A stretch of 64,000 nucleotides of DNA. Origin: an uncultured Pelagibacteraceae bacterium. GTDB lineage: Bacteria; Pseudomonadota; Alphaproteobacteria; Pelagibacterales; Pelagibacteraceae. How positions within the stretch are numbered: the first letter of the stretch is position 1; each line of letters opens with the position of its first letter. The DNA lies in assembly GCA_902534465.1 (NCBI GenBank), contig CACAPU010000004.1:16403-80402 (forward strand), read 5' to 3'. The notes below the pieces were generated by a model that saw only the letters and a program-made list of their open reading frames with translations, was not told the DNA's origin and did not search any database. Positions 1 through 64,000 of this stretch are shown one piece after another. The position numbers and the translations under genes were made by a program.

Positions 1-220
1 TTGTTCTTTTATTTAATTCGTTTAGACCAGTCACATGATCAGCATGAATATGAGTGTCTATTACCTTCACTAGTTTTAAATCTAAATCCTTTAAAACTTT
101 TATATATTGATCAGTATGCTCAATAACTGGATCTATGATTAAAGCCTCTCTGCCTTTTCCACTAGAAATAATGTATGTATAAGTTGAGGATTTTTCGTCA
201 AACAATTGATTAAATATCAT
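1..220 (-). CDS. MBL-fold persulfide dioxygenase (ETHE1/PDO-like); only the 5' part is in the window
   Basis: Manual translation MIFNQLFDEKSSTYTYIISSGKGREALIIDPV...DTHIHADHVTG; ETHE1-type N-terminus and THxHxDH motif; runs off the left edge. Confidence 0.85.
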   Translation of the reverse strand, partial: MIFNQLFDEKSSTYTYIISSGKGREALIIDPVIEHTDQYIKVLKDLDLKLVKVIDTHIHADHVTGLNELNKRT

Positions 221-298
221 ATTAAAAGATTATTAAAATTTGCATACCAAATCAATCTTCATTATAATTATTCTAAATAATAACTAAGGAGAGACTAA

Positions 299-958
299 AT
301 GTTAAAAATAAACAGTATGTGTCCTGATTTTCAATGCAAAACTACTGAAGGAGATATCTCTTTTCATGAGTGGCTTGGAGATAGTTGGGGCGTTTTATTT
401 TCTCACCCAAAAGATTTTACACCAGTTTGTACAACAGAATTAGGTTCATTAGGACAAATGAAAGCTGAGTTTGATGCAAGAAATGTAAAAGTTATTGGAC
501 TAAGTGTTGATGGGGTAGAGGATCATAAAAAATGGTTAAATGATATTAAAGATGTATCTGGAACAATGCCTGATTATCCTATAATCGCTGACGAAGATTT
601 AAAAGTTGCAAAACTTTTCAATATGTTAGAAGCGGATGCAGGAACAACTTCAATGGGACGAACAGCAGTTGATAATGAAACTGTTAGAACTATTTTTGTT
701 GTAAGACCAGATAAAAGAATTGGTCTATATTTAACTTATCCTATGGCAACAGGTAGAAATTTCCATGAAATTTTAAGAGCCATAGACTCTATGCAGCTGA
801 CTGCAAAACATAAAGTTGCAACACCAGCTAACTGGAAAAAAGGTGAAGATGTGGTTATTCTTCCAGCAGTTAAAGATGAAGAGGCTAAGAAAATTTATCC
901 AGATGGTTGGGAAACAGTTAAACCATATTTAAGAAAAGTACCCGACCCTTCAAAATAA
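299..958 (+). CDS. 1-Cys peroxiredoxin (Prx6 family)
   Basis: FSHPKDFTPVCTTE motif, GRNFHEILR, ATPANW; SD AAGGAG upstream. Confidence 0.93.
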   Translation: MLKINSMCPDFQCKTTEGDISFHEWLGDSWGVLFSHPKDFTPVCTTELGSLGQMKAEFDARNVKVIGLSVDGVEDHKKWLNDIKDVSGTMPDYPIIADEDLKVAKLFNMLEADAGTTSMGRTAVDNETVRTIFVVRPDKRIGLYLTYPMATGRNFHEILRAIDSMQLTAKHKVATPANWKKGEDVVILPAVKDEEAKKIYPDGWETVKPYLRKVPDPSK

Positions 959-1012
959 AGGGTTAAAAAAATACAATAAACTCAGTTTTAGTTAATAAAT
1001 ACTGAAACTGGG

Positions 1013-1720
1013 TTATTGTTTTTTTAATTTTTTATATTTTTTCATTGAGACATTTGCTACGAGAAGATTTGGATCAACAAATATTTTAGATTGTTTGATT
1101 TTTTTAAAAGATTTGTAAGCAAAAATTGCAATAGGTAACTCCGTACACCCTAAAATGATTTTCTTACATTTGATTTTCATAAGATAATTTACTGCTGGCC
1201 TAATTGCTTTTTCAGCTTCTTTAATTTTACCCATTTTAACAAATTTAATTGATCTATTTACGGATGATTTTTGAAGACTGGAAGCTGGACTTACTAAATT
1301 AAAACTTTTGTCAAAATATCTATTATAAACTTTTGTCTTTAATGTAGCTTCAGTAGATAATATCCCTATTTTAGAATTTTTTTTACAACTTTTTAGAGTA
1401 TCTAAGTATACTTCTTTAGGCATACTAAGAATTGGAATTTTAATTTTTTTACTTAGATCATCATACCAGTAGTGAGCAGTATTGCATGGCATTACAATAA
1501 ATTTGCAACCATTTTTTTGTAATCTCTTACAACCTTCAACCAAAGCATTTAATACATTATAATATTTTTTTATGTTTTCTGGTCGTTTAGGTGTATTAGA
1601 TTTATTGTATAAAACAAACATTGGGTAGTCTTGATCTAGTTTACCTCTGTTTATTTTTGCAAGTTTATTGCAAAAATCTAAACCAGCTTGTGTTCCCATT
1701 CCTCCAAGAATACCAATCAT
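1013..1720 (-). CDS. Asp/Glu racemase family protein (possible cysteate racemase)
   Basis: IGILGGMG, MPCNTAH and LGCTELP two-Cys motifs. Confidence 0.85.
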   Translation of the reverse strand: MIGILGGMGTQAGLDFCNKLAKINRGKLDQDYPMFVLYNKSNTPKRPENIKKYYNVLNALVEGCKRLQKNGCKFIVMPCNTAHYWYDDLSKKIKIPILSMPKEVYLDTLKSCKKNSKIGILSTEATLKTKVYNRYFDKSFNLVSPASSLQKSSVNRSIKFVKMGKIKEAEKAIRPAVNYLMKIKCKKIILGCTELPIAIFAYKSFKKIKQSKIFVDPNLLVANVSMKKYKKLKKQ

Positions 1721-1779
1721 AATATTTTTTGAATTTTGTTTTAAAAGTTACATTATACAACTATATTTTAAAAATAATT

Positions 1780-2538
1780 ATGCAAGAAATTTATACAGAT
1801 GATATTGGATCAGGATTTCCACTGATTTTAGTACATGGATACCTTGGGTCTTCAGAAATGTGGAAATTTCAAAAAGATTATTTATGTAAAAATTTTAGAG
1901 TTATTTCTCCAGCTTTACCAGGGTTTGGCGAAAGTCATAAAGCAAAATCTTTTAACAGCATAAACTTAATGGCAAAATTCATTATTAATGAAATTGATAA
2001 AAAGGAAATAGAAAAATTTAATTTAATGGGTCACTCAATGGGAGGAATGATAGTACAAGAAATTGCAAAATTATGTGGAGAAAGAATAAATAAATTAATT
2101 TGTTTTGCTACCGGACCTATTGGTGATATTCCAGGCAGGTTTGAACCCATAAATACCTCTATTAAAAAACTTCGAGAAGAGGGGATAAAAGAACAAGTAA
2201 AAAGAATACCACCAAAATGGTTTGTCGATGGAGATAAAGATAAAAATTATTATTTGTGTGAGAATGCAGTCAAACACATAACTGAAGAAACTGCTCATAA
2301 TGCACTAGTTGCAATGAGAGACTGGAATGGACTAGAAAATTTAAAAGAAATTAAAAATGAAACCCTAGTAATTTGGGGTGACAAGGATAGATCTTATAAT
2401 TTTGATCAAGTTTCTTTGCTGAATAATAATATTCCAAATTGTAAAATAGAAATATTTAAAAATTGCTGTCATAACGTACATCTTGAGAAGCCAGAAAAGT
2501 TTAATAAAACTGTGCAGAATTTTTTGAATAATACTTGA
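1780..2538 (+). CDS. alpha/beta hydrolase
   Basis: VHGYLGS, GHSMGG nucleophile elbow, C-terminal His (CHNVHLE); likely ATG at 1780. Confidence 0.85.
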   Translation: MQEIYTDDIGSGFPLILVHGYLGSSEMWKFQKDYLCKNFRVISPALPGFGESHKAKSFNSINLMAKFIINEIDKKEIEKFNLMGHSMGGMIVQEIAKLCGERINKLICFATGPIGDIPGRFEPINTSIKKLREEGIKEQVKRIPPKWFVDGDKDKNYYLCENAVKHITEETAHNALVAMRDWNGLENLKEIKNETLVIWGDKDRSYNFDQVSLLNNNIPNCKIEIFKNCCHNVHLEKPEKFNKTVQNFLNNT

Positions 2539-2652
2539 TCATTTTAGGTTTTTGCATATCTGAATTAACATTTTTCAATACTGTAATCATTGACTCTAAA
2601 ATTAAAAAAAAGTTTAATTTAGGTTTATAAATTAAATAAACCTGAGGAAAAT

Positions 2653-3615
2653 ATGAATATAATTAAGAAGATACTTGTTGCTGGGGTAATTTCACTATTT
2701 CTACCAGCTTCAAGTTTTGCAGAAAAAGTAAAAATTGGTGATCCAGGATGGACTGGTGCTACTGCAATTGCAAATTTACTTGCAGCAGTTGTTATAGATA
2801 AAATGGGTGGTGAAGCAGAATTAGTTCCAGGAAATAATACTGCTATCTATGGAGCAATTGATAGAAGTAAAGGTGAGATTGAAGTACATCCTGATATATG
2901 GCTTCCAAACCAAGAAGCATACACAAATGATCTAGTACCAAAAGGAACTCTAAAATTAAGTAAAAATCCTTACGAGGGTAACCAAGGATATTGTGTATCT
3001 CAACAATTTGCAAAAAAAATGAATATCACTGCAATAGAAGATTTAGGTAGACCAGAAGTTGTCAAAGCAATGGATAGTGATGGAAATGGCAAAGGTGAAT
3101 TTTGGATTGGTGCAGATGGATGGGCTTCAGCAAATGTTAACCAAGTTAAATTAAGAGACTATAAATTATATGATGCTGGAATTGAACCTATTAGGGCTGC
3201 AGAAGCAGTGAAAAATGCTAGAGTTCTTGACTCTATTAAAAAAGGTGAGGGTTATGCATTTTATTGTTACAAACCACATGCAATTTGGGGAATGGCAGAC
3301 GTAGTTATGCTTGAAGAACCAGCATATGATCCTGCGAAATATAAAATGATCCAACCAAAAGCTGACGCTGACTGGTATCAAAAATCATATGTTGCTTCAA
3401 AGGATGCTTTGAAACAAATTCAAATTGGATGGGGTACATCTCTAGAGAGTAAATCTCCAGCAATTGTAGAATTTTTCAAAAACTTCCAAATAACAGCAGA
3501 TGATGTTTCTTGGATGGCGTATGAAGTTTCTGTGCAAAAAAGAGATCCAGGAGAAGTTGCTAGAGATTGGATGTCTAAAAATAAATCAACAGTTGATGGC
3601 TGGTTAGGTTTATAA
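2653..3615 (+). CDS. proX: Glycine betaine/DMSP-type ABC transporter substrate-binding protein
   Basis: Signal peptide, OpuAC/ProX motifs (DIWLPN, GWAS, final VDGWLGL); first gene of a ProXVW-like operon; family-level name only. Confidence 0.85.
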   Translation: MNIIKKILVAGVISLFLPASSFAEKVKIGDPGWTGATAIANLLAAVVIDKMGGEAELVPGNNTAIYGAIDRSKGEIEVHPDIWLPNQEAYTNDLVPKGTLKLSKNPYEGNQGYCVSQQFAKKMNITAIEDLGRPEVVKAMDSDGNGKGEFWIGADGWASANVNQVKLRDYKLYDAGIEPIRAAEAVKNARVLDSIKKGEGYAFYCYKPHAIWGMADVVMLEEPAYDPAKYKMIQPKADADWYQKSYVASKDALKQIQIGWGTSLESKSPAIVEFFKNFQITADDVSWMAYEVSVQKRDPGEVARDWMSKNKSTVDGWLGL

Positions 3616-3636
3616 TTTAGTTAATAAAAATTAATT

Positions 3637-3663
3637 TACCTGGCGACCATTGGTTGCCAGGTA
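3637..3663 (+). terminator. Stem-loop after the binding-protein gene
   Basis: TACCTGGCGACC...GGTTGCCAGGTA inverted repeat followed by a weak T-run. Confidence 0.7.
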
Positions 3664-3696
3664 TCATTTTCACTTATTTTAAGTTAAAATATTTTC

Positions 3697-4749
3697 ATGG
3701 AAGCAGCTATACAAATTCAAAATGTCTGGAAAATATTTGGCAACACATCACAAGACGCCTTAGATGCAATCCAAAATAAAAAAATTTCAAAACAAGAAGC
3801 ATTGGAGAAATATAATTCTGTAATTGGTGTTTCGGATGTTTCATTTGATGTTAAGAAGGGTGAAATATTTTGCGTAATGGGTTTATCTGGAAGTGGGAAA
3901 TCAACACTTGTTAGACATATAAATAGATTATTAGAGCCAACATCTGGAAAAATATTAATAAACAATCAGGATGTAATGCAATTCAATAAGGAAAACCTTC
4001 AAGAATTAAGAAACAAAAAGATCGGTATGGTTTTTCAAAATTTTGCATTAATGCCTCACAGGTCAGTTTTAGATAATATAGCTATGCCTTTGGAGATTAG
4101 AGGTGTTAGCAAAAATGATAGGTTAGATGCTGCAAATAAAATTTTAAACATTGTTGAATTACAAGGATGGGGAAATAAATATGCTCATGAATTATCTGGA
4201 GGAATGCAGCAAAGAGTAGGTCTAGCTAGAGCATTAGCAGCAGATCCAGAATTTCTTTTAATGGATGAACCTTTCAGTGCTTTAGACCCTTTAATTAGAC
4301 GACAACTTCAGAGTGAATTTATAAAACTTTCAAAGCAAATGAAAAAAACAACAGTATTTATAACTCATGATTTAGATGAAGCTGTAAGAGTAGGGCACAG
4401 AATAGCTATAATGAGAGATGGAGAGGTAGTACAAATTGGAACACCAGAGGAAATAGTAGTAAATCCATCTGATGAATATGTTGCAGATTTTGTAAAAGGA
4501 ATTTCAAGATTAAAAGTCGTTCAGGCTAAGACAATTATGCAATCTATCATAGAATATAAGAAAACTTTTGGAGATAATGTAAGCAATAATGAAAGAGTTA
4601 ATGAAAACGACATATTAAGCAAACTTATTGAAACGTCAGTATCAGAAGATAAACCAATAATAGTTACAAATAATGACAACTTAGAAGTTGGTATAATTAC
4701 ACAATCAGATTTGCTGAAAGCAGTTGTTGAGGGGAATGATAGTGAGTAA
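3697..4749 (+). CDS. proV: Quaternary amine ABC transporter ATPase
   Basis: GLSGSGKS, LSGGMQQRVG, MDEPFSALDPLIR; degenerate C-terminal CBS-like region. Confidence 0.9.
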   Translation: MEAAIQIQNVWKIFGNTSQDALDAIQNKKISKQEALEKYNSVIGVSDVSFDVKKGEIFCVMGLSGSGKSTLVRHINRLLEPTSGKILINNQDVMQFNKENLQELRNKKIGMVFQNFALMPHRSVLDNIAMPLEIRGVSKNDRLDAANKILNIVELQGWGNKYAHELSGGMQQRVGLARALAADPEFLLMDEPFSALDPLIRRQLQSEFIKLSKQMKKTTVFITHDLDEAVRVGHRIAIMRDGEVVQIGTPEEIVVNPSDEYVADFVKGISRLKVVQAKTIMQSIIEYKKTFGDNVSNNERVNENDILSKLIETSVSEDKPIIVTNNDNLEVGIITQSDLLKAVVEGNDSE

Positions 4750-6244
4750 AGAAATTAAAAATTTATCTAGATCTGAATTAATTAAAAATTTTGTTATTTC
4801 TAATCCAGATTACTACATTGACGAATTTAAAAAAATTGGAAGCAAACCCTCCTATTCTTTTTCTTTTAATTTATTTGCCGCATTATTTGGCCCAATGTGG
4901 TTTGGATTAAGAAATATTTGGAATTATGCGTTAGCATTTTTAATAATCGAAACATTTGCTGTTGTTCAAATAATTAGAGGTCTATTTGGAAACATTACTA
5001 AAGATGCCTTAGAAAAAATTGATAAAATTCAATCAACTATCGATTTTAGATACAAACAATTAGAGGCTGCAAAAGAAAGCAACCCAGATAAGGTCGAAGT
5101 ATACGAGAGGGCAATTAAATCACTCGAAGACGCAATGAAGGAATATGTAGTTGATGTTCAGCAAATTGAGGCTTCAGCAATATGGATTACTATTTCAGGA
5201 ATTGTATTATTGATTTTTGTTAAATTTATTCAAGGAATATTAGCAAATACAGTTTTAGAAAAAAGATACTCTGAATGGTTATCAAATAAATCGATTAGTC
5301 CTGGAATGAAAACAAAAAATTATTTATTAAGCATTGGTTTTACTATAATTATAATGTTTTTTTCAGTAATACATTATAGCTTTCCAGGTTTCTTCTCAAT
5401 AATGAATGATTTTCCTACTCATCCAGAAATAAGACTTACATCTATAAAATGGGTTGAAACGATTTTTGATTATGCAGTTATAAAAGGAGATGCAGTATTT
5501 ACTGCAATAACAATTGGAATTAGATCTGTTTTAGACTTTTTAGAACTTTTGTTTGTAAAAACACCTTGGATTGTGATTATAACTACCATTGTAGTTTTAA
5601 CAGCTTTATCAGCAGGCATAAGAACCGCAATATACTCAGCAGGATTTTTAGCTTACATGGGTTTTTTGGGATTTTGGGTTAAAGCAATGACAACACTTGC
5701 TTTACTTGGTACAGCTGCAATTCTAAGTATTGTTATTGGTATACCTTTAGGAATTTATTGTGCAAGACGTCAAAGATTTTATTCGATGATAAGACCAATT
5801 ATGGACTTTATGCAAACGATGCCTGCATTTGTATTTATGATACCTGTTATTGCATTTTTTGGAACAGGTAAGGTTGCAGCAGTAATTATTACAATGATTT
5901 TTGGAGGTACACCAGTTGTAAGACTTACTGTTTTAGGATTAAGGGGTGTTCCTGAAACTATTAGAGAGGCAGCAATAGCTTACGGAGCATCTAAATGGTA
6001 TCTTCTTAGAAAAGTAGATTTGCCACTTGCAACCCCATCAATACTTGCTGGTGTAAATCAAACTGTGATGTTAAGTTTAGCAATGGTTGTTGTAGCCTCA
6101 CTTATAGGAGCAAAAGGTTTAGGCCAAGACGTGCTAGAGGCACTTCAATATGCAAATGTTGGACAAGGAATTTTAGCTGGTGTTGCAATACTATTTGTTG
6201 CTTTAATATTGGACAGAGTAGTTCAAGGTAAGAAAAGAGTATAA
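4736..6244 (+). CDS. proW: Quaternary amine ABC permease with long N-terminal extension
   Basis: C-terminal ProW core (DFMQTMPAFVF, EAAIAYGA, AGVNQTVMLSLAMVV); start ATG 4736 or GTG 4742. Confidence 0.85.
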   Translation: MIVSKEIKNLSRSELIKNFVISNPDYYIDEFKKIGSKPSYSFSFNLFAALFGPMWFGLRNIWNYALAFLIIETFAVVQIIRGLFGNITKDALEKIDKIQSTIDFRYKQLEAAKESNPDKVEVYERAIKSLEDAMKEYVVDVQQIEASAIWITISGIVLLIFVKFIQGILANTVLEKRYSEWLSNKSISPGMKTKNYLLSIGFTIIIMFFSVIHYSFPGFFSIMNDFPTHPEIRLTSIKWVETIFDYAVIKGDAVFTAITIGIRSVLDFLELLFVKTPWIVIITTIVVLTALSAGIRTAIYSAGFLAYMGFLGFWVKAMTTLALLGTAAILSIVIGIPLGIYCARRQRFYSMIRPIMDFMQTMPAFVFMIPVIAFFGTGKVAAVIITMIFGGTPVVRLTVLGLRGVPETIREAAIAYGASKWYLLRKVDLPLATPSILAGVNQTVMLSLAMVVVASLIGAKGLGQDVLEALQYANVGQGILAGVAILFVALILDRVVQGKKRV

Positions 6245-6251
6245 TATCTTA

Positions 6252-7421
6252 ATGAACAAAAATGTATGGTTGCTATTTGCAAGCAACGCATTTGCATTTT
6301 CTGTTGCACCTGTAACTGTATTTTTAAGTGGAATTATTGGAACTAGTATCAGTCCAATTAAGTCTCTTTCAACATTACCAATGTCATTATCAATTGTTGG
6401 TACTGCTATATTTATTATAGCTGCTTCTAAAATAATGAGTATTACCGGAAGAAAAAAAGGATTTATACTTTCGTCAATAACAACGTCATTATTTGCATTA
6501 TTGGCAGCATATTCTGTATTTAAACAAAATTTTATTCTTTATTCGTTTTCTTGTTTTTGTCTCGGATTTGGAATGGCTTTTGCCCATCAGTATCGTTTTG
6601 CTGCAGCTGAGAGCGTTGATAAAGAACTTGCACCAAAGGCTATTTCCTTATTACTTTTTGCGGGGATTTTGTCAGCTTTATTGGGTCCAAACTTAGCAAA
6701 TTTAGGAAAAGATATAATTACAGAAAGTTTATATGTTGGTTCTTATCTCTGTCTATCTTTATTAACTTTATCCTCTGTTATTTTTTTAATTTTTTATAAG
6801 GAAAATAAAGTTATAAATAATAAAAAAACATCAAAGGGTAGAACAATTTTAGAATTGATATCTCAGCCTAGATTTTTGCAAGCTCTTGTATCCTCATCTT
6901 TTGCTTATGCGGTGATGTCATTTTTAATGACAGCTACTCCTATTAGTATGCATGTTCATGATAATATGTCCTTAAATAATACAAGTTTTGTAATTCAATT
7001 ACATATCATAAGCATGTTCCTTCCTGCTTTAGTTACGGGAAATCTAATAAAAAAATATGGACACAGTAAAATAATGTATTTTGGTGTTTTATTTTTCATC
7101 TTTACAATTTTACTTAGTTATTTTGATCAAACAGTAATAAATTATCTTTTTTCATTAATTTTTTTGGGTCTTGGGTGGAACTTTCTGTTTATATCTGGAA
7201 CAAGTTTATTAGTTTTAAACTATAAAGAAGAGGAAAGATTTAGAGCACAAGGTTTTAATGACTTTATAGTTTTTTCAGTTCAAGCTACTGCAAGTTTAAC
7301 AGCAGGTATTGTTTTAAGTTTTACAAGTTGGAAAATAATGAACATATTATGTATCCCATTTTTAATAATAATAGTTTTCACTACTCTGAGGGCTGATAGA
7401 TTATTAGATAAAACCAATTAA
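6252..7421 (+). CDS. MFS transporter
   Basis: About 12 hydrophobic segments; YRFAAAE and GWNFLF motifs. Confidence 0.85.
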   Translation: MNKNVWLLFASNAFAFSVAPVTVFLSGIIGTSISPIKSLSTLPMSLSIVGTAIFIIAASKIMSITGRKKGFILSSITTSLFALLAAYSVFKQNFILYSFSCFCLGFGMAFAHQYRFAAAESVDKELAPKAISLLLFAGILSALLGPNLANLGKDIITESLYVGSYLCLSLLTLSSVIFLIFYKENKVINNKKTSKGRTILELISQPRFLQALVSSSFAYAVMSFLMTATPISMHVHDNMSLNNTSFVIQLHIISMFLPALVTGNLIKKYGHSKIMYFGVLFFIFTILLSYFDQTVINYLFSLIFLGLGWNFLFISGTSLLVLNYKEEERFRAQGFNDFIVFSVQATASLTAGIVLSFTSWKIMNILCIPFLIIIVFTTLRADRLLDKTN

Positions 7422-7486
7422 AGACGTGTCAACTTGTTACACCATATAGTTATTGTTTATTGACTTTAAAAGAATATATCAGCGCT

Positions 7487-7930
7487 ATGACTAAATATAA
7501 TAAATTAACAAGTTCATTTATAATATTAATCAGTATATTTTTTACGAATATAGCTTTAGGTGCGGATGTAACAGTGGAAATGCTTAATAGGCTTGATAAA
7601 GAGTCAAATGTTTTTGAGCCTAAAATAGTAAGAGTTAACCCTGGGGATACAGTTCTTTGGAAGGCAACAGATAAAGGACATAACGTTGAATTCATAAAAA
7701 AAGGTGTACCAGATGGAGTTGGTAAGTTTAAATCAAAGTTTAATAAGGATGTTGAATACAAGTTTGAGGTCCCAGGAATTTATGCTTACTGGTGTACACC
7801 ACACAAAAATATGGGAATGATTGGTTTTGTGGTTGTTGGAGACGACAAATCTAACCTAGATGCTATTAAGAAGTTAAGATTTTCATCAAAGTCTAAGAAA
7901 TTAGCACCAGGTTTAATAGACCAACTATAA
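7487..7930 (+). CDS. Pseudoazurin (type-1 copper protein)
   Basis: Signal peptide; GHNVEF and YWCTPHKNMGM copper ligands; likely ATG at 7487. Confidence 0.9.
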   Translation: MTKYNKLTSSFIILISIFFTNIALGADVTVEMLNRLDKESNVFEPKIVRVNPGDTVLWKATDKGHNVEFIKKGVPDGVGKFKSKFNKDVEYKFEVPGIYAYWCTPHKNMGMIGFVVVGDDKSNLDAIKKLRFSSKSKKLAPGLIDQL

Positions 7931-8587
7931 ATCAGCAAATATTTTTGAGTTAAGACGTTTAACTTTTATAAATGAATCCTTGTACTTCCCGGAGCGGTGA
8001 TAATCGCCCGGGAAGGCAACACATCTTAATTTAGCTTTTTTTGCGTATTTTAAACTAATCTCTGTATCTTCAATTGCTAAACAATCTTTATTTCTAAGTT
8101 TTAATTTTTTTAGGCAATGTAAGTAAATATTAGTTTTATTATTAAAGTTTTTTATAATTTTGTTGTGTCCGATGTAATCAAAATCACTTTTTTTTAAATA
8201 TTTATTTAAAGATATAAATACTGCATCAATATTATTTTTTGTAGTAGAGGTTGCAAAGCCAATTTTAATTTTATTTTTTTTACAATATTTGATTACATTA
8301 ATTACTCCAGCACGTGGTTTCAATTTATTCTTTTTTAAATAATTATTAAAAATTAAAGTTTTTAAATTTCTAATTTTTTTTGCATTAACTAAAGTTTTTT
8401 TTTTAAGACTAAATTTTTTTACCCTTTTTTCCCCACCAGATTTTTTTAACATTGACTGATATAATTTTTTACTCCAATGCCATTTTAATCCTGAAATTTT
8501 AAAAGCTGAATTAAAGCAATTTCTTTGAATATTTGATGTTTCTACTATTGTGCCAATAGAACCAAATAATATGGCTTTGATTGCCAT
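7925..8587 (-). CDS. HAD-IA/CbbY-like protein lacking the DxD motif
   Basis: AILFGSIGTIVETS at the motif I position, ATST, AIEDT; CbbY-like cap (GGEKRV). Confidence 0.75.
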   Translation of the reverse strand: MAIKAILFGSIGTIVETSNIQRNCFNSAFKISGLKWHWSKKLYQSMLKKSGGEKRVKKFSLKKKTLVNAKKIRNLKTLIFNNYLKKNKLKPRAGVINVIKYCKKNKIKIGFATSTTKNNIDAVFISLNKYLKKSDFDYIGHNKIIKNFNNKTNIYLHCLKKLKLRNKDCLAIEDTEISLKYAKKAKLRCVAFPGDYHRSGKYKDSFIKVKRLNSKIFADL

Positions 8588-9468
8588 TACCCTTTAACAG
8601 CACCAGTGGTTAAGCCACTTATTACTTGTCTTTGAAAAAACATGACTAACATAAACAATGGTGCAGTTGCAGACACAACTGCTGAAACAGCCCACATTAA
8701 ATTACCTTCATGCTGATTAGTACCAAGATAACTTTGTATTTTTGGAACCATTGTGTGGTTTTCTTGATTTAATAATAATGCAGTGACTGTAAAGTCGTTG
8801 TAAGCCAACATAAGACTAAACAAACCAGCTGTTATTACTCCAGGCCACATCACTGGCATGATTATATATCTAAATGCTTGAAAATATGAGCAACCATCAA
8901 TTAATGCACTTTCATCTAATTCTTTAGGAACAGTTTTAAAAAAAGAATAAAGTAACCATAAAGTAAATGGTTGATTTATTGCAACTAAAACCACAATTGT
9001 GGTTGGTAAAATCCCCCAAATTTGTAATTCAAAAAATGGAAAAAGATATCCAGATACTAGTGTTATGTGTGGCATTGCTCTAAAAATTAATGCTGCAATT
9101 AGAATCCAAAATGCATATCTTTCAGTAGATCTAGACAAAGCATATGCACCTAAAGTTCCTAAAAAAAGTGATATAGAGACAACAAAAACTGTTACTATAA
9201 TCGTATTTCTTGATGCTTTCCAAAATTCACCTTCAGTCCAAGCTTCAGAATAAGCTTTTGAAGTAAACTGACCACCTGTTTCTAATAAAGTATTAAATGC
9301 TGAGATTGCATACCACCAATCAGCTCTAGAAAAAAAATCTGCTCTTACTTTAAACGATCCCCAAAAAGTCCAAATGAATGGAAAGCATGCAATTAATAAC
9401 CAAATTATTATAAAAGTAGTGTTAAATGTTTTAAGTGCATTTGATCTTTTGTCTAAACCATATTCCAT
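8587..9468 (-). CDS. Carbohydrate (CUT1) ABC permease
   Basis: PKELDESALIDG EAA loop; about 6 TM segments. Confidence 0.9.
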   Translation of the reverse strand: MEYGLDKRSNALKTFNTTFIIIWLLIACFPFIWTFWGSFKVRADFFSRADWWYAISAFNTLLETGGQFTSKAYSEAWTEGEFWKASRNTIIVTVFVVSISLFLGTLGAYALSRSTERYAFWILIAALIFRAMPHITLVSGYLFPFFELQIWGILPTTIVVLVAINQPFTLWLLYSFFKTVPKELDESALIDGCSYFQAFRYIIMPVMWPGVITAGLFSLMLAYNDFTVTALLLNQENHTMVPKIQSYLGTNQHEGNLMWAVSAVVSATAPLFMLVMFFQRQVISGLTTGAVKG

Positions 9469-10496
9469 TATCTTGCCGTCCTAAATTCTTTCCAAGTCCT
9501 AATTAATACTGGTGCTAACAATATGGCTATACCAATAATAGTCATCATAGAAGTTGCTGCTGCAGAACCAAATAAGATTACTTCTTCGTTGACTAAATTA
9601 TCATAGATTAGCCATGATAAAGATTGAGCACTTCCTTCAGCGCTAAAACCAATTATTGGTTCAAAGACTCTAAAATTGTCCATTAATGATATTAAAGCTA
9701 CAAAAGTAACAACCGGATAAATATGTGGTAACACAATATGTCTAATTCTTTGGTATCTTGACGCACCATCAATAATTGCTGCCTCAACAGGTTCTTGAGG
9801 TACTGTTTGTAATGCAGCATAAAAAACTACAAAAGCAAAAGGAGAATGATGCCAAATTCCATAGATAATTATAGTTATCCATGTAAGCGTTCTAGATGAT
9901 TTTAATGATAGATATGGATCTTCCATCATTAATTGTAAATTTGCACCAATAATTCCCTCTGCATCAATCATCCAAAATAAAACAAGGGATCCTACTAATG
10001 GAGTAACTATCATTGGTAATATTGTACCAAATATTAATGGGCCTCTTATTTTTCTAGATATTGCATTTAAACTTAACGCAATAATGAAACCTAGCAATAA
10101 AACATTGGGAGTTACAAATAAACAATAAGTTAAAGTAAATAAAAGAGCTTTGTAAAAAGGTAAATTAGTAACCTGATTGATAAATTCTCCAAATGTGTCA
10201 GTTTCTTTCCAAAAATCTGAAATTTGCTCAATAGCTAAGTGATTTCTATCTATATAAGTACCAAATCCGTTAAATTTACCTAAAGGTTTTTCATCTCTTA
10301 ATATTGAAGTTGCTTCTTGATCAACAACTATTGAAACTGTACAGCCAAAAGGATCGCATTTCTTAACTTCTTTTACTACTTGATCATGTTGGGCATAAAA
10401 AGATTGTATACCAGTAGATATTATTGGCAAACCAATAAACAAAATCATTGCCAAACCAGTTGGCAAGAAAAACCAGAAAAAAGTTTTATTTGGCAT
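9468..10496 (-). CDS. Carbohydrate (CUT1) ABC permease
   Basis: EPVEAAIIDGASRYQR EAA loop. Confidence 0.9.
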   Translation of the reverse strand: MPNKTFFWFFLPTGLAMILFIGLPIISTGIQSFYAQHDQVVKEVKKCDPFGCTVSIVVDQEATSILRDEKPLGKFNGFGTYIDRNHLAIEQISDFWKETDTFGEFINQVTNLPFYKALLFTLTYCLFVTPNVLLLGFIIALSLNAISRKIRGPLIFGTILPMIVTPLVGSLVLFWMIDAEGIIGANLQLMMEDPYLSLKSSRTLTWITIIIYGIWHHSPFAFVVFYAALQTVPQEPVEAAIIDGASRYQRIRHIVLPHIYPVVTFVALISLMDNFRVFEPIIGFSAEGSAQSLSWLIYDNLVNEEVILFGSAAATSMMTIIGIAILLAPVLIRTWKEFRTAR

Positions 10497-10502
10497 TTAA
10501 AA

Positions 10503-10529
10503 TTAAGTGGGGATTAAATCCCCACTTAA
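10503..10529 (-). terminator. Stem-loop after the binding-protein gene
   Basis: TTAAGTGGGGAT-TAA-ATCCCCACTTAA perfect inverted repeat. Confidence 0.7.
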
Positions 10530-10539
10530 ATATTTATTT

Positions 10540-11766
10540 TTATAGAAAGCCTTGTTCTTTAGCTTTACTGATGTAAGCAGCTTCAACATCTTTCAATGCT
10601 TGTTCTGCAGACTCTTTACCTTGTAAGAACTCAACTATTTCGCTTCCTAATGCACCATGCATCAATCCCATTTGTGGTAACATTGGGTAAGGTTTTGCTC
10701 CCATTTTTACAGCTTCAATCACACCAATAGATTTTGGTCCTGGCACAAAACCTTCAACTAACCAAACAGCTTGGTCAGCAGCATCTGCAACCATTTTTTT
10801 ATTTGAAGCAGCATGAGCTAGAGCTATAAAAGTTGACTCTGCATCACTGTCAGATCTATTTTTTGCTAAAGTAAATCCATCCCACCATAATGTAGCTGCA
10901 GGAATATTTCCTCCACCAACAGTTGCTGGTCCAGTTAATTTAGTTGCTGCAGTAATTTTTGCATCACCCTCATCATCTAATAAAGTTCCAGATCTTGATG
11001 CCCATAATGTCATAAGAGCAACTTTTCCAGATTCCCATTCAACTTTGATTGCTTCACTATCGTGAGTAAGATAATCCGGGTTACTTAAACTTGCCAACTT
11101 TTTAAGCATGTTAAGTGTAGCCACACCTTTTGCATTATTAATATTTGGTTCAGCAGTTCCAGCTTTAAAGAATTCACCACCATGACCAATGAACATGTTT
11201 ACAAATTCTTCTGCTAAATTCCATCCAGCTTTATAAGCAGCTGCATACGGATGTTGCATTTTACCTGATGCTCTTATTTTTTCAGATGCAGCAACAACTT
11301 CTTCGTAAGTTTTAGGCACAGGTATACCTAATTCTTTTAAAACATCTTCTCTGTAATACAAATGTTGAGTATTTGCCATAAAAGCAACAGCCATTACTTT
11401 TCCATCAATTGTTATTAATTGGGAGTCTTGTATTCCTTTCCCATATTTTTTAACTAGATCATCCATAGGTCTAATTAAATCTTGATTCATTAAAGGAACA
11501 ATTGAACTATTAGCTGCAATTCTTGCTGAAAATTCAGAAGGGTTTGCAGTTAAAGCTGGAACAGCAATTTTGTTGTGTTCTGATGAGTGAGTAACTTTAA
11601 AATCTGCACTTCCTTTACATCCTTTAGCTGTTTCTACAAATGTTCTTAATGCTGGAAAATCATTTGCTAAAATATTTATTGAACCACTTGGTTTACTGCA
11701 ATGCCCATCAGCATATGCCGTTGTACCAAAAAGCACGAACAATAAGGTTAATAGTATTTTTCTCAT
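10540..11766 (-). CDS. Carbohydrate-type ABC substrate-binding protein
   Basis: Signal peptide (AYA), LYYREDVLKELG-PKTYEE motif of SBP family 1; upstream of two permeases. Confidence 0.88.
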   Translation of the reverse strand: MRKILLTLLFVLFGTTAYADGHCSKPSGSINILANDFPALRTFVETAKGCKGSADFKVTHSSEHNKIAVPALTANPSEFSARIAANSSIVPLMNQDLIRPMDDLVKKYGKGIQDSQLITIDGKVMAVAFMANTQHLYYREDVLKELGIPVPKTYEEVVAASEKIRASGKMQHPYAAAYKAGWNLAEEFVNMFIGHGGEFFKAGTAEPNINNAKGVATLNMLKKLASLSNPDYLTHDSEAIKVEWESGKVALMTLWASRSGTLLDDEGDAKITAATKLTGPATVGGGNIPAATLWWDGFTLAKNRSDSDAESTFIALAHAASNKKMVADAADQAVWLVEGFVPGPKSIGVIEAVKMGAKPYPMLPQMGLMHGALGSEIVEFLQGKESAEQALKDVEAAYISKAKEQGFL

Positions 11767-11843
11767 ATTTTCTCTCTTTTTTGGTTGTTTATAATTATTC
11801 TAATAAAACTATATCTTTAAGAATTATCTAATAAAAGATATTT

Positions 11844-12971
11844 TTAAATCACTTTTGACGCAAGTCCTGATCCAATCACAAGTGACTCAAGTTTTTTATA
11901 AACTATGTTCTCATCAACATTTCCAAATCCGGCAAATGTGCTAAATCCACAATCAGTGCCGGCCATTAATTGGCTAGGATCTATTACTTTAGAAAAGGCT
12001 AAAATTCTATGTTTTACAACATCTGGATGTTCAATAAAATTGCTCGTGGACTCAATTACTCCTGGAATAATAATTTTATCTTTTGGTAGTTTTATATTTT
12101 CAAATACTTCCCATTCATGAGCATGCCTAGGGTTAGCAGATTCTATCAAATACATATTTATGTTAGCTTTAAAAGCTATCTCAATAATTTTATTTAACTC
12201 AATATCGTGGATGTGAGGTCCCTCATAATTTCCCCAACAAATATGCATTCTTACTTTACTTGGATCAATATTTTCTAATGACTTATTTAAAACCTCGACA
12301 TGTTTGTTTGCCCTTTCTAAAAAATTTTCCTCTGAAAAGTCCTTATAAATCATATGCCTTGATAGAGCTAGGTCAGGGCAATCGATTTGAAGAGAAAGAC
12401 CACTATTAATAATTTTTTCATATTCAAATTTCATAATATCTGAGAGCTTTTCTAAATATTCATCGTCATTTTTGTAAAATTTATTAGGTAGAAAATTACA
12501 AATAACTCCTGGTGATGGAGAATTCATAAACCCGTCACTATGAGAATTTTTATTTAATGCATCTTTAAAATTAACAATATCTTTACTAATCGAAACATTA
12601 TCTTTTAATTTTAATTCACTTGTGCAACATGGTCTTTTATATGTTGGGGTTCCACCAGATTGTATAAGTTTTTTTTTAAAAGATGGAAAATCATCTAAAT
12701 CTTTTGGAGCTTTTCTTTCACTTTCTCCTGAAAAACCTTCAACTCTATCTTTAATATATGTTGCATAACTAATTTTTGACATTTCTCCGTCACTTACTAT
12801 ATCAATTCCTGTATCAATCTGTTTTTTTACAACTTCTAAAACATTATTTTTTACAACTTCGTCAAATTTTTTTATGCTTATTTCTTCTTTATTATCTTTT
12901 GATGCTAAAAGACTTGAGAGTTCATTTGATCTGGGTAGGCTTCCGACATGTGTGGTTTTTATTTTAACCAT
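11844..12971 (-). CDS. Cobalamin-independent methionine synthase II family (single-domain MetE-like Zn enzyme)
   Basis: TTHVGSLPR, SDGE, HICWGN, ESANPRH, GTDCGF Zn-ligand motifs; no N-terminal folate barrel. Confidence 0.85.
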   Translation of the reverse strand: MVKIKTTHVGSLPRSNELSSLLASKDNKEEISIKKFDEVVKNNVLEVVKKQIDTGIDIVSDGEMSKISYATYIKDRVEGFSGESERKAPKDLDDFPSFKKKLIQSGGTPTYKRPCCTSELKLKDNVSISKDIVNFKDALNKNSHSDGFMNSPSPGVICNFLPNKFYKNDDEYLEKLSDIMKFEYEKIINSGLSLQIDCPDLALSRHMIYKDFSEENFLERANKHVEVLNKSLENIDPSKVRMHICWGNYEGPHIHDIELNKIIEIAFKANINMYLIESANPRHAHEWEVFENIKLPKDKIIIPGVIESTSNFIEHPDVVKHRILAFSKVIDPSQLMAGTDCGFSTFAGFGNVDENIVYKKLESLVIGSGLASKVI

Positions 12972-13932
12972 AATTTAATAAAATTTGTTTCCATATAGCA
13001 ACTTCATCAAATAATACCCACTCCCTTATAATAGAGTTGGAGTAAAATTCTGCATGATTAATTCCCATTATAAATATTTTTTTATTTGAAGCTTTATCAT
13101 AATCCATACTATCGTTACTGTGAGTACCTTCTAAAAACCATCTAACTGATACTCTTGGGTTTTGACCTACTTCCTCTAAAAAACCTACATGTTCTATAGT
13201 AAATTTTATGTTTGAAAATATTACTTTTAGAGAATTCCATTTTTCTTTAATAACCTCTCTTCCATGGCCAATTTTATTTCCAGGCCAAAAAATATTAGCT
13301 GCTCTATCATATCCTTCAAATTTATAGTTATAATTAAAAATATTTTTAAGTATCTCTGTATATTTTTCAGCTTTTGATCCTTTTTTATATATCTCAGCTT
13401 CATAATTTGAACTTTTATCAGTTTCAAAATCGAATAACCTAGATGCAGTTGAAATTCCCCCTTCACTTTCAATTATTTTCTTTGCAAATTCTTTTGGAGA
13501 GTAACCAATCTGTCTTACCATCGCTCCTTGATCTCTAACAATCCACTCGTCATAAACTTGATTTTCTTTACATGCACAATCAGCAATTACTCTATAATAA
13601 ATATCTTTCCCACTGGGCTTTCCATAAAAACCATCACCTAGGTGTGTTCCTTTACTTAATATTCTATGGGAAGAGTGATATCCAATTTCGTCATTACCAT
13701 TCCAAATAACATCCTCACCTAACAATTGTCTATTAGGAAATTCTTTTAAAGTTGCATATGTTGCGTCTATAACTGGTTTATTGCCATAAGTAACTCCAAA
13801 TGGTGATCTTACTGTTATATCTTTTGTATAAAATTTACTGATAGACTCAACATCTTTACCCTCCCAAATTTGCTCAGTTATTTTTAATATATAGTCAGGA
13901 AAGTCTTTGTATTTCTTATCAAAACCTTTCAT
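12964..13932 (-). CDS. Tandem SnoaL/NTF2-like (ester cyclase family) protein
   Basis: Two repeats, each with a GTH motif and ending in EWxxxD (GTHLG...DEWIVRD; GTHSN...REWVLFD); ATG at 13932 overlaps the cupin stop. Confidence 0.8.
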   Translation of the reverse strand: MKGFDKKYKDFPDYILKITEQIWEGKDVESISKFYTKDITVRSPFGVTYGNKPVIDATYATLKEFPNRQLLGEDVIWNGNDEIGYHSSHRILSKGTHLGDGFYGKPSGKDIYYRVIADCACKENQVYDEWIVRDQGAMVRQIGYSPKEFAKKIIESEGGISTASRLFDFETDKSSNYEAEIYKKGSKAEKYTEILKNIFNYNYKFEGYDRAANIFWPGNKIGHGREVIKEKWNSLKVIFSNIKFTIEHVGFLEEVGQNPRVSVRWFLEGTHSNDSMDYDKASNKKIFIMGINHAEFYSNSIIREWVLFDEVAIWKQILLNYG

Positions 13933-14876
13933 TATATTTGTGATACACAATTAAGAAGTGACTCATTTTTTTCTTCAATTTTAATGCTAATGTTGGATCC
14001 AACTGGAACTGAAAATGTATCTTTATAATCTAATTCAATGGAAGAATTGTCCGTCTCAATGTTCCATTTCCCTTTTTGTGAAAAAAAAATTGTAGGTTTG
14101 TCAAATTTTAGATTTTCAACTCTTCCTATTGTAGATTTAAAAGTGCATAAGCTAAATCCAGTATCTTGTTTTATAATTGGAGTTATTGTTTCGTTTTGAA
14201 AATTGTTACCTAAAATATGTGAAATTTTAACATTTTTTCCAATATTGCTTTCATTTTCAAGTCTCTTGTTAGTCTCGCATATATTTTTTTGTAATTGTTC
14301 TAGTTTATAATTATCAAATTTTGTAATCTCATCCTTTGATATAGGGTCAAGTAATTTTCTGCCATTTGGAATATCTTGACTGTTTAAATCAATCAAAGAA
14401 TTATCATCTAATAGCGCCATACCAGTTTGTTTAGCTTTTTTTAGAACCTCAGGTATCCATGTTACAATTCCAGGATCATCTCCTCCAAGAACAACAAAAA
14501 TAAAACCCTCCTCATCTCCTACATTTTCAAATGCTCTAAACATATTTGTTGGCATAGATATAATATCGCCTGGATTTAATATTGTCTCATCTTCGCCTTT
14601 AGAACCCCAATAAAACCTCCATTTACCTGAATAAATTATGAATACTTCAGCAGTCAAATGGCTATGAAGTCCAGAACCATTTAAGGGCTTTGCAGAAACA
14701 GCACCCAAGTTAAATCCATGTGGTTCTGATATTTTTATTGATTGATTTGCATCTTCAGCAACACCTGGTCCTAAAATAGAATAATTTTTTCTCTCTTTAT
14801 GACCTTTCAATTTACCTTCAACAAAGGGTAAAGTACTAGGAGTTAAGTCCTCAAATTTAGCAAGTCTAATATTCAT
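13932..14876 (-). CDS. Cupin-domain protein
   Basis: GSGLHSHLTAEVFIIYSG motif 1, PGDIISMP motif 2; probable degenerate second cupin domain. Confidence 0.8.
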   Translation of the reverse strand: MNIRLAKFEDLTPSTLPFVEGKLKGHKERKNYSILGPGVAEDANQSIKISEPHGFNLGAVSAKPLNGSGLHSHLTAEVFIIYSGKWRFYWGSKGEDETILNPGDIISMPTNMFRAFENVGDEEGFIFVVLGGDDPGIVTWIPEVLKKAKQTGMALLDDNSLIDLNSQDIPNGRKLLDPISKDEITKFDNYKLEQLQKNICETNKRLENESNIGKNVKISHILGNNFQNETITPIIKQDTGFSLCTFKSTIGRVENLKFDKPTIFFSQKGKWNIETDNSSIELDYKDTFSVPVGSNISIKIEEKNESLLNCVSQI

Positions 14877-14928
14877 ATTTTTTTAATTATAATATTGTGA
14901 TACACGAATATTTCCAATAAATAAATAT

Positions 14929-16014
14929 ATGCAAATAGAGCAATTTGATACAGGACTTAAAACCAAAACAAACGTTAAAGATATTGTTCTTTCACCAGAG
15001 CAAAATTTTCGAAATAAAAATTTAATTAGAAGCTATTTAAATCAAATTGTAAATTTTGGATTAAAAGAAATAGATAAAAGTATTGATAAGGCATTTATAA
15101 ATGATGTAAAGGTCAATTGTTTTCATCCTTTAAATGAGTTTGTTGGAATAAAAAATTTAAAAGAGAAGCTCTGGACACCATTATTAGAAGCCTTCCCAGA
15201 TTTAGAAAGAAGAGAAAACATTGTAGTAGGGGGAGCTTTTAGGGATAAAATTTTAGTAGGGTCATATTCAACGTTATCTGGATACTTTAAAAAGTCATGG
15301 TTAGGGGTTAAACCAAATTTTAAAATGATTAATCTCAGATGTTGTGAAATACATGAACTTAAAGAAGACAAAATAGTAGAAACCCATATATTAATTGATG
15401 TTATAGATTTCTTAAGACAATGTGGTATTTTTCCAATCAATCCATCGAGAGGATCTGAAGGAGCCTGGTTACCTCCAATAAATACTGATAGTGTAAATTT
15501 TTTTGAAAAAGATATTGAAATTTCAAATTCAAGTTTGAGACAAGCTCTTTCAATGAATAGAAGTCTTAATTTTAAACCTGAAACAGAGAACCTATCTGAT
15601 GAAGAATTAAAAAAAAGATTAATAGATCATCCTCAAAGAGAGTATTGGCATGACAAAATGATATGGTATGGACCATGTGGAATAGGCACCTCAAGATCTT
15701 TAGAGGGTTTTATTGATATGCATCAGTTGCCATTTAGAAAATCATTTACTGAAAGAGATTATTTCAAACTTGGTCATTATTGTGAAATAGGGGATGGTAA
15801 ATTTTCTTTATGTGCTGGTTGGCACAGTTTAGAGGCTTATTATGGTTCAAATGATTGGTTAGGTTTTACTGCAAATAATCAAAAACTAACAATGAGAGTT
15901 ATGGATTTTTATCACCATGATGAAGGAAAAATCCGTGAAAATTGGGTACCAATTGATATACTTCATATTTTAAAACAAATAGGCATAGATATTTTAGAAA
16001 AAGTTAAAAGTTGA
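14929..16014 (+). CDS. Tandem SnoaL/NTF2-like (ester cyclase family) protein
   Basis: LLEAFPDLERR, WYGPCGIG, MRVMDFY...KIRENWVPID. Confidence 0.8.
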   Translation: MQIEQFDTGLKTKTNVKDIVLSPEQNFRNKNLIRSYLNQIVNFGLKEIDKSIDKAFINDVKVNCFHPLNEFVGIKNLKEKLWTPLLEAFPDLERRENIVVGGAFRDKILVGSYSTLSGYFKKSWLGVKPNFKMINLRCCEIHELKEDKIVETHILIDVIDFLRQCGIFPINPSRGSEGAWLPPINTDSVNFFEKDIEISNSSLRQALSMNRSLNFKPETENLSDEELKKRLIDHPQREYWHDKMIWYGPCGIGTSRSLEGFIDMHQLPFRKSFTERDYFKLGHYCEIGDGKFSLCAGWHSLEAYYGSNDWLGFTANNQKLTMRVMDFYHHDEGKIRENWVPIDILHILKQIGIDILEKVKS

Positions 16015-16015
16015 A

Positions 16016-17065
16016 ATGGCAAATATAAAATTCACAGGCGTTCATAAATCTTTTGGATCAAACAAGATTATAACTGATTTTAACCTGATGGGAAAAGATG
16101 ACGAATTTCTTGTATTAGTTGGTCCATCTGGTTGTGGAAAGTCAACTTTATTAAGAATGATAGCAGGTTTAGAAAAAATTGATGATGGCGAAATATTTAT
16201 AAATGATCAAAAAATTAATGATCTTCATCCCTCAAAAAGACAAACTGCAATGGTATTTCAATCTTATGCTCTTTATCCACACATGAATGTTTATGAGAAC
16301 ATGTCATTTGGACTGAAGATTGAAAAGAAATCTAAGGAAGAAATTGAAACAAAAGTTATGCAAGCAGCTAAAATTTTAAAAATAGAGGAATTACTTGAAA
16401 GAAAACCCAAGCAATTATCTGGAGGTCAGAGGCAAAGAGTTGCCATTGGACGTGCAATTACCCGAAATCCTAAAATATTTTTATTTGATGAGCCATTATC
16501 TAATTTGGATGCAGCTTTAAGAGCTGAGATGAGAGTAGAAATTTCAAAGCTTCATAACCAAATCAAAACCAATATGATTTATGTTACCCATGATCAAGTA
16601 GAAGCAATGACTTTAGCTGATAGAATTGTAATATTAAATCTTGGAAATATAGAGCAAGTCGGAACACCTGATGAAATTTACAATAATCCATCAAATATTT
16701 TTGTTGCTCAATTTATTGGAACACCAAAAATGAATATTTTACCATTAAATAATGAAAATATTATTTCAGATAATAAAATTAACTTTTTAGGGAACGAAAT
16801 TACCTTTGAAAAAATTAAGTTTGATAAAAGTAAATATTTTATTGGAATAAGACCCGAACATTTTAATGTATCAAATGAATCTAAATTTAAGTTCAAACCT
16901 AAAATTGAATTAGTAGAAAATTTAGGAAATGAAAAGATAGTTTATATGAGTAATGATAATTTAGAGCTTAGTGCAAAAATTTCTAGTCAAATTGATTTTC
17001 AAAATGAGCTTAGATTTGATACTAAAGATATTTTTATATTTGATGAAAACGGAAGTAGAATTTAA
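16016..17065 (+). CDS. Carbohydrate ABC ATPase (MalK/UgpC family)
   Basis: GPSGCGKST, VFQSYALYPHM, LSGGQRQRVA, YVTHDQVEAMT, C-terminal TOBE domain. Confidence 0.93.
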   Translation: MANIKFTGVHKSFGSNKIITDFNLMGKDDEFLVLVGPSGCGKSTLLRMIAGLEKIDDGEIFINDQKINDLHPSKRQTAMVFQSYALYPHMNVYENMSFGLKIEKKSKEEIETKVMQAAKILKIEELLERKPKQLSGGQRQRVAIGRAITRNPKIFLFDEPLSNLDAALRAEMRVEISKLHNQIKTNMIYVTHDQVEAMTLADRIVILNLGNIEQVGTPDEIYNNPSNIFVAQFIGTPKMNILPLNNENIISDNKINFLGNEITFEKIKFDKSKYFIGIRPEHFNVSNESKFKFKPKIELVENLGNEKIVYMSNDNLELSAKISSQIDFQNELRFDTKDIFIFDENGSRI

Positions 17066-17100
17066 ACTTCCTTGATAAGTATTTACATAATTAACTCAAA

Positions 17101-18000
17101 ATGAATTGGATTATAGTCACAATCATCGCTGCTTTTTTTCAAAATTTAAGATCATCATTTCAGAAAAAAATTAACAAAGATGTTTCTACAATTGCTTCAA
17201 CATATGTAAGATTTTCATTTGCTCTACCTTTAGCCTTACTGTTATTTTTTGTTTATTTTAGAGAATTCGCAATTATTAAAGATATACTTGTTCAACCAGA
17301 TTTTTTAATCAATGTTACATTAGCATCAATTTTTCAAGTTATTTTTACATTTGTTTTGCTCTACCTTTTTAAATTTTCAAATTTTGTAGTAGGTACGTCA
17401 CTTAGTAAGACAGAAGTTGTACAAGTTGCTTTATTTGAATATTTAATACTCAATGAAAAACTTAATATATTAGGAATTAGTGGAATTATAATTTCAACTT
17501 TAGGAGTAATTATTTTATCAATAAAAAACTTAAAATTTTTTTTCCAAAATATTTTTTCTAAAACTACATTAATTGGATTAATTTCAGGTTTATTCTTAGC
17601 TTTGAGCATTGTTTATTTTAGATCTGCAGCGCTATCTTTGAAAAATTTTGAGTCAAATTTTGAAAAAGTAATATCAACACTACTATTTGGCCTTTTAATA
17701 CCTACAATAATCTTAACTATTTATCTTTTAATATTTGAAAAAAAAGAATTTAGAAAACTTTATAATGATAAATATGATTGCATGCTAATTGGCTTAGGTG
17801 GTTTTTTTGCATCTTTATCATGGTTTTATGCATTCACATTAATTCAAGCATCATTTGTCAGAGCTGTTGGACAAATTGAATTATTATTTAGTTATTTTTC
17901 TTCAAGATATTTCTTCAAGGAAAAAGTAAAAACGTCTGAAATAATAGGTATTATAATTTTTGTATTAGGAGTAATACTTTTATTATTTTCAAGAGTTTAA
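17101..18000 (+). CDS. DMT/EamA-family transporter
   Basis: About 10 TM segments in two repeats; VRAVGQIE motif. Confidence 0.8.
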   Translation: MNWIIVTIIAAFFQNLRSSFQKKINKDVSTIASTYVRFSFALPLALLLFFVYFREFAIIKDILVQPDFLINVTLASIFQVIFTFVLLYLFKFSNFVVGTSLSKTEVVQVALFEYLILNEKLNILGISGIIISTLGVIILSIKNLKFFFQNIFSKTTLIGLISGLFLALSIVYFRSAALSLKNFESNFEKVISTLLFGLLIPTIILTIYLLIFEKKEFRKLYNDKYDCMLIGLGGFFASLSWFYAFTLIQASFVRAVGQIELLFSYFSSRYFFKEKVKTSEIIGIIIFVLGVILLLFSRV

Positions 18001-18005
18001 TAAAA

Positions 18006-19292
18006 CTAATTTTGAAATCCGTACTTTCTTAGTCTCACATCCCCGGTTCTCGCATGAGCTTCCATGCCCTCATATCTTGAAATTCTTGCGCATGCTGCAC
18101 CCACTTCTTTTGTAGACTCTTTAGTCATTCTTTGAAAACTTAATGTTTTAATAAATTTTCCAACAAACAAACCACCAGTATATTTTCCTGCTCCTTTAGT
18201 AGGCAAAATGTGGTTTGTACCAGAACATTTATCACCATAAGCAACTGTGGTCTCTTCTCCAATAAATAATGATCCATAATTTTTTAATCTGTCATGGAAC
18301 CATTGAAGATTTTTAGTTTGAATTTCTAAATGTTCAGGGGCATATTCATCACTTATTTTAGCCATTTCTTCATCCGTATCGCACAGAATAACTTCACCAT
18401 AGTCTCTCCAAGCAGCGCCCGAGTTTTCTCTTGGTAAATCTGGCAGATCTGCAATAAGCTCTGGCACTCTTTGCATGACATATTCAGCAAGTTTTTTACT
18501 AGTCGTAAATAACCAAGCTGGAGAATTGTATCCATGCTCTGCTTGTCCAACTAAATCAAAAGCAACTAATTCTGGATCAGCTGTATCGTCAGCTATCACA
18601 GCGATTTCTGTAGGACCTGCAAATAAATCAATCCCAACTTTTCCAAACAGAATTCTTTTTGACTCTGCAACAAATTGATTACCTGGGCCTACAAGCATAT
18701 CCGCAGGTGCGTTTCCAAAAAGACCATAAGTCATTGCGGCAATAGCTTGCACACCACCTAAATTCATTATTACATCTGCGCCACATAAATCTGCAGTGTA
18801 GACTATCGCAGGATGAACACCCACACCTGGTTTTGGAGAACTACAAACAATAATATTTTTTACACCAGCTACCTTTGCTGTTGTTACACTCATCACAGCT
18901 GATGCTATGTGTGCATATCTTCCAGCAGGAACATAACAACCTGCAGTATTAACTGGAATTAATTTTTGCCCAGCATATAAACCATCTGATAACTCTACTT
19001 CAAAATCCTGACCATAGTTTTTCAATTGTGCTTCAGCAAATTTTCTTACTCTTTCATGAGAAAATTGAATATCATCTTTAGTCTTAGGATCTAAATTTTT
19101 TTTAATTTCTTCAATTTTTTCTCTCGTAACAATTACTTCACCTTCGTATTTATCAAATTTTTTTGATAGTTCGATACATCCTTCTTCTTTAGTTTTTTCA
19201 ATATCTTTAAGAATATTTTCAACAATCTCTCTGGTCTTTGTATCGTCAGTTGATGAAGTTTTTGGTGATTTTTTTAAGTAAGTTATTGCCAT
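18006..19292 (-). CDS. hpsN: Sulfopropanediol (DHPS) 3-dehydrogenase, HisD family
   Basis: HisD fold (GPGNQFVAE, QAEH, APEHL) with HpsN-type segments GRYAHIASA, QAEHGYNSP, YGDKCSGTNHILPT; sulfonate gene context including suyAB. Confidence 0.82.
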   Translation of the reverse strand: MAITYLKKSPKTSSTDDTKTREIVENILKDIEKTKEEGCIELSKKFDKYEGEVIVTREKIEEIKKNLDPKTKDDIQFSHERVRKFAEAQLKNYGQDFEVELSDGLYAGQKLIPVNTAGCYVPAGRYAHIASAVMSVTTAKVAGVKNIIVCSSPKPGVGVHPAIVYTADLCGADVIMNLGGVQAIAAMTYGLFGNAPADMLVGPGNQFVAESKRILFGKVGIDLFAGPTEIAVIADDTADPELVAFDLVGQAEHGYNSPAWLFTTSKKLAEYVMQRVPELIADLPDLPRENSGAAWRDYGEVILCDTDEEMAKISDEYAPEHLEIQTKNLQWFHDRLKNYGSLFIGEETTVAYGDKCSGTNHILPTKGAGKYTGGLFVGKFIKTLSFQRMTKESTKEVGAACARISRYEGMEAHARTGDVRLRKYGFQN

Positions 19293-19334
19293 ATTTAAAT
19301 CCTAATTTAATTATTATTTTTTTTCAATATTCAT

Positions 19335-20246
19335 TTAATCTAAAGCTACCACAGCTGCAGCAATTGAGGCTAGTCTTGCTGTCGCATCATCTGATCTACT
19401 TGTTATTACAACTGGGACTTTACCACCAACAACTACACCAGCTGCACAAGCTCCCATAAAATATATCATCATCTTTACTAAAGCATTTCCAGCCTCTACA
19501 TTTGGAACTAATAAAACATCTGCATCTCCTGCAACTTCATTTTTAATTCCTTTTATAGTTGCTGATTTTTTAGAAACACTATTATCAAACGCTAGGGGGC
19601 CAAATATATCTGCGTTAAAATTTTCTTTGCTAGCCAATCTACAAATTTCCTTAGCATCAATTGAACTTTGCATACTATCCAAAACTTCCTCTGTGGCTGA
19701 CAAAATAGAAACTTTAGGTCTTGCAATTTTTATTCTGTGACAAAAATCTATAACATTTTTTAAAATATGCATTTTTGTTTTGACATTAGGATTAACATTT
19801 AATGCGCCATCAGTTATTATTAGTGGTTCATCTTCTTTATCTAGTGTCATATGCCAAATATGACTTAATCTAGTTTTTCCTATTAAGTTATATTTTCTTA
19901 ATAAAACTTCTTTCATTAACACATCAGTATGTATATGACCTTTGACTATAATCTTTACATCACCATCGCCTGCTAGTTTAGCAGCAACTTTAGCAGTATT
20001 ATTTTCAATTGGTTCATGAACAATTTCATAATCAGAAATATCAAATTTTAATTCTTCAGCTATTTTTTTAATTTCCCCCTGATCACCTATCAAAACAGGA
20101 GCTATTAATTTTTCTTTAACGGCATCCATAACGGAGAGCATTGGTAGTTCCTTACCAGCATTCACAATTGCAGCTTTAATTCCTCTCTTTTGATGAGCAA
20201 TATCTAATAAATTAACTGGACAAACTGTTGATTTATCTGAAAGCAT
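19335..20246 (-). CDS. pta: Phosphate acetyl/butyryltransferase
   Basis: KGHIHT, GPLAFDN, PNVEAGNALVK, VVITSRSD; likely partner of Xsc; likely ATG at 20246. Confidence 0.85.
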   Translation of the reverse strand: MLSDKSTVCPVNLLDIAHQKRGIKAAIVNAGKELPMLSVMDAVKEKLIAPVLIGDQGEIKKIAEELKFDISDYEIVHEPIENNTAKVAAKLAGDGDVKIIVKGHIHTDVLMKEVLLRKYNLIGKTRLSHIWHMTLDKEDEPLIITDGALNVNPNVKTKMHILKNVIDFCHRIKIARPKVSILSATEEVLDSMQSSIDAKEICRLASKENFNADIFGPLAFDNSVSKKSATIKGIKNEVAGDADVLLVPNVEAGNALVKMMIYFMGACAAGVVVGGKVPVVITSRSDDATARLASIAAAVVALD

Positions 20247-20308
20247 TAAATTTATATATACTAAAATGATTAAAAAACTAATATACAAATATAGTATAAG
20301 GATAAAAT

Positions 20309-21157
20309 GTGGAAATAGTTACTAAAATTGCTCCAATCGCTTTAGCACTAATAATGTTAGGTCTAGGGTTGGGTTTAACTGGACGTGACTTTTTGAGGGT
20401 AATAAATAATCCAAAAGATTTTGTGATTGGATTTGTATGCCAATTGTTTCTTTTACCCATTGTTGCATATATTTTAATATTAATATTAAATTTACCTATA
20501 GAGATTGCATTAGGCATTATGATTATTGCTGCTGCACCAGGGGGCGTTACTACAAATGTTATGACCAAATTTGCAAATGGAGATGTGGCTTTGTCAATTT
20601 CATTAACTGCAATAATTAGTTTAATTAGCATAATTTCTGTACCATTTATTGTTTTAAAATCAGCTGATTTACTTGGTGTTACTAATATCTCAGCAGATAT
20701 TACTATGACAGCGATTACACTTAAGATGGCGTTGGTTGTTACTGTGCCAGTAATTTTAGGCATGATTATTAGAAAATTTGCAGATAATTTAATTTCCTCA
20801 AATATTTCGATTGTTAATAAAATAACAACAGCTTTGTTCGTTATTGTATTTGCTGCAATTTGGATTGAAGAAAGAGAAAATATTTTTAATTACTTAAAAC
20901 AAGCAGGCTTTGCAGTATTAGTATTAAATGTTGTAATGTTGATACTTGCTTATTATATAGCCAAATTCTTTGCAACTGGAATGAAGCAAAGAAAATGTAT
21001 AGCGATAGAATGTGGTTTACAAAATGGAACTTTGGCAGTGTTTGTAGCAACACAAATGTTTAATGATATTGCTTATATGATACCAACAGCAGCGTATGCT
21101 CTTATAATGTACTTAACTGGCTTCGCTTTAATTTTTATACTTCGAAGAGCTAATTAA
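20309..21157 (+). CDS. Bile acid:Na+ symporter (BASS) family transporter
   Basis: AAPGGVTTNV, GDVALSISLT, IECGLQNG motifs. Confidence 0.88.
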   Translation: MEIVTKIAPIALALIMLGLGLGLTGRDFLRVINNPKDFVIGFVCQLFLLPIVAYILILILNLPIEIALGIMIIAAAPGGVTTNVMTKFANGDVALSISLTAIISLISIISVPFIVLKSADLLGVTNISADITMTAITLKMALVVTVPVILGMIIRKFADNLISSNISIVNKITTALFVIVFAAIWIEERENIFNYLKQAGFAVLVLNVVMLILAYYIAKFFATGMKQRKCIAIECGLQNGTLAVFVATQMFNDIAYMIPTAAYALIMYLTGFALIFILRRAN

Positions 21158-21168
21158 TTTTTACTTTT

Positions 21169-22101
21169 TCAAAATATTTTACAAACTAAATCTGACAAAG
21201 AAGAGATATTTTGTTCTTGAATTTTAATAGTATCGCTTAATGCTTGATCTTTCATATTTATAGTGAATTGTTTTTTTTTATTAATACTAATGAATTTATT
21301 TTTTAACAAATAATTCAATTTTCTTACAACTGTAGGTCTTGGAATATGAGTTATATCAGAAATTGACATAGTATTTACCCCACCTTCTTCAACATTTACC
21401 ATATCTTTCTCCCATTCTGAAAAATTTAAACCAACACCCTCATAAGATTTATTTACTATTGAGTGACATGTTATAACCATACCTACTGAATAAATTTCAA
21501 GATCTCCTAATTGCTTTTTCCATCTTAAGGTTAAAGTAAAAATAAATATATAAAAATAGTACCAACAATATGAAAAGTTTTTCTTTAAATGCTCTGATAC
21601 TTCGTCGACATTTAAAGATTTGTCTATTAAATTTTCTTTTTTTAATATTTCAGAAATTTTTGATAATAATGCGCTCAAATTTTTAAGAGTATTTTTAGGT
21701 TGTACCAGTCTATAAGCCGACCTATCTATATAAATTTTTTTTCCAATTTTTTGAAGAACGTTTAATTTTTCAAGGTCGAGAATTTTTCTTCTAGTACTTT
21801 CCTTTGGAATATTTAAACTTTTTGATATTTCAATTATATTAATTCGATCTAATTCCAAAGATTTATCAAACATAAAAAAATTATCATAGCTCTCTATTTT
21901 TTTAATTTGTATGTAGTGCTCAAAATCTTTGTTTATTAGATAAAGAATTATCCTATACTTATCTATATCGTTAAAAACTTCATATGAAGAATTCATCCAT
22001 TCAGATATTAATCTGTAGTATGTTGGGGCAAGTTTTTCAAAATTTCCTGTGATTAATTTTTGAATATTTTTTTTTATGAGATTGTTTAGGATTTTAGTCA
22101 T
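21169..22101 (-). CDS. Hypothetical protein with two winged-helix/HTH repeats
   Basis: INIIEISKSLNIPKESTRRKILDL and VNTMSISDITHIPRPTVVRKLNYL are homologous HTH-like segments. Confidence 0.7.
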   Translation of the reverse strand: MTKILNNLIKKNIQKLITGNFEKLAPTYYRLISEWMNSSYEVFNDIDKYRIILYLINKDFEHYIQIKKIESYDNFFMFDKSLELDRINIIEISKSLNIPKESTRRKILDLEKLNVLQKIGKKIYIDRSAYRLVQPKNTLKNLSALLSKISEILKKENLIDKSLNVDEVSEHLKKNFSYCWYYFYIFIFTLTLRWKKQLGDLEIYSVGMVITCHSIVNKSYEGVGLNFSEWEKDMVNVEEGGVNTMSISDITHIPRPTVVRKLNYLLKNKFISINKKKQFTINMKDQALSDTIKIQEQNISSLSDLVCKIF

Positions 22102-22130
22102 TTTTTACAGACAACCATTCTATTATTTTA

Positions 22131-22188
22131 AACCCAAAATGGACATAAAATTAATTGTGCACAACCCATTTTGGACACAGAATTAATT
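22131..22188. promoter_or_regulatory. Operator-like 26-bp direct repeat, 32-bp period
   Basis: AACCCAAAATGGACATAAAATTAATT (22131-22156) vs AACCCATTTTGGACACAGAATTAATT (22163-22188), 21/26 identical, in a divergent intergenic region. Confidence 0.65.
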
Positions 22189-22222
22189 TTTACAAATTAT
22201 ACATGTGTTTAAATAAAACCAT

Positions 22223-22435
22223 ATGAGTTATAATAAAAATAGTAGAGCATCTGATATTGAAATTTCTTCTCAATTAACAGGTGACGTAAATATTGATACC
22301 CCTCAAAAAGTAAATATCAGTGCTCTCAAACTCAAAATTATTCAAAAAGAAAAAAAAGAAACTTTAAAGAATAGAATTTTCATTTTAACGTTTTTCATAG
22401 TCCTAGGCACTATTGGATACTTTGTGTCTAACTAA
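22223..22435 (+). CDS. Small protein with basic helix and C-terminal TM segment
   Basis: 70-aa ATG ORF; KVNISALKLKIIQKEKKE followed by a hydrophobic tail. Confidence 0.7.
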   Translation: MSYNKNSRASDIEISSQLTGDVNIDTPQKVNISALKLKIIQKEKKETLKNRIFILTFFIVLGTIGYFVSN

Positions 22436-22525
22436 GTCTTTTTAGTTTCATAATTTAAATTTAATTCAAGTACATAAGGGCATATCAACTGTTGTAATAA
22501 ATAATAATTTGTAAATAATAAAGTA

Positions 22526-22861
22526 ATGAAACCATTTACTGGATATCTAATATTAGCTTTAGGAATAACCACAGGAATAGCAGCAAATAGTTTTGCAAAA
22601 ATTTCTGAAGGATTTACAAAATTAACTCCTACAATTGCTTGCTTACTATTAATGACTGTAACAATGTTTTCTTTAGCAAAAGCAATGTCTGTAATACCTG
22701 TTGCTTTTAGTTACTCTACTTATAGCGGTTTAACAGTAGCAGGAGTAGTAATCTTTGGTATGCTAAAATATAATCAAGTACCTAATGTTTATGGTTTTAT
22801 TGGAATTTGTCTGATCGTAACAGGAGTTATAATGGTAAATTATTTAGGACGCGCTGGCTAA
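22526..22861 (+). CDS. SMR/DMT family small transporter
   Basis: 111 aa, 4 TM segments, KISEGFTK and IPVAFSYSTYSG motifs; the usual TM1 Glu appears to be absent. Confidence 0.8.
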   Translation: MKPFTGYLILALGITTGIAANSFAKISEGFTKLTPTIACLLLMTVTMFSLAKAMSVIPVAFSYSTYSGLTVAGVVIFGMLKYNQVPNVYGFIGICLIVTGVIMVNYLGRAG

Positions 22862-22870
22862 AAATTTTTA

Positions 22871-23875
22871 CTATTTAAGAAGAGTTTGAATATCTTCTTT
22901 TATATTTTCTGGTATTTTTATTTCAGATTTTAAATTCTTTTTAAATCTTCTTAATTTATTTTCCCCAGGGTATAATATCTTTTTTAGTCCTTTAAGTTTA
23001 GGAAGTTTTTTTATTCTTTTAATATTTTCTTTAATTCTTTTTTTAAAATTTGATTGAAATAAATTTGCTTTCATTACTATAAATAAATGACCAATATTTT
23101 GTGGTCCAGAAAAATCGTCGAATGGATCTTTTACTTTCCCACCGTGATTACCTCCAGTATAAACTCCACTTAAAATATCAACCATCCATGCAAGACCAGA
23201 ACCCCTAAATCCTGCAATAGGAAGTTGAACGCCCTCAAGAGCTTTAATAGCACTGGTTGTAGGATTGCCATATTTATCTAAAGCAACACCTTCAGGTATT
23301 TTTGTATTTGTTCTTGATGCAACTCTTATTTTTCCTCTATTGATCATTGAAACAGATGTATCTAATATGAATGGTGCTTTTGATCCTGTTGGTGATCCAA
23401 AACAAATTGGGTTTGTACCAAATAAAGATTTAATTGCTCCATGCGGAGCTATAGCAGGTGGTGCATTAGTAAATACTAAGGCTATCATATTTTTTTTTAC
23501 AGCTTGTTCTGCGTAATATCCTGACATGCCGTAATGACCACTGTTTTTAACAGCCACAAGTCCTATGCCAGTTTTTTTGGCATTTTTTATAGCTTTTTTT
23601 ATAGCGGTATCAGCAGCAACAAATCCAATGCTGTCATCAGCATTTATATGAGCCACAGATTTAGAAATATTTTTTATTTTTATTTTAGGTTTAGGGTTAA
23701 TTAATTTATGATTTATTCGGTCACAGTACATTTTTAGTCTTGATAACCCATGAGTAGGAGCTCCAACTAATTCAGCATTAATTATTGCATCTGCACATAT
23801 TTTTGAATGGCTTTTTGAAAGTTTATATTTTCTAAATATATCAATTATAATTTTTTTTAGTTTATTTTTGTTCAT
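22871..23875 (-). CDS. Ldh_2 family oxidoreductase (ComC/AllD-like)
   Basis: THGLSRL, SGHYG, FGTNPI, GHLFIV, LYPGE. Confidence 0.88.
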   Translation of the reverse strand: MNKNKLKKIIIDIFRKYKLSKSHSKICADAIINAELVGAPTHGLSRLKMYCDRINHKLINPKPKIKIKNISKSVAHINADDSIGFVAADTAIKKAIKNAKKTGIGLVAVKNSGHYGMSGYYAEQAVKKNMIALVFTNAPPAIAPHGAIKSLFGTNPICFGSPTGSKAPFILDTSVSMINRGKIRVASRTNTKIPEGVALDKYGNPTTSAIKALEGVQLPIAGFRGSGLAWMVDILSGVYTGGNHGGKVKDPFDDFSGPQNIGHLFIVMKANLFQSNFKKRIKENIKRIKKLPKLKGLKKILYPGENKLRRFKKNLKSEIKIPENIKEDIQTLLK

Positions 23876-25030
23876 TTAAAGTTTTTTTAAATCTTTATTA
23901 AAAAACGAGCAAATATCATTAACCAACATATCTGGCTCCTCCAAAGCTGCAAAATGTCCACCGTTGGGAAACTTCTTCCATCTTTTTATATTAAAAATTC
24001 TATTCACGTATGATTTAGGAGGCCACTCAAGCATTTCTTTTGGAAAGATTGCTATTGCAGTTGGTACATTTATTTTTTTAAAATTTTTTGGAAAAGATCT
24101 TCCACCTTCTTTTCTTCTACCAAAATATATCCAACTAGCAGTGTTAAAACTTTTTGTTATTATATAAATCATTATATTTGATAAAAGTTCGTCTTTTGAG
24201 AATGTCTTTTCTATCTTACCCATTTTAAGATCAGACCAACCATGAAATTTTTCTAAAATCCATGCTGCTGTACCTACAGGACTATCTATCATTGCATAAG
24301 ACAAGGTTTGAGGCTTTGTAGCTTGTTGAGTTCTATATCCCTCTTGCATAATTTGATCAAAGTTAAATTTTTTTTCCCATTTTTTCTCTTTAATATTTTT
24401 TGTTCCTTTTGGATGTCTAAGTGGTAAACAATTAATATGTATGCCTTTACAATTCTTTGAGCTATCAAGACCAATCCATCCAGCAATAGTCGCCCCCCAA
24501 TCACCACCTTGTACAAAATAATTTTTATAGCCTAAGTTTTTAACCATAAATTTATTTAATATTTTTCCAATTTCTCTTGGACCTAAGGCTTTTTTGATGT
24601 GAGATGAAAATCCAAATCCTGGTAAAGACGGAACAATTACATCAAATCCATCTTCAATTTTTCCTCCATATTTTTCTGGGTGAGCAAGTCTTGGAATTAT
24701 ATCTAAAAATTCAGTTATGCTTCCTGGCCATCCATGCAAAAGTAATAATGGTCTAGATTTAGGATTTTTACTTTTTTCAAAAATAAAATGTAAGTTTATA
24801 TCTTCAACTTTAGTTTTATAATTTTTAAGTGAATTGATCTTATTTTCAAATTTCTTCCAATCATATTTTGTAATCCAGTATTTAGATATATTCTTTAGAT
24901 AATTTAAGTTGGTTCCATACTCCCAACCATTCATATTTTGAGCAGCATTCCAAGGAAAGTTTCTTACTTTTTTATAGATTTCATTAAGTGTGCTTTTAGG
25001 CACACTTATTTTGTATTGTTTGATCATCAA
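23876..25030 (-). CDS. Epoxide hydrolase (EHN family)
   Basis: LHGWPGS, QGGDWGA (Asp nucleophile), GGHFAALE. Confidence 0.9.
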   Translation of the reverse strand: MMIKQYKISVPKSTLNEIYKKVRNFPWNAAQNMNGWEYGTNLNYLKNISKYWITKYDWKKFENKINSLKNYKTKVEDINLHFIFEKSKNPKSRPLLLLHGWPGSITEFLDIIPRLAHPEKYGGKIEDGFDVIVPSLPGFGFSSHIKKALGPREIGKILNKFMVKNLGYKNYFVQGGDWGATIAGWIGLDSSKNCKGIHINCLPLRHPKGTKNIKEKKWEKKFNFDQIMQEGYRTQQATKPQTLSYAMIDSPVGTAAWILEKFHGWSDLKMGKIEKTFSKDELLSNIMIYIITKSFNTASWIYFGRRKEGGRSFPKNFKKINVPTAIAIFPKEMLEWPPKSYVNRIFNIKRWKKFPNGGHFAALEEPDMLVNDICSFFNKDLKKL

Positions 25031-26518
25031 TTAACTATGACTTATCCAAATTGTTTTTGTTTGAAGAAACGAATTAAGAGCCTCGGTGCCTTGATCTCTA
25101 CTTAATGAACCTGATTGCTTATAGCCTCCGAATGGAGTTTTAATATCTCCTTCTGAAAAAGTATTTACTGATACAGTTCCACATGGCAAACTTTTAGCTA
25201 AATGAAACGCTCTATTAATGTCCTGTGTAAATACACTAGCATGCAATCCATATTTCGAATTACTGGCGATTTTCAAAGCTTCCTCGTCATTTTTAACTGT
25301 CAAAACACCAAGCACTGGTCCAAATATTTCCTCTTGAGCTATAGTCATATTTTCTTTTAATCCATCAAATAAGGTTGGTTTTGCATAAAAACCTTTTTGG
25401 TTTTTACTTGAAACTCCTCCAGATAAAAGTTTTGCTCCTTCATCTATACCTCTTTGGATGTATCCATCAACAGTTTGTAAATGCCCTTTTGAAATCATAG
25501 ATCCCATATTTGATTTTAAATCTAACGGATCTCCTACTTTAAGTTTTTTAACTTTTTTTATAACTTTGTCTAAAAATTCGTCTTTAACTTTTTTATGTAC
25601 TATCTGCCTCATATTTGCTGAACAGTTTTGTCCTCCGTTCCAAAATGCAGAATTCATAGCATTATCAATTAAAACATCTGTAATTTTGGCGTCTTCTAAA
25701 ACTATAAAAGGACTTTTTCCTCCCATCTCTAATGCTACAGGTTTTAAATTACTTTCACTTGAGTATTTTAAGAAATAACCACCCACTTCAGTTGATCCTG
25801 TAAAGGAAACTGCATCAACATCTTTGTGTCTACCTAGAGCTTCTCCAACATCACCATAACCTGGGAGTACATTTAAAACACCATCTGGTATCCCAGCTTC
25901 TTTTCCAATTTGAGCAACTCTAATTGCTGTAAGGGGTGTATCTTCTGCTGGCTTAATTATCACCGAGCAACCTGCTGCAAGAGCTGGCGCCATCTTCCAG
26001 ACAGCCATCATTAAAGGAAAGTTCCAAGGAACAATTCCAGCAACAACTCCTATAGGTTCTTTAACAATTAAACTTGTAATGGATGGTTCAGTTGGACCAA
26101 CTTTCCCAAACACTTTATCAATTAATTCTCCATACCATTGAAAATGCATCGGTGCATCATTTGCAACTTCATTAATGCAGTCTGCGATAAGTTTACCAGT
26201 ATCTATACACTCTAAAACTGAATTTTCATCGCCATGTTTTCTAAGTAATTCAGCAAATTTTAATAAAACTTCTTTTCTATGTTCAGGTGAACTCTTAGAC
26301 CAAACTCCACTATTAAAAGCTTTTCTTGAAACTTTAACTGCTAAATCAACATCTTTATGATTACATTTTGCAACAGCGCAAAGTTTTTTACCCGTTGCAG
26401 GATTGATAGTTTCAAACTTCTTTCCATCGATTGCGTTTACATATTTACCATTAATGAATGCTCTTCCTTCAAATTTTAGTTTATTGGCTATTGATTTATA
26501 TTTATTACCTGAGCTCAT
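25031..26518 (-). CDS. NAD-dependent aldehyde dehydrogenase (PuuC-like)
   Basis: PWNFP, FTGSTEVG, LEMGGKSP, NGGQNC, EEIFGPV. Confidence 0.92.
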   Translation of the reverse strand: MSSGNKYKSIANKLKFEGRAFINGKYVNAIDGKKFETINPATGKKLCAVAKCNHKDVDLAVKVSRKAFNSGVWSKSSPEHRKEVLLKFAELLRKHGDENSVLECIDTGKLIADCINEVANDAPMHFQWYGELIDKVFGKVGPTEPSITSLIVKEPIGVVAGIVPWNFPLMMAVWKMAPALAAGCSVIIKPAEDTPLTAIRVAQIGKEAGIPDGVLNVLPGYGDVGEALGRHKDVDAVSFTGSTEVGGYFLKYSSESNLKPVALEMGGKSPFIVLEDAKITDVLIDNAMNSAFWNGGQNCSANMRQIVHKKVKDEFLDKVIKKVKKLKVGDPLDLKSNMGSMISKGHLQTVDGYIQRGIDEGAKLLSGGVSSKNQKGFYAKPTLFDGLKENMTIAQEEIFGPVLGVLTVKNDEEALKIASNSKYGLHASVFTQDINRAFHLAKSLPCGTVSVNTFSEGDIKTPFGGYKQSGSLSRDQGTEALNSFLQTKTIWISHS

Positions 26519-26730
26519 AAATTTATTTCTATAAATTTAATTTTTATTTTATTTCTTAATTTTAAATCTAAGGCACCTTTAGACTAAAATAAAGATATTA
26601 ACCAATAATAATTAATACAACTATTGATTGCAAACCCATTCTGATAATAAAATTTTCTTTTTTGTTTTACTTCGCTCTCGTTTTGAATTTAAATATCAAT
26701 AATTTAATTAAATTATAGGAGATAAATTTT

Positions 26731-27771
26731 ATGTTTATTAAAAAAATTTGTAAGACATTACTCACAGGTTTTGCAATTGCATTTTTTGCCCAAGCTGCTT
26801 ATGCAGAGATAACTCTAAAGCTTGGTACTACTGGTAGATTGGGTATGCCAATTGGTGACGCAATAGACCAGGCGTTAATACCAGCAATGGAGAAAGCATC
26901 TGGAGGTAAAATGAAAATTGAACCTCATTATCAAAGAAGCTTGTGTGCAGAGCAAAAATGTGGTGAACAAGCCAACCAAGGACTTATTGCTTTGTGGACT
27001 AGTTCTACTGCAAACTATGGTAATTTTGGACCAGAGTTAGCAATTTTCGATTTACCATTTATATTCAAATCACTTGAAGATGCGAAAAGAATCTCAGATG
27101 AATGGTTAGCTGAAAGACAGTGTAAACTTGCTCTTGAAAATGCTGGTCATATTTGCCTTTCTGTATATTCAAGTGGTGGATTTAGACAGCTTGGAAATGC
27201 AACTAAACCTGTTCATGAACCAGATGATATGAAAGGACTTAAATGGAGAACTACTAAAAGTCCAGTTGAGTTCATGCTAGTTAAAAATTGGGGCGCAACA
27301 CCAACACCTTATGACTGGAGTCAATTATATCAAGGTCTTCAATCAGGTGTAGTAGAAGGGCAGTATGTTGCAAGTCCATGGCAGCACGTTGCAAAACTTC
27401 ATGAAGTTGCAAAATATTTCACTGAGATCGGAGGAATGTGGTCTGGAAATATTTTAGCAATGGATGCTAAACAGTACAATGCATTGTCTGACCAACAAAG
27501 AAAATGGTTACACGAAGCAGCAGATGCGTATGGAGAAAAAGTAAACGAGTTGGATAACGCTTGGATTAAAAATGGTGAAGATGCAATTAAAGCATCTGCT
27601 AAAGAGTGGTATGTGCCAACAGAAGCGGAAATGACTAAGTGGAGAGCAGGTGCAATCGGTGCTTGGTTAGACGCTAAGGGTACTTTTGAACCAGAAGTAG
27701 CTAAAAGAGTACTTTTAGAACAAGGTATGGATGGATTTGTAGCTCAGTTAGAAGCAGCTGGAGCTCTATAA
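26731..27771 (+). CDS. dctP: TRAP transporter substrate-binding protein
   Basis: Signal peptide; FDLPFIF, GGFRQL, DMKGLKWR, LYQGLQSGVVEG; SD AGGAG. Confidence 0.9.
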   Translation: MFIKKICKTLLTGFAIAFFAQAAYAEITLKLGTTGRLGMPIGDAIDQALIPAMEKASGGKMKIEPHYQRSLCAEQKCGEQANQGLIALWTSSTANYGNFGPELAIFDLPFIFKSLEDAKRISDEWLAERQCKLALENAGHICLSVYSSGGFRQLGNATKPVHEPDDMKGLKWRTTKSPVEFMLVKNWGATPTPYDWSQLYQGLQSGVVEGQYVASPWQHVAKLHEVAKYFTEIGGMWSGNILAMDAKQYNALSDQQRKWLHEAADAYGEKVNELDNAWIKNGEDAIKASAKEWYVPTEAEMTKWRAGAIGAWLDAKGTFEPEVAKRVLLEQGMDGFVAQLEAAGAL

Positions 27772-27792
27772 ATCTTCAAAGAAAACAATGTG

Positions 27793-27829
27793 AAGACCAT
27801 TTAGTTCTGTTTTAGAATTAGATGGTCTT
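27793..27829 (+). terminator. Stem-loop after dctP
   Basis: AAGACCATTTAGTTCT...AGAATTAGATGGTCTT. Confidence 0.65.
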
Positions 27830-27861
27830 TACCTAAAAAAAATCATAACTTATAAATATCT

Positions 27862-29145
27862 ATGGAAAGTATTATTTTACTCGTAGTACTCCTTTTTCTA
27901 ATTTTATTAGGAGCTCCTATTGGTTTTATTTTAATACTGATACCATTTGTTTATATTCTTCTCACAGATGCAGTTCCTCTTGTTTTAATTCCTAGTCAAA
28001 TGTTTACCGCTATAGATTCAGTTCCATTGACCGCAATTGCATTCTTTATGTTGACGGGTGAATTAATGACAAGTGCAACTATTACTGACCGTTTAGTTGC
28101 TTTAAGTAGAGCGTTAATTGGGCGTATACGAGGGGGGTTGGCTCAAGTAAATGTACTTGTGAGTATGTTTTTTGCTGGCATGAATGGTTCTGTCGTAGCA
28201 GATACAGCTACAGTAGGAGCATTAGTTTTACCTGCAATGAAGAGAGCAGGTTATCCTGCTGCATTTTCAGCTGCGGTTACAGGTGTAAGTTCCACTATAG
28301 GAGGGATTATTCCACCTAGCATCATGATGATTGTGCTCGCAAACGCAACCGAGATTTCAATTGCGTCTTTATTTGCAGCCGGGATTGTTCCAGGTATTTT
28401 GATTGGTGTTGTGATAATGGTAATCAATCATTACTTTGCAGTTAAATATAACTTTGAGCGTAGCGATGAACCATTCTCAGTTCGTAGAGCTGGTAAAGAA
28501 TTATATCGCTCTTCATTTGCTCTTTTAATACCTTTAGTATTGGTAGGTTCAGTCATGGGAGGTGTGGCATCAGTTGTTGAGGCTGGAGCTATCACTGCTT
28601 TGGTTGCGTTATTTACAGGTGTATTTGTTTATCGAACTATCAAATGGAAAGATTGTACCAGTGCTTTTCGTCGGGCATTCCGTAATTCAGCAATGGTTTT
28701 TATTATAATAGCTGCTTCAGGACCTTTTAGTTGGTTACTCACTTCACTTGGTGCAATTGGTGATCTCGAAACTTGGCTTTTAGGGTTAGCAGACTCTCCT
28801 ATATTATTTATTTTGGCTTTGATATTATTCATCTTTCTTCTTGGAACGGTAATGGACTCAGCGGTTAACATTATAATTGTTGGTCCAGTATTAGTGAATG
28901 TTATGTCTCAAGCCGGCTTTCCAGAGGTGCAAGCAGCTATGGTTGTAATAGTTGGGTTCTTAATAGGATCAGTAACGCCACCAGTTGGTGTTGCCTACTT
29001 TACATCTGCAACAATAGCACAAGTCCGTCTTGAAAAGGTTGCTATCGCTTTAATTCCTTATCTGATTGGATTGTTTTTACTTTTATTTTTTATTCTTATT
29101 GTACCAGAATTAACTATGTTTCTTCCAAACCTATTGAGTAATTAA
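27862..29145 (+). CDS. dctM: TRAP large permease
   Basis: FAGMNGSVVADT, GGIIPPSI, VTPPVG. Confidence 0.92.
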   Translation: MESIILLVVLLFLILLGAPIGFILILIPFVYILLTDAVPLVLIPSQMFTAIDSVPLTAIAFFMLTGELMTSATITDRLVALSRALIGRIRGGLAQVNVLVSMFFAGMNGSVVADTATVGALVLPAMKRAGYPAAFSAAVTGVSSTIGGIIPPSIMMIVLANATEISIASLFAAGIVPGILIGVVIMVINHYFAVKYNFERSDEPFSVRRAGKELYRSSFALLIPLVLVGSVMGGVASVVEAGAITALVALFTGVFVYRTIKWKDCTSAFRRAFRNSAMVFIIIAASGPFSWLLTSLGAIGDLETWLLGLADSPILFILALILFIFLLGTVMDSAVNIIIVGPVLVNVMSQAGFPEVQAAMVVIVGFLIGSVTPPVGVAYFTSATIAQVRLEKVAIALIPYLIGLFLLLFFILIVPELTMFLPNLLSN

Positions 29146-29149
29146 TGAA

Positions 29150-29659
29150 ATGTTAAAATTTTTGAACAGCATTGATCGTTTTATCCATCGGATGTTGGAA
29201 GCTATGTGCTCACTCTTGTTGGCTGCTATGGTTGCTTTCACTCTTTATAATGTAACAATGCGATATGTTTTTAACAATCCTCCAGTTTGGGGTGACTTGC
29301 TAACAGTGTTAAGTAATATTTGGTTGATGTTTATAGCACTTTCTCTAACAGCAAGGGATAATGAACACGTAGCTTTAAATTTAATTTATGAAAAATTGCC
29401 AGACAGATTTGCTTTATATATACGGCAGTTCTGGAAAATTATGATTATGATAATTGGCGTGGTCTTAATTATTTATGGAATTGAACTTGTAGAGGGTATG
29501 CGAGGAAAGTACTGGGAAATGTGGTATTTTGAAATTAGTATGCAAGGTATTGAGTTCAAACCAAATTATATGCCCAAAAAATATGCAGTTGCAATCTTAC
29601 CTTTGGCTGGATTTTTGACGACCATTGGTGCTGCAATTGGTTTTTTCAAAAAGGTTTAA
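29150..29659 (+). CDS. dctQ: TRAP small permease
   Basis: 4 TM segments; VTMRYVFNNPPVW and HVAL motifs. Confidence 0.88.
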   Translation: MLKFLNSIDRFIHRMLEAMCSLLLAAMVAFTLYNVTMRYVFNNPPVWGDLLTVLSNIWLMFIALSLTARDNEHVALNLIYEKLPDRFALYIRQFWKIMIMIIGVVLIIYGIELVEGMRGKYWEMWYFEISMQGIEFKPNYMPKKYAVAILPLAGFLTTIGAAIGFFKKV

Positions 29660-29674
29660 TTCTTAAAATTTATT

Positions 29675-31600
29675 TTAACCTTTGCCTCTCCAAGGTATAG
29701 TTTTGTCTATTATTTTTCTTAAGGTCACATCAAACAATAAACCAAGCATACCCATTATAAATATTGTTATCCAAATTACTTCATATTGAAAATATTTTTT
29801 TGCAACATTTTCAACAAAACCAATACCTGTTGTTCCAGCTAAAAATTCTGCTGCAACTAAAGTTCCCCAACACATTCCTACAGCGACTCTTATTCCGGTA
29901 AGAATTTCAGGTAAAGAATTTGGAAAAATAACATGCCTTAGTATTTGTCTTTTTGATGCCCCAAGCGAATGTGCAGCATGAATTTTAGAAAGTTGTGTCC
30001 CAGATGCTCCCGCTCTAGCTGATATAATCATAATTGATAATGAAACCATAAATAATAAAAATACTTTACCTGTATTATCAATTCCAAGAACAGAAATTAT
30101 TAAAGGTGCCCAAGCTAATGGTGGAACAGGCCTGTATAGTTCGATTAAAGGATCAAAGAAACCTTTGGCAAATCTATTTAGTCCCATGAATAAACCCAAT
30201 GGCACCCCAATAATTATTCCAAACACTAATCCTAAAAATACTCTTAAGAAAGAGTCCCAGATATGACCATAAGGAACAGGTATCTTAAATAATTTAAAAT
30301 CACCTGTTACAATTTTTAATACTTTTCCTTTAAAGTTTTCCTTAACAATACCTTCACTTGTGTGAACAGGGTATTCACCAGGTAAAATATCAGCAATCCA
30401 ATCTGGTAAAATAAATCCAATAATCGAGCTTACATCTATCATTTCTATCCAAAGAAGAGGGATATTTTTGTAACCTACGCTTGGTTTAGACATTAATATA
30501 AATTTATTAAATGTATCTGAAGGTTTGGGTAACCATCTTCCTGATCCTTGTTCAGAACAACTTGGTCCACTAGCAACAATTGTTCCAGCTGGAAATAAAA
30601 GAATATCAATTAATCTTAGACCAGCTTGCTCACTTTCTTGGAGATTATCAAATTCAATAATTGCATTTTGCATTTCATTTAGAGCATTAGGTGGATAAAT
30701 ACTTGCAAACTCTATTCTTCTTGCAATTTTGACAATATTTTTTGCATAGTCGGACGCAATTTCTTCAGAGTCATTTAAATTTTTTCTATAAACTTTGACC
30801 TCATCTTTTAATTGTTTTATAGATTTTTTGAATTGTGGATTGTGATTTCTTAATTTAAAAAATTTATCATTTATGATTTTAAGTTCTTCAGCTGCAGCTT
30901 GAAATTTCAATCCTTTGGCTGTTTCAGCAACAAATGGGACCTCTATAGTATTTTCTATTGATCCTGTTCCAGATCTTACTGTAATTATACCCCATTCACC
31001 TTGTTCTGAAATTGCTTTAAGTCTATCATTTTTTTGATCATTAGTTTCAAATGGATAATCTTGCTTTTTAAAATTAGAACTTAAAAGTCTGATTTCTTTA
31101 GTCATCTCATCAATTTTTATTTTTGTATCCATTTCAATTAAATCTTCATTTGTTAAAAGAGGTATTAATTGTTTAGTCTTGTTTATAAATCCAACTAAAA
31201 TTGTTTTTTGTTGACTACTTAGATCTTTAGAATTCTGTATTTCAGATGTAATTTTTTTTAGATTTTTGTTCTCGATTTTAATAATTGATGTACTTTTAAA
31301 TTCTCTTTCTTCGATAGGAAATTGATATTTTAATCCTAATAATGATTCATTAATTTTTGCAACTTGACATAATTCATTTGCAGATTTTGGATAAAAACCT
31401 TTTGCAATATCCCATGAATAATAAAGCCAAACTAATAATATTGCAGCACTACCAACAATAACCCAATGAGTTCCCCCTCTAGCTCTTTCTGGATTACCAA
31501 ATACTGCATCAACTTTTTCAGTTTGAATAAGTCTTCTTCCGTAAAGTATACATCCAATTATAGATACAAAAATTAGTATTGTTAATATTTGAGTTAACAT
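29675..31600 (-). CDS. tauC: Taurine ABC permease with large extramembrane insertion
   Basis: C-terminal TauC core (LYRPVPPLAW, IHAAHSLGAS, WGTLVAAE, IPWRGKG); 641 aa. Confidence 0.85.
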   Translation of the reverse strand: MLTQILTILIFVSIIGCILYGRRLIQTEKVDAVFGNPERARGGTHWVIVGSAAILLVWLYYSWDIAKGFYPKSANELCQVAKINESLLGLKYQFPIEEREFKSTSIIKIENKNLKKITSEIQNSKDLSSQQKTILVGFINKTKQLIPLLTNEDLIEMDTKIKIDEMTKEIRLLSSNFKKQDYPFETNDQKNDRLKAISEQGEWGIITVRSGTGSIENTIEVPFVAETAKGLKFQAAAEELKIINDKFFKLRNHNPQFKKSIKQLKDEVKVYRKNLNDSEEIASDYAKNIVKIARRIEFASIYPPNALNEMQNAIIEFDNLQESEQAGLRLIDILLFPAGTIVASGPSCSEQGSGRWLPKPSDTFNKFILMSKPSVGYKNIPLLWIEMIDVSSIIGFILPDWIADILPGEYPVHTSEGIVKENFKGKVLKIVTGDFKLFKIPVPYGHIWDSFLRVFLGLVFGIIIGVPLGLFMGLNRFAKGFFDPLIELYRPVPPLAWAPLIISVLGIDNTGKVFLLFMVSLSIMIISARAGASGTQLSKIHAAHSLGASKRQILRHVIFPNSLPEILTGIRVAVGMCWGTLVAAEFLAGTTGIGFVENVAKKYFQYEVIWITIFIMGMLGLLFDVTLRKIIDKTIPWRGKG

Positions 31601-32398
31601 TTAATTTTCTTTCCCCATTATTTCTTCCTCCATGTTCCAAATCATGGATAATATTTCTTCACGCTTAGATGAAAATTCTTTATTCTTTTTAATTTCTCTT
31701 AAATCTTCTTTTAAACCCATTTCTGCAAAAGGAAGATTGTACTCTTTATGTATCCTGCCTGGTCTTGGCGCCATTACATATAGTCTTTCACCAAGTAGTA
31801 AGGCTTCCTCTACTGAGTGAGTAATTAAAATAATTGTTTTGCCTGTTTCTTTCCAAATCTTAAGAACTAAGGATTGCATTTTTTCTCTTGTTAAAGCATC
31901 AAGAGCACCTAATGGCTCGTCCATTAATATTAAATCTGGATCATTTATCAGACATCTTGCAAGTGCAACTCTCTGCTGCATTCCTCCTGACAATTGGTAT
32001 GTAGGAGTGTTACCAAAACCTTTTAATCCAACAATTTCTAACCATTCATCAACTTTTTTGGCTGTTTTAATTGGATCTTCTTTTTTCATCCTAAGACCGA
32101 AATCAACATTTTCAGCAACCGTTAACCATTCAAATAAAGCCCCTTGTTGAAATACCATTCCTCTTTCTACACCAGGACCGTTAATTTCATTTCCACCAAG
32201 AACAATAGAGCCAGACGTCGGTCTTAAAAATCCTGCTGCTATATTTAAAAGTGTAGTTTTACCACAACCTGAAGGACCTAGGACTGTAAGTAGTTCACCT
32301 TTTTTAAGAGTGAAACTTACATCTTTTAATGCATGAACAGTTTCTCCCTTAGGTGTTTTAAAGATCATATTTAGATCTTGAGTAACTAAATCACTCAT
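31601..32398 (-). CDS. tauB: Taurine ABC ATPase
   Basis: GPSGCGKTT, LSGGMQQR, DEPLGALDALTRE, APRPGRI. Confidence 0.88.
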   Translation of the reverse strand: MSDLVTQDLNMIFKTPKGETVHALKDVSFTLKKGELLTVLGPSGCGKTTLLNIAAGFLRPTSGSIVLGGNEINGPGVERGMVFQQGALFEWLTVAENVDFGLRMKKEDPIKTAKKVDEWLEIVGLKGFGNTPTYQLSGGMQQRVALARCLINDPDLILMDEPLGALDALTREKMQSLVLKIWKETGKTIILITHSVEEALLLGERLYVMAPRPGRIHKEYNLPFAEMGLKEDLREIKKNKEFSSKREEILSMIWNMEEEIMGKEN

Positions 32399-32431
32399 AA
32401 AGTAACTTTATATAAAAATTTTATTAAAAAA

Positions 32432-32460
32432 AATAGGCGCTAATTTGATTAGCGCCTATT
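32432..32460 (-). terminator. Stem-loop with U-tract after tauA
   Basis: AATAGGCGCTAAT-TTG-ATTAGCGCCTATT preceded by an A-run on the + strand. Confidence 0.75.
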
Positions 32461-32480
32461 AAATATTTTTACTCCTTAAA

Positions 32481-33422
32481 TTATAAAGGTAAGAAACTTG
32501 TATCTACATTTCCACCTGGAGTTCCCATTCCTTTTAAGAATGCATCAAGGTTTCCACTTTCCATAGATTGTTTAGTTTCTTCTGGAGTTAAGAATTTAAA
32601 TCCACTTAAAGTTTCTTTCATATCTGCAACTTTCATTTCAGAAGCTTTAGACATAGCATTCATATCACTCTTACCTGCTCTGTATCTGTCATTTGCTTCA
32701 TGAGTTACTTCTATAAAAGTTCTTAACATTCCAGGATTTTCCTTCATAAATTTATCAGTTACTGAAGTAATATCTATTCCTAGAATTCCAGCTGCTCTTG
32801 CTTCATCTACTGTTAGTAATCTTGAACCTACAGCCACTGCTGCTTTAATAGAGTTACCACCAAATAAACATGCCATTACAACATCACCACTTACTAACGC
32901 AGCAGCACCTTCTTCAGGGTCCATTTGAATTATATCCATTTTACTTCTGTCAGCCCCAACAACTTTCATACTTTCATCAAATACATACTCAGCCATTGTC
33001 CCTAGTGGAACAGCAACTTTTTTACCTTCTAATTCAGTTGCATTAGCTTTAGTAATTCCAGAAGCGTTAGATGTAACACAAGTAGTTCCGCCCATTCCGT
33101 ATTCCATAGCAATATCAACTAACTTTATAGGTGCATTAGATTTTACGGCATTAATAAAAGGCACTAGACCTTGTGAATAAGATATATCAATGTCTCCAGC
33201 TAGCATTGCATCTGTCATTGCTCCACCATTTGTGAAGTTTGTCCATTTTACAGGAACTCCAAGAGCTTTAGCAAAATTCTTTTTTTGCATGTCCTCTAGA
33301 TTTGGACTAGGCCATTCTAGAAAGTATGCAACCCTAACTTCATTTGCAGCAGCATTTGCAGCTGAAATTGATAGATTAAGAGCAAATAAACTTCCTAAAA
33401 TAAAACTAATTATTTTCTTCAT
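32481..33422 (-). CDS. tauA: Taurine ABC substrate-binding protein
   Basis: Signal peptide, VAYFLEWP, GDIDISYSQGLVPF, GKKVAVPLGT; SD AAGGAG. Confidence 0.88.
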   Translation of the reverse strand: MKKIISFILGSLFALNLSISAANAAANEVRVAYFLEWPSPNLEDMQKKNFAKALGVPVKWTNFTNGGAMTDAMLAGDIDISYSQGLVPFINAVKSNAPIKLVDIAMEYGMGGTTCVTSNASGITKANATELEGKKVAVPLGTMAEYVFDESMKVVGADRSKMDIIQMDPEEGAAALVSGDVVMACLFGGNSIKAAVAVGSRLLTVDEARAAGILGIDITSVTDKFMKENPGMLRTFIEVTHEANDRYRAGKSDMNAMSKASEMKVADMKETLSGFKFLTPEETKQSMESGNLDAFLKGMGTPGGNVDTSFLPL

Positions 33423-33650
33423 TTTATCTCCTTAATTAAATTTAATTAATGTTATTTAAGTTCAATTTTGAATATAAGTAAATGAATTTTGTAGGCATCA
33501 TAATCACAGGTAATTTGAGTGTCTAAAATAGGTTCAACTTTTGGTTGTATTTAATATTACGTAATGACATACTAAAAATGCATAGAAATTATTTTCTATT
33601 TTTTTATTTTAGTCTATGAGAGAGTATTAATTACAATTTAAAAATTTTTT

Positions 33651-34994
33651 ATGAGTTCAGAAAAGCCACAAATACCTAATTCTTTGAATGAGCATTGGAT
33701 GCCATTTTCATCCAATAGAGATTTTAAAACAAACCCCAGATTAATCGTTGAGGCAAAAGGCGTTTATTTAAAAAATCATCAAGGTAAGACTCAAATCGAT
33801 GCGAGCTCTGGATTATTTTGTAATCCGTTGGGTCATGGTAGAGAGGAAATAATTGAAGCAATTACAAAACAATTAAGAACAGTAGACTATGCTCAACCAT
33901 TCCAACAAGGTTTTGGTGGATCATTTGAATTAGCAACAAGAATTTCAAAACATACACCAGGAAATTTAAATAGAATTTTTTATACTATTTGTGGGTCAAC
34001 TGCAGTGGAAACAGCAATCAAAATTTCAGTAGCTTATCATAAAGCTAGAGGTGAAGGAGAAAGATTTAGATTTGTAGGAAGAGAAAGAGCTTACCACGGT
34101 ATGAATATTGGAGCGACATCAGTGGGGGGTATGATTAATAATGTAAAAACTTTTGCAAGCGTTTTAATGCCAGGTGTTGTTCATATGAGACACACACATT
34201 TGCCAGAACATAAGTTTGTGTCAGGTCAACCTGAAACAGGAGCTGAAATTGCAGAAGACCTAGAGAGAATTTGTACAAATTTTGGATCAGAAAATATTGC
34301 AGCATGTATTGTTGAACCAATTGCAGGATCTACAGGAACTCTAGTTCCACCAAAAGGATATTTACAAAGACTTAGAGAAATATGTGATAAACATGGCATA
34401 CTTTTAATCTTTGATGAAGTTATTACTGGATGGGGAAGAACAGGTTCTCCATTTGCATCACAAGAATACGGAGTTACCCCAGATATTATAACTATGGCAA
34501 AAGCTACGACAAATGGAATAAGTCCTCTGGGTGCAGTTGCATGTAAAGAAGAAATATATGATACGGTAATGGATGGATCACCGAAGGGCTCTATAGAATT
34601 ATTTCATGGTTATACATACTCAGGAATACCTGTCTCTGTTGCAGCAGGATTAGCTGTTCAAGATATCTTTGAAAAAGAGGATATATTTAATAGAGCTAAA
34701 AATTTAGCACCATATTTCCAAGAGGGTTTGATGTCGTTAAAAGATATAGACGTTGTAGACAATATAAGAGGTTATGGAATGATGGGTGGAATTGATATTA
34801 AAATGGATAAAAAACCAGGAGCTGCAGGATTTACATGTTTTAAACATTGCTATGATGCTGGAGTAAATTTTAAAGCTACAGGAGATTGTTTAATTATTGC
34901 GCCAATGTTTATTTGTGAGAAGAAACACATCGACGAAATAATAGATAAATTAAGAACAGGGATTACAAATTACTCAAAAAGCAAAAAAAACTAA
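33651..34994 (+). CDS. tpa: Class III omega-amino acid:pyruvate aminotransferase (probable taurine:pyruvate aminotransferase)
   Basis: FDEVITGWGRTG, PLP Lys in TMAKATTNG; lies between tauA and ald; substrate inferred from context. Confidence 0.72.
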   Translation: MSSEKPQIPNSLNEHWMPFSSNRDFKTNPRLIVEAKGVYLKNHQGKTQIDASSGLFCNPLGHGREEIIEAITKQLRTVDYAQPFQQGFGGSFELATRISKHTPGNLNRIFYTICGSTAVETAIKISVAYHKARGEGERFRFVGRERAYHGMNIGATSVGGMINNVKTFASVLMPGVVHMRHTHLPEHKFVSGQPETGAEIAEDLERICTNFGSENIAACIVEPIAGSTGTLVPPKGYLQRLREICDKHGILLIFDEVITGWGRTGSPFASQEYGVTPDIITMAKATTNGISPLGAVACKEEIYDTVMDGSPKGSIELFHGYTYSGIPVSVAAGLAVQDIFEKEDIFNRAKNLAPYFQEGLMSLKDIDVVDNIRGYGMMGGIDIKMDKKPGAAGFTCFKHCYDAGVNFKATGDCLIIAPMFICEKKHIDEIIDKLRTGITNYSKSKKN

Positions 34995-35003
34995 TTCACT
35001 TAT

Positions 35004-36119
35004 ATGAAAATAGGTGTTCCAAAAGAAATAAAGTCCCAAGAAAATAGAATTGGCCTCACGCCTGAAAGTGTTAAAATATTAACCTCAAATGGCAATGAGG
35101 TAATGGTTGAAAATAATGGTGGTTTTGAGGCTGGATTTTATAATGAACAATATAAGTCAGCTGGTGCAAAAATTGTAGACAAAGCAGAAGATATTTTTAA
35201 TGATTCTGAAATAATTGTAAAAGTAAAAGAACCTCAATCAAGTGAAGTAAAAATGATTAAAGAAAACCAAATTGTTTTTACATATTTACACTTAGCAGCT
35301 GCAAAAGAACTTACAAAAGGTTTGGTAGACTCAAAATCAGTTTGTATTGCTTATGAAACTGTAACTGACAACAATGGTAGATTACCTTTGTTAGCTCCAA
35401 TGAGTGCAGTTGCTGGGAGAATGTCAGTTCAAGCAGGCGCACATTGCCTTGAAAAAAACCAAAAAGGAAGAGGACTTCTTTTGGGAGGAGCGCCTGGTGT
35501 CGATCCAGGAAATGTAGTTATATTGGGTGGAGGAGTTGTAGGTGAAAATGCAGCAATTATTGCTACAGGCATGAAAGCAAAAGTTCATATAGTAGACAAA
35601 TCTGAAAAAAGACTAGATGAATTAGCTAAAAAATTTGGTGATCTTATAATACCAAAACTAAGTGATGAAACTGATTTAGAAAAATTAATTTCAGAATGTG
35701 ATTTGTTGGTTGGAGGCGTTTTGATTCCAGGTGCAGAAGCACCAAAACTTGTCACAAAAAAAATGTTAAAAAATATGAAAAGAGGATCAGTAATTGTAGA
35801 TGTAGCAATTGATCAAGGCGGATGTGTTGAAACAAGTAAACCGACCACATTCGCTGACCCAACATACATTGTAGATGATATTGTTCATTATTGTGTAGCT
35901 AACATGCCAGGAGGTGTTCCAAGAACATCAACAATTGCTTTAAATAAAGCAACCCTCCCTTTCTTATCTAAATTAGCTACAGATGGATATTTAAAAGCTT
36001 TAGGAGATGATCCAAATTTTTTAGCAGGTTTGAATGTTCATAAAGGTCAAATTACATATAAGGCAGTTGCCGATGTCTTTGGATATGATTATTTAACCGC
36101 AAGAGATGCATTAAATTAA
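35004..36119 (+). CDS. ald: Alanine dehydrogenase
   Basis: MKIGVPKEIK, FTYLHLA, VAIDQGGC, HYCVANMPG. Confidence 0.96.
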   Translation: MKIGVPKEIKSQENRIGLTPESVKILTSNGNEVMVENNGGFEAGFYNEQYKSAGAKIVDKAEDIFNDSEIIVKVKEPQSSEVKMIKENQIVFTYLHLAAAKELTKGLVDSKSVCIAYETVTDNNGRLPLLAPMSAVAGRMSVQAGAHCLEKNQKGRGLLLGGAPGVDPGNVVILGGGVVGENAAIIATGMKAKVHIVDKSEKRLDELAKKFGDLIIPKLSDETDLEKLISECDLLVGGVLIPGAEAPKLVTKKMLKNMKRGSVIVDVAIDQGGCVETSKPTTFADPTYIVDDIVHYCVANMPGGVPRTSTIALNKATLPFLSKLATDGYLKALGDDPNFLAGLNVHKGQITYKAVADVFGYDYLTARDALN

Positions 36120-36727
36120 TTAAGAATTTTTAGTAGTTTTTTTTCAATATTACCACTTATAATTATTATTCCTTTTTCATTAGGGTGCATTCCATCGTCT
36201 AAATTTAATTCAGGATTTAAAGCAACCCCATCAAGCAAAAAAGGAATTAAACTTAAGTCATATTTATCAGATAGATTTTTATAAATTTTATCAAATTTAT
36301 TTTTATAATCTTTTCCATGACTATCTGGCGCTACCATTCCTGCTAAAATTATTTGAATATTTTTGTTTAATATCTTTTTTATAGTTTTCTCCAAATTTTT
36401 TTTAGTTTCATTTGGACTAATACCACGCAACATATCATTTGCACCCAGACCAATTAAAATTAAATCGATATTCTTTTCTGCAATTGTCCATTCTATCCTG
36501 TTTAAACCACCTGCAGATGTATCACCCGATACACTTGCATTGATTACCTTAACTTTTAAACCATTTCTATTTAAATTTTTCTCAAGCACTGAAGATAGAT
36601 GATATTTTTTATCTAAACCATATCCTGCCATTAGACTATCACCGAATAAGACAACTTTGTAATCGGCTTTAGCTACAAATCCTGGTATTAATAAAATAAT
36701 TATTTTAATTATTAATTTTTTAATCAT
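36116..36727 (-). CDS. tesA: SGNH/GDSL arylesterase
   Basis: FGDSLMAGYG, LGANDMLRG, DGMHPN; divergent from the ybbA/ybbP-like pair. Confidence 0.88.
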   Translation of the reverse strand: MIKKLIIKIIILLIPGFVAKADYKVVLFGDSLMAGYGLDKKYHLSSVLEKNLNRNGLKVKVINASVSGDTSAGGLNRIEWTIAEKNIDLILIGLGANDMLRGISPNETKKNLEKTIKKILNKNIQIILAGMVAPDSHGKDYKNKFDKIYKNLSDKYDLSLIPFLLDGVALNPELNLDDGMHPNEKGIIIISGNIEKKLLKILN

Positions 36728-37400
36728 GAATAAACTTTTAAAATTGTCTAATGTTAGTTTAAATTATACCATAGATAACAACTCTATAAATATTTTAAAA
36801 AATATTAGCTTTGAAGTAGACTATAAAGAGACTATTTCAATAGTTGGAGAAAGCGGTTCAGGTAAAACAAGTTTAATTATGTTAATTGGAGGTCTCGAAA
36901 AGATCTCGGCAGGAAATATTTTTTTTAAGGACTCAGAAATATCCAATATGACCGAGGATGAAATTTCTGAAATCAGAAGAAAAAATATTGGAATAGTATT
37001 TCAATCATTTTATTTGATACCAAATTACACCGCACTGGAAAATGTGAGCCTATCTTTAGAAATAAATAAACTTGATAATGCAACAAAAAAAGCAAAAGAA
37101 ATTTTAGATAGATTTGGATTAAGCAATAGATTTAACAATCTTCCTAGTCAGCTATCAGGAGGTGAACAGCAGAGAGTAGCTATTGCAAGATCTGTTGTAA
37201 TGAAACCAGAGCTTATTTTAGCTGATGAGCCAACTGGTAATTTAGATAGTGAAAATACAGAGAATATTTCTAATTTACTTTTTAATTATATAAAAGATGA
37301 AAACGCTAGCTTAATTATGGTCACTCACGACAATAATTTAGCAAATTTAACTAAAAGAAAAATAACTATTAAAGATGGAGTGATTAGTGAAAATCAATGA
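36726..37400 (+). CDS. ABC ATPase (YbbA/LolD-like)
   Basis: GESGSGKT, LSGGEQQRVA, ADEPTGNLD. Confidence 0.9.
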   Translation: MNKLLKLSNVSLNYTIDNNSINILKNISFEVDYKETISIVGESGSGKTSLIMLIGGLEKISAGNIFFKDSEISNMTEDEISEIRRKNIGIVFQSFYLIPNYTALENVSLSLEINKLDNATKKAKEILDRFGLSNRFNNLPSQLSGGEQQRVAIARSVVMKPELILADEPTGNLDSENTENISNLLFNYIKDENASLIMVTHDNNLANLTKRKITIKDGVISENQ

Positions 37401-39912
37401 TTTAAGTCTTTATTCTAAATATGCATTTCGTGATTTAATCAGAAGTTATTCGAAAATTTTAAGTATAATAATTACATTATTAATAAGCCTATTTATTCTT
37501 AGCACTATCTTAACCATCGAAGATAGTTTAGAGAATGAACTTAACGAAAATTCAAAAGTTCTCTTAGGAGGGGATTTAGAAATTGATTATAATAACAGAG
37601 AAGGAGATAGAGATTTAATAAAAAAGATTGAAAATATTTCTACAGTATCTCAAATAGTTGAATTCAGCACAATGATTTCAACTGTTGAAAAAAAACTAAA
37701 TAAAACATCATTTACCAGAATAAAAGCGATAGATCAAAATTACCCTTTGTATGGAGATGTAATTTTTGAACCAGCTGGGTCATTAAAAAAATTAAACGAA
37801 ATCGATAATACTATTCTGGTAAATGAAAATATTTTTAAGAATTTGAACCTTAAAATTAATGATATTGTAAAAGTTCAAAATGTAAAATTTAAAGTTATTG
37901 GTGTTGTAAAAGTTCTTCCAGATATTGGTGGAGCATTCGTATTTGGTGATTTTGCATTAACAGGAAAAAATACATTAGACAAACTAGAATTAAATACATT
38001 AGGAAGTTTCTTAAATTACGAATACAAAATTAAATTTGATGATTACAAAAATAAAGATAAAAAAATAAATGAAATTAAAAAAATTTTTAAAAATAATGAT
38101 AAGGTAAAAATACGATATCCAGAGAATTCTGCAGGGGGCATAAAAAGAATTATTGATAATTTTTCACAATTTTTATCACTAGTTTCAATAAGTGCTATGC
38201 TAATTGCTGGAATAGGAATTGCTAATACTCTTCTTTCATTTATTAATCAAAAGAATTCATCAATTGCTGTTCAAAAAGCAATTGGAATAAATTCAGGAAA
38301 TATTAAAACTATTTATTATTTGCAGTTGTTAATTAGTTTAATCTTTATTTCTTTAGTCGCTTATGGATTAAGTTTTTTATTGGTACCAGTCGTTGATAAA
38401 TATATATCAGATGGACTTGGATTAAACATTAAGGCATCTTTTTCTTTAACAAATTTATTTATTGTTTTTGTGGTTGGATTGTTAGTTATAATAATATTTT
38501 CAATCCCAACTGTTAATTCAATTGACCAAATTAAAGCCTCTAGTTTATTTAGAAATGTTTTTCAAAGTTTGCAGTTTAAATATACAAAATTATCAATTAG
38601 CTTAAGTTTGTTACTACTTACCATTTTAGTCATCTTGTTTGCTTTTAGGTCTTCGATACCTACTTATAGTTTGATATATTTTGCCTCATTCTTTGTATGT
38701 TTGGTAGTTTTTTTTTACGTTTCCCGGCTTATAATATTATTATTGAGGAAAAATCTAATTAAGCTTGGGATTTCATCAAAAATAGCAATTAAAAATATTA
38801 CACAATCAAAAAGTATTACACCTATAACTGTGATGTCACTTGGACTAGGTATGACATTGTTACTAACTCTTGCATTTGTAGGCTCTAACTTTAAAAGAGA
38901 AATAGCAAAATCAATTCCAGAAATTGCACCTGACTACTTTTTTTTAGGGATCCAAAATAATCAAAAAGATTTATTTAAAAAAATAATTAATGATACTGAC
39001 AAAGAAGCAGTCACGGAAATTGTTCCAATGGTATCAGCAGGTCTTGTTAAAATAAATGGAATAGATCCAAATACATATATTTCTAATACTAATGATAGTT
39101 ATTGGGTTATTATGAATGACAGAAGAGTTTCGTGGGCTAATACAATTCCAAAAGACAATCCTATATTAGAAGGTAGTTGGTGGGATACTTCACAGCCAAA
39201 TAAGTTACAAATATCACTAGATAGTAAAGTTGCAAAAGACTTTGGAGTAGATATTGGTGACAAATTTACACTTAGAATTTATGGAAGAGAGGTTGAAGGA
39301 GAAGTAGTAAATTTTAGATTGGTTAACTATCAAGATTTAAGTATTAATTTTGCGATGTTACTCAATCCACAATTTGCAGAAAATATTCCACACGAATATC
39401 TCTCTACAATAAAATTTAAAAATATTAAAAGGTTTAATGAAGTTAACTTCTTAGATAAATTTCCAAGTGTATCGATAATAAAAATTTCAGATTATTTATC
39501 AAAAGTTACCAACGTTCTAAACAAGGTTTTTATAGCAGTCAGTATAATATCAGCTGTAACAGTTATTATTGGTTTAGTTGTAATCTCAAGTGCAATTATT
39601 GTTCAAGGAAAAATTAAAATATTTCAAAACCTAGTTTTTAAAATCTTAGGTTTTTCTAAGAAGGAAATTATTATGTCTTCAATTATTGAATTTATAATTT
39701 CTTTTTTATCTATTATATTTTTTTCAACTATTTTTGCAGTATTAGCATCAAAGTTTATCATAGAAAATATTTTTCAACTTAAATGGTTATTTGAATTAAA
39801 TATATTTTTATATGTTACAACTGGGGTAGGTATAGCAACACTTACTCTAATTGTGATCACAAATTTTAGGTATTTAAGTCCAAAAGTTTATCCACTCGTT
39901 AGAAATGAGTAA
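37387..39912 (+). CDS. FtsX-like ABC permease (YbbP-like)
   Basis: 841 aa with duplicated permease halves; LLGGDL, YPLYG, APDYF. Confidence 0.88.
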   Translation: MKINDLSLYSKYAFRDLIRSYSKILSIIITLLISLFILSTILTIEDSLENELNENSKVLLGGDLEIDYNNREGDRDLIKKIENISTVSQIVEFSTMISTVEKKLNKTSFTRIKAIDQNYPLYGDVIFEPAGSLKKLNEIDNTILVNENIFKNLNLKINDIVKVQNVKFKVIGVVKVLPDIGGAFVFGDFALTGKNTLDKLELNTLGSFLNYEYKIKFDDYKNKDKKINEIKKIFKNNDKVKIRYPENSAGGIKRIIDNFSQFLSLVSISAMLIAGIGIANTLLSFINQKNSSIAVQKAIGINSGNIKTIYYLQLLISLIFISLVAYGLSFLLVPVVDKYISDGLGLNIKASFSLTNLFIVFVVGLLVIIIFSIPTVNSIDQIKASSLFRNVFQSLQFKYTKLSISLSLLLLTILVILFAFRSSIPTYSLIYFASFFVCLVVFFYVSRLIILLLRKNLIKLGISSKIAIKNITQSKSITPITVMSLGLGMTLLLTLAFVGSNFKREIAKSIPEIAPDYFFLGIQNNQKDLFKKIINDTDKEAVTEIVPMVSAGLVKINGIDPNTYISNTNDSYWVIMNDRRVSWANTIPKDNPILEGSWWDTSQPNKLQISLDSKVAKDFGVDIGDKFTLRIYGREVEGEVVNFRLVNYQDLSINFAMLLNPQFAENIPHEYLSTIKFKNIKRFNEVNFLDKFPSVSIIKISDYLSKVTNVLNKVFIAVSIISAVTVIIGLVVISSAIIVQGKIKIFQNLVFKILGFSKKEIIMSSIIEFIISFLSIIFFSTIFAVLASKFIIENIFQLKWLFELNIFLYVTTGVGIATLTLIVITNFRYLSPKVYPLVRNE

Positions 39913-39931
39913 TTTGGATAATTGTTTAAAT

Positions 39932-40327
39932 TCAGCTTTTAATCGAGGTTTTCAAAGCTTCGTAAATTAAATCTTCCGTAGTTTCTCCTATACTTCTATA
40001 AACTTCTTTATCACCTTTAAAAATCAATAAAGTGGTTTGATAGAGTACATTAAATGAGTCAGCTATATCTCTATTTGTTACATCGAATGAAAAATATTCA
40101 ATGTTATCAAATTTAATATCAGATAACTCACCTTCTTTTTTTGCTGTTTGTAAAACTTTCATCTGATTTGCACATGATCCACAGTATTCTATCCAAGAAC
40201 TAATAACTATAACCTTACCTTCAGACTGAGCTTTCTCAAATAGTGCTTTGTCAAATGTAGTCTTCTTTTCCATTGCATTTGCACCAAATGCAAACAAACA
40301 GATTACAAAGATAAAGAACTTTTTCAT
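39932..40327 (-). CDS. Exported thioredoxin-like protein
   Basis: Signal peptide MKKFF...ANA; CGSC motif; likely ATG at 40327. Confidence 0.8.
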   Translation of the reverse strand: MKKFFIFVICLFAFGANAMEKKTTFDKALFEKAQSEGKVIVISSWIEYCGSCANQMKVLQTAKKEGELSDIKFDNIEYFSFDVTNRDIADSFNVLYQTTLLIFKGDKEVYRSIGETTEDLIYEALKTSIKS

Positions 40328-40415
40328 AACAGAAGTGTATTTGTATATTGAAATCAATAGATGAACATTCTTTAAAGTGACACATGTAAGCTTAAATTTA
40401 TCCAGTAGAGACAAA

Positions 40416-40480
40416 TTTTTTTCTCTAGGCTTCTAGTTAACGAAGCCTAGTATTATAATTAACTTATAATAAGAGAGAGA
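40416..40480 (+). ncRNA. Candidate structured RNA (three-way junction)
   Basis: Two adjacent perfect hairpins enclosed by a U-rich/AG-rich stem with G-U pairs; see findings. Confidence 0.35.
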
Positions 40481-40601
40481 AATGTAAATAATAATCTACA
40501 TATTGATTTGATACAGCGTTACTTATGAATATTAGCTATGTATAATCTGTATATATGCACAAAAATGGCACTTTACTTATTCAAACTATGATTTAAATTG
40601 A

Positions 40602-40668
40602 ATTATGGGGTGCTATTAGGCTGAGATATACCCGTTGAACCTGTCCGGTAATTCAGAAAGGGATAAAT
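40602..40668 (+). promoter_or_regulatory. TPP riboswitch (compact)
   Basis: GGGGTGC...CTGAGA...ACCCGTTGAACCTG...GGTAAT...AGGGA; P1 TTAT/ATAA abuts the start codon. Confidence 0.88.
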
Positions 40669-42097
40669 GAATAACATAAATATATTAAATCAATCATCTG
40701 CAATATTATTAACTTTAACTATAAGTATAATTTTTGTCTTAATCGGACTTCTCTATTCAAAAAAATATCAAGGACTTAACAATTATTTAGTTGCAAGCAG
40801 ATCAGTGGGTACTTTTTCTTTAATAACCAGTTTAGTTGCATCTGCATTAGGAGCGTGGATATTATTTGGACCTGCATCAGCGGCAACATGGGGAGGAATA
40901 GGGGCTGTTATTGGATATTCTCTAGGTACTGCGTTCCCTCTTTTTATCTTAATTTATTTGGGAAAAAAATTTAGAGATAATTATCCAAGAGGGAAATCTT
41001 TGATTGAAGTTGTAAGATCTAGATTTGGCTCACAATTGTTTAAACTGATTTTGTTTTTATCTATTTTTTATATGTCGATTTTTTTAATTGCTGAGGTTAC
41101 TGCAGTTTCGATTTTAATAAATTATATTTCTGGAACAGACTTATGGATTACAGCTTCAATCGTGATCACAAGCTCACTCATATATACTTTGTACGGAGGG
41201 TTAAGAGCTTCAATTTTTACAGATAATATTCAATTCATAGTATTTGGTCTGTTGTTGTTAATATCATTTTCATACTTAATCTCCTTCAACTCAAATGAGT
41301 TTAGTTTTGAATTTATAAATCAGAACAAACCAAATTTACTAAGCCCAGGCTACTTGCCAAATTTCACTGCTGGCTTAACTTTTTTTATAGCTGTAGCTGC
41401 AACCAATCTTTTTCATCAGGGAAATTGGCAAAGAGTTTATGCTGCTAAAGATAATAGAGTTTTAAAGAATAGTTTAATTGTCTCATTTTTAATAATCATA
41501 CCAATAGTATTTATGATGGGTTTTTCAGGATTAATTGCAACTTCTCAAAACTCAAATGTTATTCCTGATCTTGCATTTTTTTCTTTATTGCTGAAAGATA
41601 ATGCTATTTCTTTATCAGTTATAATAATCTTTTTAGCAATTTCTTTAACAGTAAGCAGTATAGATACTTTAGTAAATGCTATTTCAAGCCTAATAATTGT
41701 CGATGGGAATAAAGTCTTAAAATTTAAAGGTGATTACTTAAAATTTTCAAAGCAAATAATAATAATAATCTCTATAATTTCATTTTTTGTAGCATCAAAA
41801 GGATTGAGTATTTTATATTTATTTTTACTGGCTGATTTATTTTGCTGCGCAGCAGTACTAAGTATATTTTTTGGTTTTTACTCTAAAAAGTTTAATGAAA
41901 AAAATGCATATGTATCAATTATCGTTGGCTTGATCGGAGGAATTCTTTTGTTTCCCAGTCCTGACTTTTCAAAATCAATTCTGGTCGGAATATTACTGCC
42001 AATAGATTTTTTACCGGCATTTGTCTCTCAATCCTTACTGTTTTGTTCTTTTATAGTTGCAACATTTTTACCTATTTTAACTTGGAAACTAAAGTAA
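40667..42097 (+). CDS. thiV: Na+/solute symporter, thiamin-precursor (HMP) transporter
   Basis: SSS motifs (YTLYGGLRASIFTD, WQRVYAAK); directly behind a TPP riboswitch, as known for SAR11 thiV. Confidence 0.82.
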   Translation: MNNINILNQSSAILLTLTISIIFVLIGLLYSKKYQGLNNYLVASRSVGTFSLITSLVASALGAWILFGPASAATWGGIGAVIGYSLGTAFPLFILIYLGKKFRDNYPRGKSLIEVVRSRFGSQLFKLILFLSIFYMSIFLIAEVTAVSILINYISGTDLWITASIVITSSLIYTLYGGLRASIFTDNIQFIVFGLLLLISFSYLISFNSNEFSFEFINQNKPNLLSPGYLPNFTAGLTFFIAVAATNLFHQGNWQRVYAAKDNRVLKNSLIVSFLIIIPIVFMMGFSGLIATSQNSNVIPDLAFFSLLLKDNAISLSVIIIFLAISLTVSSIDTLVNAISSLIIVDGNKVLKFKGDYLKFSKQIIIIISIISFFVASKGLSILYLFLLADLFCCAAVLSIFFGFYSKKFNEKNAYVSIIVGLIGGILLFPSPDFSKSILVGILLPIDFLPAFVSQSLLFCSFIVATFLPILTWKLK

Positions 42098-42142
42098 ACC
42101 ATTATTTACATCTTATTAATATAAATATATTATAAATTAATT

Positions 42143-43249
42143 ATGAGTTTTATTTTGCCATTTATTATATTAATTATTGTAGTTGTGTTTATTCATGAAT
42201 ATGGACACTACTATTTTGCAAAAAAATATGGTGTTGGGGTAACAGATTTTTCAATTGGTTTTGGTAAAGAATTGTTCGGTTGGAATGATAAATCTGGGAC
42301 AAGATGGAAAATTTGCTGGATACCCCTGGGCGGTTATGTTAAATTTTTTGGAGATCGAAATGTTTTTTCTCAGGCTGATCAAGAAGAACTTTTAAAAAAA
42401 TACAATAAAGAAGATCAAGAAAAGCTTTTTGTCACAAAACCGTTGTATCAAAGATCATTGATTGTTGCAGGCGGTCCAATTGCAAACTTCGTTTTAGCAA
42501 TATTTATTTTTTTATTCATATATATGTTTGCTGGCAAAGACTTTACCCCAGCAGTTATTGATGAGGTTCAAAAAGACAGCCCTGCAGAGATTGCTGGAAT
42601 GAAAAAAAATGACATAATACTTGAGATAGATAATAACAAAGTAGAGAGTATTCTTGATGTTTCTAAACTAATTTTAATGTCAACATCTGAAATAGTTGAT
42701 TTTAAAGTTTCTAGATATGATCAAGAATTATTATTAAAAGTAAAACCAAAAATTGTTGCCGGAGTTGATAATCTTGGAAACAAAATTAATAAAAGAATTA
42801 TTGGCATAAAACTTAGTCCATATAACAATGAAATAAACCATAAAAAATTAGGACCAGCCAAGGCATTAATTGAGTCTATTAAAGAAGTTTACTTTGTTAC
42901 CACCTCATCTCTTAAATATATGGGCTCTATGATTACTGGCTCTGGAGACAGTTCTCAACTAGGAGGGCCAATTAGAATAGCTAAAATTTCAGGTCAAGTG
43001 GCAGAGTTTGGAATACTCCCATTTATTAGCATGATGGCTTATATTTCAATTAGTTTAGGTTTAATTAACCTTTTTCCAATACCACTTTTAGATGGGGGCC
43101 ATTTAATGTTTTATGCATTTGAAAAGGTGTTAGGAAAGCCATTAAGTCAAAAAACACAGGAAGGTTTTTTTCGAATCGGAATGTTTTTATTGTTAACTTT
43201 GATGTTTTTTGCGACTTTCAATGACCTTAAAGATTTAGGCTTATTTTAA
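42143..43249 (+). CDS. rseP: RIP metalloprotease RseP
   Basis: HEYGH, PDZ domain, NLFPIPLLDGG. Confidence 0.95.
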   Translation: MSFILPFIILIIVVVFIHEYGHYYFAKKYGVGVTDFSIGFGKELFGWNDKSGTRWKICWIPLGGYVKFFGDRNVFSQADQEELLKKYNKEDQEKLFVTKPLYQRSLIVAGGPIANFVLAIFIFLFIYMFAGKDFTPAVIDEVQKDSPAEIAGMKKNDIILEIDNNKVESILDVSKLILMSTSEIVDFKVSRYDQELLLKVKPKIVAGVDNLGNKINKRIIGIKLSPYNNEINHKKLGPAKALIESIKEVYFVTTSSLKYMGSMITGSGDSSQLGGPIRIAKISGQVAEFGILPFISMMAYISISLGLINLFPIPLLDGGHLMFYAFEKVLGKPLSQKTQEGFFRIGMFLLLTLMFFATFNDLKDLGLF

Positions 43250-43400
43250 AGGCATTTTTGATAGTTAAAAAAGCTATATAAATCAACACTTTTTTACAAC
43301 TATATATTGTGCCAAAAAATATTTTAGACACAAAAAAAAAGCTTGAATTATCAATGATTTTGTTAACTATGTAAATATAACCTTTAAAACCGGAGCTAAA

Positions 43401-43676
43401 ATGAACAAAAAACAACTTATAGCAAAACTAGCTGGGTCGTTAAATCAAAGTAAAGCTGATGCTGAGCGTACTTTTGATACAATTACCAACACTATTTTGG
43501 ATGCTTTGAAAGGCGACGATAATGTGAAAATTGCTGGTTTTGGTACATATAAAGTGGCTAAAAGAAAAGCCCGAATTGGCCGTAATCCAAGAACTGGAGA
43601 ACAAATCCAAATCGCTGCTTCTCAAAAGGTAAAATTTTTACCTGCAAAAGCACTTAAAGAAGTTTTCAACAAATAA
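43401..43676 (+). CDS. hup: HU DNA-binding protein
   Basis: MNKKQLI, GFGTY, GRNPRTGE. Confidence 0.95.
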   Translation: MNKKQLIAKLAGSLNQSKADAERTFDTITNTILDALKGDDNVKIAGFGTYKVAKRKARIGRNPRTGEQIQIAASQKVKFLPAKALKEVFNK

Positions 43677-43684
43677 ACTTTTTT

Positions 43685-43726
43685 TAACAGCCTTTTTTAA
43701 GCTTAAAAACTTGAAAAAGGCTGTTA
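43685..43726 (+). terminator. Stem-loop after hup
   Basis: TAACAGCCTTTTTTAAG...CTTGAAAAAGGCTGTTA. Confidence 0.6.
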
Positions 43727-43821
43727 CTACATGCACTTACTGCATACCTATTTTTCCTAACTATCATTAGTTTTTAATTTTATTAAATTTATAAGAACAT
43801 CTTTAATTAAACGGAGGTGAA

Positions 43822-45123
43822 ATGGTTAAACTTTTAAAAAAACTGGTTGGTCCATTAGTAAGTTTATTTTTCTTACTAAATATGACTAGTGCCGGTTATG
43901 CTGAAACTACAGTTTCAGCTGAAGTAGGTTTCATATTCAATACATTTCTTTTCTTGGTCTGTGGTTTTCTAGTAATGTTTATGGCAGCTGGATTCGCCAT
44001 GCTTGAATCAGGAATGGTAACATCAAAAAGTGTATCAGTAATATGTGCCAAAAATATTGGATTATTTTCAATAGCTGGAATTATGTTCTGGATGGTTGGA
44101 TATAATTTAGCATACGGAATTCCAGAAGGTGGATACATTGGAAGCTTTACTCCATGGTCTGATGCAAGTTCAGTAGATACTGGATATGCAGATGGATCTG
44201 ATTGGTACTTTCAAATGGTTTTCTGTGCAACAACAGTTTCAATTGTATCTGGAACATTAGCTGAAAGAATTAAATTATGGCCGTTCTTTTTATTTGCAGC
44301 TATTCTCTCAGGTATCATTTATCCAATCGTTATGGGTTGGCAGTGGGGAGGTGGCTGGTTAGCAGCTGCTGGTTTCTCAGACTTTGCTGGCTCTACTCTC
44401 GTTCACTCAACTGGAGGTGCAGCAGCATTAGCTGGAGCAATTCTATTAGGAGCTAGAACAGGTAGATTTGATAAATCTGGAGCAGCTAAACCTATGAAGC
44501 CGTTTGCGGCGTCATCTGTACCATTGGTAACAGTTGGAGTATTTATTTTATGGCTAGGTTGGTTCGGATTTAATGGTGGATCACAATTAGCAATGGGAAC
44601 ATTTGATGATGCAGTTGCTGTATCAAATATTTTCATTAACACAAATTTAGCAGCCTGTGGTGGTGTATTAGCAGCTGGAGCAGTAACTAGATTAATGGCA
44701 GGTAAAACTGACGTTATACAAATGCTTAACGGAGCAATTGGTGGTCTAGTAGCAATTACAGCTGAACCATTAATGCCTTCACCGCTAGCAGCAATTCTTA
44801 TAGGTGCAATTGGTGGACTAATAGTTGTGTTCGGAACTAAATTATTATTCTCACTTAAAATCGATGATGTAGTTGGAGCAATTCCAGCTCACTTATTTGC
44901 TGGAGTATGGGGAACATTAGCTGTTCCACTTACAAATGGTGATGCATCATTCGGTGCGCAGCTTCTTGGAGTAATATCAATCAATGCATTTGTTTTTATA
45001 GTTTCACTAATAGTTTGGGGAATTATGAAAGGTACAATGGGTATAAGATTGAGTAAAGAAGCAGAAAGACTTGGAACTGACGTTTCAGAGTCTGGTGTAA
45101 TTGCATACGCAATAAGAGACTAA
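43822..45123 (+). CDS. amtB: Ammonium transporter
   Basis: FQMVF, DFAGSTLVH, WFGFNGGS, DDVVGAIPAH; SD GGAGG. Confidence 0.96.
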   Translation: MVKLLKKLVGPLVSLFFLLNMTSAGYAETTVSAEVGFIFNTFLFLVCGFLVMFMAAGFAMLESGMVTSKSVSVICAKNIGLFSIAGIMFWMVGYNLAYGIPEGGYIGSFTPWSDASSVDTGYADGSDWYFQMVFCATTVSIVSGTLAERIKLWPFFLFAAILSGIIYPIVMGWQWGGGWLAAAGFSDFAGSTLVHSTGGAAALAGAILLGARTGRFDKSGAAKPMKPFAASSVPLVTVGVFILWLGWFGFNGGSQLAMGTFDDAVAVSNIFINTNLAACGGVLAAGAVTRLMAGKTDVIQMLNGAIGGLVAITAEPLMPSPLAAILIGAIGGLIVVFGTKLLFSLKIDDVVGAIPAHLFAGVWGTLAVPLTNGDASFGAQLLGVISINAFVFIVSLIVWGIMKGTMGIRLSKEAERLGTDVSESGVIAYAIRD

Positions 45124-45152
45124 AGAATAACTATCTCTCTCTCTATAGTTAG

Positions 45153-45179
45153 AAAAGGCCCCTATTTGGGGCCTTTTTT
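45153..45179. terminator. Bidirectional rho-independent terminator (amtB/bcp)
   Basis: AAAAGGCCCC-TATTT-GGGGCCTTTTTT. Confidence 0.85.
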
Positions 45180-45624
45180 ATTTAATACTATTAATAAAAT
45201 CTAAAACTTCTTGAGCATGGCCTACTGCTCTAATGTTTCTCCACTCTTTTATAATTTTTTTTTTTTTAATTACAAAAGTACTTCTAACCGTGCCCATAAA
45301 TTCCCTGCCCATAAATTTCTTTTTAGCCCATGTTTTGTATGCTTTAAGAGAGGTCTTATCTTCATCGGCTAGTAACTCAAACTTTAGATTAAGTTTTTTG
45401 CTCCATTTTTGATGACTCACTAAACTATCTTTTGAAATTCCATAAATTGTGCATCCAAGTTTTTCAAATTTACTTAGAAGTTTATTAAAATCATTTGTTT
45501 CAATCGTACATCCACTTGTATTGTCTTTTGGATAAAAATAGATAATAATGAATTTTGATTTTATTTTATTTAATTCAACAGTTTTTCCAGATGTAGATGA
45601 TAATTTAAAGTTTGGAGCCTTCAT
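45178..45624 (-). CDS. bcp: BCP-type peroxiredoxin
   Basis: YFYPKDNTSGCTIE, RSTF. Confidence 0.9.
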   Translation of the reverse strand: MKAPNFKLSSTSGKTVELNKIKSKFIIIYFYPKDNTSGCTIETNDFNKLLSKFEKLGCTIYGISKDSLVSHQKWSKKLNLKFELLADEDKTSLKAYKTWAKKKFMGREFMGTVRSTFVIKKKKIIKEWRNIRAVGHAQEVLDFINSIK

Positions 45625-45678
45625 ATTGTGATCTTTATTTTTTATAGTAATATATTTTATTTAGTGTATTAAACCTTT

Positions 45679-46065
45679 ATGACAATAAAATCAGCATCAA
45701 CATTAGTCGCAGAAGCTCTAAAAGAAATAAAAACCATATCACCCAGTGAAGCTTTAGAAAAAGTTAATAATAATACCTGTAATCTTATTGATATAAGAGA
45801 TGTAAGAGAATTAGAAAGATTAGGTAGAATAGAAAACTCTTCTCATATACCAAGAGGAATGTTGGAATTTTGGATGGATCCAGATAGTCAATATTTTAAG
45901 GAAGGAAAAATCGATATGAATAAAGAAATAGTTTTATTCTGTGCAGGAGGACTTAGATCAGCTTTAGCCACTAAAACTTTACAAAATATGGGTTTTACTA
46001 ACATTTCTCATGTGGATGGTGGATTTGGTTCAATGCAAAATTCTGGATTTAAAATTATAAAATAA
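45679..46065 (+). CDS. Single-domain rhodanese
   Basis: LIDIRD, PRGMLEF, FCAGGLRS, DGGF. Confidence 0.9.
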   Translation: MTIKSASTLVAEALKEIKTISPSEALEKVNNNTCNLIDIRDVRELERLGRIENSSHIPRGMLEFWMDPDSQYFKEGKIDMNKEIVLFCAGGLRSALATKTLQNMGFTNISHVDGGFGSMQNSGFKIIK

Positions 46066-46073
46066 TCCTAAAG

Positions 46074-46547
46074 TTAGTCTAATAAATTTATTCTCTTCGC
46101 GTAAAACATTCTAGCAATCCAATAAATTACCAAACCAATTGGACCAATAAAGTAAGTTATAATTAATGGAATAAAAACTAAATATTTTGACATAAATAAT
46201 TTTTGACTATCTTTCATAATCCATGCGCCACAAAATAAATTTACAGCTAAAAAGTGTGTCCAAAACATTATTAAAAAAGCTTCTGCCTCAAAGAGGTTTC
46301 TTAAATCGTATAAACCAAGATACAGTGTAAAATTATAATCAAAATCGTATCCAGAAACAAAAAAGTAGTAACCCAGATAGCAATACACAGCAGACAATAT
46401 TAAAAAAGGAACAACAGATGTTACTAGCAAACCACAAACTTTAGATTGTGGAAAAACAATCAAAATCAGCCAAAAAGGTATTACGCCAATATTTAACCAT
46501 AAATAGATCATTTCTATGGTAAAAAAAGCTGCTATTTGTTCAATCAT
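46074..46547 (-). CDS. ABA4-like (DUF4281) membrane protein
   Basis: PFWLILI, WTHFLAVNLFCG, FIGPIGL. Confidence 0.8.
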   Translation of the reverse strand: MIEQIAAFFTIEMIYLWLNIGVIPFWLILIVFPQSKVCGLLVTSVVPFLILSAVYCYLGYYFFVSGYDFDYNFTLYLGLYDLRNLFEAEAFLIMFWTHFLAVNLFCGAWIMKDSQKLFMSKYLVFIPLIITYFIGPIGLVIYWIARMFYAKRINLLD

Positions 46548-46576
46548 AATATTTTTATATTATATTAAATAAGCGC

Positions 46577-47140
46577 ATGATTCCTATAAAAAATAAAAAA
46601 AAGACATTAGAAGTCACGGTAACTGAAATGACTAATTTCGCACTTAATTATGTAGAAAAATTTGCTCCATCAAAACAACAATTGAGAACGTATTTGTTAA
46701 AAAAATATCTTACGTCAAGAACTCCAAATATAAAAAAAAATGATGTATCAAATTTAATCGATATTGTTCTTGAAGATCTTGAAAAATCAAAATTTATTAA
46801 TGACAAATTTTACTCAGAATCTAAAGCAAAAAGTTTAATACAAAGAGGATCTTCAATAAATAAGATAAGAAATTATTTAATCAACAAAGGCGTAGGTGAA
46901 AAATATATAAAAAATACTATCGAACAAATCAAAGATAAAAATGAAGACCAAGATTTTTTTTCAGCTATAAAAATTTGTAAAAAAAAAAGAATTGGACCAT
47001 CTAGACAGGAGGACAATAGACCTTTATTTTATAAAAAAGACATCGGAGTATTAGCACGCTCAGGTTTTGATTTTGAAGTTTCAAGAAGAGTAATGGATTT
47101 AGATAAAGATGAATATTTAAAGATTATAAATCTTCTTTAG
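46577..47140 (+). CDS. recX: Regulatory protein RecX
   Basis: ALNYV, INDKFY, QRGSS, LARSGF three-helix repeats. Confidence 0.8.
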   Translation: MIPIKNKKKTLEVTVTEMTNFALNYVEKFAPSKQQLRTYLLKKYLTSRTPNIKKNDVSNLIDIVLEDLEKSKFINDKFYSESKAKSLIQRGSSINKIRNYLINKGVGEKYIKNTIEQIKDKNEDQDFFSAIKICKKKRIGPSRQEDNRPLFYKKDIGVLARSGFDFEVSRRVMDLDKDEYLKIINLL

Positions 47141-47273
47141 TTTTTTTATTTTTTTCTTCTAAATAATATTGAATTTTGTTTTTTATATAATTTTTGACCA
47201 TTACAAAAACTATTAATCCAAATATTGAAACGGATACAATGATTATTAAAATTATTCTTAATTGCTCGCTCAT
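47124..47273 (-). CDS. Small single-TM protein (49 aa), not in ORF track
   Basis: MSEQLRIILIIIVSVSIFGLIVFVMVKNYIKNKIQYYLEEKNKKTKEDL; ATGA overlap with the cysQ stop. Confidence 0.6.
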   Translation of the reverse strand: MSEQLRIILIIIVSVSIFGLIVFVMVKNYIKNKIQYYLEEKNKKTKEDL

Positions 47274-48046
47274 TTTAATTTATCGCTTCTTTTAATAATT
47301 AAACTTGGATTTTTAAAATCTTTTTTTCCATATCTAATTTCATTACCATCAAAATCTCTAATTATACCACCTGAGTTTTCTAATATGGCATGTCCTGCAG
47401 CAATATCCCACTCACACGCTCTAGGTTCAGCAACATAACCATCAAATTCTCCTGTTGCGATAACGCAAAATTTGAGTGAGCTCTTCATTTTAACGTATTC
47501 TGTTACGCCGATTTTTTTATGAATTATCTCAATTTCAGGTTTTAATATATTTGAGTATGAAACAACTTTTACCGAATTTAATGAAGTTAATTTTTTACAA
47601 TCTAATTTAGTTTTTTTATTATTAGATAATTCAAATGATTTATCTTTTCCATAAGAATAAAACATCCTTTTTTTCGCTGGTGCATTGATTAATCCTGCAA
47701 CAGCTTTTCCATTTAATATCAAACCAGCATTTAAAGTAAATTCCTCTTTGTTGTTAATATAATCATATGTTCCATCAATAGGATCGATAAGCCAAAAGTC
47801 TTTTAGATCTGTTTTAGATTTGTTGTGCGAAGTTTCTTCAGAGACAATTGGAATTTCAGGTGTTAATTCTAATATTTTTTTTGTAAGGAGCTTATTTACT
47901 TCAATATCACCATTACTAACTGGCGTATTATCAGATTTAATTTCTTTTATTAAACCTTGATTTCTAAGTTTAATAGAGAGATCTCCTGCAATTAAGAAAG
48001 TGTCAATTAAATTTTCGATAATATTTTTTAATTTAGTTTCATCCAT
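47270..48046 (-). CDS. cysQ: 3'(2'),5'-bisphosphate nucleotidase
   Basis: KSDNTPV, SEE, WLIDPIDGT, SSLKFC, EWDIAAGHA; likely ATG at 48046. Confidence 0.9.
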   Translation of the reverse strand: MDETKLKNIIENLIDTFLIAGDLSIKLRNQGLIKEIKSDNTPVSNGDIEVNKLLTKKILELTPEIPIVSEETSHNKSKTDLKDFWLIDPIDGTYDYINNKEEFTLNAGLILNGKAVAGLINAPAKKRMFYSYGKDKSFELSNNKKTKLDCKKLTSLNSVKVVSYSNILKPEIEIIHKKIGVTEYVKMKSSLKFCVIATGEFDGYVAEPRACEWDIAAGHAILENSGGIIRDFDGNEIRYGKKDFKNPSLIIKRSDKLK

Positions 48047-48215
48047 TACTTTCAATTCTCTCTAGCTCAATATTATTTGCATTTATCACTTTTTTACCAA
48101 CATTTTCAAAGTTCACAGTTACTTTGTCTTTAATTATCGACTGAACTTGACCAATACCCCAACTTTTGTTGGCAGGATTAATAACTTTGTCACCTGGCTC
48201 AAAATCTAAAATCAT
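48039..48215 (-). CDS. DUF3553-like small protein (58 aa), not in ORF track
   Basis: [45 protein letters not shown]...; WGIGQVQS and TVNFEN motifs. Confidence 0.82.
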
Positions 48216-48256
48216 TTAATTTAACTTATAATAGAAATAAGTATAAATACCATCAA

Positions 48257-49375
48257 ATGAATTTAGAAACTAACTCTTTAGGATTTAATAAAAAACCATC
48301 AGAAACAACAGTTGTTGTTGCAATGTCTGGAGGTGTAGACTCCTCGACTGTTGCAGGAATGATGAAAAAAGAAGGTTATAAAGTAATTGGTATAACTTTG
48401 AAATTATACGATGACGGTAAAGAGGTTGCTGCTTCAAAACAATGTTGTTCAGGTCAGGATATAATGGATGCTAAGAGGGTAGCACATAAATTAGATATAG
48501 AACACAAGATACTATATTACCAAAGTAAATTTAAACAAGGTGTTGTTGATAATTTTGTTGAGAGTTATTTAAAAGGGGAAACGCCAATACCTTGTGTGCA
48601 ATGCAATCAAACAGTCAAATTTAAAGATTTATTTGAATTTTCAAAAGATTTAAATGCGGATGCTTTAATTACAGGTCACTATGTTAAGAGTTTGACGCAA
48701 AATAATAAAACAAACATGTATAGAGCAATAGATGAGAATAGAGATCAAAGCTATTTTTTATTCAATACCACAAGAGAACAATTAAACTATATTAGATTTC
48801 CATTAGGAGGATTATTAAAAGATAAAACAAGAGAAATTGCAAAAGAGTTAAATTTAAATGTTGCAGATAAACCAGATAGCCAAGACATATGCTTTGTTCC
48901 TAATGGAGACTATGCATCAGTAATAAAAAAGTTTAAACCAGAGTCCTATAAAAAAGGAAATATTAAAAATTTAGATGGAAAAGTTGTTGGCGTACATGAT
49001 GGAATAGTCAATTTCACAATTGGTCAAAGAAAAGGAATTAAAGTTTCCAACGAGGAACCATTTTATGTAATTAAAATTGATGCTGAAAAAAATGAAATAT
49101 TTATAGGACCTAAAGAAAAATTAGCAAAGACAGAAATTAATTTAAAAAACTTAAATCTTTTGGCAGACAATCAAGAATTTAATCAAAAAATTTTAGTTAA
49201 AGTAAGATCCACTGGTAAACTTTTAGAGGCAAATGTAAATTTTCAGAACAATAATGATGCAAAAGTTAATCTTTTTAGTCCTGAATATGGAATTTCACCT
49301 GGCCAAGCTTGTGTATTTTACAAGAAAGACCAATTTGGTCATAAAGTATTAGGTGGTGGTTGGATTAAAGATTAA
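48257..49375 (+). CDS. mnmA: tRNA 2-thiouridylase
   Basis: [39 protein letters not shown]. Confidence 0.96.
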
Positions 49376-49380
49376 AAATT

Positions 49381-49464
49381 TTATTTCTTTTTATTTTTTT
49401 TTCTAGCTCTTCTCTTTTTAGAGCCCATTTTTCTACGGCCTCTGTGTTTTTTTGGGTATCCCAT
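49381..49464 (-). CDS. 27-aa highly basic small protein, not in ORF track
   Basis: MGYPKKHRGRRKMGSKKRRARKKNKKK; TAAGGAG just upstream. Confidence 0.65.
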   Translation of the reverse strand: MGYPKKHRGRRKMGSKKRRARKKNKKK

Positions 49465-49539
49465 AATCTCCTTAGTTTTACTATTTTATTGACTTATTTG
49501 GTGGATATAGCATTGTCCAATGAACATAGCAATTTTTTT

Positions 49540-50715
49540 ATGAGCAAATCGTTTAAGACTTTTTTAAAACATACTGCCAAAGATTTCCATAATCATTCAG
49601 TTAATCCGCCAGTAGTACGCGCATCTACCATAATATTCAAATCAATGAACGACATAAGACGAACTCAGTCTAAATATAAGAAAGATCCAAGAGGTGGACA
49701 TTTTGATTATGGGAGACAAGGAACATCAACAACACATATTTTGCAAAAAATTTTAACCAAGCTTGAGGACTCTTATCATGTTTTTTTAACACCCACGGGT
49801 TTTGGATCTGTTTTCTTAGCAATTTTTAGTGTTGTAAGACCTGGAGATGAAATAGTTGTTGCTGACCCTGTTTACAATCCAACAAGAGTTTTAACCCAAG
49901 ACTTTTTAAAAGAATTTGATATTAAAACAACTTTTTACAATCCTCATGATTTAAAATCTCTCAATAAAATAATTAAAAAAAAAACAAAATTAATTTTCGT
50001 AGAAAATCCTGGTAGCAATTCATTTGAATTTCAAGATCTATCAAAAATAATATCTATTGCTAAAAAAAGGAAAGTATTTACTGCAATTGATAATACTTGG
50101 GCAACACCATATTTTTTTAAACCGATGAAACTAGGATTTGATATGTCGATAGTTTCAGCGACCAAATATTACTCAGGACACTCGGATGTAATGGGTGGAA
50201 GTCTAGCAGTGAATAGAAAAGTTTTTAAACACGTTGAGAAAACACAAAAAATTATTGGTTTAAGATTAGGTCCTGATGATGCTTACTTGATAACTCGAGG
50301 ATTGAGAACATTAGATGTTAGATTAGATAAACATCAAGAAAATGCTAGAAAGGTTGCAGAATTTTTATCAAAAAATAAAAAAGTTAAACTTCTGTATCCT
50401 TATAAAAAAGGATCTCTTAATTACAGGTTATGGAAAAAATATTATTCAGGAGCATCTGGTTTAATGGGTCTAAAAATAAAAACTAAGGATAAAAAATCTG
50501 TAATCAAATTTGTTAATTCTCTTAAATTATTTGGTTATGGATATAGTTGGGGAGGTTTTGAAAGTTTAGCACTTCATCAAAGTAAGGCTGAGAGAGGAAA
50601 TAGAATTCATTCAGACATAAAAGAAGACGAAAAAATTGTTAGATTACACATAGGTCTTGAGGATCCAAAAGATTTAATTGAAGATTTGCGAAAATCGCTT
50701 AAATTTATTAGATGA
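49540..50715 (+). CDS. metC: Cystathionine beta-lyase
   Basis: VNPPVVRAST, YGRQGT, DNTWA, SATKYYSGHSD, YSWGGFESL; ATG at 49540. Confidence 0.9.
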   Translation: MSKSFKTFLKHTAKDFHNHSVNPPVVRASTIIFKSMNDIRRTQSKYKKDPRGGHFDYGRQGTSTTHILQKILTKLEDSYHVFLTPTGFGSVFLAIFSVVRPGDEIVVADPVYNPTRVLTQDFLKEFDIKTTFYNPHDLKSLNKIIKKKTKLIFVENPGSNSFEFQDLSKIISIAKKRKVFTAIDNTWATPYFFKPMKLGFDMSIVSATKYYSGHSDVMGGSLAVNRKVFKHVEKTQKIIGLRLGPDDAYLITRGLRTLDVRLDKHQENARKVAEFLSKNKKVKLLYPYKKGSLNYRLWKKYYSGASGLMGLKIKTKDKKSVIKFVNSLKLFGYGYSWGGFESLALHQSKAERGNRIHSDIKEDEKIVRLHIGLEDPKDLIEDLRKSLKFIR

Positions 50716-51932
50716 GTTCTGAAAAATTTTTTACTACAAAAAAAGCATTAATTACACTAATAGCAGCTTCATTAGTTGTTATTGTATCTCTTGGTATAAG
50801 GCAGACATTCGGATTATTTTTTTTTGATTTTAATGCTGATCTAAATATTTCAATTTCTCATTTTGGTTTTGTTATTGGATTACAATTATTGATGTGGGGA
50901 GTTTTTAGTCCAATATTTGGTTTCATAACTGATAGGTACGGAGGTGCAACCGCAATATTTATAGGATTTTTATTTTACTTAGCTGGACTTTTCCTGTTTT
51001 ATTCAGGGCTAAATACAGGTTATCTTTTTACTTTAACCATAGGACTTCTAATTGGAATTGGATTAGGTGGAACTGCTATAAGCATTCCAGTTTCAGTAGT
51101 TGCAAAGCATTTTCCATCATCTAATAGAACAATTGCTACTGGCATTGTAACTTGTGCAGGATCATTTGGTTTTTTTGTGTCGCCTTTACTTGTAAGATAT
51201 TCACTAATTGAAATTGGATGGGAAATAACGATTTTATATTTTTGTTTTCTTTTAGGAATTGGTCTAATAACAGCTTTATTTATTAGTACACCTAAAACTC
51301 CAGTTGGAAATAACGACAATAATAACCAAACAGCTAAGGAAGCCTTAATAGAAGCATTTAATAATAAAAGCTTTATATTTTTAACCTTAGGATTTTTTGT
51401 TTGCGGTTGGCATATAGCTTTAGTTGCTACACATATACCAACATACATGATGGATAGAGGTATGCCTGACTGGACAGCAGCTATGATTTTAGCATTAGTA
51501 GGTGTGTTCAATATGATAGGAACTATGGGAAGTGGTTATCTTGCAACTAAGTTTAGTAAAAAGAAAGTATTAAGTGCAATATATTTGTTAAGAGGCGTTT
51601 CGCTAATATATTTTTTATATTTGCCACCAAGTATATTTAACTCAGTTGTATTTGGAGTTACTTTTGGACTTCTATGGCTTTCAACTGTGCCACCAACAAA
51701 TGGTTTAGTAGGTCATATATTTGGAACAAAACATATTGGTCTTCTTTATGGAATAGTTTTTGTAAGTCACCAGATTGGGTCTTTTCTTGGGGCATATTTA
51801 GGAGGAGTTTTTTATGAAATGCATGGAAATTTTGACTACGCATGGTACGTTTCTATCGCATTATCAATCTTTGCAGGTTTGATACACTTACCAATTAAAG
51901 AGAAATCAATTGAAAGAGTTCAAACAGCATAA
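50712..51932 (+). CDS. MFS transporter
   Basis: About 12 TM segments; GIRQTFG, GFFVCGWH, HQIGSFLG. Confidence 0.88.
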   Translation: MSSEKFFTTKKALITLIAASLVVIVSLGIRQTFGLFFFDFNADLNISISHFGFVIGLQLLMWGVFSPIFGFITDRYGGATAIFIGFLFYLAGLFLFYSGLNTGYLFTLTIGLLIGIGLGGTAISIPVSVVAKHFPSSNRTIATGIVTCAGSFGFFVSPLLVRYSLIEIGWEITILYFCFLLGIGLITALFISTPKTPVGNNDNNNQTAKEALIEAFNNKSFIFLTLGFFVCGWHIALVATHIPTYMMDRGMPDWTAAMILALVGVFNMIGTMGSGYLATKFSKKKVLSAIYLLRGVSLIYFLYLPPSIFNSVVFGVTFGLLWLSTVPPTNGLVGHIFGTKHIGLLYGIVFVSHQIGSFLGAYLGGVFYEMHGNFDYAWYVSIALSIFAGLIHLPIKEKSIERVQTA

Positions 51933-53124
51933 ACTTAAATTTAGTCCATTTTTAGAAAATCTTTATCAGTCTAATAAGCCGTTGATAATATATAAAGTTG
52001 AAGGTGGTTACGATTTATTTACTGATTTTTCAAAAAAAATAATACTAAACAACAGAAATATAGAAAATTTCTTAAATTCTTTTTCAACAAAAAAATATAG
52101 AAAAGAAACAGATATTTTTATTGGCTTTTTTGGTTATGAAATACTTTGTAATTTACTAAAAATAAAAATTAAAAATCAAAAAAATATCAAATTCTATAAA
52201 GGTGTGTTTTATAAACCAGAAACAATTATAAAAATTAGAGATAAAATTAAAATATATTCAACAAAAAAAAATCATAATTTTAGTTATCAGTTCCAAAAAA
52301 CTAATATTTCGAGCCCCTTTAAGTTAAATATTAGCTATAAAAAGTACAAAAAAATATTTGATATTTTTTCAAAGAAAATACGTGAAGGACAAACTTATCA
52401 AATCAAAATATGCACTAAATATAAAAATAAATCTGAGATAAATCCTGTTAATTTCTTTTGGAAACTTATGAAAATTAATTCATCCCCAGAGTCATTTATG
52501 ATTAGAGATAAAGATTATTCAATAGTTAGTTGTTCTCCAGAAACATTGATTGATAGAAAAGGTAACACAATCTTCACTAAACCAATAGCTGGAACCCTAA
52601 AAAAGAATAAATTTTATAATAAATTAAAGGCTCTAAAATATTTTAGAAACAATAATAAGGAAACCAAAGAACATAATATGATTGTTGATCTTGAAAGAAA
52701 TGATTTATCAAGAATTTGCAAACCTGGAACCGTGGAGATTAAAAAGGAGAAGTATGTTGAAGAGTATAAGCATCTTTATCATTATGTAACAAGTATTGTG
52801 GGCAGGATAAAAAAAAATATTTCTGTAAAAGAAATAATAACTTCTATGATGCCTGGTGGATCTGTCATTGGATGTCCAAAAATTAAGACATTACAATTAT
52901 TAAACTCTCAGGAAAAAGAAGACAGAAATATTTTTACTGGAAGTTTTGGTTTTATCAAATTCAACGAAGATATGAGGTTTAATATAATAATAAGATCTAT
53001 TTTAAACTTTAAAAAACAATCAGAGATTTCTGCGGCATCAGGTGTAGTTTTAGACAGTGCGGCAAAAAAAGAATTTAATGAGAATTTTATAAAAGCAAAA
53101 TCATTATTAGAATTATTTAAATGA
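51910..53124 (+). CDS. pabB: Aminodeoxychorismate synthase component I (chorismate-binding)
   Basis: SCSPETL, KPIAGT, EHNMIVDLERND, PGGSVIGCPK; clustered with pabA- and pabC-like genes. Confidence 0.8.
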   Translation: MKEFKQHKLKFSPFLENLYQSNKPLIIYKVEGGYDLFTDFSKKIILNNRNIENFLNSFSTKKYRKETDIFIGFFGYEILCNLLKIKIKNQKNIKFYKGVFYKPETIIKIRDKIKIYSTKKNHNFSYQFQKTNISSPFKLNISYKKYKKIFDIFSKKIREGQTYQIKICTKYKNKSEINPVNFFWKLMKINSSPESFMIRDKDYSIVSCSPETLIDRKGNTIFTKPIAGTLKKNKFYNKLKALKYFRNNNKETKEHNMIVDLERNDLSRICKPGTVEIKKEKYVEEYKHLYHYVTSIVGRIKKNISVKEIITSMMPGGSVIGCPKIKTLQLLNSQEKEDRNIFTGSFGFIKFNEDMRFNIIIRSILNFKKQSEISAASGVVLDSAAKKEFNENFIKAKSLLELFK

Positions 53125-53678
53125 TATATATAATTGATCATCAAGACTCTTTTACTTGGAACGTTGTTCATCAATTTTCCCAATTTGATGAAGTTATCTG
53201 CACAAATTATTTTGAATTAAACAATAGCTTACTTGAAAAATCTGAAACAATAGTACTATCACCAGGACCAGGATCTCCTAAAGATTACCCAAATACATCA
53301 AAGCTCTATAAAAAATTCAAGGGAAGAAAAAAAATAATAGGAATATGTCTAGGATATCAACAAATTTTATTTTCTGAAAAAGCAAAAATTATTCAACAAA
53401 AAAATATTTTCCACGGATACCAATCAGAAGTAAAAGTAATAAGTAACAAGTCAATCTTTCAAAAAAATTCAAAATTCAAAGTTGGCAGATACCACTCACT
53501 AAAACTAAAAGAGCCATTTTCAGCTAAAAATTTTGAAATAACAATCAGATGTTCAAACACTGGTATTGCAATGGGTTTTGAAAACATTAAAGATGATGTA
53601 TATGGATTTCAATTTCACCCTGAATCTTTTTTAACAAAAAATGGTAAACTACTTATTAAAAAAATCCTATCAGCGTAA
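53121..53678 (+). CDS. pabA: Glutamine amidotransferase component II
   Basis: IDHQDSFTWN, SPGPGSP, GICLGYQ, QFHPES. Confidence 0.85.
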   Translation: MIYIIDHQDSFTWNVVHQFSQFDEVICTNYFELNNSLLEKSETIVLSPGPGSPKDYPNTSKLYKKFKGRKKIIGICLGYQQILFSEKAKIIQQKNIFHGYQSEVKVISNKSIFQKNSKFKVGRYHSLKLKEPFSAKNFEITIRCSNTGIAMGFENIKDDVYGFQFHPESFLTKNGKLLIKKILSA

Positions 53679-54411
53679 CACACTTAAAGAGATTAAATTT
53701 AATGATCTTTGGAATAAAAATGGTGTCTTTACTACAATGTGGATATACAACAGGCCACCTAAAATTCTTTTTTTTAAATCACATATTCAAAATTTAATCA
53801 AATCTTTAAAAGCTTATAAAATAAGTGAGGATAATATTAAAAACATTATTTTAAATTTAATTAAAAAGAATGTTAATAGAAAAATTTCTTACAATCATTT
53901 ACTCAGAGTTGCTTTGAATAAAAAAATTATATCTGTTTCTATTAGGGAGAGAGTAATACCAAAAAGTAAATTTAGTTTAAAATTAGTAAATTATGAGAGA
54001 GTAAAACCTGAGTATAAAAATCTGAAATATAAAAAAATATTAGAATTTTTGTCAAAAATGAATTCATCAAAACAGGATATCGCTCTATGCGTAAATAATA
54101 AAATTCTTGAAACTGGAACTTCTAATCTTTTGTTTGTTTATAAAAAAAAGATTTATTCGCCAAAATCAAATTATTATAAAGGAACGAATATTAAGTTTTA
54201 TGAAAAAAAATTTCGTATTATTAAAAAGGATATTTATCTAAAGGATATTGAGCAGTTCGAAGAAATTATATTAGTTGGATCAGGAAAAGGTGTTGTATCT
54301 GTTAATTTTATTGAAGGTTATAATTGGAAAAGAAAAAGTAAAGAAACGTTTAATAAAATTTTTAAAACCTTCAAAAGTGAGTTCAGCAAAAATATATATA
54401 AATATACCTAA
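53641..54411 (+). CDS. pabC: Class IV PLP enzyme (aminodeoxychorismate lyase-like)
   Basis: GVFTTM, YKNL (PLP Lys), ETGTSNL; follows pabBA. Confidence 0.7.
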   Translation: MVNYLLKKSYQRNTLKEIKFNDLWNKNGVFTTMWIYNRPPKILFFKSHIQNLIKSLKAYKISEDNIKNIILNLIKKNVNRKISYNHLLRVALNKKIISVSIRERVIPKSKFSLKLVNYERVKPEYKNLKYKKILEFLSKMNSSKQDIALCVNNKILETGTSNLLFVYKKKIYSPKSNYYKGTNIKFYEKKFRIIKKDIYLKDIEQFEEIILVGSGKGVVSVNFIEGYNWKRKSKETFNKIFKTFKSEFSKNIYKYT

Positions 54412-54809
54412 TGAGAGATCCAAATAATCCATGTCTTTTTTGTAATGTTCCATCAAGTGAGTACGTATTTGAAAATAATTTAGCCTTTTCTACTTTTGAT
54501 TCTTATCCGGTTTCAAAACATCATGCGCTAATTATTCCAAAGAGACATGTTGAAAACTATTTTGATATGTCTGAGGAAGAAATTTTATCCTGCAATAAGC
54601 TAATAAAAAAAATGAGAAATAAAATCCAAGAACTTGATCCGACTGTAGATGGTTTTAATATTGGCACAAATTCAGGTAAAGAGGCAGGGCAATCAATAAT
54701 GCATTGCCATATACATTTAATTCCCAGAAGAAAAAATGATGTGGATAACCCGCAAGGTGGAGTGAGGGGAGTTATACCTTCAAAACAGCATTATCAGCGT
54801 AAAAAATAA
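54411..54809 (+). CDS. HIT family nucleotide hydrolase/transferase
   Basis: CLFC, YPVSKHHALIIPKRH, AGQSIMHCHIHLIPR. Confidence 0.92.
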   Translation: MRDPNNPCLFCNVPSSEYVFENNLAFSTFDSYPVSKHHALIIPKRHVENYFDMSEEEILSCNKLIKKMRNKIQELDPTVDGFNIGTNSGKEAGQSIMHCHIHLIPRRKNDVDNPQGGVRGVIPSKQHYQRKK

Positions 54810-54905
54810 ATTATTAACAATATACCAGTGCTAAAATGTCACTTTATGGTAGTTGATCTATTTTAATAAGTATACTAAGAATCCATTTGCGGAAGGAACA
54901 TCATA

Positions 54906-55706
54906 ATGATTTCAACAAACCCATTTTTTATTTTATCCCAGAGTGTACCGGCTATTTTAATGCAATCGTTTGTTATACTTATGGGTATTTTAATATTAGT
55001 AGGGACTGTTATGGATATTATACATAAAAAAAATGTAAAATACTTTTTCCAAAATGCAAAAAAAGCAAAATTGTCAGCTAAAAAAGAATTAACTACTTCT
55101 GAGAGAATATCAGTAATATCAAAGACTATTGCAAGCGATATAGCAACTACTTCTGAGTTAGGAGCGGGTAAAAGGAGATTGGCACATGTAATGGGAATGT
55201 ATGGAACAATTTTATTTTGGGTAGGATCAGTTGTTATGATATTTTTTTATACTTCTCCAAATTCAGTAACACCTTCATTTTGGCCAATCATTTGGCACTT
55301 AGGTGCTGCCCTTACAGTTTTAGGTGGAGGTTGGTTTTGGTTTTTTTTAAGAGTAGATGTCTACTCCGAGGCTCAACCTTGGTATAGAATTATCCAAGCA
55401 GATTTATTTGTGCTAGCATTGATTGCATCTTCATTGTTTGGATTAATATGGTCATATCTTCAATCTTTAAATTTACAAGGCAGATGGGATGATTTTGTAT
55501 TTTTAGGATTATTTATAATTTCAAATTTAGTTTTATTTGGCGGTGTATATTGGTCTAAATTTGCTCACATGTTTTATAAACCTGGTGCCGCTTTGCAGAA
55601 AAATTTAGCTGAAGCTGACGGATCTCGAGATAATCTTCCACCTGAAGCTGATGCACCTGAACAATTTGGCCTGGGTATAAAAAGAGAAGAGCCAAAACAT
55701 TATTAA
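54906..55706 (+). CDS. aprM: APS reductase membrane anchor
   Basis: Multi-TM; VYWSKFAHMFYKP, EADGSRDNLP; precedes aprBA. Confidence 0.9.
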   Translation: MISTNPFFILSQSVPAILMQSFVILMGILILVGTVMDIIHKKNVKYFFQNAKKAKLSAKKELTTSERISVISKTIASDIATTSELGAGKRRLAHVMGMYGTILFWVGSVVMIFFYTSPNSVTPSFWPIIWHLGAALTVLGGGWFWFFLRVDVYSEAQPWYRIIQADLFVLALIASSLFGLIWSYLQSLNLQGRWDDFVFLGLFIISNLVLFGGVYWSKFAHMFYKPGAALQKNLAEADGSRDNLPPEADAPEQFGLGIKREEPKHY

Positions 55707-55740
55707 TATGATACAGAACTTAAAGGAGAAAATATAAATT

Positions 55741-56211
55741 ATGTCAACTTTTGTATACATGACTAGATGTGATGGTTGTGGTCACTGTGTAGATATTTGT
55801 CCATCAGATATAATGCATATCGATGAGACTATAAGAAGAGCAAAAAATATAGAGCCAAACTTTTGTTGGGAATGTTACTCATGTGTAAAAGCATGTCCTA
55901 ACCATGCAATTGATGTAAGGGGTTATGCAGATTTTGCTCCAATGGGCCACAGCGTAAGAGTTAGAAGAGAAGAGGAAAAAGGAACTATTTCTTGGAGAAT
56001 AAAATTTAGAAATGGTACAGAAAAGAATTTTGTGTCACCAATAACAACTAAACCTTGGGGAAAATTTATCCCAAAGTTAGCTGAAGGAGATAAGCCTAAT
56101 CAAGGAGAAATTAATTCACAAATATTATATTCAGAGCCAGAGGGATTAAATACAAATAAAGAATTACCAAAAGTAGACAAGAGCGCTTTTAAAAAAGGAG
56201 TTTATTATTAA
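55741..56211 (+). CDS. aprB: Adenylylsulfate reductase beta subunit
   Basis: CDGCGHCVDICP and CWECYSCVKACP [4Fe-4S] motifs; VRGYADF. Confidence 0.96.
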   Translation: MSTFVYMTRCDGCGHCVDICPSDIMHIDETIRRAKNIEPNFCWECYSCVKACPNHAIDVRGYADFAPMGHSVRVRREEEKGTISWRIKFRNGTEKNFVSPITTKPWGKFIPKLAEGDKPNQGEINSQILYSEPEGLNTNKELPKVDKSAFKKGVYY

Positions 56212-58067
56212 TGGCTAGAAAAACTATAGTAGAAGATTGTGATATTTTAGTTGTTGGTGGAGGAATGGCTGGAACTGGTGCAACTTTTGAAGCTAGACAC
56301 TGGGGTAGAGATTTAAAAATAGTTTGTGTTGAAAAGGCAAATATAGATAGAAGTGGTGCAGTTGCCCAAGGTCTATATGCAATTAACTGCTACATGGGGA
56401 TGCAATGGGGCGAAAATCAACCAGAAGACCATGTAAGATATGCAAGAAATGACTTAATGGGATTGGTTAGAGAAGATCTAGGATATGACATGGCTCGTCA
56501 TGTAGATTCAACTGTTCATATGTTTGATGAATGGGGTTTGCCAATGATGAAAAATAAAGAGACAGGTCGATACCAAAGAGAAGGTAAATGGCAAATAATG
56601 ATACATGGTGAAAGTTACAAACCAATTGTTGCAGAAGCAGCAAAAAAATCAGCAGATAAAATTTACAATAGAATTATGATCACCCATTTATTAATGGACG
56701 AAAATAATGAAAACAGAGTTGGTGGGGCAGTTGGATTTAATATGAGAACAGGTGATTACCACGTATTTAAATCAAAAACAGTTATTGTTGCCGCTGGAGG
56801 AGCTTCACATATCTTCAAACCTAGAGCTGTTGGTGAAGGGATGGGGAGAACTTGGTATGCCCCATGGAGTAATGGATCAGCATATGCATTACCTATTGCT
56901 GCTGGAGCTAAAATGACCCAAATGGAGAATAGAATTGTTCTTTGTAGATTTAAAGATGGTTATGGTCCGGTTGGTGCTTATTTCTTACATTTAAAAACAT
57001 ATACACAAAATGCAAATGGTGAAAATTATGAGAAAAAATGGTACGAAAAAACAAAAGAACTAGTTGGAGAGTATATTGATCATCATCCTACTCCTACTTG
57101 TTTACGTAATCATGCTTTCATCCAAGAAACAATGGCTGGTGGTGGACCAATTCATATGGTGACAAAAGAAGCATTTCAAGATCCACACTTAGAAACAGTT
57201 GGTTGGGAAAATTTCTTAGGTATGACAGTTGGACAGGCAGTAGTATGGGCTTCTCAGAATATTGATCCAAAATATACAAACCCTGAGTTAACAACATCAG
57301 AGCCTTATGTTATGGGCTCACATGCAACATGTTCAGGAGCATGGGTAAGCGGCCCAGAAGATTTATCTCCACCTGAATATTTCTGGGGATATAACAGAAT
57401 GACAACAATTCAAGGCTTATTCGGTGCTGGAGACACTGTAGGTGGAAGTGCCCATAAATTTTCATCTGGATCATTTACCGAGGGAAGATTGGCTGCAAAA
57501 GCTGCTGTAAAATACATAGAAGATCAAAAGGCAAACGATATTAAAGTAAGCGATAAACAATGTGATGATTTTAGGGAAGTTATTTATAAACCGTTAGAAA
57601 ATTATACAGTTGGAAGAAATGAAATAACCGGTGGAACGGTATCACCGAGCTATATTTCCCCAATCCAAGGTTTACAAAGGCTTCAAAAAATAATGGATGA
57701 ATATGTAGGTGGTATTAGTTACAATTATATGACGAACGAAAATACTCTTAAAAAAGGCCTTGAGTTACTTGCATGGCTTGAAGAAGACTTAGAAAATGTA
57801 GGAGCTGAAGATTATCACCAACTTATGAGAGCTTGGGAGTTAAAACACAGAACAATTACATCTCAATGTGTAACAGAACATACTTTGTTCAGACAAGAAA
57901 CTCGTTGGCCAGGTTATTATTATAGAGGGGATTATATGAAACTAGATGATGAAAATTGGCATTGTCTCACCCTATCTAGAAGAGACCCTAAAACAGGTAA
58001 GTTTACTATGGAAAAGGCACCTGTTTATCACATAGTTGATGAAAAAGAGAAAAAAGAAGCTTCTTAA
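56211..58067 (+). CDS. aprA: Adenylylsulfate reductase alpha subunit
   Basis: RSGAVAQGL, WQIMIHGESYK, RFKDGYGPVGA, GGSAHKFSSGS. Confidence 0.97.
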   Translation: MARKTIVEDCDILVVGGGMAGTGATFEARHWGRDLKIVCVEKANIDRSGAVAQGLYAINCYMGMQWGENQPEDHVRYARNDLMGLVREDLGYDMARHVDSTVHMFDEWGLPMMKNKETGRYQREGKWQIMIHGESYKPIVAEAAKKSADKIYNRIMITHLLMDENNENRVGGAVGFNMRTGDYHVFKSKTVIVAAGGASHIFKPRAVGEGMGRTWYAPWSNGSAYALPIAAGAKMTQMENRIVLCRFKDGYGPVGAYFLHLKTYTQNANGENYEKKWYEKTKELVGEYIDHHPTPTCLRNHAFIQETMAGGGPIHMVTKEAFQDPHLETVGWENFLGMTVGQAVVWASQNIDPKYTNPELTTSEPYVMGSHATCSGAWVSGPEDLSPPEYFWGYNRMTTIQGLFGAGDTVGGSAHKFSSGSFTEGRLAAKAAVKYIEDQKANDIKVSDKQCDDFREVIYKPLENYTVGRNEITGGTVSPSYISPIQGLQRLQKIMDEYVGGISYNYMTNENTLKKGLELLAWLEEDLENVGAEDYHQLMRAWELKHRTITSQCVTEHTLFRQETRWPGYYYRGDYMKLDDENWHCLTLSRRDPKTGKFTMEKAPVYHIVDEKEKKEAS

Positions 58068-58084
58068 ACTCAAAAGATCATAAA

Positions 58085-58435
58085 ATGGCTTTATTAGATA
58101 AATCTGATGAGGAAATTATTAAAATAGCCGAACCTATATGGGCAAACCTAGTTAAATCATCAAACATCAAAGATTACGGTGGATTTACAAGAGATTTATC
58201 ATCTCAAATGATGTATGGAGCCAATGAAGTTGAGTTAGGTAAGCAATGGGCAAGCAACAAACTTATTTCAAGTTTAGCAGAAGGATGTAAAGCTATAGGG
58301 TGCTTAAGAAGAGGTCTTTATATTACCATACTTTACAAACAAACTAGCACTGAAATACCAGGAGACTTTTTAGGTAGACTCGTCCTTGGAGATGAAGGAG
58401 ATGAGGTTAAAGTTTTTGGAGCAACAATCTTTTAA
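58085..58435 (+). CDS. Hypothetical NTF2-like protein
   Basis: 116-aa ATG ORF 17 bp after aprA; fold inferred from pattern only. Confidence 0.65.
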   Translation: MALLDKSDEEIIKIAEPIWANLVKSSNIKDYGGFTRDLSSQMMYGANEVELGKQWASNKLISSLAEGCKAIGCLRRGLYITILYKQTSTEIPGDFLGRLVLGDEGDEVKVFGATIF

Positions 58436-58485
58436 ATAATTAAAATATTCTTTGCATTTTATACAACTTGTGGTATCTCGCAAGT

Positions 58486-58632
58486 ATGTTTCAAATAATA
58501 AATCAAAATTTAAAAAAATTACCTTTATTCTTTGAAAATCAATTAAGTAAAATAATCAAATCATTTTTATATCTTTTTATATTCTTTGCTTGGGGTATTA
58601 TAATTTTAAGCACGGCTCAAAATTTTATATAA
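58486..58632 (+). CDS. Putative small membrane protein (48 aa), not in ORF track
   Basis: MFQIINQNLKKLPLFFENQLSKIIKSFLYLFIFFAWGIIILSTAQNFI; fills a gap of about 250 bp. Confidence 0.4.
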   Translation: MFQIINQNLKKLPLFFENQLSKIIKSFLYLFIFFAWGIIILSTAQNFI

Positions 58633-58681
58633 AATATTCATATTTATTGACTTTGAACTATTAGAAGAATAGTTACTGCTT

Positions 58682-59767
58682 ATGGAATATTTTCTTCCAA
58701 TTGCACAAGTTGAAATTAATATTTTATACATTTTTGGTTTAAGCTTAGTTGTAGGAATTTTATCAGGATTATTTGGAGTAGGTGGTGGGTTTTTAATGAC
58801 GCCATTTTTAATTTTTATAGGTGTGCCACCAATTTATGCTGTTCCAAATGAAGCAAGCAACATTCTTGGAACCTCTGTTTCAGGTTCTACAACTCATTAT
58901 CTAAAAGGGACACTTGATTATAAAATGGGGTTCATGATTGTAATAGGTGGTATAGTAGGAACGACTCTAGGTATTATAACTTTTTCATATTTTAAAGATA
59001 TTGGGAAAATAAATGTAGTTATTTCTCTTGCTTATATGTACATCCTTGCAATTTTAGGAACCTTTATGTTAATTCAAGGTGTTTCAGAAATTGATAAAGC
59101 TAGAAAAAAAATTACTGAGAGAAAAAAATTACATAAGCACTATTGGATACATGGATTACCTTTAAGAATGCGTTTTAAAAAATCTCAACTTTATGAAAGT
59201 GCGTTCACCCCAATTATAATTGGTTTAATTGTTGGTTTCATAGCAGCAATTATGGGAATTGGAGGTGCTTTTATACTTGTTCCTGCAATGATTTATTTAA
59301 TTGGAATGCCGACAAGGTTGATACCAGGTACATCTCTCTTTGTAACTATCTTTGTAAGTGCAATTGTAACAATTCTTCATGCTTTAAACTATGGAACTAT
59401 AGACTTGATTTTAGTTTTTGTTTTAATCTTAGGGTCAATAATTGGTGTACAGTTTGGACAAAAAATAGGTGAAAAAATTGACAGTTCAGAATTTAAAACT
59501 ATTCTAGCAATTCTTTTACTTTTAGTAGGTATCGCAATTGCTTATGACACTTTTATTAAAGATGAAAATACATTGGATACTGCTGTAAATACAAGTAATA
59601 ATTTTGGAGCTTTAAGTCAATTTATATTAAACTTTTCTGAAGATATGCCAATATTTTATGGTCTTACATCAGTACTATTAGCTGTAGTACTCGGAGTTGG
59701 TGCTGCAATAATTAGAAGAATTTATTCTAATTGGAATGATGCACGTTTAGCAAAATTAAAAAAATAA
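58682..59767 (+). CDS. Sulfite exporter TauE/SafE family
   Basis: SGLFGVGGGFLMTP and MGIGGAFILVP repeats. Confidence 0.88.
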   Translation: MEYFLPIAQVEINILYIFGLSLVVGILSGLFGVGGGFLMTPFLIFIGVPPIYAVPNEASNILGTSVSGSTTHYLKGTLDYKMGFMIVIGGIVGTTLGIITFSYFKDIGKINVVISLAYMYILAILGTFMLIQGVSEIDKARKKITERKKLHKHYWIHGLPLRMRFKKSQLYESAFTPIIIGLIVGFIAAIMGIGGAFILVPAMIYLIGMPTRLIPGTSLFVTIFVSAIVTILHALNYGTIDLILVFVLILGSIIGVQFGQKIGEKIDSSEFKTILAILLLLVGIAIAYDTFIKDENTLDTAVNTSNNFGALSQFILNFSEDMPIFYGLTSVLLAVVLGVGAAIIRRIYSNWNDARLAKLKK

Positions 59768-60934
59768 TTAGGCACTTCTATATAGTTTAGTCATAACAAA
59801 TTCTTTATGACCTAAAGCTTCTGCACAAGTTAATCTTCCATTTGCAACTCTTAGGGTTGATTTAATTAACTCATCTCCTGCTTGACTTAAATTCATCTCT
59901 CTAGATAGAATTTTTGATACATCAACATCAATATGTTCACTCATAGTTTTGGCTGTGAGTGGATTTGCAGTCAATTTGATTACAGGTTCAATCGGATTTC
60001 CGATGATATTTCCTTGCCCAGTTGGAAATAGGTGTATATTAAAGCCACCTGCGGCTTGTAAAGTAACACATTCAGCCGCCGCTGATGAAGTATCCATAAA
60101 GTATAAACCAGCTCCTTTTGTAGGTTCTTCTGCAGGTTCTAAAACATCTATAAATTGACATCCACCAATCTTTTGAAAGTTTCCAAAAGCCTTTTCTTCA
60201 ATTGTAGTTAGTCCACCGGCAATATTACCTGCAGTTGGTTGGCTTTCTGATAGGTCATCAGTTGCCTCTTTAAGAATAAAATCATTGTAATCGTTCCAGG
60301 TTTTTTTGAATTTTGCTTGTGCCTCAGGTGTTTTTCCTCTTTTCTCACAAACTGTTTCAGCACCTGTTAGTTCAGAAGTTTCTCCAAAACATAAATGAAC
60401 ACCTAGCGGCTCTAATTTATCCATAAGGTTGCCAACCGTTGGATTAGAAGCTAATCCAGATGTCGTATCAGATTCTCCACATTTTACTGAAATCCATAAA
60501 TCGCTCATTGGACATTCCTCTCTTTGTTTCTCAGATGCCCACATTGAAAATTCTTGTGCTTTTTTTGATACTTTTGCAATTGTATCTATATCACCAACAC
60601 CTTCTATACTAAAACCTTCAACTGGTTTTCCAGTAGTAGCAATCGCATCAACAATTCTTTTTGTCCATTTGGGCTCAATACCTATAACAATTACTGCTGC
60701 TACATTTGGATTCTTTCCTGTTCCGATCATTGTTCTGAAGTGAAGTTCTAAGTCAGCACCAAATTGTAATCGCCCATAAGAGTGAGGTAAAGCAATAGTG
60801 CCTTTAATATTATTTGCTACTGCTTCAGCACATGCATTTGAAATATCATCGACAGGAAGTATTATTACATGATTACGTGTTCCTGCTCTTCCGTTTTCTC
60901 TTTTATATCCTAAAAAACTTTTTGGAATTTCCAT
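59768..60934 (-). CDS. suyB: (2R)-sulfolactate sulfo-lyase beta subunit (UxaA family)
   Basis: [42 protein letters not shown]; split UxaA pair beside xsc. Confidence 0.88.
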
Positions 60935-60937
60935 ATA

Positions 60938-61225
60938 TTACCACTTTTTTGTTTTTACATTATGAACATGAACGTGCTCACCTTTTTTAATATTTTTTAC
61001 TACTTTCCCAATATCATGTCCGTATTTTAAAATCGTATCCCCTTCATTTAAATCTATCATTGCAATTTTATGACCCAAAGGTATTTCGTCTTTTGATTGT
61101 ATTGATATGGATTTGTCATTCTCCATTATCCAACAGTTACAGACTTGATTTGGTGTTATTTTTTCAATAACCACAACACCTACATTGTCTTTTTCATCAT
61201 GAATTATTATATCTGTATTAGACAT
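60938..61225 (-). CDS. suyA: (2R)-sulfolactate sulfo-lyase alpha subunit (SAF domain)
   Basis: DNVGVVV, IPLGHKIA, KYGHDIG, HVHVHNVKTKKW. Confidence 0.88.
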   Translation of the reverse strand: MSNTDIIIHDEKDNVGVVVIEKITPNQVCNCWIMENDKSISIQSKDEIPLGHKIAMIDLNEGDTILKYGHDIGKVVKNIKKGEHVHVHNVKTKKW

Positions 61226-61316
61226 TGTGACGATTTCTTTGTTTGAAATTTGAACAATCTTATATATTAATCGGACACTTTAACAAATAAAAAAAAGAAT
61301 TAAGAAAGGCTGAACT

Positions 61317-63101
61317 ATGACTAAAATGACAACTGAAGAAGCATTTATAAAAGTTCTTCAAATGCATGGAATTGAACACTCGTTTGGAATTATAGGTTCA
61401 GCTTTTATGGCAATATCTGATTTGTTTCCTAAAGCAGGAATTACTTTTTGGGATGTAGCGCATGAAACTAATGGTGGTTTAATTGCAGATGGGTATACAA
61501 GAGCCACTGGCAAAATGTCAATGGTAATTGCTCAAAATGGGCCAGGTATAACAGGATTGGTTACTCCAATTAAAACCGCTTATTGGAATCATACCCCATT
61601 ACTTCTAGTCACCCCACAAGCTGCAAACAAAACAATGGGTCAAGGTGGTTTTCAGGAAGTTGAGCAAATGAATCTGTTTAAAGATATGGTTTGTTATCAA
61701 GAAGAAGTAAGAGACCCATCTAGAATGGCAGAAGTGTTGAATAGAGTTATAGAAAAAGCATTCAGAGGATCAGCACCAGCACAAATAAATGTGCCTAGAG
61801 ACTATTGGACACAAGTTATTGATATAGAATTACCACCAATTGTTAGATTTGAAAGACAAGGTGGAGGAAAAGAGGCAGTAGATAAAGCTGCAAAACTATT
61901 ATCAGATGCAAAATTCCCAGTTATTTTATCTGGAGCAGGTGTAGTAATAGGCGATGCAATAGAGGATTGTAAAAAATTAGCAGAAAAACTAGATGCACCA
62001 GTTTGTAATGGATATCAGCATAATGATAGTTTTCCTGGTAGTCATCCACTAGCAGTTGGACCGTTAGGATATAATGGTTCGAAGGCTGGTATGGAATTAA
62101 TTTCTAAAGCAGATGTTGTTCTAGCATTAGGAACAAGATTAAATCCTTTCTCAACATTACCAGGATATGGAATTGATTATTGGCCTAAAAATGCGAAAAT
62201 AATTCAAGTAGACATGAACCCAGATAGAATTGGTTTGACAAAAAAAGTGACAGTTGGAATTTGTGGAGATGCAAAAATGGTGTCGCAACAAATTTTAGAA
62301 AAATTATCAACTAACGCTGGAGATAATGGAAGACAAGATAGAAAAAATTTAATCCACCAAACAAAATCTGCATGGTTACAAACTTTGACAAGTTTAGATC
62401 ATGAAGACGATGATCCAGGAACAGTTTGGAACAAAGAGGCAAGAGAAAGAGACTCTGATAGAATGTCACCAAGACAAGCATGGAGAGCTATTCAAGCAGG
62501 GATGCCTGAAGATGTTATTATTTCAAGCGACATAGGAAATAATTGTGCAATTGGTAATGCTTACCCTACATTTGAAAAACCTAGAAAGTATTTAGCACCA
62601 GGTTTATTTGGACCATGTGGGTACGGATTTCCATCTATTTTAGGGGCTAAAATTGGATGTCCGGATACTCCAGTCATAGGTTTTGCTGGAGACGGAGCTT
62701 TTGGAATTAGTATGAATGAGATGAGTTCCTGTGCGAGAGAAGAATGGCCAGCAATTACAATGGTAATATTTAGAAATTATCAATGGGGAGCAGAAAAAAG
62801 AAATTCAATATTATGGTTTGATGATAATTTTGTAGGTACTGAATTAGATCCAGAATTAAGCTATGCAAAAGTTGCAAATGCTTGTGGTTTAAAAGGAGTA
62901 ACAGTAAAAACTATGGAAGAAACTACAAAAGCTATTAAACAATCTTGTGAAGATCAAAAACAAGGCATCACAACATTTATTGAAGTAATTTTAAATCAAG
63001 AATTAGGAGAACCTTTCAGAAGAGATGCAATGAAAAAACCTGTTAAAGTAGCTGGTATAGAAAAATCTGATATGAAACCTCAAAAATCATTAGTAAGCTA
63101 A
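61317..63101 (+). CDS. xsc: Sulfoacetaldehyde acetyltransferase
   Basis: MTTEEAFIKVLQMHG, TAYWNHTP, GDGAFGISM...NYQWGAEKRN, GEPFRRDAM. Confidence 0.95.
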   Translation: MTKMTTEEAFIKVLQMHGIEHSFGIIGSAFMAISDLFPKAGITFWDVAHETNGGLIADGYTRATGKMSMVIAQNGPGITGLVTPIKTAYWNHTPLLLVTPQAANKTMGQGGFQEVEQMNLFKDMVCYQEEVRDPSRMAEVLNRVIEKAFRGSAPAQINVPRDYWTQVIDIELPPIVRFERQGGGKEAVDKAAKLLSDAKFPVILSGAGVVIGDAIEDCKKLAEKLDAPVCNGYQHNDSFPGSHPLAVGPLGYNGSKAGMELISKADVVLALGTRLNPFSTLPGYGIDYWPKNAKIIQVDMNPDRIGLTKKVTVGICGDAKMVSQQILEKLSTNAGDNGRQDRKNLIHQTKSAWLQTLTSLDHEDDDPGTVWNKEARERDSDRMSPRQAWRAIQAGMPEDVIISSDIGNNCAIGNAYPTFEKPRKYLAPGLFGPCGYGFPSILGAKIGCPDTPVIGFAGDGAFGISMNEMSSCAREEWPAITMVIFRNYQWGAEKRNSILWFDDNFVGTELDPELSYAKVANACGLKGVTVKTMEETTKAIKQSCEDQKQGITTFIEVILNQELGEPFRRDAMKKPVKVAGIEKSDMKPQKSLVS

Positions 63102-63165
63102 AGCTAGCTAAGAATATATATATTTTAAATATAACTAAACTTATATATTATTAATCTACATACTT

Positions 63166-64000
63166 ATGGATGTAAAATTAGATAAGTGGTTTAGACCAAA
63201 AATTGACAAAGAAGTTTTAAAAGAACTCACAAAAAAATCTGATCTTAAAGGTCTACTACACGTTAGTGTTTATTTTAGCTTTTTATTAATAACTGGAATA
63301 CTTGCTTGCTATACTTGGGGTACATGGTGGTCAGTATTTTGGTTTTATATTTACGGAAATATTTTTTGCTTTTGTAATCCAATTTGGCATGAAACTGGAC
63401 ATAAGACTGCTTTTAAAACTAAATCTTTAAATGAATTTTTTTACTATATTTCATGCTTTATGGCTTACTTTGAACCAACAAGATGGAGATACACACACTT
63501 TATTCATCATGGGAATACATATTCGACAAAAAATCCATACGATCATGAAATTGAATACGACAACAATTTAAAAGATACACCAAAAAAATTATTAATGAAC
63601 CTAATTCCATTTGGCGAATTATTATTTTTCAAAAAAAGTATTGCTTATGAAGTTATTAAACATGCTTTAGGAATTAAAACTAAAGTTATGATTGATAGCA
63701 TACCAGAGAACGCAAGACCAAGATCAATTTTGATTTCAAGAATTTACGTTATAATTTGGATATCTATAATTACATGGTCTCTATTAATTTCATCTTGGTT
63801 ACCGGTGTTATATCTTTTATTACCTCATTATTATGGAAAAGGTTTACATAAATTTGTAGCATTTACACAACATGCAGGATTAGCAAGAGATGTAAAGGAT
63901 CATAGGTTATCAGCGAGGGATATGAAATTAAACCCAATTTTAAGTTTTCTGTATTGGAAAATGGAGTATCATTGTGTACATCACATGTTCCCAACTGTTC
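63166..64000 (+). CDS. Fatty-acid-desaturase family membrane di-iron enzyme (MocD-like), 3' truncated
   Basis: Manual translation from ATG 63166; His boxes HETGH, HFIHH, HCVHH; runs off the right edge. Confidence 0.85.
   Translation, partial: MDVKLDKWFRPKIDKEVLKELTKKSDLKGLLHVSVYFSFLLITGILACYTWGTWWSVFWFYIYGNIFCFCNPIWHETGHKTAFKTKSLNEFFYYISCFMAYFEPTRWRYTHFIHHGNTYSTKNPYDHEIEYDNNLKDTPKKLLMNLIPFGELLFFKKSIAYEVIKHALGIKTKVMIDSIPENARPRSILISRIYVIIWISIITWSLLISSWLPVLYLLLPHYYGKGLHKFVAFTQHAGLARDVKDHRLSARDMKLNPILSFLYWKMEYHCVHHMFPTV

Follow-up and report, generated by a model that had tools for sequence, protein, structure and literature searches.

A tightly packed uptake-and-enzyme cassette is carried by about one-third of Pelagibacter (SAR11) species, and on the evidence of its genes and of their partners in other bacteria it probably imports and dismantles mycosporine-like amino acids (MAAs, such as shinorine, porphyra-334 and mycosporine-glycine), the widespread sunscreens of algae, cyanobacteria and fungi. 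The cassette genes are inherited jointly and independently of the neighbouring hpsN, and in other bacteria they are joined by swappable partners, which point to the substrate. These partner genes fit the predicted breakdown of mycosporine and gadusol atom for atom, and the formulas balance at every proposed step. If the prediction is true, the importer and the enzymes of MAA breakdown can be named and marker genes supplied, the most abundant ocean bacteria tap the MAA pool, and a function is found for marine core-MetE proteins, whose role is called questionable in the available text of a 2025 paper. In a literature search covering mainly open-access articles, no publication naming this gene combination or MAA-degrading genes was found, and PMC12904256 and PMC9040609 offered nothing of use.

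Organization of the cassette

All open reading frames described in the initial annotation were recovered with the coordinates and Pfam families assigned to them there. Positions refer to the window, that is, the whole 64,000-nucleotide stretch of DNA that was analysed.

7925..8587, minus strand: CbbY-like HAD, a pseudo-phosphatase with both catalytic aspartates missing (Pfam, alignment)
8587..9468, minus strand: CUT1 ABC permease, MalG type (Pfam, family profiles)
9468..10496, minus strand: CUT1 ABC permease, MalF type (Pfam, family profiles)
10503..10529, minus strand: 12-pair hairpin 3' of the SBP gene, which probably stabilises the mRNA or acts as a partial terminator (consensus scan only)
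10540..11766, minus strand: CUT1 solute-binding protein, SBP (Pfam, solved-structure search, conservation)
11844..12971, minus strand: single-barrel MetE-core zinc enzyme, predicted methyl transfer to homocysteine (Pfam, conserved residues)
12964..13932, minus strand: SnoA, tandem SnoaL/NTF2 protein of clade A, predicted C-N hydrolase (Pfam, homologues)
13932..14876, minus strand: bicupin with one metal site, predicted ring-cleaving oxygenase (Pfam, fold search, conservation)
14877..14928, no strand: divergent intergenic region (sequence)
14929..16014, plus strand: SnoB, tandem SnoaL/NTF2 protein of clade B, predicted imine hydrolase (Pfam, fold search)
16016..17065, plus strand: CUT1 ATPase, UgpC/MalK type (family profiles)
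17101..18000, plus strand: EamA exporter, a variable, non-core passenger (SAR11 locus counts)
18006..19292, minus strand: true HpsN-clade dehydrogenase (GRYAH) flanking the insertion site (similarity, tree)

The divergent gap measures 52 bp, as claimed, and the ATPase indeed lies on the arm opposite the SBP and permeases. Convergent hpsN is separated from EamA by 5 nt. Most left-arm junctions had been said to overlap, and four of six do: cupin/SnoA through TAATG, SnoA/MetE by 8 nt, and the MalF-type/MalG-type permease and MalG-type permease/HAD junctions by 1 nt each. The other two are gaps of 77 nt (MetE/SBP) and 43 nt (SBP/MalF-type permease), the latter containing the 12-pair hairpin. Translation of SnoA probably starts at ATG 13932 rather than TTG 13950, which gives 322 aa, the length shared by most top homologues. 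Promoter-like sites in the consensus scan were not above chance over the region (66 vs 71.8). An opuAC betaine-type ABC system adjoins the cassette in the window.

The HAD protein aligns with CbbY (E 9e-24) with G-S-I in place of the CbbY D-V-D; because the DxD nucleophile motif is absent, its designation as a pseudo-HAD holds. Solved-structure searches with the SBP returned no close relative (best E 2e-10), and its conserved residues are N86, Q134, H135, W182, W255, W294, W295 and D296. RNA contigs from four studies cover the SBP gene; as these data consist of contigs only, they demonstrate presence and cannot rank the genes.

Distribution of the cassette

The cassette was found in 46 of 151 Pelagibacter genomes. 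SnoA, MetE-core, SBP and both permeases occur together in all 76 SAR11 loci with room for them, and SnoA and MetE-core are co-present in 45/46 genomes. Such joint travel supports the original proposal of a single system, not described before, for importing and breaking down a metabolite that is likely algal. HAD accompanies the cassette in 71/76 SAR11 loci and in none of 51 non-SAR11 loci, where MetE-core is found in only 24. The right operon of SnoaL, ATPase and EamA is present here as described, but its membership is not steady: EamA occurs in 32/78 SAR11 loci and is kept in two cassette-free genomes, and in 18/78 SnoB has no ATPase gene next to it. In some relatives the CUT1 ATPase is common to another CUT1 importer.

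SSF, MFS, TRAP or TonB receptors can take the place of the importer, and a LacI regulator is present in relatives; in SAR11, no HisD paralogue, SDR, hydrolase or LacI gene is linked to the cassette. In a homologue search the best 120 matches to SnoA were all SAR11-like proteins. Homologues also occur in human-gut bacteria, where MAA supply is not obvious, and their presence in strict anaerobes suggests that the SnoaL step needs no oxygen.

Predicted breakdown of MAAs

We propose that the CUT1 ABC system would first bring in an MAA. SnoB would then hydrolyse the C1 imine, giving serine or threonine and mycosporine-glycine, and SnoA the C3 enaminone, giving glycine and 4-deoxygadusol. The bicupin would use O2 to cut the ring between C2 and C3, and MetE-core would transfer the O-methyl group to homocysteine to form methionine, either before the cut from an enol ether or after it from a methyl ester. 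Elsewhere, where clusters are full-length, the oxidation of CH2OH to COOH would fall to a HisD-type enzyme, and the resulting 4-carboxy-4-hydroxy-2-oxoadipate would be split by RraA or HpcH into pyruvate and oxaloacetate; where HisD is missing, gadusol would give pyruvate and 3-oxo-tetronate, the latter handled by OtnK/OtnC. SAR11 would retain the first half of the pathway only, with its HpsN as a possible stand-in for the absent dehydrogenase, and its trimmed cassette would probably yield serine, glycine and the methyl group of methionine. The substrate class is more certain than the sequence in which the steps occur or which hydrolysis belongs to SnoA and which to SnoB. The substrates have absorption bands at 334, 310 and ~270-295 nm, which every step proposed here would shift or abolish.

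According to the available text of a review (PMC3083659), MAAs enter the dissolved pool and are converted by bacteria: V. harveyi, in a second-hand report that names no gene or strain, splits the hydroxy-amino acid off shinorine and porphyra-334 by hydrolysis, leaving mycosporine-glycine, and bacteria form 4-deoxygadusol. The SnoB-type protein of loci with serine dehydratase shares 99.7% identity with one that bears the name V. harveyi. SAR11 SnoB falls in the same clade as this Vibrio serine-dehydratase-linked protein, at ~29% identity only. By raw counts, L-serine dehydratase was found in 14/80 SnoB-clade metagenome loci, representing 3/23 lineages, plus Vibrio pelagius; the other 20 lineages are without it. 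Where flanks differ among loci of the Vibrio-type lineage, it still accompanies the module. All SAR11 and roseobacter loci are without a serine dehydratase close to the cassette, and none was found in genome G000 (76.6% complete). Next to the V. pelagius copy lies a complete sarcosine oxidase-purU-sdaA block, an arrangement compatible with N-methyl compounds as well, and one locus (L244) has a glycine-transporter-family gene inside it.

Fold matches of SnoB are generic (5-22% identity), and the top Foldseek match of a SnoaL protein is a polyether epoxide hydrolase of the Lsd19/MonB type with a TM of 0.32 and an rmsd of 17.7. No locus mapped has PKS context, and for SnoA, SnoB, the cupin and the SBP no closely related protein that has been solved or characterised was found. 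Epoxide chemistry, with the MetE-like protein as epoxyalkane:CoM transferase and an NTF2 epoxide hydrolase, was rejected, as genomes without the cassette have the EHN gene, 5 kb away here, too.

In MetE-core the zinc ligands H243, C245, E277 and C341 and the homocysteine-binding positions S11, E63 and D197 each show at least 90% conservation across 15 rows, the equivalences of D197 and E277 to E. coli MetE being by motif. The protein stays below all NCBIfam cut-offs (best 101 vs 406 bits), has no corrinoid or MesX partner gene within the cassette, and found no close relative in a solved-structure search. A corrinoid protein and/or UroD-type methyltransferase occurs in 5/80 SnoB-clade loci, none of which shows MetE-core, and locus L245 holds a full B12 demethylase trio; UroD-family enzymes include O-demethylases in the available text of PMC10418091.

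The bicupin has invariant H71, H73 and E77, and an invariant R114 where many cupins have His. It matches quercetin dioxygenase with Z 21.4 and rmsd 2.6 over 225 aligned residues, tied with other bicupins including several non-oxygenases. As for the ring-end enzymes, RraA occurs in 13/51 and HpcH in 8/51 non-SAR11 loci, never together. HMG/CHA aldolases carry an acidic residue 21 places upstream of the catalytic Arg-Asp; in the relatives' RraA, E107 and R128-D129 are conserved in 12 rows, and R128-D129 matches the catalytic R123-D124 of CHA aldolase. None of six SAR11 genomes searched has RraA, and HpcH genes lie elsewhere in 5/5 SAR11 genomes. OtnK (3-oxo-tetronate kinase) scores above the curated cut-off in two loci that are only 38% alike, and one of these (Ensifer, 25 kb) lacks HisD and has an OtnC-like gene. 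In land bacteria there is also an amidase or C-N hydrolase, often alongside a second type of HisD, which fits fungal mycosporine-glutaminol.

SAR11 is described as a glycine auxotroph without MetE and MetH in the available text of PMC12478193. A fuller version of the proposal, to which we give even chances, is that the cassette is the SAR11 form of the missing mycosporine/gadusol pathway: a new tandem-NTF2 enaminone hydrolase family would free serine and glycine, the bicupin would open the ring and the zinc MetE-core would make methionine from the methoxy group, easing the glycine and methyl needs of one-third of Pelagibacter species, and one SAR11 lineage would have re-tooled HpsN (His126 to Asn) for the ring hydroxymethyl.

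Alternative substrates

It is possible, if rather unlikely, that the substrate is a methylated amino-acid conjugate of another kind, for instance an N-methyl compound, a betaine-type one or a different aminocyclitol, which would likewise end in glycine or serine, a methyl group and an aldol step that yields pyruvate. The V. pelagius copy and two roseobacter loci have sarcosine oxidase genes at their flanks, betaine breakdown also makes use of corrinoid methyltransferases and serine dehydratase (available text of PMC9321204), the neighbouring opuAC system is of the betaine type, and there are carriers among gut bacteria. However, simple betaines would need neither SnoaL paralogue sets, a ring-cleaving cupin, a tertiary-alcohol aldolase nor OtnK; the anaerobic methyltransferases here are UroD-type, and the V. 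harveyi match is specific to MAAs.

Import of a sulfonated DHPS precursor that feeds HpsN and SuyAB, the idea of the initial annotation, is now highly improbable. The identity of hpsN itself was borne out (E 7.5e-161 to CpHpsN, HpsN clade at 100/100 support, GRYAH motif): the protein keeps the G-R-Y-A/S-H motif with His126, plus EH and DK (E318, H319, D352, K353), and would oxidise R-DHPS to sulfolactate. In favour of the sulfonate link, hpsN adjoins the cassette in 76/78 SAR11 loci, sulfonate genes abound in the window (comC-like, tauABC, tpa, pta, xsc and suyAB, with suyAB and xsc ~40 kb from the cassette), and mycosporine-taurine exists, which would give a small real connection. The synteny comparison proposed with the idea nevertheless found homologous clusters independent of hpsN/suyAB, and largely refutes it. 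In Pelagibacter, hpsN is present in 139/151 genomes, 95 genomes have hpsN and no cassette, and hpsN-pta is in place in 20/20 cassette-free genomes. Within the stretches fetched, 50/51 non-SAR11 loci have no HpsN-clade or sulfonate gene, and 12/25 complete non-SAR11 carriers lack any HpsN-class match. Non-SAR11 cassettes usually bring their own HisD-type dehydrogenase (36/51 loci), and these paralogues have His126 in 0/36 and form a clade separate from HpsN with 100/99 support, so they should not count as DHPS genes, a false lead now removed. In 17 cassette-bearing Pelagibacter genomes the sole HpsN-like gene is a variant, with GRYNN in 14/14 read.

It had also been stated that TRAP and HpsO/P genes are missing here. 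None lies within 7925-19292, but a TRAP system is located at 26731-29659 of the window, 22% to an HpsK, and a second one lies on contig C1 of G000 beside an HpsP-like gene (40%); solved-structure searches matched neither TRAP SBP to SAR11_0864/HpsK. In this genome hpsN is likely a near-core flanking gene and not part of the cassette, which is likely a mobile nutrient cassette inserted beside it; their adjacency probably reflects only the choice of insertion site.

Least probable of all is that the cassette takes up an ordinary sugar or glycoside and that its enzymes are accessory: the transporter is of the CUT1 family and relatives have a LacI regulator, but in the loci mapped a sugar kinase or glycoside hydrolase is never a recurring member, the importer is exchanged for other transporter types, and the SBP is only distantly related to sugar-binding proteins of solved structure. 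Arsenosugars, cysteinolate and sulfoquinovose were rejected as substrates, there being no arsenic, sulfonate or glycosidase partner.

Comparison with known systems

The DHPS catabolic clusters (hpsRKLMNOP and hpsRNOUP-suyAB; HpsN PDB 8v35, 8wwe; PMC11382572, PMC13335735) resemble this locus in that the neighbour at 18006-19292 belongs to the true HpsN clade, and full cassettes elsewhere mimic their LacI, HisD-type and SDR layout. However, the cassette dehydrogenase elsewhere is of a separate clade without His126, import is by ABC instead of TRAP, and DHPS clusters have no counterpart to the SnoaL, cupin and MetE-core genes.

The predicted end of the pathway, from 4-carboxy-4-hydroxy-2-oxoadipate to pyruvate and oxaloacetate via an RraA-family aldolase, is shared with the protocatechuate 4,5-cleavage and gallate lower pathway (HMG/CHA aldolase, PMC5065237), as are the predicted O-demethylation and ring cleavage upstream. 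The substrate predicted here, however, is a cyclohexenone and not an aromatic compound, the recurring cassette members include no gene of the LigAB/GalA or LigM/DesA type, and the SAR11 version is without RraA.

The cassette MetE-core shares with core methionine synthases (MesA-D and core-MetE; PMC7857596, PMC12478193) an architecture of one catalytic barrel, along with the zinc ligands and the residues that bind homocysteine, but it sits in a catabolic operon and its predicted methyl donor is a pathway intermediate. Lsd19, the MonBI/MonBII epoxide hydrolase-cyclases and polyketide cyclases likewise have two NTF2-like domains per chain; the cassette SnoaL proteins differ from Lsd19/MonB in identity (12%), whole-chain TM (~0.3), conserved residues and the absence of polyketide context.

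As for bacterial MAA conversion, V. harveyi has a SnoB-clade protein, while the reports, in the available text of PMC3083659, name no genes or enzymes; in turning shinorine/porphyra-334 into mycosporine-glycine and 4-deoxygadusol (Dunlap and Shick, as cited there), bacteria carry out the same two hydrolyses as predicted here for SnoB and SnoA.

Anatomy of the cassette and its neighbours

The source genome is a Pelagibacter (SAR11) with a completeness of 76.6%. ORF and Pfam evidence recovered every gene named in the initial annotation, as well as the 52-bp divergent intergenic gap. The features in the window are as follows.

1013-1720: amino-acid racemase near a sulfonate-rich region, scoring 158 bits against the cysteate racemase CuyB (cut-off 190)
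7460-7930: pseudoazurin, above cut-off, its stop overlapping the HAD stop; no nitrite reductase was found among the window ORFs
7925 to about 18000: cassette, with HAD, two CUT1 permeases, SBP, MetE-core, SnoA (SnoaL clade A) and bicupin on the left arm, and SnoB (clade B), ATPase and EamA on the right
18006-19292: hpsN, convergent
21169-22101: 310-aa protein with weak helix-turn-helix matches and no family at a clear score; it evolves quickly (41-98% identity) and is often present in SAR11 between sbf and comC

Genes overlap at 4 of the 6 left-arm junctions. The most likely start of SnoA is ATG 13932, which overlaps the stop of the cupin gene. The HAD is related to CbbY but lacks both catalytic aspartates, in keeping with the pseudo-HAD label. 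RNA-run contigs from four studies, which show presence only, cover stretches of this region, among them the SBP gene.

Cohesion and insertion site in SAR11

SnoA and cupin were joined by MetE-core, SBP and both permeases in all 76 SAR11 loci with room, and by HAD in 71 of them (87 loci in total, not independent, as some genomes are counted twice). On the other side (n = 78) stood hpsN (76), ATPase (60) and EamA (32). SAR11 strain HTCC8051 is one carrier of the cassette (locus L048). In a sample of 151 Pelagibacter genomes, made up of the source genome and 150 others with a completeness of at least 88% (G173, flagged unpublished, among them), SnoA occurred in 46, MetE-core in 46 and both in 45, while hpsN was found in 139. 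As hpsN adjoined pta in 20/20 cassette-free genomes chosen from the hpsN matches, hpsN-pta is a fixed flank and the cassette a variable insert.

Two of these 20 genomes still have ATPase and EamA although the cassette is missing; two paired the ATPase with a different CUT1 importer and an MGH1-like hydrolase. In the close relatives G166 and G162 (loci L109 and L110), deletion of the cassette leaves ATPase and EamA flanked by pseudoazurin and hpsN, making the CUT1 ATPase an orphan. In L047, L054-L058, L112, L113 and L129, that same position next to hpsN is taken by a second CUT1 importer, together with an MGH1-like glycoside hydrolase; this importer appears to share the cassette ATPase.

HpsN and its variant

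The hpsN assignment held (E = 7.5e-161 against CpHpsN): the window protein is a canonical HpsN by sequence, carrying the GRYAH motif, described as diagnostic in PMC11382572, and falling inside the HpsN clade of a tree. This tree contained 50 rows, left from 82 matches once most sequences with 96% or more identity to the window protein had been removed. In 17 Pelagibacter genomes the sole HpsN-like gene is 71-74% identical to that of the window, and all 17 carry the cassette. GRYNN replaces GRYAH (His126 to Asn) in 14/14 variants read; since these form one clade, one event is indicated. The substitution hints that HpsN may have been recruited to a non-sulfonate diol. The variant also has GPDSP where GYNSP is usual (L118-L131, L004, L005, L044, L045 and L084, from other Pelagibacter genomes).

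On contig C1 of the source genome, L257:4549-14452 pairs a TRAP transporter with an HpsP-like (40%) Zn dehydrogenase; NCS1-like and EamA-like genes are also there, as is an SDR that is 33% like HpsO. It is a candidate for the real uptake locus of this genome for DHPS, the sulfonate substrate of HpsN.

Occurrence outside SAR11 and the proposed sulfonate link

Of 400 other Pseudomonadota genomes, 26 gave a SnoA match (weak in one), with 17 out of 29 in one family; matches also lay on 55 plasmids. Roseobacter carriers include Marinovum algicola DG898 and Ruegeria sp. THAF33. The 51 non-SAR11 loci contained SnoA-type (43), SnoB-type (40), cupin (40), LacI (43), SDR (37), HisD paralogue (36), ABC SBP (35), MetE-core (24), alpha/beta hydrolase (22), RraA (13) and HpcH (8) genes. 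The initial annotation had proposed import of a sugar-like algal metabolite, possibly a sulfonated, cyclic or conjugated DHPS precursor, feeding HpsN and SuyAB. HpsN or another sulfonate gene occurred in only 1/51 of these loci; His126 was present in 0/36 HisD paralogues, and those included in the tree formed a separate clade; and 12 of 25 complete carriers had no HpsN-class gene, the other 13 having one (54-61% identity) elsewhere in the genome. The clusters therefore occur independently of hpsN and suyAB. For suyB, the best matches in five carriers were only 30-34%. The observed gene set stands; the DHPS link is not supported.

On a plasmid of Paracoccus alcaliphilus (L096:10908-18775), an HpsN-clade gene sits within a cysteinolate-like block that also has genes for a taurine-type ABC, a racemase, an aminotransferase and a D-cysteine desulfhydrase-like protein; a full SnoaL cluster is found roughly 7 kb away.

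A probable role in mycosporine catabolism

We consider mycosporine-like amino acid (MAA) catabolism the probable role of the cassette, which in SAR11 would yield serine, glycine and a methyl group. From the ring structure and formulas of the 4-deoxygadusol-route compounds, demethylation, O2 cleavage and CH2OH oxidation of 4-deoxygadusol would give 4-carboxy-4-hydroxy-2-oxoadipate. The masses of these formulas agree with PMC9321204, and an RraA-type aldolase splits the final acid into pyruvate and oxaloacetate (PMC5065237). RraA and HpcH, two unrelated pyruvate aldolases, fill one slot and never occur together in the 51 non-SAR11 loci. The SAR11 cassette is without these later genes, and RraA was absent from the six SAR11 genomes searched.

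One Ensifer cluster shows no HisD over 25 kb; its aldolase is followed by a 3-oxo-tetronate kinase (OtnK; 456 bits against a cut-off of 350) and by an OtnC-like gene (241 bits against 250). OtnK and OtnC act on 3-oxo-tetronate, which would be the C4 piece from gadusol with its CH2OH unoxidised. A second OtnK, 38% identical to that of Ensifer, belongs to a gammaproteobacterial locus whose contig spans 5 kb. In land variants of the cluster, from Priestia, Roseibium, Deinococcus, Pantoea and Sinorhizobium medicae, there is an additional amidase or C-N hydrolase, joined in four of the five by a second HisD type, as would be needed for the amide and amino-alcohol of fungal mycosporine-glutaminol.

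L-serine dehydratase was present in 14 (raw count) of the best 80 of 338 metagenome loci, retrieved with aligned SnoB-clade proteins from anaerobes and Vibrio, and in 3 of 23 lineages among 52 loci of at least 9 kb; sdaA was absent nearby in the other 20 lineages and in all SAR11 and roseobacter loci. The dehydratase also adjoins the V. pelagius copy. A minimal Vibrio module comprises sdaA, LacI, a porin-like gene, a single SnoB-clade gene and the genes of a sodium symporter and an MFS transporter, its SnoB-clade protein being 99.7% identical to one named V. harveyi. According to work cited in PMC3083659, V. harveyi converts shinorine and porphyra-334 to mycosporine-glycine by removing their hydroxy-amino acid, and bacteria form 4-deoxygadusol.

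Gut Firmicutes-type loci L208, L214, L216 and L217 show a two-SnoaL module flanked by sdaAB pairs, on both sides in two of them. On a Vibrio pelagius plasmid, methionine synthase and its DUF1852 (MesX) partner (L258:11011-13041) lie just past a sarcosine oxidase-sdaA block that adjoins the SnoaL cluster.

Corrinoid protein and/or UroD-type methyltransferase genes occurred in five of the same best 80 of 338 loci, none of the five having MetE-core. L245 carries corrinoid, pterin-binding and UroD genes, and L244 carries UroD, HpcH, a glycine-transporter-family gene and sdaA. O-demethylases are among the members of the UroD family (PMC10418091). The zinc and homocysteine residues given in PMC7857596 are retained in the window MetE-core. 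PMC12478193 describes SAR11 as a glycine auxotroph without MetE, MetH and MtgBCDE, and calls the function of marine core-MetE homologues questionable.

Predicted structures and comparison with known systems

FastTree split 85 tandem SnoaL proteins into A and B clades, and the window holds one of each. Confident AlphaFold models (cupin pLDDT 92, SnoB pLDDT 89) gave a bicupin fold, best matched by quercetin dioxygenase tied with non-oxygenases, and two NTF2 domains for SnoB, for which a structure search found no close solved relative. These folds do not show function. No description of these genes, or of any MAA-catabolic genes, was found in the openly accessible literature searched. The predicted ending of the cassette route resembles the gallate/protocatechuate lower pathway, and the route borrows a HisD/HpsN fold; the cassette belongs to neither system.
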